Assembly: GCA_048881705.1 (NCBI GenBank)
Contig: JBHLSH010000057.1
Location: 1 to 25,941, forward strand
DNA from: Candidatus Heimdallarchaeota archaeon
GTDB lineage: Archaea; Asgardarchaeota; Heimdallarchaeia; Hodarchaeales; Hodarchaeaceae
Reading direction: 5' to 3'
Length of the DNA: 25,941 nucleotides
Translations under genes and position numbers: made by a program
In this document: one piece after another, positions 1 through 25,941 of the stretch
Position numbering within the stretch: the first letter of the stretch is position 1
How the letters are laid out: each line of letters opens with the position of its first letter
The notes under the pieces: generated by a model
Told to the model about the DNA's origin: nothing
Seen by the model: the letters and a program-made list of their open reading frames with translations, nothing else
The model's database searches: none

Positions 1-1
1 C

Positions 2-661
2 CTTGGTTTTTTAATATATTTCTTCTTACAAAATGGCCTGTATGTAATCGGGAATTCTCTACGAAGTGAGCAAATCACTGGTACGCTAGAGTCCCTCTAT
101 CTCTCCCCAGGTTCTTCTTTGGCGAACTTGCTATCGCGTTTGGTATATACTGTACTAATTTCGATTGCCTTTATTCCAATGGTATACGTTATCACTATTA
201 TCTTCATCGGAGACATCCAATTGCCAGTGGGAAATCTTGCCCTATGGATATACTTTTTTTCAACTCTTCTGGTTATCATCGGGATGGCCTTCGCTCTGGC
301 AGGGTTTGCACTCAAGATAAAAGAAGCGATGCAACCATTGCTTGGATTTTTCGAATTCACAATGATGATTTTCACAGGGGTGTTCTTACCCTTAGATTTA
401 TTGGGACCTGGCATTGTGGTTTCTTTGTTGATACCTTCTTCTTACGGTATTGACCTTTTACGCGCAACCGTGTCGGGATCAACCGAACCTATAATTGCCC
501 AGTTTGTCGGGGAGATTCTCGGGACATCGACCGCAGCGATAATTCCAATCCAGATACTATTTGTTACCTTTTCAGGAATGATTTTTCCTTTTCTTGGATT
601 AGCGATTTTCAATCGGATGGTTAGGTCGGCACAGAAGAGGGGATCATTAGCAGAGTTCTAG
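2..661 (+). CDS. ABC-2 type transporter permease (5' truncated by window edge)
   Basis: The frame of ORF 119..661 stays open back to nt 2 (LGFLIYFFLQNGLYVIGNSLRSEQITGTLESLYLSP...). EQxxGTLE is typical of ABC-2 permeases, and several hydrophobic helices follow. Confidence 0.85.
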   Translation, partial: LGFLIYFFLQNGLYVIGNSLRSEQITGTLESLYLSPGSSLANLLSRLVYTVLISIAFIPMVYVITIIFIGDIQLPVGNLALWIYFFSTLLVIIGMAFALAGFALKIKEAMQPLLGFFEFTMMIFTGVFLPLDLLGPGIVVSLLIPSSYGIDLLRATVSGSTEPIIAQFVGEILGTSTAAIIPIQILFVTFSGMIFPFLGLAIFNRMVRSAQKRGSLAEF

Positions 662-744
662 TTTTCGTAATTCCTAGGTGACGATTATAAGAACTCAAAG
701 CTACTTCATGTCAATTATAGAAATAAGACATTAGGTGTTTCTGA

Positions 745-1722
745 ATGGAGTATCGTCGCGTAGGAAAAACTGGATTGAAAATTAGCGAGATTTCACTTGG
801 AGCTTGGCTAACTTACGGAGGTTCTTTGGAAACGGTGGAAGCCAGCAAGCCTTGTATTACGACAGCTATAGAGCAGGGTATCAATTTCATAGATATTGCT
901 GATGTTTATGCTCGTGGCAACGCAGAACGGGTTGTTGGAGAAATCCTCGTTGGAGAAATGTACAATCGGAAAGATCTAGTTCTTAGTAGCAAGGTCTTCT
1001 GGCCCATGTCGCGGAATGTCAATGATCGTGGATTAAGCCGTAAACATATAATGGAATCTGTCGAATCTTCTCTAGATCGTTTGCAAACCGATTATCTTGA
1101 TATTTATTTTTGTCATAGGTTTGATAGTAATACTCCACTTGAGGAAACTATCAGAGCGATGTCGGATCTTGTTGAACAGGGTGCCGTTCATTATTGGGGA
1201 ACATCAGTTTGGCCCGCGGTACAACTGGAACGCGCAGTTTGGATGGCAAAAGATCTTGGATGTCATCCACCTGTTGTAGAGCAACCCCGCTATAATATGC
1301 TAGATCGTTACATCGAATTGGACGTTCTAGAGACCTGCAAGAGGAATGGAATCGGTATCGTTTGTTGGTCTCCGTTATCGGGCGGTCTTTTAACAGGAAA
1401 ATATGGCGAAGGGGTGCCAGAAGGAACCAGAGGAGCTTCCAAGCAGCTCCAAAGAGTGATGACTGAAGAAAATCTGCGAAAAGTAACGGAATTACGGGCT
1501 ATTGCTTCTGAATTGGGATTGACCATCGGCCAATTAGCGCTGGCATGGATTCTTAGGCATGATGCAATTAGTTGTGCCATTACTGGGGCTACAAAATCAG
1601 AGCATGTTTTGGAAAACGTGAACGCTTCGGGTCAACAGATTCCGCCTGAAGCACTAACGAAAATTGAGGGGATCCTACAAAACCAACCTAGGCCGAATCC
1701 CTTGTATGAGCCCTCAATATGA
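745..1722 (+). CDS. Aldo/keto reductase (Kv-beta/AKR6-like subfamily)
   Basis: YRRVGKTGLKISEISLGAWLTYG, FIDIADVY (catalytic Asp/Tyr), SSKVFW (Lys), LQTDYLDIYFCHRFD, WSPLSGGLLTGKY and AITGAT. Confidence 0.92.
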   Translation: MEYRRVGKTGLKISEISLGAWLTYGGSLETVEASKPCITTAIEQGINFIDIADVYARGNAERVVGEILVGEMYNRKDLVLSSKVFWPMSRNVNDRGLSRKHIMESVESSLDRLQTDYLDIYFCHRFDSNTPLEETIRAMSDLVEQGAVHYWGTSVWPAVQLERAVWMAKDLGCHPPVVEQPRYNMLDRYIELDVLETCKRNGIGIVCWSPLSGGLLTGKYGEGVPEGTRGASKQLQRVMTEENLRKVTELRAIASELGLTIGQLALAWILRHDAISCAITGATKSEHVLENVNASGQQIPPEALTKIEGILQNQPRPNPLYEPSI

Positions 1723-2067
1723 ATGAAAGGAAGAAGAGAGCGCCTTCTTTGCGGTGTAAAAGGCGATAAATCATTGGTTTGTATTGTCTGCTTCCTTGGA
1801 TCTGCGTAATTTTGGTCCCTCTCTAGATGTTACGGGACCAGTATAGTTCAACCATTCTATGGCTGAAAAAAGTTGATTCGGGTCGGGGATGGAACTATGT
1901 TGTGATATCTTTGGCATTAATTGGCATCTCTTCTAATTTCTTTCTTTTTATGGAAGTTTTGAATTTCTTTTAAAGAGATGATGTGACGCTTCTAACACGC
2001 GGGCAGCTCAAACCTTGGAATGAGCAAAATACCGCATACCCGCACGAAGGTCGATTTGTTCGCTTTC

Positions 2068-3321
2068 TTAATTTTTCTCCAAGAATCCTCTCATTGCAAT
2101 GGCTACTGCGGCCCCTTCTCCAGCTGCTGCTACCGCTTGTTTGGTCGATCCATGTCTACAATCTCCAGCTGCAAAAATTCCAGCGATAGAGGACTGTAAC
2201 TTCTCATCGGTAGTTATAAATCCGTTTGGATCAAGTTCCACACTTATCTTATTCAAAAATCGCGTGTTTGGAGTCAGGCCGATGAAAACAAATATACCAT
2301 CGGGCCGATATTCTCGGGTTTCCCCCTTGTCTGTATGGGTGATAAGGACTTTTTCCAAGCTAGTTTCCCCAATTAATTCCTTAATTTGACTGTTCAGCCA
2401 GATATCAATCCCACCAATGCTCTTTACCTTTTCCTGAAGAGCGAGAGAAGCACGGGGCTTCCCACTCCGGATGATGATGGTGACACGTTTTGCATATTGT
2501 GTTTTAAGGAAGATCGCCTCTTCAAAAGCACTATTTCCACCTCCCACAACAAAAATTTCCCGATCCTTGTAAAAATAGCCATCACAGGTGGCACAATAGT
2601 GCAGGTTCACCCCCAAGATATTTTCATATCCAGGAACGATTAGCTGACGATATTCAGATCCTGTAGCGATTAAAACCGCAAGAGTGTGGAAAGATTTCCC
2701 TGAGGAGGTGTAAACTTTTTTATAAAGACACCCCTGAAAATTGCCATCCTCGTGACAAGGTTCGATCTTGGACACCTGCTCTGGAACCAGGATCTCCACG
2801 TTAAATCGTTCTGCCTGTTTTCGAAGGTTTTTGGCAAACTCCTCGCCTGTAATCCCTTCAGGAAATCCTGGAAAATTATCTAGTCTATTTGTAATGAATG
2901 CCTGCCCGCCAACTGTAGATTTTTCAACAACTAGGACATCATATCCGTCACGGGCTAAATAAATTGCGGCCGTTAGTCCAGAAGGACCAGCTCCAACCAC
3001 AATGGCATGATAAAATTCCTTAGAGGCCTTCGTTGCGAGATCAAGCTCCTCCGCCAGTTCAAGGTTGGAAGGTTCGATAAACAGCTTTATCTGTTCATCT
3101 CTAATGATCTCAACCACAGGAATCTTTCTTTTTTCGATACCATAAACTTCTTTGTTGGCCTCGAGTACAAATTTCAGGGCATTCTCTCCTTCTACCCCTG
3201 GGATCTCTATATCAACCCAATTATAGTGAACACGCTGTTCCCCCAGATACTTTTTTATCCGACGACAATCGCGACACCAGTTCGCTCCATAGATATTTAT
3301 CGTAAAGTCTTGAATAGCCAT
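2068..3321 (-). CDS. trxB: Thioredoxin reductase with fused N-terminal glutaredoxin/NrdH-like domain
   Basis: N-terminal ~90 aa has WCRDC. It is followed by GAGPSG (FAD), the redox-active CATC, GGGNSA (NAD(P)H) and GIFAAGD. Confidence 0.9.
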   Translation of the reverse strand: MAIQDFTINIYGANWCRDCRRIKKYLGEQRVHYNWVDIEIPGVEGENALKFVLEANKEVYGIEKRKIPVVEIIRDEQIKLFIEPSNLELAEELDLATKASKEFYHAIVVGAGPSGLTAAIYLARDGYDVLVVEKSTVGGQAFITNRLDNFPGFPEGITGEEFAKNLRKQAERFNVEILVPEQVSKIEPCHEDGNFQGCLYKKVYTSSGKSFHTLAVLIATGSEYRQLIVPGYENILGVNLHYCATCDGYFYKDREIFVVGGGNSAFEEAIFLKTQYAKRVTIIIRSGKPRASLALQEKVKSIGGIDIWLNSQIKELIGETSLEKVLITHTDKGETREYRPDGIFVFIGLTPNTRFLNKISVELDPNGFITTDEKLQSSIAGIFAAGDCRHGSTKQAVAAAGEGAAVAIAMRGFLEKN

Positions 3322-3423
3322 AACACGCGTTCTCCGATTGATACTAGCAATAAGTAACCGATTTTTATTTAAATTGTTTTTTTACCAATACAAATACCTT
3401 CCAAGCTTAATGAGTGATTCCTT

Positions 3424-4062
3424 GTGTGTGCACGGTCTACTGGCCTTCTAATTGTGTTTGAAGGCATTGACGGTTCAGGAAAGACGACCCAAATTGAACG
3501 AGTAGCAGCTCATCTGAGAACCTATCATAGTATGAAGGTTAAGGTGACTCATGAACCCAACCACAATTCCCCCTATTATCAAATGATAAAAGAAAAGGTA
3601 AAGAGACATAGGAACCAAACACTCCCGGAAGAGGAATTGGAATTATATTTGAAAGACCGTAAGTGGGATTTGGAGCATAATATCTTGCCTGCATTGGCAC
3701 GAGGAGAGATCGTATTGGTAGATCGTTATTATCTCTCAAACGCAGCATATCAGGGGGCTCTTGCTGCATTTTCTCCGCTTAACATTCTCGAACGAAACGT
3801 ATTCGCCAGAAAACCTGATTTGTGGATTATTTTGGATGTTTCAGTAGAAGTTGGCCAGTCTCGAATTGTCCATCGTGACAAAAAGCAAAATGAAGATATG
3901 TTGGAGTTCGCGGATTTCCAAAAACTAGTAAGAAAGAACTATTTCCAGCTGGCTAAAATGGGTCAAATTGGTCGGGTGGAATGGATTGACACTGAAACTT
4001 TAACAGAGGAGGAGCTTACTCAGAAGATTATACAGGTAATTCTTTCTCTTGTCGACAAGTAA
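3424..4062 (+). CDS. tmk: Thymidylate (dTMP) kinase
   Basis: P-loop LIVFEGIDGSGKTTQ, THEP, and LVDRYYLSNAAYQG. GTG start. Confidence 0.93.
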   Translation: MCARSTGLLIVFEGIDGSGKTTQIERVAAHLRTYHSMKVKVTHEPNHNSPYYQMIKEKVKRHRNQTLPEEELELYLKDRKWDLEHNILPALARGEIVLVDRYYLSNAAYQGALAAFSPLNILERNVFARKPDLWIILDVSVEVGQSRIVHRDKKQNEDMLEFADFQKLVRKNYFQLAKMGQIGRVEWIDTETLTEEELTQKIIQVILSLVDK

Positions 4063-4101
4063 TGGTATACCGCGAAGGGCGAAGACTAATTTCAGATTAA
4101 G

Positions 4102-4665
4102 TCATTTCAAAAGCTTACGGGCTTGTTCCAGGTACAGATTAAGCAATTCTGCGGTACTTTCACGGAAATTTGCTATGGCCTCTTCGCTTTCTGCACGTTC
4201 TCGCAAAACGGTGGCCTGTTGGTGAATCTTAATATCATGGATTATTTTCTCAATGTCCTTCTCCAATTCGTCATCTAGTCTAAAGATTTCACTTTTCATT
4301 TTACGTAGCCGAACCAACAGCGCTTGAGCTTCCGTAAACTGTAAATTATGAACCAAAATTAAGGCCCGTACAAATAAACTTTGTACGATGACCTGCTGCG
4401 TCGTTGGTGCTATATTGCGGTCAATCCGCTTCAGGAACTGCATGGCAGTTGCAACTTGCCCCTCCTCCAAGTAGGCTTTTGCCAATTGCAAATTTCGAAA
4501 ATCCCGGAGTTCGAGTTTATTTTGTAGAGAATTTTCAATGCGCTGCAGAGAGATGCGAATCTCTGAATCTAAGGTCATGATCGGGGAACTCCTTATGTTC
4601 GGGATAATTACGATCTCATTCCGGGATGGAATTGCAGTTGTATTATGCTTATACTTTTTCCCCAC
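4102..4665 (-). CDS. Hypothetical all-alpha protein with TPR-like helix pair
   Basis: 187-aa ORF from GTG. LAKAYLEEGQVATAMQFLKRI...RALILVHNLQFTEAQALL resembles TPR helices. No family recognised. Confidence 0.6.
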   Translation of the reverse strand: MGKKYKHNTTAIPSRNEIVIIPNIRSSPIMTLDSEIRISLQRIENSLQNKLELRDFRNLQLAKAYLEEGQVATAMQFLKRIDRNIAPTTQQVIVQSLFVRALILVHNLQFTEAQALLVRLRKMKSEIFRLDDELEKDIEKIIHDIKIHQQATVLRERAESEEAIANFRESTAELLNLYLEQARKLLK

Positions 4666-4893
4666 CTAGATAAAAAGGGCTGCCCGTATAGTTATAATTT
4701 CACCTTTTTCTGAAAATCCTGAAAAGGCAGAAAATAGTTCAAACAGATAGGAAATCGCCACCAATCCAGTAGCATGGCATTGGCAGGGAAATCTTCGATC
4801 ACAGGATGGTCAGGGCGGGAGGTCGGCCCCAGCGAGTAACTTTACTTCTATCCTCCTGCGGATGCAAAAGGATTTAGTTGAAATTGTCCAATC

Positions 4894-5172
4894 TTATTTG
4901 ACCCGCTTTATTAAATGCCAGCCATATTTAGTTTTAACAGGAATTTGCGTCATCTCGCCCTTCTTGAGGGCAAACGCTGCCTTTTCAAATTCCCTAACCG
5001 TTTTACCTCGTGTAATGAATCCGATGTTTCCGCCTTTTTTTCCACTGGAATCCAATGAATGTTCACGGGCTAATTGTTCGAAATTTGCGCCCGTATTAAT
5101 CAGCTCGATTAGTTCCTCGGCCTTGGTTCTCCCTTTGACAAGTATGTGTTTTACCTGGATCTTGCTTGACAT
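4894..5172 (-). CDS. Parvulin-type peptidyl-prolyl cis-trans isomerase (single domain)
   Basis: VKHILVK, FEQLAREHSLD, GGNIGF, EFEKAAFAL and PVKTKYGWHLIK are canonical PpiC/parvulin motifs. ATG is preceded by GTGA. Confidence 0.93.
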   Translation of the reverse strand: MSSKIQVKHILVKGRTKAEELIELINTGANFEQLAREHSLDSSGKKGGNIGFITRGKTVREFEKAAFALKKGEMTQIPVKTKYGWHLIKRVK

Positions 5173-5204
5173 TCTGAAATCACGAAATTGAAGCTAGAGT
5201 ACTT

Positions 5205-6065
5205 TTATCTGGGATTTTTCTGTTTAATTATGGTTTTGGGAATTTCCTCTTTGTAGGTAGGAGGTGGCTGGGATTTATCGTCTCTCGACGGAGATTTGCT
5301 TCGAATTGGTTGTGGAGGACGCTTGTTCACTATTTTCTTGGGGATCTTGGTTTTCATTCCGCGAGGCGGCTTTTTCTGTTTTCCAGGAGTTTCACTTTTT
5401 ATATTATGAGGCGGTTGCCGATTTACATTCTTTTTGGATTTGAGAGTAGGTGGCAATCGCCTGATTCGATCTTTTGGGATTGGATTATCTTTGTCCGTGA
5501 CGGGAGGTGGTCTGTTCACCCTATTTTTAGCTTTAGATTTAGCGGAACCAAGTGTTGTTGGATGAATTCTCCTAGAGGCGGTACCTGGAGTCTTTTCACT
5601 GATTTTAGGAGGTAATGGCTGATTCGTCACCCAATTCGTCTCTGAATTTCTCTTTCCCGTTCTAGAGGGAGGTTGTTTGGCTACAATTTCAGTTTTTGGC
5701 GGGAAAACGCTACTAGTGTTAGGTGGTTCTTTAGTTTTAAATTTCTTCTCAGATAACCTTTCATTATTTGGGATAGGGTCTTCAAGAATGATTGGGGGTG
5801 TGACATTAACAAATTCTTCTTTCCTTGATTTTTTTGGTCTAAACCCTTCCCTAGAGGGAATGAAAGGTTCCTCCTTGGGAATATCTGCGATCGAATCTTG
5901 ACGTGGGGGTGGAATTCCGAATCCTTTTAGCTTCGAGGATGAATCAGGGGTTTTATGTTTGATAAATGCTGAGGAATTGGGATCAGGAGTCTTTTCTTGA
6001 ATAAATTCTGAAATGGAGCCCTTGGGGATCTTATCTTTGATTTTCTTTGATTTTCTTAAACCCAT
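5205..6065 (-). CDS. Pro/Lys/Arg-rich, probably intrinsically disordered protein with quasi-repeats
   Basis: 286-aa ORF with ATG and AGGT upstream. It has almost no hydrophobic core and recurrent VN[RK]xPP and [KE]TP motifs. It ends 32 nt before the parvulin ATG. Confidence 0.7.
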   Translation of the reverse strand: MGLRKSKKIKDKIPKGSISEFIQEKTPDPNSSAFIKHKTPDSSSKLKGFGIPPPRQDSIADIPKEEPFIPSREGFRPKKSRKEEFVNVTPPIILEDPIPNNERLSEKKFKTKEPPNTSSVFPPKTEIVAKQPPSRTGKRNSETNWVTNQPLPPKISEKTPGTASRRIHPTTLGSAKSKAKNRVNRPPPVTDKDNPIPKDRIRRLPPTLKSKKNVNRQPPHNIKSETPGKQKKPPRGMKTKIPKKIVNKRPPQPIRSKSPSRDDKSQPPPTYKEEIPKTIIKQKNPR

Positions 6066-6179
6066 TGATGCTCTACCTGATCGGACTAAACCAGTGAAAA
6101 TCCTATCTAAAGTAGGTATAGTCGTATCTTTTTAAAACCTTAACGGAATATAATGGCTTTGGGAAAATTAAAAGCGAGA

Positions 6180-6800
6180 TTATCTCCCCATCACGAAACC
6201 GACTCCAGAAATCAGGAAAAACAGTCCATATAAAACGCCAATCAGGTCATGTGAGTAGAAGTAACCCACCATTAGAAACAATGTCCCGAAAATAAAGAAT
6301 GTAATTATGGCAGTCCACTCTGCACTGGGACCCCTCTGGGATTGGGCGGTAATGCGTATGAATTGGTATCGTGTGAAACTACGAATTAACAATGCGGAAG
6401 AAACAGCCAAGTAGGGGAATGCCAAAATAGAAGCCAACCCGATCGAGAGGGTTGCCGTTTCATTCCCCGGAAGAACATTGATAACAAACGAAAGCATGGA
6501 ATTTCGTCCGAGGGGGAACATAGGCGCAACAAAGAGCACTAACAAAGGAATGATATTAGCTAGCGAGAGGAAATAAATTTCATTCAGCGTGGCCTTATGA
6601 TCTAGATAAAAAAACATACGTAAAAAGTAGAATATTGTGACTGTCGCGTAAAGGGTTAAAAACAACAAATCCAAGGCAGTTTCGTCTTGTTGTTGTATAA
6701 AAAAGAACACAGTGGCCGAAATCCCTAGTAAAAAAGCAAAGGAGGCGAGTGTGTGACGTGCGGCCATGGCATTATCATCTATTTGGGTATTCTGGATCAA
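6180..6800 (-). CDS. Hypothetical integral membrane protein (~6 TM)
   Basis: About six hydrophobic 18-24-aa segments. Start is either TTG 6800 or the ATG of MAARHTL. An AAGAA-TATATTT element ~30 nt upstream suggests its own promoter. Confidence 0.75.
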   Translation of the reverse strand: MIQNTQIDDNAMAARHTLASFAFLLGISATVFFFIQQQDETALDLLFLTLYATVTIFYFLRMFFYLDHKATLNEIYFLSLANIIPLLVLFVAPMFPLGRNSMLSFVINVLPGNETATLSIGLASILAFPYLAVSSALLIRSFTRYQFIRITAQSQRGPSAEWTAIITFFIFGTLFLMVGYFYSHDLIGVLYGLFFLISGVGFVMGR

Positions 6801-6959
6801 TCTTCGATAGTGCGGGTTAAATCAAATATATTCTTGACTAATAAAATACCTACGTTTACCAAACTGGGCAGTCACCAGCTTGAGTCCGCTTTCATCTAGA
6901 CAGAAACCAGACCCAATATAATGGATTTCTTATTGAAGTCATCCTGTGCTGACAGCATT

Positions 6960-8069
6960 TCACCTTCCCTTGTTATATGATTTGATTATCTGGGCATACT
7001 GCCGTCCTGACACTCGAATAGCGGAAGAAGAGGAGAGGTGTTTGTTACATCGAGAGCAGGCTCCAGCTACTGCGATCCATTTCTGGAATTCATTGCCATG
7101 AGCAGGATATCTGCAGTGTGGACAGATCACCACTTCTTTGTGATCTTCTATTGGAAACTCATAACAAAAGATACATCTAAAATCATCTTTGCTAATATTT
7201 CTTCCCATAGGGACATATTTAGACAAATTTGTTCTTGTTACTTTCGCCATACTCTGTTGGGCAGTCTGTACCTGTAATCCGGGAGCCACACGGACATCCC
7301 GACGGATATTTTGGGTTCGAGAAGCAGCACTTCGAGTGTTTGATGATAATCTGGGCTGTGGGGAGCGCCGTTCTGATATTGATCTACGATCTCTTGATGA
7401 TCTCGGCCGTATCGTCCGAGAAGAGGTCTGTCGGGTACGAGGAACCCGTTTAAACGGAACAAGAACAATTTTCATTATATAATGTTGAATAAATAAACCC
7501 AAACTTAAGATACAAAACAGTAAGCCCCCAAATTCAATTAATCCCTGTTCAATCCAATAGAGGAAGAATATGATGACCAAGGAAAAATTATGGACAATCA
7601 CCGCTTCGTTCGGAAATGGACGTCGATTTATAAAAAATTTAGGATACTGGCCAATATAATAACGGCGAAGAAGTATAAGTAGCGCTCCCATTGATGGGAT
7701 CACGATAATTAAACCAAAGAGGTTCCAGAAAATACTTACGCCACCCAAATTTAGAAAACTTAAATCTAACGATATATCGAAAAGAGAAGTTTGGAGCATA
7801 TCATTAATCCCAAAGGAAGCCAAGTGGGCCAAGAGGCTTCCTCCCACCCCTATCAGAGTAGGAATCACAAGGAAGGTCGCAGAAGCTAACGGCGCGTTAT
7901 ATGACCTAAAATAACGCCATTCGTCTACCAGTTTTATCAGGAGAAGACTAACAAAGGTGAGAAAGAAAAATGTTAAAGCGACGTTCTGAGGTTGACCGAT
8001 GACCAGAGAAAGAATGCCGAAGACAAATCCAATGACAAACACAACAATGTAGGTATTCCGTTTGATCAC
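6960..8069 (-). CDS. Multi-pass membrane protein with C-terminal RING-like zinc finger (putative membrane E3 ligase)
   Basis: About 6 TM helices, an Arg/Ser-rich linker, then C-x2-C-x13-C-x2-C-x4-H-x2-E-x3-W-x6-C-x2-C (CIFC...CPHCRYPAHGNEFQKWIAVAGACSRC). It is the last gene of the E1/E2/JAMM run. Confidence 0.8.
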   Translation of the reverse strand: MIKRNTYIVVFVIGFVFGILSLVIGQPQNVALTFFFLTFVSLLLIKLVDEWRYFRSYNAPLASATFLVIPTLIGVGGSLLAHLASFGINDMLQTSLFDISLDLSFLNLGGVSIFWNLFGLIIVIPSMGALLILLRRYYIGQYPKFFINRRPFPNEAVIVHNFSLVIIFFLYWIEQGLIEFGGLLFCILSLGLFIQHYIMKIVLVPFKRVPRTRQTSSRTIRPRSSRDRRSISERRSPQPRLSSNTRSAASRTQNIRRDVRVAPGLQVQTAQQSMAKVTRTNLSKYVPMGRNISKDDFRCIFCYEFPIEDHKEVVICPHCRYPAHGNEFQKWIAVAGACSRCNKHLSSSSAIRVSGRQYAQIIKSYNKGR

Positions 8070-8103
8070 TCGATGTCCACGACCTCAATCATTCTGAACT
8101 CCA

Positions 8104-8982
8104 TTATTCGTGGTCATATTCCAGAAACATCGTTTTACCTTCTGCCAACGGTAACAAGGTTTGGATCATCTGAGGAAGGCTTTCTAAGGGACAGTTCAAA
8201 ACTCGGAAGCTTGGCTCCTCCCACGTCCGTAGGTCCTTCCTTAATCGAAAAATCTTGAATCCATACGAGGAAGAGGAAATTTCGGTCGGATCAATAACCA
8301 AAGCAATGGGAGCCGCCAAATGAGAACCTTGACTGCCAAGCCTTTGATAACGTACCTGGGTTTGAAAATCCGTTTTACTCATGAAAGGGGAATAGGATGG
8401 ATGAGAATGGTACCACCCGAGTATTCGGTGTCCTGCCTTCACTGCATCCTCATAAACTTTCACCATGCTTTGCGGATCTTGGATTTGTGCGTTGACATTT
8501 GTACCGTGTCCAATTGGATAGGCATCCGTAACCACCAAGCATGTTAAAGGAGTGTTTGGATGTTCCACATGTCCCGTAAGAAGGCCAATGACCTCTACCC
8601 ATTCAGAGCGGGGAAGAGAATCATTAGCATACTTTAAAGCATGAAGCGCCAGCTTTAGATATGCCTTAAGGTTAAGTTTCACCCGAGGTGGCTCATGAAG
8701 TTCACCTAAATCAATGTCCAAATCAGTTACAACATCATCTCTCCTGTGTTTTGTATCCGTCCGCGTAGCGGGAGGAGATCGATCTTCATCGGAATGGAGG
8801 GTCATGACGGAAGGTGTTCTATGATGCGATCCCTTAGATAACGCCCGTTCCAGTGATTTATCAGGGGTAGAGACTTTCAATGTGATAGTTGACAATTTGG
8901 GGTCGAACATCAATGATACGTCTCGCAGGAAGAATTCAAAGGTACTAGGACCATGGCCTCTACGTCTTGGTTCTTTATCTAT
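8104..8982 (-). CDS. JAMM/MPN+ metalloprotease, Rpn11/CSN5-like (Ubl isopeptidase)
   Basis: EVIGLLTG (catalytic Glu), GWYHSHPSYSPFMSKTD (H-x-H-x7-S-x2-D) and ALVIDP. Start is uncertain: TTG/ATG at 8913/8910, but the frame is open to 8988 with an ATA at 8982 six nt behind an AGGTGA SD. Confidence 0.92.
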   Translation of the reverse strand: MDKEPRRRGHGPSTFEFFLRDVSLMFDPKLSTITLKVSTPDKSLERALSKGSHHRTPSVMTLHSDEDRSPPATRTDTKHRRDDVVTDLDIDLGELHEPPRVKLNLKAYLKLALHALKYANDSLPRSEWVEVIGLLTGHVEHPNTPLTCLVVTDAYPIGHGTNVNAQIQDPQSMVKVYEDAVKAGHRILGWYHSHPSYSPFMSKTDFQTQVRYQRLGSQGSHLAAPIALVIDPTEISSSSYGFKIFRLRKDLRTWEEPSFRVLNCPLESLPQMIQTLLPLAEGKTMFLEYDHE

Positions 8983-9010
8983 GATTTTTCACCTTTTTCC
9001 GGAACAGTTG

Positions 9011-9538
9011 CTACCATTTCTTGTTGGCATATTTCTTTGTAATCTCTTGGGCTTTTTTCTTAAACTTCTCAGGACTATTCAAATACTCCACAGCGGCCTT
9101 CTTATTGAAAACATCCCTAGGGTTGGTATATGCCGCATCCACATCCAACATTGCAAGAATCGAATGAATCACCGTGGTAATATTTTTGGAAGGGGACCAC
9201 CCATCGGGCCGTCCAACTAGATCGGGGTCAATGAGAGCCAAACAGATATTCCGTTTCCCCTTATATTCATCAGGCTTAGGCCAAAAATTGGGATGCCAGA
9301 TTGGAGTATGTAAACGGACGAATGGGGGAATATAGGGATAATTTCCTCCGAACTTGATTTCGAGCTTGAATTTGCCCTTGCTGTACGGGGTTCCTTTCGG
9401 GCCTTCAAGGAGCAGGGCTAGGTGCTCAACAGATTTTTTTGGTCCCGGGAAAGCTTTCAGCTGTTTTATTGTCCCGCTTTTGTACAGCTTCTTCAGCTGA
9501 TTATAATCTTTGGAGATGCGTTTTATTCGAATTGAAAT
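9011..9538 (-). CDS. E2 ubiquitin-conjugating (UBC) enzyme, ~175 aa, probable ATT start
   Basis: Manual extension of track ORF 9011..9241 gives (M)SIRIKRISKDYNQLKKL...LLEGPKGTPYSKGKFKLEIKFGGNYPYIPPFVRLHTPIWHPNFWPKPDEYKGKRNICLALIDP...GWSPSKNITTVIHSILAML...NPRDVFNKKAA. It carries GPxGTPY, YPxxPP, HPN and the catalytic Cys. AGGAGGT lies 8 nt upstream of ATT at 9538. Confidence 0.93.
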   Translation of the reverse strand: MSIRIKRISKDYNQLKKLYKSGTIKQLKAFPGPKKSVEHLALLLEGPKGTPYSKGKFKLEIKFGGNYPYIPPFVRLHTPIWHPNFWPKPDEYKGKRNICLALIDPDLVGRPDGWSPSKNITTVIHSILAMLDVDAAYTNPRDVFNKKAAVEYLNSPEKFKKKAQEITKKYANKKW

Positions 9539-9551
9539 TGTGGTAAACCTC

Positions 9552-10796
9552 CTATTTGTACTGTAAATTCAAATATATTTCGGGGACATTCTCAAACCCC
9601 GTTACTAATACGGATTCGTGATTTCGAATGTTGAGATCCTCGAGGGATAAATCTAAGGAGATTTCATCTACTTCCGAGGAATCGATTCGAAAAACTGTTG
9701 GAGGAAATTCAGAATCGAAAGAGATTTTCTTCTTGTTAGCAATAAAATCAATGACCTTACGAACAGAATGGCTTGGTTTTGTTCGAATTCGATACAAGGG
9801 AGACCTACGAGGCCCACACAATTCACATTCTTGATTTCGAGGTTTAGGAATTTCGTAAAACTTCCCCGTTAGGCCGTTGTATATTATGTAGTTTAGCTGG
9901 AGCGTTCCAAGTTTCTGCTCATCAGAAGGTGTACGTAAATGATGAAGAATCTTAACCGCTTCTTGAGACTGGATTGAAGCGACAACTGTGTTTATGGTGA
10001 TCACTGTTGGTTCGTGGTTATCGATGATTTGAATGATCTGATCTACTGTGAATGGATTTACACCTGGGAAATGCTCTTGAAGAAGAGAGTTTGCGTAAGC
10101 TTGAACTTCCTTTATTTCGTCTATGTGCAAGATGTCGGCATTTCGACCATGGTCTTGTTCAAATTTTAGTTGCCCCTTCAATATACAATGGGCAGGACGA
10201 CGAGGAACACCCACTAAAGTACAAGCACCTAGTTGATCCTGTTCCCGTTCAGTCAAAGGATCACATTCCAAGCAAGCGTTGTGGAATGGCCATACAACAT
10301 AGATATGGCCATTGTAGGCGGCGGTGCCTGCATCTATCAATGGTTTTCTGAAGTGGATCGCACGACGATTAAGCTCCGATCGCGCCTCAATAGAATCTAA
10401 TCCAGCAACAAACAGATCAGCTTCGCAATAAAGCTGAGGAGCGAGGTCTTGCAGCGCCATATGATATCCTTCAACTTGAATGAAGGGATTTAACTTACGA
10501 AGCTGTTTGGCTGCGTATTCGGCTTTGGAGCTCCCTTCTGGTGCGCCAACAAAGAGAACCTGCCTATTAAGATTCGAGTACTCGATTGTGTCAAGATCCA
10601 CAAGGATGAGCCTGCCTACTCCTACCATCGCGAGGTTTTTCGCGATTTCCACTCCGAGACCTCCGATTCCTGCGAGGAGAACCGTGCTCTGTTTCAATAA
10701 CTCCTGGTTCCAGCCGGGAAGCCGGAATTGCCTATCAAAGCGTTGTTTTTCCTCATCCGAAAGGAGTTCACTTGTGAAATTCGACCGTTGGCTCAT
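9552..10796 (-). CDS. E1 Ubl-activating enzyme, Uba3/Uba2-like, with C-terminal ubiquitin-fold domain
   Basis: RFDRQ, GIGGLG, DLDTIEYSNLNRQ, two Zn pairs (CLEC, CELC), catalytic ACTLVGVPRRPAHC and a ~85-aa C-terminal beta-grasp-like tail. Start is ATG 10796 (MSQRS) or TTG 10814 abutting the Ubl stop. Confidence 0.95.
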   Translation of the reverse strand: MSQRSNFTSELLSDEEKQRFDRQFRLPGWNQELLKQSTVLLAGIGGLGVEIAKNLAMVGVGRLILVDLDTIEYSNLNRQVLFVGAPEGSSKAEYAAKQLRKLNPFIQVEGYHMALQDLAPQLYCEADLFVAGLDSIEARSELNRRAIHFRKPLIDAGTAAYNGHIYVVWPFHNACLECDPLTEREQDQLGACTLVGVPRRPAHCILKGQLKFEQDHGRNADILHIDEIKEVQAYANSLLQEHFPGVNPFTVDQIIQIIDNHEPTVITINTVVASIQSQEAVKILHHLRTPSDEQKLGTLQLNYIIYNGLTGKFYEIPKPRNQECELCGPRRSPLYRIRTKPSHSVRKVIDFIANKKKISFDSEFPPTVFRIDSSEVDEISLDLSLEDLNIRNHESVLVTGFENVPEIYLNLQYK

Positions 10797-10814
10797 CTGT
10801 TGTTCCCTACGCAA

Positions 10815-11213
10815 TTAACCTGCGGTTGATACAGGAATGATCAAACATTCTAGACCGTCTTCGATTTCGTAGTTGCCTAATATGTCATCTGGATCCAGTG
10901 TTCTCCCAGAAATAGATAAATGAAAATCCTGGGGATCAAGACCAAAGATCTGGCCAACTGTTATGGTGAGTTCTCGAACTGGCATTTCTGAATCAACCAT
11001 GAGTTTTTCGAGCTTCTCACCAGGACCAATCGTCGAGCGAAAATACAGATTTACACGGACGCCATGAGGAATTTTGGAGCTGGCTGGAGTTTTAGAATCA
11101 ATTCCAGGAGAAGGAGCTGGTTTAGGAGTTTCGGTATCATCTTCTGCCAAGTCTTCCATATCATCGAAGTCTTCATTTTCTTCTAGGGGTTTACGTTCTT
11201 CATTTTCAGACAT
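10815..11213 (-). CDS. Ubiquitin-like protein A (132 aa; acidic N-terminal tail; ends IPVSTAG)
   Basis: The C-terminal ~80 aa align by eye to ubiquitin (LYFRSTIG...IFGLDPQDFHLSISGRTLD...LGNYEIEDG...LIIPVSTAG). ATG at 11213 has AAAGGTGA upstream. The track's 11279 start lies in the promoter. Confidence 0.9.
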   Translation of the reverse strand: MSENEERKPLEENEDFDDMEDLAEDDTETPKPAPSPGIDSKTPASSKIPHGVRVNLYFRSTIGPGEKLEKLMVDSEMPVRELTITVGQIFGLDPQDFHLSISGRTLDPDDILGNYEIEDGLECLIIPVSTAG

Positions 11214-11274
11214 GTAATCACCTTTCCAACTAAATAAGGTTGGGTACATGTATCTAAGAGAACGGAGAGTGAAG

Positions 11275-11292
11275 TACACTTTAAACCTTCCT
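11275..11292 (-). promoter_or_regulatory. Candidate TATA box for the UblA-E1-E2-JAMM-RING operon
   Basis: The minus strand reads AGGAAGG-TTTAAA ~70 nt upstream of the UblA ATG, downstream of the UblB oligo-T tract. Confidence 0.4.
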
Positions 11293-11364
11293 ATTTAGAA
11301 GTGAATGGTTTTTTGATGGAATCATGGGAGGATATTGGTTTCTCTTGGACGGATCCATAGTGGA

Positions 11365-11385
11365 AGATAAAGAGAAAAAAAACAC
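11365..11385 (-). terminator. Oligo-T archaeal terminator after UblB
   Basis: The minus strand reads GTGTTTTTTTTCTCTTT (T8, forward A-run 11375-11382) ~25 nt after the UblB stop. Confidence 0.55.
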
Positions 11386-11406
11386 AGAATGAGGTCGGTA
11401 AAAACC

Positions 11407-11757
11407 TCATCCGGCTGTACTATGGGGGATTAACAGGATTTCATCCCCGTTATTAATCCCATAATCTCCGATTGGAGCAGACTCATCCAACGTACGTCCC
11501 GCGTGAGACAGGTGGAAGTCATCGGGATTCAACCCGAAAATGTTAGCTAACGTGTCACGAACGTCGCGAACAGGGGTATTTTCACCAACCGAGAGCTTTT
11601 CGGTTCGTTCAGGGCCCACTGTAGATTTAAAAAAAACATTCTTTCGTGGACCAGCACCAGTAGCAGATACAGGTGTTTTAGATTGGGCTGGAGTTTTGGA
11701 TTTAACTTGAGTTTGCCCTTCCTCAAGATCAAAGTCTAAATCTTCAAAGTCACTCAT
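11407..11757 (-). CDS. Ubiquitin-like protein B (116 aa; acidic N-terminal tail; ends IPHSTAG)
   Basis: NVFFKSTVG...IFGLNPDDFHLSHAGRTLDESAPIGDYGINNGDEILLIPHSTAG is a clear ubiquitin beta-grasp pattern and a paralogue of UblA. Confidence 0.92.
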   Translation of the reverse strand: MSDFEDLDFDLEEGQTQVKSKTPAQSKTPVSATGAGPRKNVFFKSTVGPERTEKLSVGENTPVRDVRDTLANIFGLNPDDFHLSHAGRTLDESAPIGDYGINNGDEILLIPHSTAG

Positions 11758-11813
11758 TTTTGTTCACTTTTTTTGCCTTTTTGAGGGTTTCAACTTGTAT
11801 ATGAAACTTGAGT

Positions 11814-11878
11814 AATATACGTAACATACACTTTATAAGCCTTACGAAATATACGTAACGTAAGAAAACTATATATAG
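11814..11878. promoter_or_regulatory. Divergent promoter with repeated operator-like boxes
   Basis: AATATACGTAAC occurs at 11814-11825 and 11848-11859, each with a TACGTA palindromic core. They flank TTTATAA (11832-11838). CTTACG (11841-46) and CGTAAG (11859-64) form an inverted pair, and CTATATATAG (11869-78) is a palindrome. Confidence 0.65.
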
Positions 11879-11933
11879 CTAAAACCGAGGAATGAACCCA
11901 GAATTGGTGACTTCCGCCTGATGTGATGTTCAA

Positions 11934-12314
11934 GTGCCCACAGATGCTCATAACGTCAAAATATCGGATAAGGCTTGGCAGCTACTACGCTGGGCAAAAC
12001 ATGAGCTGGATGTAAAGTCATACAGCGATGTTATTATTACACTGGATGAACAGATCACAAATAGCAGGAAAAAACTAGAGGAATCGCTAAAAACATTCGA
12101 TGTGGAGAGACATCGGATCCAGACTAAAACCCCTGAAGATTCTGGACTGAGAGCCTCTCCTGGTCCAAAAACCATTTTATTGCAAACGGACGCACGGAGA
12201 ATTCTAAATCGATTAAAATTGGAAAGTGACAGAGCAGATTACACATTTTCTGATGCTATCGACTTTCTTGTAGGAATTAGTGGGATCGAGATACCAGAAA
12301 GACTCAAAAAATAA
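11934..12314 (+). CDS. Tandem ribbon-helix-helix-type DNA-binding protein (putative regulator)
   Basis: Two similar units, HNVKISDKAWQLLRWAKHELDVKSYSDVIITL and KTILLQTDARRILNRLKLESDRADYTFSDAIDFL, each match the strand-helix-[YF]SD[VA]I-helix pattern of archaeal RHH/VapB-like proteins. GTG start. Confidence 0.65.
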   Translation: MPTDAHNVKISDKAWQLLRWAKHELDVKSYSDVIITLDEQITNSRKKLEESLKTFDVERHRIQTKTPEDSGLRASPGPKTILLQTDARRILNRLKLESDRADYTFSDAIDFLVGISGIEIPERLKK

Positions 12315-12387
12315 ACTCATGTCATATGATGCCTCATTTCTTTCTGAGGGGGGTGTCGTGAGGATATAGGATTTGGGAACGGAATAA

Positions 12388-12415
12388 TTTGTTGAAAAAT
12401 CGCTGTTTCAACAAA
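12388..12415. promoter_or_regulatory. Inverted repeat upstream of WD40 receptor-like gene A
   Basis: TTTGTTGAAA-N8-TTTCAACAAA has perfect 10-bp arms and ends 63 nt before the ATG at 12479. Confidence 0.5.
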
Positions 12416-12478
12416 GTAAAAATTCTCTGTGGTAACAAATAAATAGGAAGTTTCGACAAAGATAGGGAACCGCTAAAG

Positions 12479-15400
12479 ATGGAGTACCCGACCTTTATCC
12501 GATTTACCCTCAATATTAAACGGAGAGTGCCCATTTGGATCGTTATCCCAGTCATTTTAGCTGCCATTCTGCCAATCCCGTCTGATTCTTCCCTATTGAC
12601 CACCGATCCCTCTTTTTCCCGATCTTCGCAAAATTCCGCCTTTCCCAAGGAGACATCTCCACAGAGGAAGATCCAGCAACAAGGGGCGCAAGGTTTTGGT
12701 GATCCAATAGTAGCGATTTCGGATATCCGCGGTAACATCCAAAGCCTTGAATTTTCCCCCAGTGGGAGGTTTCTTGCGGTCGGTGGTCTTAATCCGGGTG
12801 CGGGGGGAGTCTGGGTCTGGGATGTTTCCCAAGGTGTCTTGCAATGGTTTAACGATCAGGCCCATCTTTCACTAACGAAATCCGTCGCTTTTTCTCCGGA
12901 TGAAAAGGTTCTTGCCTCAGTTGGCCACCGGGGGGGTATCGGATTGTGGAACATTTCGGATGGCACCAGAATCACGCTGTTCCCTGAATCAACGAATTAC
13001 AATTTTCAGCATCTTTTGTTTTCTCCGGATGGCACAGAACTCATTGGAAGTAGTAATGTCGGTTTTCTATATTCAGATGAAGCATATCTAACTTTTTGGA
13101 ATGTCTCCTCAGGAGAGCTTACAAAAGCGGTGATGCTCTCGTCTGGTCCCTCAGAGGATATGGCACTTTCTCCTAATGGTTCTCTTTTGGCAACGGGGAG
13201 TAAAACAGGTATCTATAGGGTATCTGTTTGGGATCTGACCACACCTGAGCCTGAACTCGTTCTTACATTCTCAGGGGAACGCTATACAACAACGGGAAGT
13301 TTGGATTTCTCGCCAGATGGTACTCTCTTAGTATCAGGGGGTAGCGATGGAATCCTTAATATTTGGAACCTGACGAGTAGGACAGAAATCCCCGGATCCC
13401 CAGTAATTGGCCATGACCTTGGGATGACATCCGTGAAGTTTTCGCCACAGGGAAGTATATTGGTCTCCGCTGAAGGAGGAGGGACCGGTACCAAACAGAT
13501 TAAATTCTGGGATACTACGACCTGGGAGAATTTTCACACCATTTCAGTAGAGACAGGTGCGCAATATCTGGCGTTCCATCCATCAGGAAATATTCTCGCC
13601 GTGAATGACTTTAGACTTGGAATTGTTTTTAGGAGTGTCGTTAGAAATCAAGCACAGGTTCAAAGACTGACATACCACACCAGTCAGGTCACTTCATTAA
13701 CATTCGGCTTCAATGATTTAATATTGGCCTCAGCGGACAGTAGTGCCAATATTCAACTCTGGAATGCATCAAACCAGCAGGCCTTGGAAAATTTCAAGGG
13801 TTCACCACCCACCATTCTTGGTACATCCATTACACGTTCAGCCGATGGGCAATGGCTGGCGTCGGGGAGTAGTGATCAAATCATTCGCTTCTGGAATGTA
13901 TCTACTGGGCAAGTCCAGTACACCTTGAGTGAGCATGAAACGAGTGTGATTTCTGTGGCATTTTCTCCCGATGGGCAATGGTTGGCCTCGGGAGATGATA
14001 AAGGAATGATTAAACTCTGGAACGTGACAAGTCCTACAAATTTTACGGTTCATCTCAATTTAACAGGGCATTTCTCTGCGGTAACTAGCCTTCAATTTTC
14101 CCCCGATAATCGTTTCTTGGCGAGTGGAAGTCATGCCTCGAGTATCTTCCTATGGAATCTTACCACTGGGAAAATTATAGCATCCCTACCTGGCCATAAA
14201 GATCGCGTCACATCAGTAGCGTTCGCACCTGACGGGACAAAGCTGATTTCAGCCAGCTGGGATGGAACTGTGAAAATATGGGCTATTCCAAGTGGGGCGA
14301 TAAGTGGAGTTGAATTAGCGCATCCTGATGCTGTCAATACGCTTGATTACTCCCAAGATGGAAAATTAATCGCATCAGGGGGAAGCAATGGCATAGTTCG
14401 CATATGGAATGCCACTACTGGTCTTTTACTAACCAGTTTTCATGATCAAGCACAGGAGATTCTCGCCCTGGCCTTTTCCCCTGATACAACTCTATTGGCT
14501 GCCGCAGGACGGGAGTTAGACGTTTTCCTGTATGACCTTGATCCACTCCCACTAGATACGGATAGGGATTCAATGGACAACCCTTGGGAGACAACCCATG
14601 GAATGGATCCCCTGAATTTCTGGGATGCATTTGATGATTCCGATGCTGATGGACTGATGAATACTATGGAATATTGGCTCGACACGAATCCACGCGAGCC
14701 TGATAGCGATTCCGATGGCATTCCTGATTTCTGGGAGTACATTTATCGCTCTGATCCATCCACCCCTGATGAGGACCAGGATGTCGATCACGATGAGATT
14801 CCAAACCTCTATGAATACCAGATGGGATTGAACAGCTTCATTAACGATAGTTGGAAAGATCTCGATGGAGATAGCTTAACCAACCTTGAGGAGGCTGAAT
14901 TTGGGAGCTGGGCAAACCGATCAGACAGTGATTTTGACGAGATGCCTGACTGGTATGAGTATCAGGCGGGGGGTGTATGGTTTGGTGTAAACTTTTTCCC
15001 AAATTTGGATCCATTAGTGAATGATTCTCAAGGAGACCTAGATAGGGATGGGATGCCAAACCTGTATGAGTACCTATATGGGTTAAAAGCATGGGTCCCT
15101 GGTGATGCGCTCACAGATTCCGATAACGATGGGATTAATAATTTGGCAGAATATCGAGCCGGCACCAATCCTCGCGATTTTTGGAGCGTCCCTGTGGAAA
15201 GCAGAAGTATCCCTCATCTGCTCATTACTGCCCTCATTATTATTTTCCTGCTAAGTAATTTGGTTTACTTTCAAGGGAAACGCCTGCTACGAAAGCGCTA
15301 CATCAGAAAATTCGGCGCCCCTGATTACGCAGCAGCCAAACGGGTACAAGAGGCCAATCTTCCAAATTATAGGTCATTGTTACAAGCCCAAGAACAGGCT

Positions 15401-16165
15401 GATAAAACGTTAACAGAAGCCACGTCGCTCTATTATCAGGGTGAGGAGGAAGTAGCAACGGAAAAATTCATTCAAGCTTCTGAGGTGAGCCGACACCTCG
15501 GATATCTTCGGGTAATGCTTGAAGCAGATTTACGGGTAGTGTTGATTGCCAAGGAATCAGGGACTTTAAATGCCAATCATGTTGTCTTCCAACGTATTCC
15601 CCCGCTCCCATTGGATAACCCCTATACAACGGCGCTAATTCAGATGCTATCGGCAGTTCGGGAGGAACTCAACGACAATTGGGGTGCGGCAGAAAAGTTC
15701 TGGAACGAGGCGTTGCCCTCCGAGAGGTTAAGCCATGATTTTAGAACGACGTGTCAAGGCGCCTTGGTAGAATCGGCTTTCCGAACTTGGTTTTACAACC
15801 AGTCTAGTAAGAATCACGACCAAGTCCTTAGACGCCTAGAAGAATGGAAACAGTTGAGTGAGGCCAATGACCGTCCTGGGAGCTTGTGTCCATACTTCCT
15901 CTTTCAGGCCCGTTTTGCATTAGCTTCTTATGACTTTGAGGAAGTAGACACCTGGTTACAGAAATGTATCGAGGTAGCAAAGACCACAGGATTACATCAC
16001 TATCTACGGAGGGCCGAAGAAGCAAAAGGGGAACTAGTTCACCACAAAAAACGGATCGAAACCTTGGCTGAGGCAGAAAGGCTCCTCTCCCCCGAAGAAG
16101 CGGGAAAATTGGTGCAGCAATATCTTCAAAGAGCAATCCAGATCAAAGTAGATTATAAATCCTAA
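12479..16165 (+). CDS. Receptor-like membrane protein A: signal/TM, 14 WD40 blades, 8 DxDxDG Ca-binding repeats, TM, cytosolic TPR-like helical domain
   Basis: N-terminal KRR plus a hydrophobic stretch; 14 FSPDG...LAS...W[DN] units; DxDxD[GS]xx[ND]xxE repeats; TM HLLITALIIIFLLSNLVYF followed by basic GKRLLRKR; ~280-aa helical tail. Confidence 0.88.
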   Translation: MEYPTFIRFTLNIKRRVPIWIVIPVILAAILPIPSDSSLLTTDPSFSRSSQNSAFPKETSPQRKIQQQGAQGFGDPIVAISDIRGNIQSLEFSPSGRFLAVGGLNPGAGGVWVWDVSQGVLQWFNDQAHLSLTKSVAFSPDEKVLASVGHRGGIGLWNISDGTRITLFPESTNYNFQHLLFSPDGTELIGSSNVGFLYSDEAYLTFWNVSSGELTKAVMLSSGPSEDMALSPNGSLLATGSKTGIYRVSVWDLTTPEPELVLTFSGERYTTTGSLDFSPDGTLLVSGGSDGILNIWNLTSRTEIPGSPVIGHDLGMTSVKFSPQGSILVSAEGGGTGTKQIKFWDTTTWENFHTISVETGAQYLAFHPSGNILAVNDFRLGIVFRSVVRNQAQVQRLTYHTSQVTSLTFGFNDLILASADSSANIQLWNASNQQALENFKGSPPTILGTSITRSADGQWLASGSSDQIIRFWNVSTGQVQYTLSEHETSVISVAFSPDGQWLASGDDKGMIKLWNVTSPTNFTVHLNLTGHFSAVTSLQFSPDNRFLASGSHASSIFLWNLTTGKIIASLPGHKDRVTSVAFAPDGTKLISASWDGTVKIWAIPSGAISGVELAHPDAVNTLDYSQDGKLIASGGSNGIVRIWNATTGLLLTSFHDQAQEILALAFSPDTTLLAAAGRELDVFLYDLDPLPLDTDRDSMDNPWETTHGMDPLNFWDAFDDSDADGLMNTMEYWLDTNPREPDSDSDGIPDFWEYIYRSDPSTPDEDQDVDHDEIPNLYEYQMGLNSFINDSWKDLDGDSLTNLEEAEFGSWANRSDSDFDEMPDWYEYQAGGVWFGVNFFPNLDPLVNDSQGDLDRDGMPNLYEYLYGLKAWVPGDALTDSDNDGINNLAEYRAGTNPRDFWSVPVESRSIPHLLITALIIIFLLSNLVYFQGKRLLRKRYIRKFGAPDYAAAKRVQEANLPNYRSLLQAQEQADKTLTEATSLYYQGEEEVATEKFIQASEVSRHLGYLRVMLEADLRVVLIAKESGTLNANHVVFQRIPPLPLDNPYTTALIQMLSAVREELNDNWGAAEKFWNEALPSERLSHDFRTTCQGALVESAFRTWFYNQSSKNHDQVLRRLEEWKQLSEANDRPGSLCPYFLFQARFALASYDFEEVDTWLQKCIEVAKTTGLHHYLRRAEEAKGELVHHKKRIETLAEAERLLSPEEAGKLVQQYLQRAIQIKVDYKS

Positions 16166-16406
16166 AAAAGCAGGGAAACTCATAGACAATGTCCCTTTTC
16201 AGCCACCCAATGATTTGGTTGACCTTATGATACCTCGAATCGAGCGTCAAAGCTCCACGTACCGATTTGTTAAGGATGGAGCAGTTGGTGGTAGAATTTC
16301 CATTCTCCAAGAGAAGTCATTCTAATTATTTGGAAAATCCTTATGATAGCAAATAATGTGAAAGGTTGAATCGTTTTCTGGAACCAAAGATAAGAGGTAC
16401 CCGCTG

Positions 16407-19400
16407 TTGATCCAATTCGCTATCGACATCAAATGGAGAGAGTCTATTGGGATCTTTATCCTGATTATTTTGGCTTTCAGCTTTCGAATCCCATTTAATT
16501 CATCTTTACTGAGTGAAAACTCCTCCCTTTCCCGATCTACGCGCATTTCTAGCTCATTTATGGGGGAAAAACCATCGCTCAAGATTCACCAACAAGGGGG
16601 ACAGGATTTTGGTTCTTTGATCAATACTGCCCGTTTCTCCCATAGCGTAAGATGCCTGGAGTTCTCCCCCAGTGGGAAATTTTTTGCCGCGGGTGGCTCT
16701 GCCCACTTACGTACAAGCTCTGGGAGCATATCGCTTTACAATTTTTTGCAGGGCATCTTATTGTGGAGTAATTTGGCGGTTCATCTCTCTCAAACGGAAT
16801 CACTCGCGTTTTCTCCAGATGAAAGGATTCTTGCTACTGTTGGAAGACTTGGAGGGATGAAACTGTGGAATGTTTCGGATGGCACACAGATCTCTGTTTT
16901 CCCTGACGCAGAAAATCGTAGTTTTGAACACCTTCTGTTTTCACGGGATGGAACGGAAATCATTGCAAGTACGAGAGTTGAAGGAATAAGGGGGCAATAT
17001 GAGCAGGGATTTCTATCTTTTTGGAATGTTTCCTCAGGAGAGATGAAAAGCGAGGTTGAGCTACCTTATGGTGCGTCACGGGACATAGCACTTTCCCCCA
17101 ATGGCTCGCTTCTAGCCACTGGGAGTAACGAGCACGCGTCAGAAGGACAAAAGGTGTCTGTGTGGGATCTCTCCACACCGGAACTTGAGCTAGTTCACAC
17201 ATTTTCAGCACAAGGCACTGAAACTGTGCGAACCTTAGATTTCTCACCAGATGGAACCCTAGTTGCATTAGGGGTTTGGGATGGGAACGTTCGCATTTGG
17301 AACCTGACGAGTGGAACCGAAATCATTGAATCCCCATTAAGCCATGATCTCTCTACCGGCATATTAGTTTCTGTTAAGTTTTCGCCACAGGGCACAACAC
17401 TGGTCTCGGCAGCAGGAGATGATGTTGTTGGTACGCGAGAGATCAAATTCTGGGATACTACGACCTGGGAAAATTTTCACACAATCATATTAGAGAGAGA
17501 TGCCCCATTTCTTGCGTTCACGCCCTCAGGCGATATTCTAGCCGTGGGTAGCTATGAACAAGGAGTTGATTTCAGAAAAGCTGCCAGGAGCCAGGTACAG
17601 TTTCAGAGACTAATACACCACACTAGCCCTGTGACTTCATTAGCTTTCGGATCCAATGGTTTGATATTGGTCTCCACAGACAGTAATTCGAACATTCAAT
17701 TCTGGAATGTGTCAAACCAGCAAACATTGGTAAATTTCACAGGTTCGCCACCAACTGTTCTTGGGACATCCGTAGCACTTTCTGCTGGCCGACAATGGCT
17801 GGTCTCAGGAAGCAGTGACAATATCATTCGCTTCTGGAACATATCTAACGGTCAACTCCAGTACTCGTTAACTGGTCATGAAACTAGCGTACTTTCCGTC
17901 GCGTTCTCTCCCAATGGGCAGTGGTTGGCCTCGGGAGACGACAAAGGGATGATCAAACTCTGGAACGTGACGAATCCTACGAATTTTACGGTTCATTTCA
18001 ATCTGACGGGTCATTTCTCCGCTGTAACCAGTATTCAATTTTCGCCTGATAGTCGTCTATTGGCCAGTGGGAGTGCGCAATCAAGTATCCTTGTATGGAA
18101 TCTCACCACGGGGAAAACTATAGCATCATTACTGGGCCACAAGAACCGTATCACATCGATGGTGTTTGCTCCTGATGGAAAAAGCTTAGTTTCAGCTAGT
18201 TGGGATGGAACTGCAAAAATATGGGATATCCCAGGTGCAACGTTAAGTGAAGTCGAATTGCTGCATCCTGGTCCAGTTAATGCGCTTGAATACTCCCGAG
18301 ATGGAAATTTAATTGCATCAGCGGGGAGTGATGGAGTAGTCCGCTTATGGGAGGCCACCTCTGGTAATTTACTTAGTTCTCTCCGCGATCAAACTCGAGA
18401 AATTTTCTCTTTGGCCTTTTCTTTTGACACAACTCAATTGGCTGCTGCAGGTGGTGACTTGGATGTCTTCCTTTATGATCTAGATCCGCTTCCTTTAGAT
18501 ACCGATGGGGATGGTATGAGTAATCCTTGGGAGACCACATATGGTTTGGATCCCCTGGATTTCTGGGATGCATTTGCTGATCCCGATGGCGATGGGCTGA
18601 TGAATAATATAGAACATTGGCTTCTTACTAACCCAAACAGCGCTGATAGCGATAATGATAGCATTCCGGATCTTTGGGAACACCTTTATCATTCTGATCC
18701 AACAACCAATGATGGAAACCAAGATGTGGATCAAGACGGGCTTTCAAACTTGTATGAATACCAGATGGGATTAAACAGCTTCATTAACGATAGCAGGATG
18801 GATTTGGATGGGGATGGATTGACCAACCTTATCGAACAGGACTTTGGGAGCTGGGCTAACCAAACCGATAGTGATTTTGATGGGATGCCTGACTGGTACG
18901 AGTATCAGGCAGGGGGTGTATGGATAGGTGACAATTTTTACCCACGTTTGAATCCGTTGCAGAATGATTCACAGGAAGACCTAGATCGGGATGGGATGCC
19001 AAACCTGTATGAGTATCTTCATGAGTTTAAAGCGTGGGTCTCGGACGACGCACTCATAGACTCAGATAACGATGGGATTAATAATCTGGCAGAGTATCGA
19101 GCCGGCACCAATCCAAGGGATTTTTGGAGTGTACCGCTGGTAAGTGGAAGTATCCCTCATCTCCTCTTCATTATTGTCATTATTATCTTTATAATAGGTA
19201 ATTTGGCGTACTTTCAAGGAAGACCCCTGCTGCAGAGGCGCTACTTACGAAAATTCGACGCCCCTGACTACCCAACGGCCAAACGGGTTCAACAAGCCAA
19301 CCTTCCAAATTATGCGGCCCTATTACAAGCCCAAGAAGAGGTCGCCAAAATATTAACAGCTGCTGCATCGTTCTATTATCAGGGGGAGTCTCTGCTCGCG

Positions 19401-20117
19401 ACAGAAAAATTCATTCAAGCTTCTGAGGCCAGCCAACACCTAGGATATCTTCGAGGAATGGTTGAAGCAGATTTACGGGTAGTGTTGATTGCCAAGGAAT
19501 CAGGGACTTTGGCTGCCGATCATGCTGTCTTCCAACGCATTCCACCGATCCCATCTGATGACCCTTATACGGCCGCGTTAACCCACATGCTATTGGCTGT
19601 CAGGGAAGAAGTCAACGACAATTGGGGCGCGGCGGAGCATTTCTGGCACGACGCGTTACTCTCCGATCAGTTGAGGCATGATTTTAGAACGGCATGTCAA
19701 GCTGCTTTAGTAGAATCCGCCTTTCGAACCTGGTTTTACGACCAGTCCAATAAGAATCACAACCGAATCCTGAAGCGTTTGGAAGAGTGGCAATTGTTAA
19801 GTGAGGCCAGTAACCGGCCAGGGAGTTTGTGTCCCGTCTTCCTGTTCCAGGCGCGTTTTGCGTTAGCCCAATATGATTTTAAAGAAGTAGATAAATGGTT
19901 ACAGGAATGTATGGAGTTAGCCGAGACAACGGGCGTAACCCACTATCTGAAGCAAGCTGAGAAAGCGAAAGAGGAACTTGTTCACCACAAAGAGCGGATT
20001 GAGACCTTGATAGCAGCAGAAAGACTCCTTTCCCCTGAGGAACAAGGAAAACTGGTTCAACAATATGTTCGGAGAGCGATTCTAATCAAAGAGGATTACA
20101 CATCTCAAAAACCATAA
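16407..20117 (+). CDS. Receptor-like membrane protein B, tandem paralogue of 12479..16165
   Basis: Same domain order and co-linear sequence (e.g. shared IKFWDTTTWENFHTI, DSDNDGINNLAEYRAGTNPRDFWSVP, EADLRVVLIAKESGTL). TTG start behind GAGGT. Confidence 0.88.
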   Translation: MIQFAIDIKWRESIGIFILIILAFSFRIPFNSSLLSENSSLSRSTRISSSFMGEKPSLKIHQQGGQDFGSLINTARFSHSVRCLEFSPSGKFFAAGGSAHLRTSSGSISLYNFLQGILLWSNLAVHLSQTESLAFSPDERILATVGRLGGMKLWNVSDGTQISVFPDAENRSFEHLLFSRDGTEIIASTRVEGIRGQYEQGFLSFWNVSSGEMKSEVELPYGASRDIALSPNGSLLATGSNEHASEGQKVSVWDLSTPELELVHTFSAQGTETVRTLDFSPDGTLVALGVWDGNVRIWNLTSGTEIIESPLSHDLSTGILVSVKFSPQGTTLVSAAGDDVVGTREIKFWDTTTWENFHTIILERDAPFLAFTPSGDILAVGSYEQGVDFRKAARSQVQFQRLIHHTSPVTSLAFGSNGLILVSTDSNSNIQFWNVSNQQTLVNFTGSPPTVLGTSVALSAGRQWLVSGSSDNIIRFWNISNGQLQYSLTGHETSVLSVAFSPNGQWLASGDDKGMIKLWNVTNPTNFTVHFNLTGHFSAVTSIQFSPDSRLLASGSAQSSILVWNLTTGKTIASLLGHKNRITSMVFAPDGKSLVSASWDGTAKIWDIPGATLSEVELLHPGPVNALEYSRDGNLIASAGSDGVVRLWEATSGNLLSSLRDQTREIFSLAFSFDTTQLAAAGGDLDVFLYDLDPLPLDTDGDGMSNPWETTYGLDPLDFWDAFADPDGDGLMNNIEHWLLTNPNSADSDNDSIPDLWEHLYHSDPTTNDGNQDVDQDGLSNLYEYQMGLNSFINDSRMDLDGDGLTNLIEQDFGSWANQTDSDFDGMPDWYEYQAGGVWIGDNFYPRLNPLQNDSQEDLDRDGMPNLYEYLHEFKAWVSDDALIDSDNDGINNLAEYRAGTNPRDFWSVPLVSGSIPHLLFIIVIIIFIIGNLAYFQGRPLLQRRYLRKFDAPDYPTAKRVQQANLPNYAALLQAQEEVAKILTAAASFYYQGESLLATEKFIQASEASQHLGYLRGMVEADLRVVLIAKESGTLAADHAVFQRIPPIPSDDPYTAALTHMLLAVREEVNDNWGAAEHFWHDALLSDQLRHDFRTACQAALVESAFRTWFYDQSNKNHNRILKRLEEWQLLSEASNRPGSLCPVFLFQARFALAQYDFKEVDKWLQECMELAETTGVTHYLKQAEKAKEELVHHKERIETLIAAERLLSPEEQGKLVQQYVRRAILIKEDYTSQKP

Positions 20118-20139
20118 CTAAGAAATCTTGTTCATAATT

Positions 20140-20931
20140 TCATTTAATAGCTACTCCTACTATCTCTTTGGCGTCGTGATCGTACGGAGCACCCTGTAAA
20201 TCACCATAGATAGAAACTTCGGAAAATCCCGCATTGACTAGCAGGGTTCTTAGGTCTGTTCCAGAATATAATCTATGATCCACTTCGAATTCCTTTTTAA
20301 GATTGTTCGGATCGTTGGTGTCGATTAAGAGCCAACGGTTATACATCCAACCCCAATCCTTCGTTGCTTTACGTTCAACTAGCCAGAATACGCCAGGTTC
20401 ATATTCACGCCACTCACGCTCTTTAAAAATTCGTGCGAGAACCTCTTTCCCCATCATCTCCATCAAGAACTTTCCACCAGGTTTAAGAGATGTGTAAACA
20501 TTTTTTAAAACCTGTTCATCTTCTTTTGGATCTCTAAAATAGCTAAAGGAAGTAGAGAGGTTTAACACCAAATCGAAGCTGTTGGGCTTGACGAATTCTC
20601 GCATGTCAGCTTGAATAAACTCAATGGAAAGAGATTCTTCCTTTGCACGTTTTATTGCTTCATCAAGATAGGATTTCGTTCTATCGATCCCGGTAACTTG
20701 AAAGCCTCTCCGGCCAAGCTCGAGAGAATGCCTCCCTGGACCACAACACAGATCGAGTACCTGACAAGGTGTTTGAATGTCAAGAAGGGAAAGAATTTGA
20801 TCGACCTGTTCTGGGGCCAATTCCCATTGACGGGGTATAAACATTACAGGCCCAAATGTCTCCCAAAAATCCTCTTCTTCGTGCCATACAGACCGTCTAT
20901 CTTGATTATTCATTGCAGATTTTCCTTCCAC
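20140..20931 (-). CDS. Class I SAM-dependent methyltransferase
   Basis: Motif I VLDLCCGPGRHS, followed by VTGID, QADMR, SFDLV and LKPGGKF. Start is GTG 20931 or ATG 20913. Confidence 0.9.
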   Translation of the reverse strand: MEGKSAMNNQDRRSVWHEEEDFWETFGPVMFIPRQWELAPEQVDQILSLLDIQTPCQVLDLCCGPGRHSLELGRRGFQVTGIDRTKSYLDEAIKRAKEESLSIEFIQADMREFVKPNSFDLVLNLSTSFSYFRDPKEDEQVLKNVYTSLKPGGKFLMEMMGKEVLARIFKEREWREYEPGVFWLVERKATKDWGWMYNRWLLIDTNDPNNLKKEFEVDHRLYSGTDLRTLLVNAGFSEVSIYGDLQGAPYDHDAKEIVGVAIK

Positions 20932-21142
20932 GGATCATAAATCGTTTCCAATTGTACCAAGCTGAGTTTGGGGTTACCAGATTAGAATATGTGAATAAAC
21001 CTCAAAATACAGGTTAGTTAGAGGAATGAAGGTTTGAGATTTAATAAAGAACACGCTTTTGGTATTGGTCTGCAAGTGAGGATAATTCCCGCTTAATATC
21101 GTTTAAAATATGGATAAATACCGCGGGCCTTCGGTTTAACAT

Positions 21143-23077
21143 ATGGTATCTCTATCCCAGCCTCTTAGAACAGGAACAGTAAACCTTTCTACTTCACGCG
21201 TGACTATTGAAACTTATGAAACCACTGATTTTTCCTTCACGGGATTGTTGGGGGGAGTTGGATTGGCAGCAACGGTACTTCTTAAGGAAATTCCGGCCCA
21301 AACGGATCCCTTGGGTGAAGATAACATTCTAGGATTTTGTACAGGATTACTATCTGGAACAAACATCCCGTTTTCGGGTAGATTTACCATTGTTGGAAAA
21401 TCTCCTCTTACTGGTACCTGGGGAGAGTCGAACGTAGGGGGAAAGTTTGGGCCCGAACTCAGGCGTGCGGGATGGGACATTCTCTTTTTTAAAGGACAAG
21501 CGCCAGAACTATCGATTGTCACTGTAATAGATGATGATATTGCAATAATTCCAGTGCCTGAACTTCAAGGACTCGATTGTGTGGAAACAGAGGGGAAACT
21601 TAAGGAAAAATATGGGAGACGAACCGAAGCTGCAACTATCGGGCTGGCTGGAGAAAAAAAAGTTTTGATCTCGGGAATAGTTACGGATAAGGGGAGAATC
21701 GCCGCTCGTAGTGGAATGGGGGCAGTCATGGGGGCCAAAAACCTGAAGGCAATTGTGGTAAGAGGAACCGAGAAAATAACGGTAGCGAAACCTAAGAAAC
21801 TTAAAGAACTCCGATCTCTAGTCAACAAACGAATCAAAAAGGGGCCAAATTTCCTACTTCGGCCCGGATTGCGTGCAGCAACACGGTTTGCGCCTTGGTT
21901 ACGTAGGTTGGGAGTTAAAAACTATGGATCCCTGGGACCGAATACTTTGGTGATGGAAACTTATAAGCGGTGGGGTACTTCCGCAGGGACAGCGATACTG
22001 GTAGAAACAGGTGGTTGTACCGTTAAAAATTGGCAGGGCTCACATAAGGACTTTCCCCTTTCCAAAAGTCTCGAACTGACCTCTGATAATGTCACCCAGT
22101 ATCAAAACAAGAGATACGCTTGTCATAGCTGTCCATTAGCCTGTGGAGGGATTGTACATTATCATGACGAAAGGTATACTATTCCAGAATCTCACAGGCC
22201 CGAATTTGAAACACTAGCAATGCTAGGCCCTAATATACTGAATGAGGATCTTGGAACCATTATTAAATTGAACGATGATTGTAATCGGCAAGGTCTTGAT
22301 ACTATTGCAGTCGGCAGCCTTTTGGGGTTTGTTATAGAGGCTTTTGAGAGGGGAATCATTAGAAATGATGATTTGGGAGGCCTATCCCCATCCTGGGGTT
22401 CTCCGCACGATTTGGTTGATCTTGTGGGATTAATTACTAGACGGGAAGGGATTGGGAATATTTTGGCGGATGGTGTGGGACGAGCTGCTGCTCAGTTCGG
22501 TGGGGAAGAGCTGGCGGTGCATATCCGAAATCAGGCTTTTCCAGCACATGATCCAAGGTTCAATCGTTGGCAACTTCTTTCCTATAAGCTAGCAGCAGCT
22601 CCAGGGAGACATAATCCGTTCCAAGAACTTTATGTCGATATGTCCCGATTTGATGATATGTTTCCAGAATTAGATCGTGATCACCGAGTCCCAAACTTTT
22701 ACTGCTATCATCAGACCATTTCTTCGCTTGGAATTTGTCAATTCGGTCTCTTAATGGGACATTATCCAGCGTTAGAATTCTTAAATTTCACCACAGGACT
22801 TGATCTCTCAATTGAGGAATTCATCGCGGTGGGTGAGCGAATTACTACCTTAAAACATATGTTCAATCTGCGTGAAGAGGTAAATCCTCTTAAATCTCCT
22901 ATACCGTCCCGTTTATTGTCACCTACCTTAAGCGGCCCAAATCGAAAAACCTTTTTGACGGATGATGGGCTTTATGACCGGTTTTTAGAGCGTCTAAGAT
23001 GGCATCCTATAACCACCCAGCCAGATCCTGACCACTTAAAGGAGCTGGGATTAGACAAAATGCTTATAGATATTTAA
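21143..23077 (+). CDS. aor: Tungsten-type aldehyde:ferredoxin oxidoreductase family protein
   Basis: KSPLTGTWGESNVGG, ARSGMGAVMGAKNLKAI, [4Fe-4S] CHSCPLAC plus distal GICQF, PEFET, GLDTI and AHDPR. Confidence 0.9.
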   Translation: MVSLSQPLRTGTVNLSTSRVTIETYETTDFSFTGLLGGVGLAATVLLKEIPAQTDPLGEDNILGFCTGLLSGTNIPFSGRFTIVGKSPLTGTWGESNVGGKFGPELRRAGWDILFFKGQAPELSIVTVIDDDIAIIPVPELQGLDCVETEGKLKEKYGRRTEAATIGLAGEKKVLISGIVTDKGRIAARSGMGAVMGAKNLKAIVVRGTEKITVAKPKKLKELRSLVNKRIKKGPNFLLRPGLRAATRFAPWLRRLGVKNYGSLGPNTLVMETYKRWGTSAGTAILVETGGCTVKNWQGSHKDFPLSKSLELTSDNVTQYQNKRYACHSCPLACGGIVHYHDERYTIPESHRPEFETLAMLGPNILNEDLGTIIKLNDDCNRQGLDTIAVGSLLGFVIEAFERGIIRNDDLGGLSPSWGSPHDLVDLVGLITRREGIGNILADGVGRAAAQFGGEELAVHIRNQAFPAHDPRFNRWQLLSYKLAAAPGRHNPFQELYVDMSRFDDMFPELDRDHRVPNFYCYHQTISSLGICQFGLLMGHYPALEFLNFTTGLDLSIEEFIAVGERITTLKHMFNLREEVNPLKSPIPSRLLSPTLSGPNRKTFLTDDGLYDRFLERLRWHPITTQPDPDHLKELGLDKMLIDI

Positions 23078-23119
23078 TTTGTATAAATCTTGAAGCTAAA
23101 TAAAGCGAGAAGATGTGGT

Positions 23120-23464
23120 ATGGGCGAATCGGAAGCAATAGAAGCAATTAAAAAGATGTTAAACAATTTTACACATGAGAAAGCAAAAAAACGATTCAGA
23201 AAATGGAACAAGGTGATGGCTTGGGAGTTTACTGACCTTGGGAAAACTTTTCATTCCACAATAACCGCAGGTGAACCTAGCTCACCAGTAGAAGGAGCCC
23301 CGGAAAAAATAGACATCAAGATTATAACGGATTCAATTACATGGGCTGGCATTCTCAACGGAGAGATTTCTGGAATGAAGGCCTATACAGGGAAAAAGCT
23401 TGATGTTAAGGGAAAGATGACAGATTTACTTAAACTACAAAAAGTAATGAAGGATTTAGAGTAG
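23120..23464 (+). CDS. SCP2 sterol/lipid-binding domain protein
   Basis: DIKIITDSITWAGILNGEISGMKAYTGKKLDVKGKMTDLLKL matches the SCP2 C-terminal pattern. ATG at 23120 is preferred over TTG 23090. It lies directly after AOR. Confidence 0.8.
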   Translation: MGESEAIEAIKKMLNNFTHEKAKKRFRKWNKVMAWEFTDLGKTFHSTITAGEPSSPVEGAPEKIDIKIITDSITWAGILNGEISGMKAYTGKKLDVKGKMTDLLKLQKVMKDLE

Positions 23465-23620
23465 TAGGGGGAAATATAAGAGGTTTTTGGTAGTTTTCAT
23501 TTATATAAAGGGATCAGAATCTTGGGGATGGAAAAGGCAAAGGAAGCTGGATTCTCTAAGTTATTTTATGGAACCCTCAATAGATGGATCAGTAATCCAG
23601 GCCAAACCCAGATTTATGAA

Positions 23621-23642
23621 GAAAAAAAAAGGGGGGGGAGGG
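23621..23642 (-). terminator. C-run/T-run terminator downstream of secreted-protein gene
   Basis: Forward A9 then G8 reads C8 then T9 on the minus strand, ~30-45 nt after the stop at 23669. Confidence 0.55.
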
Positions 23643-23668
23643 AGTCGGCAGGAATTTTTCCTCAAACC

Positions 23669-24118
23669 TTATGCGCGTAGAAGAGGACAGACAAAGTACA
23701 CGCCCGTGGATGCGATTGTCAAATGCCCGAGCGATAGGTGTTCAAGAACAGCGTCATCACTAGTTAGCTCAAAGTCTACAACACCATCGTTATCGGCATC
23801 ATGAATCGATAACCCTTTTTCTGTGAAAAACACAGCTTGTACCCACCAACGGCCACCGTTATAGTCCGTTTCATAGGGGGCTGCTTCCGCCACAGGTCTT
23901 TGTCCTTCAATTTCCATAAAGACGTATATCTTATCAACCGAATCGGGGTTCTTTGGGGCTTTGAAGAAAGCTTTGGTGTCTATTGTATCCCAAATCGTGT
24001 CATCAGCCCATATGAACTCTTCCGCTCGCTGTGCAGGTGCCGCAGCTACCATTGGCACAGATAAAGCCAGAAGCAGTCCTATCGTTCCCAAAACTAGAGC
24101 ATAATTTTTCTTTTTCAT
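23669..24118 (-). CDS. Secreted hypothetical protein
   Basis: Signal peptide MKKKNYALVLGTIGLLLALSVPMVAAA. The mature part has VAEAAP..DYNGGRW, a DADNDG loop and a terminal FVCP. SD-like GGAGATGA upstream. Confidence 0.75.
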   Translation of the reverse strand: MKKKNYALVLGTIGLLLALSVPMVAAAPAQRAEEFIWADDTIWDTIDTKAFFKAPKNPDSVDKIYVFMEIEGQRPVAEAAPYETDYNGGRWWVQAVFFTEKGLSIHDADNDGVVDFELTSDDAVLEHLSLGHLTIASTGVYFVCPLLRA

Positions 24119-24169
24119 TGTTTCATCTCCAATGCTCTAATAGTCGCAATAGCCAACAATATGATATAT

Positions 24170-24196
24170 ATTCGATGAACTTGAAGTTCATCGAAT
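24170..24196. promoter_or_regulatory. Perfect 27-bp palindrome (operator-like) abutting a TATA box
   Basis: ATTCGATGAACTT-G-AAGTTCATCGAAT has 13-bp perfect arms. On the minus strand it is immediately followed by TATATATC, ~45-50 nt before the ATG at 24118. Confidence 0.7.
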
Positions 24197-24483
24197 GCCA
24201 CCTTTCAAGTTCCTATGCGACATTGAACATGGGTCCCTGGACTGACGTCCGATCAAGAGAGTACCCTATAACGCACGTCCATGGTGCAATCTATTGTACC
24301 GACCTTTTCTAAGACTCCTACCCAAGAGGGAATTTTAGCAAATACCACCAGAAGGTTTCTAAGGATTTCTAAGAATCAGAAAGATAACCGCAACAGAGAA
24401 AGACGAAGCTAGACGGCAATGAAATGTTCAACGTTGAGAGGATTTTTCTTTAATGAAGGATTTAATAGGCTGGAGATCAGTTT

Positions 24484-25104
24484 ATGACATCTGACACAGA
24501 GATCAAGGTAAAATTATGCCAGACAATGAAGGAACTTTACCGAGAGAAAATCCTGACGGATATTGGTGGAAATCTGAGTTTTAGATCCACGGAGAATGAC
24601 GATCAATTCTGGATAACCCCTTCTGGAATCAAGAAAGATATAGTGGAAATCTCTGATCTAGTGAGATTGTCAACGATAAACGGCGAGATCTTGGAGGCGA
24701 GCTCTGACCGTGTTCCCTCAGTTGAATGGCCAATGCATCGGGCCATATTTAACGAGGATGAGGATTTCCGATTTGTCGTTCATGCACATCCTCCCTTCGC
24801 TAGTGCCCTTTCAGTGGTGAAAAAACCACCTAAATTTCCTCAATTGACGGGAGAACTAACATACCTAGTTCCAGAGATCATTATCGTACCTTATCAAAAA
24901 TCGGGAACCTCTGAATTGGGGGCGGCCGCAGCAGAGACCCTTTGGGACTGTAGTATTGTAATTCTAGAAAATCATGGAATTGTGAGTGTATCTGAAAGTA
25001 GTTTTACAGAGGCGGCGATGCGTATCAGGGCCCTTGAAGAATATCTGCAGTTATACCTGACTGCAAGTCGATTTGGTGAGCTCAGGGAATTTCCTGGGTT
25101 TTAG
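24484..25104 (+). CDS. Class II aldolase/adducin family protein (FucA/AraD/MtnB-like)
   Basis: GGNLSFR, ITPSG, PSVEWPMH, VVHAHP and ILENHG (Zn-binding His set). Confidence 0.9.
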   Translation: MTSDTEIKVKLCQTMKELYREKILTDIGGNLSFRSTENDDQFWITPSGIKKDIVEISDLVRLSTINGEILEASSDRVPSVEWPMHRAIFNEDEDFRFVVHAHPPFASALSVVKKPPKFPQLTGELTYLVPEIIIVPYQKSGTSELGAAAAETLWDCSIVILENHGIVSVSESSFTEAAMRIRALEEYLQLYLTASRFGELREFPGF

Positions 25105-25120
25105 ATAAAAGGTGGGCAGT

Positions 25121-25941
25121 ATGTCTGAATATTATCTCACACTGGATGCTGGAACAAGCGGAGGGAAATGTGCGATTATTGATGAAAAGGGGGAGTTTTG
25201 CAGTATTATCAAGACCGCCTGGAGTTATGTTCCCGTTGAGGAGTTAGAACCTTACGGTTTCATGTTTCACCCAGATCAATTCTGGCAGATTCTCTTACGT
25301 CTTATGGTTACTGCCATTGGTCGGGCGAAGATTTCACCTTCAGATATCGTGGCAATCACTGCGACCTCTCAACGACATGGGTGTGTATTCCTTGATGGTA
25401 ACGGAATGGAAATTTATGCGGGCCCGAATCGTGATGCCCGAGGTTTAGAGGTTGATATAGAGGATTACTTTGATCCTGTGGAACTTTATGAAATAACAGG
25501 TCATGGTCCACCGTTTATTCTTCCCCTAGCTAGATTGCTCTGGTTTCAGGATAATGAGGAAGAAATTTTTGGACAGATTAAGCATCTATTGACGATAGAT
25601 GGCTGGGTCAATTTTCGGTTAACAGGAAAATATACGATTCATGATTCGGCTGCCGCCGAAACGATGCTTTTTGACATCAGGAATAGAACCTGGTCAGAAC
25701 CGATACTGGAAGAGTGTGAGATCCCGCACGAAATCCTTCCTGAACGTTTCCCAATTGGGGCGTATATCGGAGACGTAGCAGAAGATCTAGTAAACAGATT
25801 GGGCCTTCAATCAAAAACTCCTGTAATGATGGCACCAGCTGACACACAAGTATCACTACTCGGGTGCGGGGCTTACCAGAAGGGTGATCTTGGTATAGTT
25901 GCAGGGTCGACCATGCCAATCCAACTTATCGTTGACCAAGC
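25121..25941 (+). CDS. FGGY-family carbohydrate kinase (3' truncated; absent from ORF track)
   Basis: Manual translation from ATG 25121 gives MSEYYLTLDAGTSGGKCAII...AITATSQRHGCVFLD...NRDARG...TGKYTIHDSAAAETMLFD...APADTQVSLLG...IVAGST, open to the window end. Confidence 0.9.
   Translation, partial: MSEYYLTLDAGTSGGKCAIIDEKGEFCSIIKTAWSYVPVEELEPYGFMFHPDQFWQILLRLMVTAIGRAKISPSDIVAITATSQRHGCVFLDGNGMEIYAGPNRDARGLEVDIEDYFDPVELYEITGHGPPFILPLARLLWFQDNEEEIFGQIKHLLTIDGWVNFRLTGKYTIHDSAAAETMLFDIRNRTWSEPILEECEIPHEILPERFPIGAYIGDVAEDLVNRLGLQSKTPVMMAPADTQVSLLGCGAYQKGDLGIVAGSTMPIQLIVDQ

Follow-up and report, generated by a model that had tools for sequence, protein, structure and literature searches.

Asgard archaea are the closest prokaryotic kin of eukaryotes. 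The operon of Caldiarchaeum subterraneum encodes a pro-ubiquitin, E1-like and E2-like enzymes, a small RING finger protein and an Rpn11-like protease, and has been reconstituted in vitro (PMC5654768; PMC6043591), while an ESCRT-linked system described in Asgard archaea comprises a Gly-Gly ubiquitin, E1, E2, a RING E3 and UEV-Vps23 (PMC9192718; bioRxiv 10.1101/2023.07.25.550441). We analysed a complete contig of 25,941 nucleotides (JBHLSH010000057.1; hereafter the window) from a Candidatus Heimdallarchaeota archaeon with a Hodarchaeales-type genome, for which a preliminary description had proposed a ubiquitin-like (Ubl) cascade of six minus-strand genes at positions 6960-11757. All six genes, encoding two Ubls, E1, E2, a JAMM protease and a membrane finger protein, were found at these coordinates in the same orientation (Table 1), and the module extends further, with two additional genes on its left and a divergent gene on its right. 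The active-site motifs had been described as intact, and the catalytic motifs and domains of the module are indeed intact and invariant in about 30 orthologues. We put the probability at roughly three in four that the locus encodes a self-contained Ubl conjugation and deconjugation system next to two Gly-Gly ubiquitin systems. The earlier interpretation is partly supported; no description of an Ala-Gly Ubl membrane operon was found in the searchable literature.

Table 1. Features of the Ala-Gly Ubl locus, in order of position in the window
Feature	Position	Strand	Remarks
K/P-rich low-complexity protein	5205..6065	-	four I-x-x-K-(T/S)-P motifs
RING-less paralogue of membrane domain	6180..6767	-	195 aa from ATG 6767; hhalign
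Six-helix membrane protein with C-terminal variant RING finger	6960..8069	-	GTG start; AF2 mean pLDDT 76
JAMM/MPN+ metalloprotease, Rpn11/CSN5 type	8104..8985	-	JAB 9e-14; start uncertain
E2 conjugating enzyme	9011..9538	-	175 aa from ATT 9538-9536; UQ_con 1.7e-26
E1 activating enzyme	9552..10796	-	414 aa from ATG 10796; ThiF 6e-53
Ubl2	10815..11213	-	132 aa from ATG 11213; longer acidic tail, I-D-S-K-T-P, end IPVSTAG
T8 run, candidate archaeal oligo-T terminator/attenuator	11375..11382	-	25 nt after Ubl1 stop
Ubl1	11407..11757	-	116 aa; acidic disordered tail, V-K-S-K-T-P, beta-grasp, end IPHSTAG without extension; PF00240 E 2.8e-7
Divergent promoter/operator region, putative	11758..11933	.	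sequence read directly
VapB/ribbon-helix-helix-like putative regulator gene	11934..12314	+	PF02697 E 1.3e-5, 26.4 bits vs cut-off 27.9

As had been noted, both modifiers end in Ala-Gly. In the AF2 model of Ubl1 the beta-grasp domain (residues 38-111) is preceded by a disordered tail, which contains the nearly invariant K21-T22-P23 of the Ubl tails (11697-11689). Ubl1 is 82-99% identical within the genus; Ubl2 is 48% identical to Ubl1 and on its own matches PF00240 weakly (0.022). The whole family, and not just the window, has the Ala-Gly end and the N-terminal tails: S-x-A-G is present in all Ubl homologues read from the loci, and likewise in 35/35 family members among the library representatives, with extensions of 0-6 residues. 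In the relatives Ala-Gly is often continued by 1-7 extra residues or by a further Ubl unit, and three library representatives run straight into the next unit (P0001 with three units, P0002 with two, and the fragment P0020). Ala-Gly, being kept and often followed by extra residues or another Ubl, thus seems to be the reactive end left after processing. The tails had also been called SUMO-like, and while they occur family-wide, the likeness to SUMO is an analogy only, as profile and fold place the Ubl in the ubiquitin family: PF00240 was matched by 31/31 family members, the Rad60-SLD match is weaker, and the closest solved relative is the Caldiarchaeum ubiquitin 6fno_D (2.6e-8).

The E1 aligns with UBA3 over residues 37-368, and among solved structures it is closest to UBA1 (2e-35) and UBA3 (3e-33, full length). 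The GxGGLG and NLNRQ motifs, two CxxC pairs and the cysteine of A-C-T are invariant, and this last cysteine (10223-10221, in A-C-T-L-x3-P) is the candidate catalytic residue. In the E2, which matches classical UBCs, HPN and Cys99 (9244-9242) are invariant and separated by a conserved FWPKPxEYxGxRN insert, while E107, H169, H171, S179 and D182 are invariant in the intact E...HxH...S..D motif of the JAMM protease.

With regard to the non-AUG starts reported previously, these were borne out for E2 (ATT) and the membrane finger protein (GTG here, TTG in orthologues) and are probable for JAMM, whereas comparison with orthologues assigns ATG to E1 and Ubl2 despite longer open frames (9552-10814 and 10815-11279, respectively). 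The Ubl2 ATG, with GGTGA upstream, fits the conserved MSENE(D/E)F start of its orthologues. The open frame of E2 (9011-9568) contains no ATG, GTG or TTG upstream of HPN; its ATT is preceded by AGGAGGT overlapping the E1 stop codon and recurs in a second genome (G070). At the aligned position, 13 orthologues have ATG and one has TTG. For JAMM the conserved N-terminal FE(L/F)(L/F)LRD precedes the first canonical start (TTG 8913 or ATG 8910), and translation probably begins at a non-AUG codon, ATC 8985 or ATA 8982 (8985-8980). The use of ATT, ATC or ATA instead of ATG need not be a means of regulated weak initiation, and could also reflect expression that is lowered or lost in this lineage.

Upstream of Ubl1, the putative divergent promoter/operator contains TTATAAA at 11838-11832, about 75 nt from the Ubl1 ATG, two copies of TTACGTAT (11858-11851 and 11824-11817) and the inverted arms CTTACG/CGTAAG (11864-11859 and 11846-11841). 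The gene on its other side, from its profile match a putative regulator, keeps its divergent position throughout the genus, and Lokiarchaeia have an ArsR-type wHTH gene instead. The T8 run downstream of Ubl1 is a possible archaeal oligo-T terminator or attenuator.

The only ligase-like gene of the locus encodes an integral membrane protein, in agreement with the membrane association suggested earlier. Its six membrane helices were modelled with high confidence, the inner loops are rich in Arg/Lys, and a disordered Arg/Ser-rich linker (residues 207-273) leads to the finger (residues 290-369; 7202-6963). In the predicted structure the finger has a RING/U-box fold (Z 9.8 to 3lrq; rmsd 1.4 A to the Prp19 U-box), with C299, C302, C316, C319, H324, E327, W331, C338 and C341 invariant; one canonical zinc ligand is absent, as Glu327 occupies the position where RING ligand 6 is Cys. 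None of the Pfam RING models matched above cut-off, the nearest being prokaryotic RING finger family 1 (Prok-RING_1, PF14446; E 0.043, 14.2 vs 29.1 bits). The missing ligand and the lack of a Pfam RING match above cut-off suggest that the finger may bind a single zinc, or may be a U-box-like or non-catalytic module. In a protein atlas the Asgard finger proteins cluster by themselves as 'hypothetical proteins', and the feature neighbours are bacterial clusters with PF14446 in 13-24% of members (score 0.80, a lead only). Complex prediction docks the finger on the E2 of the operon with a score of 0.72, versus 0.01 for the best control, using a mark reached by 58/80 solved complexes and 2/110 mismatched pairs. 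The docking runs share at least 97% of contacts with a partner pLDDT of at least 87, and the predicted interface is classical (E2 helix 1, L4 and L7 versus finger residues 300-304, W331 and 339-340), although this pass may reflect likeness instead of binding, because E2-RING complexes have already been solved. A fold search with the membrane domain gave no clear match, the best being an HRD1-complex chain (9uav_B, Z 7.9 over 114 residues), a value too low to be meaningful for helical bundles. The adjacent RING-less protein is its paralogue (hhalign of the two alignments: probability 96.6%, E 5.9e-10, 178 columns) and is syntenic within the genus and in two further families; paralogy and synteny suggest that the two membrane proteins probably pair.

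The Lys-Thr-Pro motif of the Ubl tails recurs in the K/P-rich protein at residues 22-27, 35-40, 155-160 and 254-259 (P = 2e-5 for four copies in a shuffle test), which is the only one of the 15,330 ORFs of the genome with at least three copies, and the motif is kept in its orthologues. A protein with at least three copies adjoins the operon in 21/80 loci; in Lokiarchaeia these are coiled-coil proteins unrelated to the K/P-rich protein. We regard hydrophobic-x-x-Lys-Thr/Ser-Pro as a candidate acceptor site, but docking, phosphorylation (at Thr-Pro) or membrane binding would explain the motif equally well.

We also searched for relatives and synteny across Asgard genomes. Ubl relatives were found in 194/400 genomes, the remaining half or so, many of them incomplete, giving no match to the Ubl query. 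Six GTDB families retain the order Ubl-E1-E2-JAMM-membrane RING, which holds from Hodarchaeales to the cultured Lokiarchaeum ossiferum. Relatives of the E2 were found at 186 loci, and the best 80 of these 186 are all in records titled as Asgard or uncultured/unnamed archaea, including L. ossiferum. The window genome itself contains two Gly-Gly systems. Contig C15 encodes an ESCRT-linked ubiquitin ending in TTGG+VDD along with a dedicated E1, E2 and UEV, and contig C72 a Ubl ending in IKGG, likewise with a dedicated E1 and E2. The enzymes of these two systems are only 26-39% identical to those of the locus, which argues, in line with the dedicated cascade proposed earlier, that the Ala-Gly operon is a separate, third cascade of this genome.

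This divergence also bears on the strongest alternative, that the locus is another copy of the ordinary Caldiarchaeum/Asgard-type ubiquitin operon, in which Ala-Gly is a neutral variant of Gly-Gly, the helices merely anchor a standard small RING, and role and targets do not differ from the Gly-Gly systems. The locus does have the same gene set, and Caldiarchaeum proteins are the closest solved relatives of both the Ubl and the JAMM protease (6fjv, 1.6e-12). We nevertheless consider this unlikely: Ala-Gly, tail motif and membrane domain are kept across six families, which points to selection rather than drift, two Gly-Gly systems coexist with it, and the Ala-Gly system has extra conserved partners in the RING-less twin and the motif protein.

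That the locus represents an archaeal homologue or precursor of the UFM1 pathway of eukaryotes is far less probable. UFM1 likewise ends in a single Gly after a non-Gly residue, is made with a short propeptide at its C-terminus and functions at a membrane; its end (...IIPRDRVG-SC) has the same Ile-Pro-x3-(Val/Ala)-Gly spacing as the Asgard Ubl, which combines a single terminal Gly after Ala and short extensions with a membrane-bound ligase. However, Pfam Ufm1 (PF03671) was matched by 0/31 family members at E values up to 1, a search of the genome with this profile gave nothing credible, and no UFM1 structure was among the 50 best fold matches of the Ubl; profile comparison already indicates a place with ubiquitin, NEDD8 and the Caldiarchaeum ubiquitin rather than with UFM1. 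Similarly, the E1 is far closer to UBA1 and UBA3 than to UBA5 (3.5e-13), the E2 has the HPN motif, which UFC1 is not known to have, and the protease is a JAMM enzyme, whereas the UFM1 proteases are UFSP-type cysteine proteases. Ufm1 homologues were reported in nine Asgard clades in a 2026 paper, in which candidates had to be without a good sequence match to eukaryotic proteins (PMC12962969), unlike the Ala-Gly Ubl family, which has such a match.

Still less likely is an anti-virus defence or mobile-element system comparable to the bacterial Bil, Bub or CBASS-Cap2 operons. Bacterial Ubl-E1-E2-JAB operons do function in defence, and the E1 matches the PADLOC 'E1-E2' (Cap2) models (up to 4e-19), but only in the shared adenylation domain, and the PADLOC search gave no match for the Ubl, E2, RING or partner proteins. 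The locus is surrounded by housekeeping genes, has the same content and order throughout the genus and across classes, unlike patchy defence islands, and its E1 and E2 are separate, eukaryote-like proteins. The least plausible reading, that the Ubls are mainly sulfur carriers (SAMP, Urm1, MoaD, ThiS type) with conjugation secondary, can draw on MoeB/ThiF matches of the E1 adenylation domain, all far under cut-off, and a weak match of JAMM to the haloarchaeal desampylase (1.5e-8, 34.6 bits vs cut-off 130), but is opposed by the dedicated E2, the RING finger, the UBA3-like catalytic-Cys region, the absence of a rhodanese domain from E1 in the domain profile search, the ubiquitin-family modifier (ThiS/MoaD matched by 2/31 members, E 0.14) and the tandem poly-Ubl genes, which suit a protein modifier.

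We therefore return to a self-contained conjugation system, for which the following mechanism can be proposed from the conserved motifs and models. The paralogous Ubl1 and Ubl2, made in mature form in the window genome, would bear the reactive C-terminal Ala-Gly, while the extended or head-to-tail Ubls of relatives would be cut after Ala-Gly, most likely by the JAMM protease of the operon. The terminal Gly would be adenylated by the UBA3-like E1, form a thioester on the A-C-T cysteine and be handed to Cys99 of the dedicated UBC-type E2. The charged E2 would dock on the cytoplasmic variant RING finger of the six-helix protein, which is probably paired with its RING-less paralogue, and the Ubl would thereby be attached on the cytoplasmic side of the cell membrane. 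Attachment would probably favour the lysine of hydrophobic-x-x-Lys-Thr/Ser-Pro; the presence of this motif in the flexible tail of the Ubl would permit chains, and the motif-rich protein of the neighbouring gene would act as an in-built substrate or scaffold. JAMM would also reverse conjugation, and the weak starts (E2 ATT, ligase GTG/TTG, perhaps JAMM) together with the T-run after Ubl1 would hold the enzymes scarce relative to the modifier.

Finally, we compared the Asgard locus with known systems. It shares with Caldiarchaeum a one-operon cascade of the same five functions and, in its relatives, a precursor with a short C-terminal extension, but differs in the Ala-Gly instead of Gly-Gly end, the conserved tail of about 35 residues with the Lys-Thr-Pro motif, the frequent presence of two or more modifiers or tandem poly-Ubl genes, the six-helix membrane ligase with Glu for one zinc ligand, and the added RING-less paralogue and motif-repeat neighbour. 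The ESCRT-linked system has the same phylum and enzyme classes, but is a different, paralogous set, with a Gly-Gly end and propeptide, a soluble RING and ESCRT neighbours, whereas the Ala-Gly locus has membrane-embedded ligase genes. As with the eukaryotic polytopic RING ligases that serve ERAD and related pathways (Hrd1, Doa10/MARCH6 and Dsc/Tul1 type), a polytopic membrane domain is followed by a cytoplasmic RING for a UBC-type E2, possibly with a membrane partner subunit, but this likeness is in layout without detected homology, and the locus has no sign of retrotranslocation or degradation. Like eukaryotic polyubiquitin genes, P0001 and P0002 encode head-to-tail units to be cut after the terminal Gly, although each Asgard unit has its own acidic tail, the junction being Ala-Gly followed by an acidic residue, and the window has two separate genes for mature-form Ubls. 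In SUMO, the psi-K-x-E consensus is read by Ubc9, and SUMO2/3 and Smt3 form chains via a lysine of their flexible N-terminal tail. The Asgard Ubl differs in its ubiquitin-family membership, its hydrophobic-x-x-K-T/S-P motif with a putative acceptor role and its single-chain E1, but by analogy its flexible N-terminal tail also carries a short lysine motif found on candidate targets, and the shared logic would be consensus-site tagging with tail-linked chains.

The window covers the entire contig C57, which belongs to a 3.96-Mb genome bin of 155 contigs, and the six genes named in the preliminary description (two ubiquitin-like modifiers, Ubl1 and Ubl2, an E1, an E2, a JAMM protease and a membrane finger protein) were all found on its minus strand, from 11757 to 6960. 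While this span does contain the six genes, its left border truncates the module, since the block is longer within the genus and strictly kept there, in the order divergent VapB-like gene, Ubl1, Ubl2, E1, E2, JAMM, membrane finger protein, a 195-residue membrane protein and a Lys/Pro-rich protein. The search of Asgard genomes for the modifier and its synteny, which had been suggested as a check, gave relatives of Ubl1 in 194 of 400 genomes of the phylum (45–60% identity over nearly the whole length), with three to six Ubl copies often found per genome, and the gene order Ubl(s)-E1-E2-JAMM-membrane finger is shared by loci of six GTDB families. A pattern scan covering one genome per prokaryotic species gave 186 loci with relatives of the E2, and the best 80 of these 186 are all in records titled as Asgard or as uncultured or unnamed archaea (Heimdall-, Hod-, Prometh-/Loki-, Hermod-, Thor-, Odin- and Borr- being among the titles). 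The nearest public E2 is 98% identical and comes from a record labelled Thorarchaeota TM1M.79, the cultured Lokiarchaeum ossiferum has a related E2 locus at about 3.53 Mb of CP104013.1, and the Hodarchaeales, to which the genus of this genome belongs, are an order with cultured strains (bioRxiv 10.1101/2025.02.26.640444). None of the NCBIfam models scored above cut-off with the nine module proteins. The module is a real, conserved feature. Just past the divergent regulator gene there are two adjacent genes for giant paralogous proteins, each combining several WD40 beta-propellers and Asp-rich calcium-binding-like repeats with a hydrophobic segment and a helical C-terminal region.

Features of the module, of the Gly-Gly systems on two other contigs of the same genome (C15 and C72), and of Lokiarchaeial loci (L046, L059 and L138); C57 is the contig under study
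Feature	Contig or locus	Position	Strand	Remarks
Lys/Pro-rich protein	C57	5205-6065	-	
RING-less membrane paralogue	C57	6180-6767		
Membrane finger protein	C57	6960-8069	-	369 aa, six predicted membrane helices, C-terminal finger
E2 open frame	C57	9011-9568	-	
Ubl2	C57		-	PF00240 weak alone (0.022); 48% identity with Ubl1
Ubl1	C57	11407-11757	-	PF00240 2.8e-7
Candidate operator	C57	11816-11880		
Divergent VapB-like gene	C57	11934-12314	+	
First giant paralogue	C57	12479-16165	+	1228 aa
Second giant paralogue	C57	16407-20117	+	1236 aa
ESCRT-linked locus	C15	3594-24244		Loci L001, L004, L005
UEV-like protein	C15	7416-8159		
E1	C15	10512-11543		
Ubiquitin	C15	11641-11883		Ends TTGG-VDD
E2	C15	23744-24244		
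Second Gly-Gly system	C72	12672-20392		Loci L003, L007
E1	C72	15021-16250		
Ubl	C72	16347-16652		Ends IKGG
E2	C72	19847-20392		
Membrane-helix Ubl protein	L046	10353-11198	+	
Membrane-helix Ubl protein	L059	10383-11186	+	
Membrane-helix Ubl protein	L138	2466-3254	-	

The modifier groups with ubiquitin in both profile and fold: PF00240 was matched by 31/31 aligned family members (best 1.2e-10), and the AF2 model has a beta-grasp fold with the Caldiarchaeum ubiquitin 6fno_D as its top solved match (E 2.6e-8, TM 0.81 by target, rmsd 1.6 Å); ISG15, NEDD8, ubiquitin and SUMO rank behind it. Both modifiers end in Ala-Gly, as had been read in the window, and Ser-x-Ala-Gly is likewise present in all homologues read; I-P-x-S-T-A-G is terminal or contained in every relative from the fetched loci, about half of the relatives ending directly at the Gly and the rest extending by 1–7 residues (WN, AI, RGY, SSNRS, CYIERI). 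When 1.84 billion cluster representatives were searched, I-P-x-S-x-A-G was present in 35 of the best 150 profile matches, and in these 35/35 the Ala-Gly is invariant and followed by 0–6 further residues; the total of 1670 representative matches, the top of which is crowded by polyubiquitin-like repeat proteins, does not equal family size, and only the 35 with this motif were used. The representatives include head-to-tail poly-Ubls (P0001 with three units, P0002 with two, and P0020 as a fragment), in which an acidic tail and a Lys-Thr-Pro motif recur in every unit, while at the junctions of P0001 and P0002 the STAG runs straight into the acidic start of the following unit. Ubiquitin precursors are processed by cleavage after the last Gly, and extensions and poly-Ubl junctions following Ala-Gly are hallmarks of a modifier cleaved after its final Gly; judged from these sequences, Ala-Gly would be the reactive end of a large Ubl family. 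Both Ubls in the window stop directly after the Gly, so that processing would be unnecessary here. The last 28 residues of Ubl1 contain neither Arg nor Lys, and its conjugates would thus escape the usual searches for Lys-GlyGly remnants. In several representatives, which are larger proteins of 241–570 aa, the C-terminal part is a Ubl with an Ala-Gly end. Separately, Lokiarchaeial clusters encode a protein of about 265 aa that combines two membrane helices at its N-terminus with a Ubl domain of the Ala-Gly family at its C-terminus; it lacks STAG, terminates in ...LIPSKKK or ...LIPIRK, and looks like a membrane-anchored, non-conjugatable Ubl domain.

The active-site motifs of E1, E2 and JAMM had been described as intact, and alignments of approximately 30 orthologues per enzyme bear this out, as the motifs are invariant in all three. 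The E1 matches ThiF at 6e-53, with the UBA3 alignment covering residues 37–368, and has GxGGLG, NLNRQ, D140 (the Asp of the GLDS motif) and two CxxC pairs as invariants; its candidate catalytic cysteine is the invariant C198 (420-aa numbering) in A-C-T-L-x3-P, the spacing of which we take to be that of the catalytic Cys-Thr motif in UBA1, UBA3 and SAE2. It therefore has the appearance of an E1 with both an adenylation domain and a putative catalytic cysteine, and its closest solved relatives by sequence are UBA1 (2.3e-35) and UBA3 (2.6e-33), with UBA5 well behind (3.5e-13). The E2 is missing from the ORF list because none of ATG, GTG and TTG occurs in its open frame ahead of the HPN, but the stop-to-stop translation matches UQ_con at 1.7e-26; H82-P83-N84 and C99 are invariant with a conserved insert FWPKPxEYxGxRN between them, and the best solved matches are ordinary UBCs (UBE2L3, UBE2T and UBE2K), none of which is preferred. 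The JAMM protein matches JAB at 9e-14 and has the invariant metal-site residues E107, H169, H171, S179 and D182, its best solved relative being the Caldiarchaeum Rpn11-like protein (1.6e-12), ahead of CSN5 and Rpn11.

Non-AUG starts had also been proposed for the module, and this holds for the E2 (ATT), the candidate ligase (GTG) and probably JAMM (ATC/ATA), but not for E1 and Ubl2, which start at ATGs (10796 and 11213, respectively) inside their longest ORFs. The GTG of the ligase (8069) is a TTG in other members of the genus. The E2 ATT (9538–9536) aligns codon for codon with an ATG in 13 orthologues and a TTG in one (M/L-S-I-R-I-K-R-I), and is preceded at 8 nt by an AGGAGGT overlapping the stop codon of E1; the sister genome G070, the proteins of which differ by 1–13%, has the identical ATT, which is thus not a sequencing slip. 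For JAMM, the first canonical start comes only after FE(L/F)(L/F)LRD, a motif conserved at the N-terminus, and the ATC/ATA at 8985–8980, after AAAGGTGA, corresponds to the ATG of the orthologues; the two genomes have only three differences upstream of that canonical start (two synonymous, one not), which is too few for dN/dS. The non-canonical starts of both genes are common to the two genomes, and a change from ATG to ATH seems to have taken place in this lineage in both of these adjacent genes, an unusual lineage-specific loss of canonical starts, which could represent either non-canonical initiation or silencing. Gene callers limited to ATG, GTG and TTG will miss or truncate the ATT-initiated E2 and probably JAMM. 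With regard to other expression signals, a run of eight T residues follows Ubl1, and the candidate operator between Ubl1 and the VapB-like gene contains repeated TTACGTAT palindromes, a CTTACG/CGTAAG inverted repeat and two TATA-like boxes. Together, starts and signals suggest a plentiful modifier, scarce enzymes and a local regulator.

The description of the last of the six proteins as a polytopic membrane RING agrees with the AF2 model, which has six predicted helices and a C-terminal RING/U-box fold. Pfam gave no match over the whole 369 residues, while the last 146 residues gave a weak match to Prok-RING_1 (E 0.043). In the model (mean pLDDT 76, 22-sequence alignment), the six helices, at pLDDT 83–95 and with two short beta hairpins in the outward loops, are followed by a disordered Arg/Ser-rich linker (207–273) and the folded C-terminal domain. 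The Arg/Lys-rich segments (N-terminus, 53–63, 140–154 and the linker) are all on one side, so that by the positive-inside rule the finger should face the cytoplasm. Structural neighbours of the finger domain were RING/U-box ligase domains only: 3lrq (Z 9.8), Ring1b (8.3), CHIP (8.1), Rad18 (7.9) and the Prp19 U-box (7.6, rmsd 1.4 Å, 56 residues). Invariant in the alignment are C299, C302, C316, C319, H324, E327, W331, C338 and C341, and instead of the eight cross-brace Cys/His zinc ligands of a canonical RING (C3HC4, RING-H2 or RINGv) seven are kept, with the invariant Glu327 at the position of ligand 6, four residues ahead of the conserved Trp331; by this C4-H-x2-?-C2 spacing the finger is a predicted RING variant. 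A conserved Trp marks the E2-binding helix of RING-H2 domains.

Prediction of a complex between the E2 and the finger (278–369) passed with a score of 0.72, which was attained by 58 of 80 solved complexes and 2 of 110 mismatched pairs, vs 0.01 for the best of three controls, and at least 97% of contacts agree between docking runs, with a partner pLDDT of at least 87. The predicted interface, formed by helix 1 and loop residues 68–69 and 108–119 of the E2 and by finger residues 300–304, 327–331 and 337–342, is the textbook E2-RING arrangement; since many E2-RING complexes have already been solved, the pass shows likeness and compatibility, not binding. The domain thus pairs a RING/U-box fold with a predicted E2-binding surface. 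For the membrane part, Foldseek found no match and an Atlas shape search gave Asgard clusters only, while VIA-align of model residues 1–141 (the first four helices) with 9uav_B, a chain of the human HRD1-SEL1L-XTP3B complex, gave a Z of 7.9 (rmsd 3.8 Å, 114 aligned), which is in the chance range for helical bundles. The RING-less neighbour is paralogous to the membrane domain but has neither linker nor finger (hhalign 96.6%, E 5.9e-10, 178 columns), and it is a natural guess that the two form a heteromeric complex.

The Ubl tails consist of an acidic stretch followed by (I/V)-x-S-K-T-P, often twice, in which Lys21, Thr22 and Pro23 are nearly invariant. Four I-x-x-K-(T/S)-P motifs (IQEKTP, IKHKTP, ISEKTP and IRSKSP) are present in the Lys/Pro-rich protein, whereas shuffling of its residues gave four or more in 2 of 100,000 trials; it is the only one of 15,330 genome frames of at least 60 residues to have at least three (one other has two), and its orthologues are barely alignable (28–33% identity) yet retain the motif. 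A neighbouring frame with at least three copies was present in 21 of the 80 loci fetched around the E2, and in the Lokiarchaeia these neighbours are coiled-coil proteins of 300–430 residues, unrelated to the Lys/Pro-rich protein, with the motifs clustered at both ends. The occurrence of one motif in the modifier tail and in differing neighbours across classes argues for a functional link. This may be a docking or phosphorylation site, although an acceptor site, as with the SUMO consensus and tail lysine, is the simplest reading because the lysine is invariant; we consider it only a little short of an even chance that the lysine of hydrophobic-x-x-Lys-Thr/Ser-Pro would be an acceptor site. A strong AT skew (-0.317, positions 5001–6000) lies over the Lys/Pro-rich gene, and is attributed to A-rich Lys and Pro codons on the minus strand.

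Across the genome there are four UBC-like matches and further Ubl matches, including the two Gly-Gly systems, of which that on C15 has Vps4/ESCRT-III-like and coiled-coil ESCRT-like genes as neighbours, while zinc-ribbon proteins adjoin the C72 genes. The C57 enzymes are 26–39% identical to the C15 and C72 enzymes over the aligned parts, which upholds the earlier proposal of a dedicated pathway, and alignment of the Ubls is confined to the last 34–51 residues. Given the presence of the Gly-Gly sets in the same genome and this level of identity, the Ala-Gly system stands beside them and not as their replacement. The mechanism proposed for it is plausible at every step.

Read jointly, these data could describe a third pathway with an Ala-Gly mark and its own SUMO-like hydrophobic-x-x-Lys-Thr-Pro "attach here" code, in which a dedicated E2 would read the code at a membrane-embedded heterodimeric RING ligase, and tail-linked chains would be built on a scaffold protein located at the cell membrane. 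We think this extended reading rather unlikely, with a probability of about 0.3. If true, both consensus-site tagging and membrane-bound RING ligases would predate eukaryotes. Parallel modifiers, membrane-bound ligases, consensus-site tagging and polyprotein precursors are forms of ubiquitin diversification that are usually assigned to eukaryotes; here the four features, with consensus-site tagging as a candidate, come together in one conserved operon of their closest prokaryotic relatives, alongside the Gly-Gly systems known before. The question is testable, as the operon is compact, its proteins are small except for the two membrane proteins, and there is a relative in the cultured L. ossiferum.

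The tails had been called SUMO-like. This is apt insofar as the tail has a lysine motif, but the modifier is not of the SUMO family, as Rad60-SLD matches 25 of 31 members more weakly than the ubiquitin profile (best 1.6e-5 vs 1.2e-10), and SUMO has a Gly-Gly end and a psi-K-x-E consensus where Ala-Gly and hydrophobic-x-x-K-T/S-P are found here. A relationship with UFM1 was prompted by the single Gly, the propeptide, the membrane link and a 2026 report of Asgard homologues, and was rejected on Pfam, fold ranking and enzyme types: PF03671 (Ufm1) matched 0 of 31 family members at E up to 1 (genome-wide best E 0.475, with an internal stop), UFM1 was absent from the top 50 fold matches, and in place of a UBA5-type E1 and a UFC1-type E2 there are a UBA1/UBA3-like E1 and an E2 with HPN. 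That report describes Ufm1 homologues from nine Asgard clades (PMC12962969), but the selection rules of that paper left out proteins with good sequence matches to eukaryotic families, and it therefore most likely concerns another family. A role in defence (CBASS Cap2/Cap3 or Bil) was likewise rejected, as PADLOC matched only the E1 adenylation region (at most 4e-19) and weak JAB models, with no match for Ubl, E2, finger or partner proteins. A sulfur-carrier role was considered and rejected.

The searchable, largely non-subscription literature gave neither an Ala-Gly Ubl nor an operon with a membrane RING nor the Lys-Thr-Pro motif. The nearest described systems are the Caldiarchaeum operon and its Asgard Gly-Gly relatives (PMC5654768, PMC6043591, PMC9192718, bioRxiv 10.1101/2023.07.25.550441), with which the module shares its gene classes, i.e. 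a ubiquitin-family modifier, an E1, an HPN/Cys E2 and an Rpn11-like JAMM protease. It departs from them in two features that define this family, since the modifiers end in Ser-x-Ala-Gly and not in Gly-Gly, and in place of a small soluble RING there is a finger that forms the C-terminal end of a 369-aa protein with six predicted membrane helices.

Follow-up and report, generated by a model that had tools for sequence, protein, structure and literature searches.

What do the ubiquitin-like (Ubl) systems of archaea tag? The question is open, and a candidate E3 that sits in a membrane bears on it. Such a candidate is encoded in the window studied here, i.e. the whole stretch of 25,941 nucleotides of a Candidatus Heimdallarchaeota genome (contig JBHLSH010000057.1). 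An earlier note, made by reading the letters of this DNA, had proposed at positions 6960-8069 a polytopic membrane RING-like E3 with the layout of Hrd1. We analysed the gene, its neighbourhood, its finger and its membrane domain.

The archaeal precedents are of a different build. Candidatus Caldiarchaeum subterraneum has an operon-encoded small RING finger protein (srfp) as its E3 (PMC5654768), and Asgard ubiquitin operons have been reported with 'E3-like RING finger proteins' (PMC5654768, PMC6043591). Papers on the archaeal ubiquitin system speak of small RING finger or 'E3-like RING finger' proteins (PMC5654768, PMC6043591, 10.1101/2023.07.25.550441), and one survey searched for E3s by the UFM1-ligase InterPro entry only (PMC9192718). 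Where archaeal cascades were reconstituted, the RING proteins were small and soluble, and the substrates were either artificial or from ESCRT (PMC5654768; 10.1101/2023.07.25.550441). As for the fingers themselves, a passage in PMC11354881 attributes C4HC3-type prokaryotic RING fingers to Burroughs, Iyer and Aravind 2011.

Results

A membrane RING gene in a ubiquitin-like operon

Positions 6960..8069 of the minus strand form an uninterrupted frame for a protein of 369 aa, P0001, which starts with GTG and ends at a TGA stop (6960-6962). We collected 36 close and 113 representative homologues; aligned homologues open with MVxRNxY at the same point. The claim that a polytopic membrane RING-like protein is encoded here was borne out: the frame is open, and it holds six transmembrane helices and a finger, both described below.

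Among the enzyme-type genes of a cluster that runs along one strand in the order Ubl, Ubl, E1, E2, JAMM, P0001, this one comes last. At the head lies a ubiquitin-like protein (11407..11757, minus strand; PF00240 E 2.8e-7). It is followed, on the same strand, by a second one with an acidic N-terminal extension (10815..11279; a weak PF00240 match, E 0.022, with a counterpart at the same place in locus L001), by an E1-like ThiF-family activating enzyme (9552..10814; PF00899 E 6.3e-53), by an E2 of 175 aa (9011..9538; UQ_con, PF00179 E 1.5e-26) and, immediately upstream of the P0001 gene, by a JAB/MPN (JAMM) metalloprotease (8104..8913; PF01398 E 9.1e-14). The RING gene is clustered with genes for Ubl, E1-like, E2-like and JAMM/Rpn11 proteins, the association by which archaeal operons of this type are recognised. 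The order E2, JAMM, membrane RING recurs at four loci, where the homologues of P0001 are 45%, 40%, 34% and 28% identical and Ubl and E1 genes lie nearby. The E2 is far more conserved, with 58-83% identity among aligned homologues against the 28-45% of the RING protein at the four loci. As a member of a conserved Ubl-E1-E2-JAMM operon, the gene is most naturally read as encoding a membrane-integral E3.

The association extends well beyond these loci. We searched 301 Asgard genomes with the family profile and with a profile of the operon-type E2, and 55 of the best 60 membrane-RING places have an E2 1-2.1 kb upstream, on the same contig and strand. These 55 places cover several Asgard families. 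Of the five exceptions, four come from fragmented assemblies of 270-650 contigs, with the E2 placed on a different contig, and the fifth is from a genome without an E2 match; in one of the five the membrane RING gene is near a contig end. At the level of families, membrane RING and E2 are both common in f1, f2, f3, f4, f14 and f27 (58 and 67 of the 68 genomes of f14, respectively), and both are found in 0 of the 76 genomes of f11.

Some features of the neighbourhood deserve a record of their own. No ATG, GTG or TTG precedes the catalytic Cys in the E2 gene. Exactly where its homologues start with MSIRIKRI, it has an ATT (9536-9538), which lies just behind the E1 stop and at a distance of 9 nt from an upstream GGAGG, and we took this ATT as the start; the 98%-identical relative P0143 likewise has Ile at the start position. 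Two tandem genes of about 1230 aa each (12479-16165 and 16407-20117, plus strand) lie just past the Ubl cluster. On the minus strand, a 92-aa ORF (4894-5172) that ends in ...KYGWHLIKRVK looks by eye like a parvulin-type peptidyl-prolyl isomerase. At a distant homologous locus, L003, a 570-aa protein encoded on the opposite strand (8132-9844, minus) adjoins the membrane RING gene; its faint or weak Pfam matches to CDC48_N, VWA and ubiquitin make a link to extraction or proteasome-type machinery possible.

A finger with a glutamate at a metal-ligand position

Alignments, profiles and the predicted fold delimit a C-terminal RING module with flanking helices at residues 291-369 (6963..7199, minus strand), whose core, C299 to C341 (7047-7175), reads C-x2-C-x13-C-x2-C-x4-H-x2-E-x3-W-x6-C-x2-C. 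The C4-H-E-C2 finger with a post-ligand Trp and a terminal CxxC that had been read from the letters is confirmed by the homologues, since C299, C302, C316, C319, H324, E327, W331, C338 and C341 are invariant in 34 close and 62 diverse ones. The spacing is that of the RING superfamily: all eight metal-ligand positions are present and invariant in the 62 diverse members, with Glu at position 6.

This glutamate, Glu327 (GAA codon at 7089..7091, minus strand), lies within HGNEFQKW (residues 324-331) and precedes the invariant Trp331 by four residues. In a survey of plant RING domains, a Trp at the fourth residue after ligand 6 was typical of RING-H2 and RING-v (PMC5240574). Six other RING-like fingers are encoded in the same genome, and the five that we translated all have His where P0001 has Glu327; four of these follow C-x2-C...C-x2-C-x4-H-x2-H-x3-W...C-x2-C and the fifth has the same ligands with Ser replacing Trp. 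The Trp landmark and the His of the paralogues together assign Glu327 to metal-ligand position 6. A motif scan of the 142 collected proteins found Glu at this position in 127 of 136 family fingers; the others have His (7), Asp (1) or Ala (1) and are the weakest and most distant matches. The earlier note had described a Cys->Glu zinc-ligand substitution, which calls for one amendment. His/Cys->Glu describes the change at metal-ligand position 6 more accurately, because distant fingers and genome paralogues mostly have His there and Cys is the replaced residue only relative to eukaryotic RING-H2/C4HC3 fingers.

Does Glu327 hold zinc? In the RING-D domains of plants, ligand 5 or 6 is an Asp (PMC5240574), and the existence of relatives with His or Asp at position 6, both of them zinc ligands, makes zinc binding by Glu327 likely, if short of proven. 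All the same, structural zinc sites seldom include a carboxylate, and a weakened site 1 could harm E2 binding.

The six further fingers lie in open frames of 114 to 1045 aa, on contigs C27 (23124-23279), C77 (12585-12770), C15 (14578-14727), C155 (1337-1504), C41 (3635-3826) and C1 (73587-73739). They could likewise serve the operon E2.

Sequence and structure comparisons both place the finger among RING domains. The profile of 62 fingers matched, among solved RING-H2 domains, RNF24 at E 1.5e-6, RNF4 at 5.8e-4 and ARK2C, Arkadia, RNF165 and EL5 at about 1e-3; the RINGs of HRD1/synoviolin and gp78 matched weakly (E 0.04-0.09). Among Pfam families, Prok-RING_1 was matched by 44 of the 62 members at E up to 0.1 (best 1e-6) and zf-RING_2 by 36 (best 7.9e-7). 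P0001 itself stays below the curated cut-off of Prok-RING_1 (29.1 bits), with 15.6 bits for the isolated finger and 11.4 bits for the full-length protein. With the AlphaFold2 model of the finger (pLDDT about 90) as query, Foldseek returned RING and U-box domains first (3lrq, Rad18, CHIP, Prp19; probability 0.96-1.0), and no PHD or UBZ chain was among the structural matches listed. We rejected a RING-H2 reading through C-x-H-x2-H: its ligand 4 would be Tyr here and varies among family members (Y/H/F/K), in contrast to the invariant CxxC pair. The PHD and UBZ readings, with weak and partial Pfam matches, are less likely. Computation favours a RING over a PHD finger or another treble clef, and the RING-like identity proposed for this finger was upheld.

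The module around the core consists of an N-terminal helix and of a C-terminal strand and helix that carry the invariant R352, G355 and Y358. Dimers with flanking helices are common among the best-matching RINGs, and by analogy the flanking helices of P0001 hint at dimerisation of the finger. In many active RINGs, e.g. RNF4 and BIRC7, a linchpin Arg comes right after the last ligand. P0001 has Asn342 at this place, followed by Lys343, both invariant in the close family. Ile300 (after ligand 1) and Trp331 (four residues after ligand 6) occupy E2-contact positions of RING domains and are also invariant in the close family.

We also found that residues 313-356 (window positions 7002-7133) match the C-terminal zinc fingers of the IFT protein WDR19/IFT144 (profile E 7e-4), and that the Pfam family Zf_2nd_IFT121 is matched by 35 of the 62 family members. 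This similarity suggests that the coat-protein fingers of WDR19/IFT144 and IFT121 may be RING-derived relatives.

A complex prediction for the operon E2, the finger and two Zn, made with the alignments of both proteins, lends weak support to their binding: it scored 0.52 (runs of 0.50, 0.56 and 0.52), against 0.00 for the best of three controls. At least 97% of contacts are shared between the runs, and the partner's pLDDT is 88 or more. For calibration, 58 of 80 solved complexes and 2 of 110 mismatched pairs reached the mark; among those that did so with 0.60 or less were only 7 of the 80 solved complexes but both of the passing mismatches. Moreover, RING-E2 complexes are abundant among solved structures, so this pass may reflect likeness to them rather than binding of this pair.

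One might then read P0001 as a non-catalytic membrane adaptor or receptor, whose finger would be a protein- or Ubl-binding zinc module (UBZ/PHD-like, or docking the JAMM protease) that holds or takes in tagged proteins at the membrane and does not activate E2. The modest score of the complex fits this reading, and the Glu at a ligand position and the Asn at the linchpin position could mean that E3 activity was lost. There are also zf_UBZ Pfam matches in 38 of the 62 members (best E 4.4e-4), which span only the last CxxC, and weak PHD matches in 15 (best E 0.011). But the best matches in sequence and structure are with active RING/U-box E3 domains, the equivalents of the RING E2-contact residues are kept, and the gene occupies the place of the RING E3 in other archaeal ubiquitin operons (PMC5654768). 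We therefore think the adaptor unlikely and proceed with P0001 as a predicted E3.

Membrane domain and topology

Residues 1-204 (7458..8069, minus strand) make up a six-helix membrane domain. Six hydrophobic segments on the Kyte-Doolittle scale (about 7-25, 30-48, 62-84, 110-134, 155-173 and 180-204) are the same six helices on which two AlphaFold2 models agree, in line with the approximate count given before. The model of the whole protein (mean pLDDT 79, 34-sequence alignment) shows six long helices, then disorder over residues 205-271, then a compact C-terminal module. Residues 1-212 alone are modelled at pLDDT 94 and pTM 0.88 (72-sequence alignment), with two beta-hairpins, one in the outer loop 3-4 and a conserved, basic one in the cytoplasmic loop 4-5. 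Between membrane domain and finger, residues 205-290 (7200..7457, minus strand) form a linker rich in Arg, Ser and Thr (19 Arg and 13 Ser among 86 residues), which is modelled as disordered (pLDDT <50) and differs in length between homologues.

The distribution of positive charges orients the protein. Over 34 homologues, Lys and Arg number per protein 1.0 at the N-terminus, 1.7 in loop 2-3, 5.8 in loop 4-5 and 17.6 in the linker, against 0.1, 0.1 and 0.7 in loops 1-2, 3-4 and 5-6. Following the positive-inside rule, this concentration places both termini and the finger in the cytoplasm. An N-in/C-in topology with a cytoplasmic RING is thus supported by hydropathy and charge, as the basic Arg/Ser linker had led the earlier note to expect of the C-terminus.

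Is the membrane domain then related to that of Hrd1? Neither Pfam nor NCBIfam has a family that matches it. Of all PDB chains, the one that its profile matched best (E 0.17) is a designed protein. No Derlin-, Doa10- or peroxin-named chain stands among the 50 matches listed. Foldseek probabilities in the PDB were 0.15 or less, and a shape search of the ESM Atlas gave TM scores of 0.48 or less. These searches by sequence and by structure brought no convincing relative, and homology to Hrd1, Derlin or Doa10 is not demonstrable by them. 'Hrd1-like' therefore describes a resemblance of layout only: the polytopic N-terminus followed by a cytosolic C-terminal RING holds, whereas relatedness of the membrane domains was not found by profile, Foldseek or Atlas. 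The domain has no demonstrable relative, which does not amount to proof of a new fold. Among the called genes of the loci examined we saw no Derlin-, Sel1/Hrd3- or Cue1-like gene.

Two alternatives bear on this domain. P0001 might be a true homologue and forerunner of Hrd1/gp78, with helices of common ancestry, acting together with its paralogue as a retrotranslocation-type ligase. We take this to be very unlikely. Or the membrane domain might be the functional unit, as a channel, transporter or lipid-facing enzyme, maybe with the paralogue, and the RING would mainly tag or regulate P0001 itself. This we consider very unlikely. The reading that we retain is that of an E3 whose membrane domain anchors the RING.

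A RING-less paralogue next door

The next gene on the minus strand encodes a 195-aa membrane protein, also of six helices and devoid of a RING (6180..6767; its probable start is Met12 of a 206-aa ORF). It is 67% and 51% identical to the products of the genes that follow the RING gene in loci L001 and L002, i.e. it is more conserved than the RING protein itself, and it has 69 homologues. The adjacency to the RING gene is also visible in three further genomes, from consecutive NCBI locus tags (ACXAC8_05130/05135, ACFFCQ_02455/02450, ACFFDT_27085/27090).

The two proteins are related. In hhalign, the membrane domains of the RING proteins match the paralogue family with a probability of 97.7 and E 2.1e-12 over 166 collinear columns that include all six helices, and reversing either profile brings the E value to 0.13-0.3. 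Together, the significant match and the adjacency indicate that the operon encodes two paralogous six-helix proteins, only one of which bears a RING; the earlier note does not mention this relationship. It is a reasonable inference that the two would pair as a heteromer. Neither a structure-atlas look-up (no informative neighbour) nor NCBIfam (no match) adds to the description of the paralogue.

Downstream of it, a gene for a 286-aa Lys/Pro-rich low-complexity protein (5205-6065, minus strand) is weakly similar (E 2e-8, compositionally biased) to a gene at the same place in locus L001.

Discussion

Asgard archaea probably attach their ubiquitin-like tag at the membrane, by means of the E3 that we predict P0001 to be. 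We hold with fair confidence that this protein serves the operon's ubiquitin-like conjugation system as its membrane-integral RING-type E3, judging by its sequence and its genomic company. By computation, the six-helix domain anchors the protein in the cytoplasmic membrane, with both ends inside, and the flexible basic tether of about 85 residues carries a cross-brace RING finger into the cytoplasm. From there it would work as follows. Zinc site 1 would be Cys2-His-Glu (C299, C302, H324, E327) and zinc site 2 Cys4 (C316, C319, C338, C341). The finger would bind the Ubl-charged E2 of the operon through the usual RING surface (Ile300, Trp331) and promote the discharge of Ubl onto lysines of proteins within reach of the tether. 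Most simply, these targets might be membrane proteins, or else ones that the conserved membrane domain binds. The RING-less paralogue would probably pair with the membrane domain into a two-subunit ligase, and the adjacent JAMM protease may remove the mark.

The suggestion that this is an archaeal ligase tagging membrane proteins finds support in part. A cytoplasmic RING encoded in a Ubl-E1-E2-JAMM operon agrees with it, while membrane-protein substrates, ERAD-like extraction and receptor down-regulation belong to what one may infer. Roles akin to ERAD or to sorting are conceivable, and tagged proteins might be sorted by ESCRT or extracted by Cdc48 and the proteasome.

If our predictions are right, many Asgard lineages appear to have, as the E3 of the operon, a polytopic membrane protein that is accompanied by a conserved paralogue as its partner. 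This points to the membrane as the site of action of the system. Asgard archaea have a ubiquitin-binding ESCRT machinery (PMC9192718), to which tagging at the membrane would link naturally. With this family, the origin of membrane-embedded RING ligases also gains a concrete candidate. One might go further and speculate that the core operon of Heimdall/Hod- and Loki-type Asgards ends in a two-subunit membrane ligase, made of the RING protein and its paralogue, that recognises proteins within the membrane and was the forerunner of Hrd1-type RING ligases. Such a scenario is quite improbable at present, but if true it would mean that ubiquitylation in the archaeal ancestor of eukaryotes began as a quality-control or sorting system for membrane proteins.

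In the literature on Asgard ubiquitin operons we found no description of a polytopic RING, of a Glu ligand or of the paralogue, an earlier mention being possible. To our knowledge, an invariant Glu at a RING zinc-ligand position would be an undescribed RING variant, and we know of no archaeal cascades reconstituted other than those with small soluble RING proteins.

How does P0001 compare with known systems? In genomic setting it resembles the srfp of Caldiarchaeum, also a presumed E3 with a RING encoded in one operon with Ubl, E1-like, E2-like and Rpn11/JAMM proteins, i.e. in a compact cascade. Yet srfp is small and soluble, whereas P0001 has 369 aa and six transmembrane helices, its basic tether is long, its ligand 6 is an invariant Glu, and a RING-less membrane paralogue adjoins it. 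With Prok-RING_1 (PF14446) the finger shares the C-x2-C knuckle at ligands 3-4, the His at ligand 5 and the association with Ubl, E2 and JAB; it differs in having Glu at ligand 6 (His in the paralogues) instead of Cys, and in its score under the curated cut-off. In plant RING-D domains (PMC5240574), too, a carboxylate takes a canonical metal-ligand position while the rest of the RING is complete. However, P0001 has Glu rather than Asp, C-x2-C at ligands 3-4 and the context of an archaeal membrane protein; the likeness implies no relatedness. Finally, P0001 shares with Hrd1/synoviolin and gp78/AMFR an N-terminal membrane domain of several helices and, after it, a cytosolic RING that shows H-x2-[ligand]-x3-W. 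P0001 departs from both in its C4-H-E-C2 finger, which is not a RING-H2 (C3H2C3), and in the tether of some 85 residues that parts the RING from the membrane, and from Hrd1 in having six helices, the membrane domain of Hrd1 having eight.

Follow-up and report, generated by a model that had tools for sequence, protein, structure and literature searches.

Probable initiation at an ATT codon behind a Shine-Dalgarno sequence in the E2 gene of a ubiquitin-like operon from an Asgard archaeon

The E2 gene in a ubiquitin-like operon of Candidatus Heimdallarchaeota archaeon has no canonical start codon ahead of its conserved domain, and Shine-Dalgarno (SD)-directed initiation at the ATT codon at position 9538 is the best reading of its sequence, to which we assign a probability of about 0.8. 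The codon would be decoded as methionine, with an output presumably below that of ATG. The ATT is a derived state, confined to a small clade formed by this genome (G000) and a sister species (G001). The start codon of E2 can thus be described as a new instance of a known, rare start type, in a lineage that seems unusually rich in them.

The operon and the E2 reading frame

The window, that is, the whole stretch of 25,941 nucleotides that was analysed, is contig C57 of G000, a MAG of 3.96 Mb that is 91% complete. The features of the locus, in window coordinates, are as follows.

11407–11757, minus strand: Ubl1, ending in ...STAG (Pfam ubiquitin, 2.8e-07)
about 10815–11213, minus strand: Ubl2, ending in ...STAG, with a probable ATG at 11213 after GGTGA
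9552–10796, minus strand: E1 (ThiF family), 414 aa from ATG 10796 (Pfam ThiF, 6.3e-53)
9552–9554, minus strand: stop codon TAG of E1, 13 nt upstream of ATT 9538
9547–9553, minus strand: Shine-Dalgarno sequence AGGAGGT, overlapping the E1 stop, with seven bases complementary to the 16S 3' end
9539–9546, minus strand: spacer TTACCACA, 8 nt, from the SD to the ATT (read from the sequence)
9536–9538, minus strand: ATT, proposed near-cognate start codon of E2, in the column of ATG or TTG in 17 same-genus orthologs
9011–9538, minus strand: E2 (UBC fold), proposed coding sequence of 175 codons with a TAG stop at 9013–9011 (Pfam UQ_con, 1.7e-26)
9287–9295, minus strand: HPN motif of E2 (translation and PDB phmmer alignment)
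9242–9244, minus strand: catalytic Cys codon of E2 (NICL; translation), aligning to the UBE2L3 Cys
9239–9241, minus strand: TTG, first in-frame canonical start of E2, one codon after the catalytic Cys; not usable
8104–8910, minus strand: JAB/MPN metalloprotease, Rpn11-like (Pfam JAB, 9.1e-14; a 268-aa gene call on the Logan contig described below)
6960–8069, minus strand: multi-pass membrane protein with a C-terminal RING-like Cys/His finger, putative E3 (translation, by eye)

The genes for the two Ubls, E1, E2, the JAB protease and the membrane-RING protein are co-oriented in one tight minus-strand cluster, with Pfam matches to ubiquitin, ThiF, UQ_con and JAB and the RING recognized by eye; the locus is an archaeal operonic ubiquitin-like system. 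By eye, Ubl2 is a paralog of Ubl1, and Pfam searches returned no match for Ubl2 or for the product of 6960–8069. A TTG at 10814, ahead of the E1 start at ATG 10796, is not kept in G001.

The operon of Caldiarchaeum subterraneum comprises Ub, E1, E2, a small RING protein and Rpn11 (PMC5654768), and ubiquitin systems are also known from Asgard archaea (PMC9192718). With these the present locus shares a Ubl, a ThiF-type E1, a UBC-type E2, a JAB/Rpn11-like protease and a RING protein in one tight operon; both E2 and the operon belong to a known kind. The locus differs from those operons in its two Ubls ending in Ala-Gly, in a RING-like protein that is a multi-pass membrane protein, and in an E2 start that is ATT in this clade only.

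The original prediction, made from the DNA letters, described an E2 frame running from 9568 to 9011 whose first canonical start, TTG 9241, falls after the catalytic Cys, together with an AGGAGGT followed by an ATT 8 nt further on, and all of these elements are present in the sequence. On the minus strand the frame is bounded by an in-frame TGA at 9571–9569 and stays open from 9568 to the TAG at 9013–9011, and an in-frame codon check found no ATG, GTG or TTG between the upstream stop and the start of the conserved domain. Translation after ATT 9538 gives (M)SIRIKRISKDY.

The Pfam profile PF00179, UQ_con, covers E2 over positions 1–139 of 140, beginning six residues past the ATT. In a phmmer search of the PDB, E2 matched UBE2L3, UBE2T and UBE2K, down to 4e-15, with residues 3–170 aligning to residues 4–152 of UBE2K. 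The solved E2s align from their own residues 3–4 to residues 3–5 of the ATT-started product, so that the N-terminus set by the ATT agrees with theirs within 1–2 residues, which supports this start. The HPN motif lies within WHPNFW (9298–9281), and a 7-residue insert, PKPDEYK, stands between it and the catalytic Cys. Helix 1, the E1/E3 contact, is part of the product only if translation begins at or near 9538; with TTG 9241 as the start, helix 1, the HPN motif and the Cys would all be lost, and this codon is therefore not usable. The full-length domain match and the presence of both HPN and Cys mark E2 as a member of the UBC-fold family with a predicted thioester activity. The gene is best read as one for an ordinary, functional Asgard E2 of the Heimdallarchaeia/Hodarchaeales type.

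A second assembly of the locus, Logan contig SRR24270832_837534 (run SRR24270832), spans positions 12927–7187 with 7 mismatches over 5.7 kb, none of them in E2, and carries the same ATT. Its gene calls include Ubl1, Ubl2, E1 (the exact 414-aa product) and JAB, and leave the 640-nt interval with E2 empty. The expectation that this E2 would be hidden from gene callers is thus borne out on an independent assembly, and it holds for this clade: automatic annotation passes over the key enzyme of a eukaryote-like ubiquitin operon. Tables that record which eukaryotic signature proteins are present in Asgard genomes can be wrong for so trivial a reason.

The start codon in relatives and selection on E2

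In the 17 same-genus orthologs, the column of ATT 9538 holds ATG in 16 cases and TTG in one. The start codon of these orthologs is followed by TCx ATx CGx ATT AAA (MSIRIK), as in the ATT-bearing E2, and preceded by a GGAGGT-like SD. The position proposed for the start, ATT 9538, therefore coincides with the start column of the orthologs, and an ATT in exactly this column with the same five codons after it is more than chance.

The comparison was extended to further Asgard loci, 80 from species-representative genomes and 76 usable metagenome contigs. These approximately 155 loci have ATG, GTG or TTG 2–7 codons before the conserved Arg, with three exceptions: G001 (locus L002 = L021, isolate TM1M.79), with the same ATT as G000, and two single contigs with intact frames, L119 and L152, where ATA and ACG, respectively, replace ATG. 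Overall, a canonical E2 start is found in about 170 orthologous Asgard loci, or about 98% of orthologs, which lends no support to the suggestion that such systems are widely under-counted. ATT at the E2 start occurs only in G000, in its second assembly (the Logan contig) and in the sister species G001; a search of metagenomes for further representatives of this clade found none, the best match being 83% identical. The original prediction had named ATG in all close relatives as an observation that would speak against it. The closest relative, G001, carries ATT, and the other same-genus relatives have canonical starts.

The two ATT-bearing species are sufficiently diverged for selection on E2 to be assessed. 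G001 is 93.4% identical to G000 at the nucleotide level over 3.5 kb, that is, 6.6% diverged, with no indels, and both lineages have carried the ATT since their split. Their E2 genes differ by 36 substitutions, 32 of which are at third codon positions (p = 7e-12); in the N-terminal part, third positions account for 21 of the 24 differences (p = 6e-8). The dN/dS ratio is 0.043 for the whole gene (dS about 0.33); for the 99 codons that precede TTG 9241 it is 0.040, with 20.3 synonymous changes against 3.7 non-synonymous ones. For comparison, the ratios between the same two genomes are 0.081 for E1 and 0.051 for JAB, and the same N-terminal stretch of E2 read in the other two frames gives ratios of 3–7 and several stops. 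A dN/dS of 0.04 that includes the region upstream of TTG 9241 shows that the full E2 frame has been translated and under selection in both lineages since they split.

Probable near-cognate starts elsewhere in the genome

The whole G000 genome was screened for ORFs, measured from stop to stop and at least 150 codons long, in which the first canonical start is preceded by at least 40 codons of coding-like leader. Of the 28 candidates obtained, 27 passed an additional coding filter applied to the ORF body. About 8 of the 28 were rejected as false positives that fit a canonical start (HIT, SecY, MFS, PNP and others). In 12 candidates, a Pfam domain begins upstream of the first canonical start; these are E2, RlmE/FtsJ, an Arf-like GTPase with its P-loop in the leader, PurP, a CDF transporter, a GNAT protein, a flavin reductase, a DHH phosphoesterase, an MBL hydrolase, a RACo ferredoxin domain, a response regulator and DUF2095. 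At least 12 genes of G000 thus lack a canonical start, with CTG, ATT or ATC instead.

Several of these junctions can be followed in relatives. The RlmE junction reads GGGGTG-TAG-CCT-CTG-CGA-AAA in both G000 and G001 and ATG-CGA-AAA in G002. The Arf-like gene has CTG in G000 and TTG in G010, G017 and G002, and the CTG of PurP in G000 stands exactly at the ATG of G017. For all three genes (RlmE, Arf-like GTPase and PurP), the CTG is common to G001, and the dN/dS of the leader part is 0.07–0.17. In the DHH gene, an ATT 9 nt downstream of AGGAG is conserved between G000 and G001. The CTG and ATT starts of these four genes are a precedent within the same genome and support the ATT start of E2.

An enrichment test was made on in-frame codons in the leaders of 2,688 coding ORFs, scoring the share of each codon with an SD upstream. 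CTG had an SD upstream in 24 of 285 cases, with 10.8 expected (p = 2.6e-4), and ATC was weakly enriched (p = 0.01). For ATT, the genome-wide share (33/836) equals the background, which indicates that ATT starts, if used, are few.

The screen is sensitive to a minor part of such genes. About 11% of G000 genes have no canonical codon in codons 2–41, so that about one case in nine would be seen; by rough inference, the genome may contain some 100 such genes. Sampling 1.2 Mb of G010 gave 10 N-free candidates per 852 coding ORFs, after 8 of 18 candidates had been rejected as artefacts of masked N runs; the rate is similar to that in G000, and near-cognate starts are therefore not limited to the clade of G000 and G001. 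A literature search found no publication on near-cognate starts in Asgard archaea. These data make it possible, at slightly less than even chances in our estimate, that start-codon selection is relaxed in Hodarchaeales-type Asgard archaea, where a few percent of genes (roughly 100 here), including both eukaryotic-signature genes (E2, the Arf-like GTPase) and housekeeping genes (RlmE, PurP), would start at CUG, AUU, AUC or ACG behind an SD, with CUG favoured as in eukaryotes.

Proposed initiation at ATT 9538 and competing explanations

The 16S 3' end of G000 is GGATCACCTCCT (contig C20), and AGGAGGT pairs with it over seven bases. The distance from GGAGG to the first ATG of long ORFs in G000 peaks at 7–9 nt, and ATT 9538 stands at 9 nt. 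The ancestral ATG became ATT through a G-to-T change of its third base that took place before G000 and G001 separated. Under the proposed mechanism, the retained strong SD, AGGAGGT, would then place the small subunit with ATT 9538 in the P site, 9 nt after GGAGG, and the initiator Met-tRNA would read the ATT as methionine, yielding MSIRIKRISKDY... with helix 1 complete. Ribosomes may arrive de novo or re-initiate after E1 termination 13 nt upstream.

Start codons of the AUU/AUA type, directed by an SD, are found in infC and pcnB of E. coli. ATT is among the alternative initiators of NCBI table 11. In S. aureus, AUU and AUA starts behind extended SDs give approximately 10% of the AUG output (PMC13009471). 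Two points from the literature speak against an ATT start in E2: a switch from AUG to AUU is extremely rare in annotated prokaryote genomes, with 1 found in 61,358 starts (PMC5622118), and reviews on archaea name AUG, GUG and UUG alone as start codons (PMC7531240). Ribosome profiling in Haloferax assigned about 30% of putative alternative initiation sites to near-cognate codons, which were set aside there (PMC7261190).

The closest parallels are cvfC1 (AUU), infC, ccpN and citZ (AUA) of S. aureus (PMC13009471), with which the E2 of G000 shares a near-cognate codon at a fixed distance behind a strong, extended SD, conserved among relatives. By analogy, decoding by the initiator tRNA and a reduced output would be expected as well. 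In contrast to the bacterial cases, the ATT of E2 is found in an archaeon with aIF1, aIF1A and aIF2 and no IF3; it is a recent substitution in a small clade and not an ancient conserved feature, and there is no sign of autoregulation of this Asgard E2, which is known here from its sequence.

The persistence of the ATT under purifying selection in two species argues that an Asgard ribosome can accept AUU as a start when a strong SD precedes it. A switch from ATG to ATT, at a position fixed by comparison with more than 150 orthologs and in a gene kept under strong purifying selection in two species, amounts to a clean natural experiment. Together with the CTG cases, E2 offers testable junction RNAs for start-codon stringency in the closest archaeal relatives of eukaryotes.

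An adaptive role of the codon is compatible with initiation at ATT: as with the AUU of infC, it might act as a throttle, holding E2 below the stoichiometry of E1 or rendering its level sensitive to start-codon stringency. We regard this as unlikely. The retention of both the ATT and a strong SD in two species agrees with a throttle, as does the roughly tenfold loss of output at near-cognate starts in S. aureus (PMC13009471). On the other hand, about 98% of orthologs are canonical with the same operon layout, near-cognate starts in G000 are also found on unrelated housekeeping genes, and the frequency of start loss in E2 orthologs (3 lineages in about 175) is close to the rough genome-wide estimate. 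Nor does the SD exceed in strength that of the ATG-bearing loci L003, L005 and L007, which have the same AGGAGGT, and by this comparison no compensatory strengthening of the SD was seen.

Neither the spacing of the genes nor the initiation machinery singles out the ATT clade. The close coupling of E1 and E2, which had been put forward as a special property of this locus, is found throughout the genus, where the E1–E2 gap is 2–17 nt; close spacing is ancestral, and the genus-wide gap comparison gave no tighter coupling in the ATT clade. The gene for aIF1 itself starts at ATG in the genus, which also speaks against a throttle: no near-cognate start of aIF1 was found in G000, G001, G010, G008 or G017, all of which have ATG, and inspection of the aIF1 core by eye revealed no change specific to G000 and G001. 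The presence of at least 12 unrelated start-less genes in G000 means that drift under relaxed start selection explains the ATT equally well, and the many near-cognate starts of this genome favour a tolerated codon over an adaptively lowered output.

Initiation at another in-frame near-cognate codon, ATT 9532 or ATA 9526, would shorten E2 by 2 or 4 residues, respectively. Both would be in-frame starts ahead of the Arg at which the Pfam domain begins, but their distances from GGAGG, 15 and 21 nt, are almost unused by the first ATGs in G000, and the ortholog starts fall in the 9538 column, which makes either of them an improbable choice.

A programmed +1 frameshift at the end of E1, with AAA-TAG-G read as AAA, AGG, would produce an E1–E2 fusion and require no E2 start; in our view it is very improbable. 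In Euplotes, AAA followed by TAA or TAG is a site of +1 shifting, and the archaeal and eukaryotic release factors are homologous. The end of E1 resembles this site, and with programmed +1 shifting at the CUU-UGA of prfB or the AAA-UAA/UAG of Euplotes it shares the AAA-TAG and a downstream frame in register +1 to E1 that extends uninterrupted through the stop, here from 9568. However, the open overlap is just 10 codons, which is about the chance level, AAA-TAG is common to G000 and G001 only, and the SD lies on or after the stop, whereas that of prfB is 3 nt ahead of its shift site. Unlike in those systems, the frame relation varies: the E2 frame of the relatives is +0, +1 or +2 relative to E1, always with its own SD and start, and the occurrence of every frame relation, each with its own start, implies that two separate proteins are the ancestral state. 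Moreover, an independent signal for E2 is present, namely the SD and the ATT at canonical spacing, and at least 11 other genes of G000 with no canonical start have an SD and a near-cognate codon, so that one initiation mechanism explains all of them.

That E2 is a start-less pseudogene or remains untranslated is a remote prospect, suggested by the lack of a canonical start and by the gene caller skipping the interval; this reading was rejected, since both species keep the frame intact and free of stops and indels, the dN/dS of 0.04 is measured over a synonymous divergence of 0.33, and constraint on the N-terminal part matches that on the rest of the gene. An assembly or sequencing error of ATG to ATT, which the original prediction had raised as an alternative, has a negligible probability and was likewise rejected, because nothing more than a single-base difference from relatives speaks for it and the identical base is found in three assemblies, namely the MAG, the Logan contig and that of the 6.6%-diverged sister species.

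Losses of the start codon in the E2 family and in RlmE

The absence of a canonical start (ATG, GTG or TTG) was also observed in two Asgard orthologs of E2, the ubiquitin-conjugating enzyme gene with a proposed ATT start, where ATA (L119:106-708, SDBV01360405.1) or ACG (L152:1974-2522, Ga0209427_10035284) stands in place of the ATG of close relatives, each on one contig only. The frames and Shine-Dalgarno sequences (SDs) of both are intact, and the two cases are independent losses of the start codon within the gene family.

In G000, the genome that contains the window, SD followed by CTG appears to be the start of five genes.

Genes of G000 with an apparent CTG start after an SD
C15:41353-42021 (+), RlmE/FtsJ (L181)
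C56:24765-25751 (-), Arf-like GTPase (L182)
C10:6692-7765 (-), PurP (L183)
C3:48179-49147 (+), unnamed gene (L185)
C58:17835-18419 (+), flavin reductase (L187)

In the first three, the CTG is common to G000 and its sister species G001, the same column holds ATG or TTG in orthologs, and purifying selection is observed 5' of the first canonical start. Comparison of RlmE with loci L191-L193 shows that G000 and G001 carry GGG-GTG-TAG in place of the ancestral ATG-GTG-TTx N-terminus (C15:41338-41361(+)). This puts an in-frame stop immediately 3' of the old start region, and the sole remaining start-like codon is the CTG two codons beyond it.

Genome-wide screen in G000 and a relative

In seven more genes of G000, the first canonical start lies downstream of the point at which the Pfam domain begins.

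Genes of G000 whose Pfam domain begins before the first canonical start
C56:12322-13212 (-), CDF transporter (L184), candidate start ATT or ACG
C139:1817-3226 (+), DHH phosphoesterase (L188), candidate start ATT
C13:46072-47202 (-), GNAT (L186), candidate start ATC
C41:26117-27154 (-), MBL hydrolase (L189)
C34:16493-18481 (+), RACo
C53:6341-8497 (+), response regulator
C37:21744-22199 (-), DUF2095

The ortholog of the CDF transporter in the relative G017 is likewise without a canonical start. One zinc-ribbon ORF (C76:15924-16100(+)) was rejected as a false positive of the screen; its "coding-like" leader gives ...GGRGFKSHS.. on translation and is apparently the T-arm and 3' end of a tRNA gene.

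The same screen, applied to 1.2 Mb of the complete relative G010 (C1:1-1200000; loci L204-L263), gave 10 start-less candidates free of N for 852 coding ORFs, among them an AGGAG followed by TGA with CTG immediately after, a DNA methyltransferase with a candidate ATC start, and a small Roadblock-like protein with ACG or ATT as the candidate start.

Other genes of the ubiquitin-like operon

The two paralogous Ubl genes (window 11407-11757(-) and 10815-11279(-)) both terminate in ...STAG, that is, in Ala-Gly, not Gly-Gly. The product of the final gene of the operon (6960-8069(-)) is a multi-pass membrane protein; it contains a basic linker rich in Ser and Arg and, at its C-terminus, a RING-like Cys/His finger. 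This candidate membrane-anchored E3 gave no match in a Pfam search. For E1 (start region 10794-10814(-)), the mechanical ORF start at TTG 10814, which abuts the Ubl2 stop, is not conserved in G001; the true start is ATG 10796, with GGGAA upstream, in agreement with the recorded 414-aa product.

Follow-up and report, generated by a model that had tools for sequence, protein, structure and literature searches.

Genes and features of the locus

The window, i.e. the whole stretch of DNA that was analyzed, comprises 25,941 nucleotides of a Hodarchaeales genome. The features of the gene cluster considered here are listed below in descending order of coordinates.

11407..11757, minus strand: Ubl2, a ubiquitin-family modifier of 116 aa, assigned by a PF00240 match, the predicted fold and structural matches
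11387..11412, minus strand: terminator-like hairpin, seen in the sequence as a 10-bp stem and a T run after it
10815..11216, minus strand: Ubl1, 133 aa, a paralogue of Ubl2, with an ATG start that is also used by its orthologues
9552..10796, minus strand: E1, 414 aa, ThiF-type (PF00899 match, 6e-53)
9011..9544, minus strand: E2, canonical UBC fold, HPN motif, catalytic Cys in NICLAL
8104..8913, minus strand: JAMM/MPN+ metalloprotease with an intact HSHPSYSPFMSKTD motif (H-x-H-x7-S-x2-D)
6960..8069, minus strand: putative RING-type ligase, a polytopic membrane protein of 369 aa with a C-terminal Cys/His finger
6180..6800, minus strand: membrane protein of 206 aa, downstream of the ligase and conserved in Heimdallarchaeia

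The hairpin overlaps the Ubl2 stop codon and extends just beyond it, within the 190-nt gap before Ubl1. Orthologues of Ubl1 begin at the equivalent MSENE... sequence. Recognizable in the E1 are a Gly-rich ATP loop, two pairs of CxxC and, within ACTLVG, an invariant Cys; its C-terminal domain is ubiquitin-fold-like. Its nearest solved structures are the active adenylation domain of UBA1 and UBA3 (E 1e-33 to 1e-35), and residues 32-362 align with residues 36-370 of the UBA3 chain, which is nearly the whole length including the C-terminal domain. The E2 matches UBE2L3, UBE2T and UBE2K. Its frame (9011..9544) has no ATG, GTG or TTG start codon ahead of the Cys; in the L004 orthologue, the equivalent codon is a TTG start. 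The product of 6960..8069 has no Pfam match and is assigned to the RING type by the Cys/His pattern of its finger (CIFC...CPHC...CSRC).

The gene order Ubl-E1-E2-JAMM-membrane finger protein is kept in Hodarchaeales, other Heimdallarchaeia (AB_125), Helarchaeota (operon in one MAG) and Lokiarchaeia. A JAMM gene is part of the operon in every clade, and the finger protein gene follows it in all of these groups. Hodarchaeales loci carry two tandem Ubls; other Heimdallarchaeia, including AB_125, carry one Ubl of the Val type (see position 72 below). The active-site motifs of the E1, E2 and JAMM of the window are intact, and the genes for Ubl, E1, E2, RING-type protein and Rpn11-like JAMM are clustered as in operons of the Caldiarchaeum/Asgard type.

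C-terminal tails of Ubl1 and Ubl2

An earlier reading of the DNA (hereafter the sequence-only reading) had stated that both Ubls end in STAG-stop instead of Gly-Gly and that their tails differ solely at the equivalent of ubiquitin Arg72. Both statements were confirmed. Ubl2 ends in ...LIPHSTAG (STAG codons 11410-11421), followed by a TGA stop at 11407-11409, and Ubl1 in ...IIPVSTAG (STAG codons 10818-10829), followed by a TAA stop at 10815-10817; the only difference in the last seven residues is His in Ubl2 and Val in Ubl1. The C-terminal Gly-Gly that is canonical for conjugatable Ubls is thus replaced by Ala-Gly in both proteins. The stop codon directly follows the Gly, leaving the terminal Gly exposed, and both tags are therefore synthesized in a form ready for activation.

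The STAG codons are AGT ACA GCC GGA in Ubl2 and TCA ACC GCA GGT in Ubl1. They differ at 6 of 12 bases and every change is synonymous, which indicates that the shared tail is kept by selection. These six differences rule out recent gene conversion as the source of the common tail. The tails are not the main separator of Ubl1 and Ubl2, whose cores are just 48% identical (likewise 48% overall). In each protein the last Lys/Arg sits 28 residues before the C-terminus, so trypsin would leave a 28-residue remnant and no diGly. The expectation of the sequence-only reading that tryptic diGly proteomics misses such conjugates accordingly holds, and diGly-remnant surveys would be blind to them.

Fold and alignment with ubiquitin

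The AlphaFold2 model of Ubl2, built on 35 relatives, shows a disordered tail at the N-terminus (residues 1-36) ahead of a beta-grasp core (residues 38-111), with pLDDT >90 over residues 41-110. Ubl2 matches PF00240 with 30.7 bits (cut-off 25.4, E 2.8e-7), as do all 35 of the 35 aligned family members; Ubl1 by itself gave no PF00240 match within E 0.01, yet is 48% identical to Ubl2. The best Foldseek matches of the model are the Caldiarchaeum ubiquitin structures 6fno, 6fnn and 6fj7 (E 1e-8). A second structural alignment returned ISG15, ubiquitin, NEDD8 and CsUb at Z 13-15, mostly with an rmsd of 1.1-3.6 A across 73-83 residues. PDB entries 8HM1-3 are irrelevant for comparison, being a Bacteroides ubiquitin homologue.

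Residue I110 of Ubl2 is aligned gap-free to ubiquitin V70 by the family profile, and residue 116 is superposed on ubiquitin 76 in the structural alignments with 6nyo_E, 4auq_C and 2w9n. The tail is equal in length to that of ubiquitin by both methods, with P at L71, H/V at R72, S at L73, T at R74, A at G75 and G at G76. This is the register that had been proposed from the sequence alone (Ala at Gly75, basic residues gone, His/Val at 72).

Conservation and distribution of the Ala-Gly family

Relatives were gathered by a word-indexed protein search, an exhaustive profile search, a search of 400 Asgard genomes and the inspection of named contigs; the distinct family domains pooled from these four sources number 211. 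Ala-Gly occupies ubiquitin positions 75-76 in 211/211 relatives, and none of them ends in Gly-Gly at these positions. STAG is found in 194/211 and Ile-Pro at positions 70-71 in 210/211. Conservation of STAG in orthologues, where a majority of Gly-Gly ends would have spoken against the sequence-only reading, supports its proposal of a distinct modifier class with a single terminal Gly, as does the family's own operon. The argument that the same AG in both paralogues speaks against a sequencing error is upheld, and a sequencing or assembly error is ruled out, as the codons of the paralogues differ and 211 relatives concur. The Ala-Gly family represents a genuine and strongly conserved version of the ubiquitin-type system known from archaea.

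A strong family match was obtained in 194 of the 400 Asgard genomes and in 41 of the 90 high-quality genomes among them; several Asgard families had no strong match in this search. Carriers are Hodarchaeales, other Heimdallarchaeia including AB_125, Helarchaeota and Lokiarchaeia. The Ubls of Lokiarchaeia are of the Ala type, and a single genome often encodes 3-5 of them. A literature search for an Asgard Ubl with an Ala-Gly end found no paper describing it.

Extensions beyond the Gly and proposed precursor processing

Of the 211 domains, 116 stop at the Gly and 91 (~43% of the family) add 1-6 variable residues. The remaining four units precede a longer sequence; three are internal head-to-tail units and one belongs to a gene with a 14-residue extension. 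Two residues are the most frequent extension (34/97 in one set, 47/211 in the full set). Within the genus of the window's genome, Ubl2 orthologues have either no extension or WR or WN, and those of Ubl1 either none or Y, YY, SIN, L, IYY, I, FDF, IK or SSNRS. The presence of a tail switches freely in this genus, and the sibling species share the operon. Conservation that ends exactly at the Gly, followed by tails that vary in length and sequence, is the usual signature of a site of processing and activation.

Head-to-tail genes were found in metagenome sequences. P0065 has three units and P0066 two, the units being divergent and the junctions reading STAG/S.., STAG/ADDDFEDF and SQAG/ADDFEDLDF; the contigs that carry them are short (~1.2 kb), and one has low coverage. 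As judged from the sequences, the pattern of tails and concatenated units is that of ubiquitin-type precursors. The tailed and head-to-tail relatives imply that the family requires a protease that cuts after the Gly (maturase), and the sole protease candidate of the operon is the JAMM. The sequence-only reading had noted the lack of a propeptide and had assigned the JAMM to deconjugation and not to maturation. The first point applies to Ubl1 and Ubl2 of the window's genome but fails as a family rule, given the 91 of 211 domains with extra residues; the second is adequate for the two genes of the window, which need no maturation, but not for the family with its tailed precursors.

Position 72 and the predicted E1-Ubl2 complex

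Position 72 is the one variable position of the tail. Among the 211 domains it is H in 66, V in 64, A in 55, S in 13, Q in 5, F in 3, T in 2, I in 2 and L in 1. The residue is Ala in Lokiarchaeia and Val in Heimdallarchaeia. In Hodarchaeales loci with both copies, the upstream copy has His (one Gln) and the downstream copy Val in every locus read. A tree of 99 distinct cores was rooted on the Lokiarchaeia clade. Val is the state in Heimdallarchaeia, the downstream Hodarchaeales copies form a single Val clade (support 0.99) and the upstream copies a single His clade (one Gln; support 0.998), which is adjoined by two single-copy Val genes from a sister family. The distribution of states on this tree implies that His arose once, after the duplication, in the upstream Hodarchaeales paralogue and was then kept.

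Structure prediction of the E1-Ubl complex, a check named by the sequence-only reading, was carried out with the E1, the Ubl2 core and ATP/Mg. The complex scored 0.66, the best control 0.02, and the tail lay over the ATP site. A score of 0.66 was reached by 58/80 solved complexes and by 2/110 mismatched pairs. The runs share at least 90% of contacts, with a partner pLDDT of at least 87. Since solved E1-Ubl complexes exist, the result demonstrates likeness to them, not binding of this E1 and Ubl2; the prediction may have passed through resemblance to the UBA3-NEDD8 and UBA1-ubiquitin structures.

In the model the entire Ubl2 tail (residues 110-116) rests on the Gly loop of the E1 (residues 43-48), on strand 156-164 and on residues 132-136 and 179-186; the E1 surface beneath it includes the crossover region. 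Ubl2 residue 112, at position 72, is predicted to touch E1 residue 159. The E1 stretch around 159 reads AGTAAYN in Hodarchaeales, GGTATYY in other Heimdallarchaeia and GGVSGYH in Lokiarchaeia; this co-variation of E1 156-162 with Ubl position 72 follows the clades, is therefore inseparable from descent and serves as a lead only. A second lead is the predicted contact of Ubl2 Ser113 with E1 His164. The E1s of the family read [YNH]-G-H with the His invariant at this site, in contrast to K-G-N in UBA1 and UBA3; the Gly-Gly-type E1s compared for tail binding were the two paralogues of the same genome plus UBA1 and UBA3, too few for a firm signature.

Residue 72 is the discriminator by which E1 enzymes separate ubiquitin from NEDD8 (cf. 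the titles of 3dbh, 3dbl and 3dbr). The sequence-only reading held that the paralogues may be activated or removed with different efficiency. The opposite view, that His and Val merely mark the lineages of an old duplication, leave activation and removal unaffected, and that the paralogues diverge in function through their cores and N-terminal tails, is quite plausible though short of probable. It agrees with the single origin of His from a Val ancestor inside the Hodarchaeales clade, with one E1, E2 and JAMM common to both paralogues, with the many other sites of divergence left by 48% core identity, and with the nine residues that the family tolerates at this position. It accounts less readily for a residue that is fixed per paralogue in every two-copy Hodarchaeales locus read, and for the predicted placement of position 72 against E1 residue 159, where the E1 sequence is variable and shifted within that lineage too (confounded by descent).

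Comparison with known systems

The operon of Caldiarchaeum subterraneum encodes pro-CsUb, an E1-like and an E2-like protein, a small RING finger protein and an Rpn11-like JAMM (PMC5654768, PMC6043591). CsUb ends in Gly-Gly plus a 9-residue propeptide, and CsRpn11 acts in maturation of the precursor as well as in removal of the tag (PMC5654768, PMC6043591). The present locus has an equal gene set in one place, CsUb ranks first among the Foldseek matches to the Ubl2 model, and Ala-Gly relatives that bear a propeptide require a dual role of the CsRpn11 type. It differs by the Ser-Thr-Ala-Gly end, by a disordered N-terminal tail (36 residues in Ubl2, about this length or longer in the family), by a ligase candidate that is a polytopic membrane protein and, in Hodarchaeales, by two tandem modifiers.

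The E1 aligns with UBA3 nearly from end to end, and position 72 is non-basic like Ala72 of NEDD8, whereas the NEDD8 tail is LALRGG and that of the Ala-Gly family IP-x-STAG. UBA3 works together with APPBP1; no gene for an APPBP1-like partner is present in the Ala-Gly locus.

Work on ubiquitin and ESCRT used the Asgard 'ubiquitin' proteins HeimAB125_14240 and Odin LCB4_14240, with the Ile44 equivalent at residue 45 and a model of the full length (PMC9192718). Both features point to a short ubiquitin without a long N-terminal tail, and hence to a gene distinct from the Ala-Gly Ubl; the paper contains no discussion of the Ala-Gly family. The two share the ubiquitin-family beta-grasp and occur in the same organisms, AB_125 also carrying an Ala-Gly member together with an E1 of its own (L084). 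The likely counterpart in the window's genome is a gene on contig C15 for an 80-aa Ubl ending TRTTGG-VDD, which is paired with an E1 of 343 aa. A second Gly-Gly pair of this genome, on contig C72, consists of a 101-aa Ubl ending DQIKGG and a 409-aa E1. With two separate Gly-Gly Ubl-E1 pairs in the genome, the Ala-Gly tag marks a parallel pathway, one of three, and the Ala-Gly tail most likely keeps it apart from the other two.

Proposed function

The Ala-Gly Ubls are probably an Asgard-wide family of conjugatable modifiers with a mature Ala-Gly end, served by the adjoining E1-E2-JAMM-RING operon. This reading is held with fair confidence. The sequences and how they are conserved, the order of the genes and the fold are shown directly; from them we infer adenylation, transfer, cleavage and insulation. 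The E1 encoded downstream would bind the beta-grasp core and thread IP-x-STAG across its adenylation site, adenylate the terminal Gly and load the tag onto its Cys. From there the HPN-type E2 would take over the tag and, together with the membrane RING-like protein, place it on substrates, which the JAMM would free again by cutting after the Gly. In relatives with short tails or multi-unit genes an identical JAMM cut would also expose the Gly. Ala75 and the Ser-Thr that replaces Leu-Arg of ubiquitin would be the mark of the family, with His/Val at 72 marking the two paralogues.

That the Ala-Gly proteins are never conjugated, and act as non-covalent adaptors or as E1-activated carriers like MoaD, ThiS and Urm1, would suit the copies remote from any E1 (L005 and several in Lokiarchaeia) and the related ubiquitin-like domains without an AG end that occur at Lokiarchaeia loci in 269-aa membrane proteins ending IALIPS-RKK. 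This is improbable in view of an operon that in every clade combines a RING-like finger protein and a JAMM with an intact active site with an E2 whose HPN and Cys are intact; sulfur-carrier systems are not known to have an E2, RING-like ligase or JAMM. A sulfur carrier would end in Gly-Gly beside an E1 with no E2 or E3, but the end here is Ala-Gly and the operon includes an E2 and a finger protein. Conservation is also sharpest at the tail, with disposable extensions past the Gly, and head-to-tail precursors make sense solely for a processed tag.

UFM1 is a single-Gly modifier whose precursor ends in ...ELRIIPRDRVG plus a 2-residue propeptide. The tail patterns are alike (acidic, aliphatic, Ile-Pro, four residues, small aliphatic, Gly): in both, a single Gly follows a small aliphatic residue, Ile-Pro lies five residues upstream and the typical extension is two residues. 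An hhalign comparison pairs GDEILLIPHSTA with GSELRIIPRDRV in register. Structure-based 'Ufm1 homologues', with disordered ends and with partial and multi-unit hits, have been described in nine Asgard clades (2026; PMC12962969), and this description fits the Ala-Gly family. An archaeal UFM1 counterpart in a UFMylation-like locus is nevertheless a highly doubtful assignment for the family. All of the 35 aligned members match the Pfam ubiquitin model, and Pfam Ufm1 (PF03671) found none of them at E up to 10, nothing in the 400 Asgard genomes and, in the window's genome, at best E 0.475 at another place. The hhalign probability is 89.9% for ubiquitin and 24.8% for UFM1. The best structures are ISG15, ubiquitin, NEDD8 and CsUb, and no UFM1 entry is among the matches listed, although a family absent from that list is not thereby excluded. 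A UBA5-type E1 and a UFC1-type E2, which has no HPN, are likewise missing from the locus; the E1 is nearest to UBA1/UBA3 and only weakly like UBA5 (about 4e-13), and the E2, with its HPN, resembles canonical UBC enzymes. Membership in UFM1 by sequence or by enzymes is rejected on the Pfam, hhalign, E1 and E2 comparisons. It is unlikely that the Ala-Gly family is the Asgard stock ancestral to eukaryotic UFM1 and identical with the 'Ufm1 homologue' of PMC12962969, a reading that draws on the I-I-P-x4-G tail, the small aliphatic residue ahead of the Gly and the 2-residue propeptide of UFM1; were this so, the archaeal version would use a UBA3-like E1 and an HPN-type E2, with UBA5 and UFC1 as later recruits.

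Asgard operons of the ubiquitin type serve as an argument for an archaeal assembly of eukaryotic ubiquitylation, and are usually read as Gly-Gly systems. The tag that heads the operon is always Ala-Gly in Hodarchaeales, other Heimdallarchaeia, Helarchaeota and Lokiarchaeia. If the Ala-Gly Ubls are conjugated as proposed, several insulated modifier pathways that are distinguished by their tails would predate eukaryotes, the coexistence with Gly-Gly pairs being drawn from one genome. One carrier, Lokiarchaeum ossiferum, is in culture, which makes the question of conjugation testable; its member NEF87_002996 ends in STAGI.

Organization of the operon

The Ubl operon is transcribed divergently from a gene for a ribbon-helix-helix-like protein, the position of which is kept in most of the Hodarchaeales loci that cover the upstream region. 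Features of the window discussed here are as follows.

11934-12314, plus strand: ribbon-helix-helix-like protein of 126 aa, match to Pfam VAPB_antitox slightly under the cut-off
11640-11757, minus strand: N-terminal tail region of Ubl2
11387-11412, minus strand: terminator-like hairpin, 10-bp stem followed by a T run
11100-11216, minus strand: N-terminal tail region of Ubl1
9011-9559, minus strand: E2 frame

The hairpin overlaps the Ubl2 stop codon and lies within the 190-nt gap upstream of Ubl1. An excess of the Ubl2 product over Ubl1 and the enzymes could result.

The E2 frame was searched for ATG, GTG and TTG ahead of the catalytic Cys codon, and none was found. When the frame is compared with its orthologue in locus L004, the TTG start of the latter falls at a codon for Ile in the window E2 (…TISIRIKRI). 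Because of these two observations, a non-canonical start codon is likely for the window E2.

Relatives of the Ala-Gly Ubls

The tails of Ubl2 and Ubl1 carry motifs common to all relatives. Phylum-wide, the N-terminal tails of Ala-Gly Ubls retain a KSKTP motif and an acidic block of the form F-x-x-L, which reads MSDFEDLDF or, in Loki, MSFDEFDEDL. This conservation is far above that expected of a mere linker.

Ubl domains of this family, or related to it, also occur in larger proteins:

L095, 4188-4994, minus strand: membrane protein of ~269 aa, Lokiarchaeia, flanked on both sides by Ala-Gly Ubl genes
L117, 1504-3258, and L116, 1462-3222: ATPase-Ubl fusion proteins of ~585 aa

The membrane protein gene is also present in loci L098, L099, L100, L106, L107 and L109. 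Its related ubiquitin-like domain ends in IALIP[SL] followed by RKK and, since the AG end is absent, appears to be a non-conjugatable relative. The fusions consist of an N-terminal P-loop ATPase (GASGSGKT) and a C-terminal Ubl of the Ala-Gly family, ending either in IPSSRAG-stop or in IPASTAG plus 14 further residues.

The window's own genome encodes two additional Ubl-E1 pairs, with Gly-Gly ends:

L001 (contig C15), 351-1722: 80-aa Ubl, end TRTTGG-VDD, and 343-aa E1
L003 (contig C72), 151-1782: 101-aa Ubl, end DQIKGG, and 409-aa E1

Record titles

Locus L039 (JBHLRO010000009.1), titled 'Candidatus Thorarchaeota archaeon', is 99% identical to the window across the Ubl2 gene. Against this title, it belongs in Hodarchaeales by gene content and relatives, and the titles of several further records (Hermod, Odin) seem no more trustworthy.
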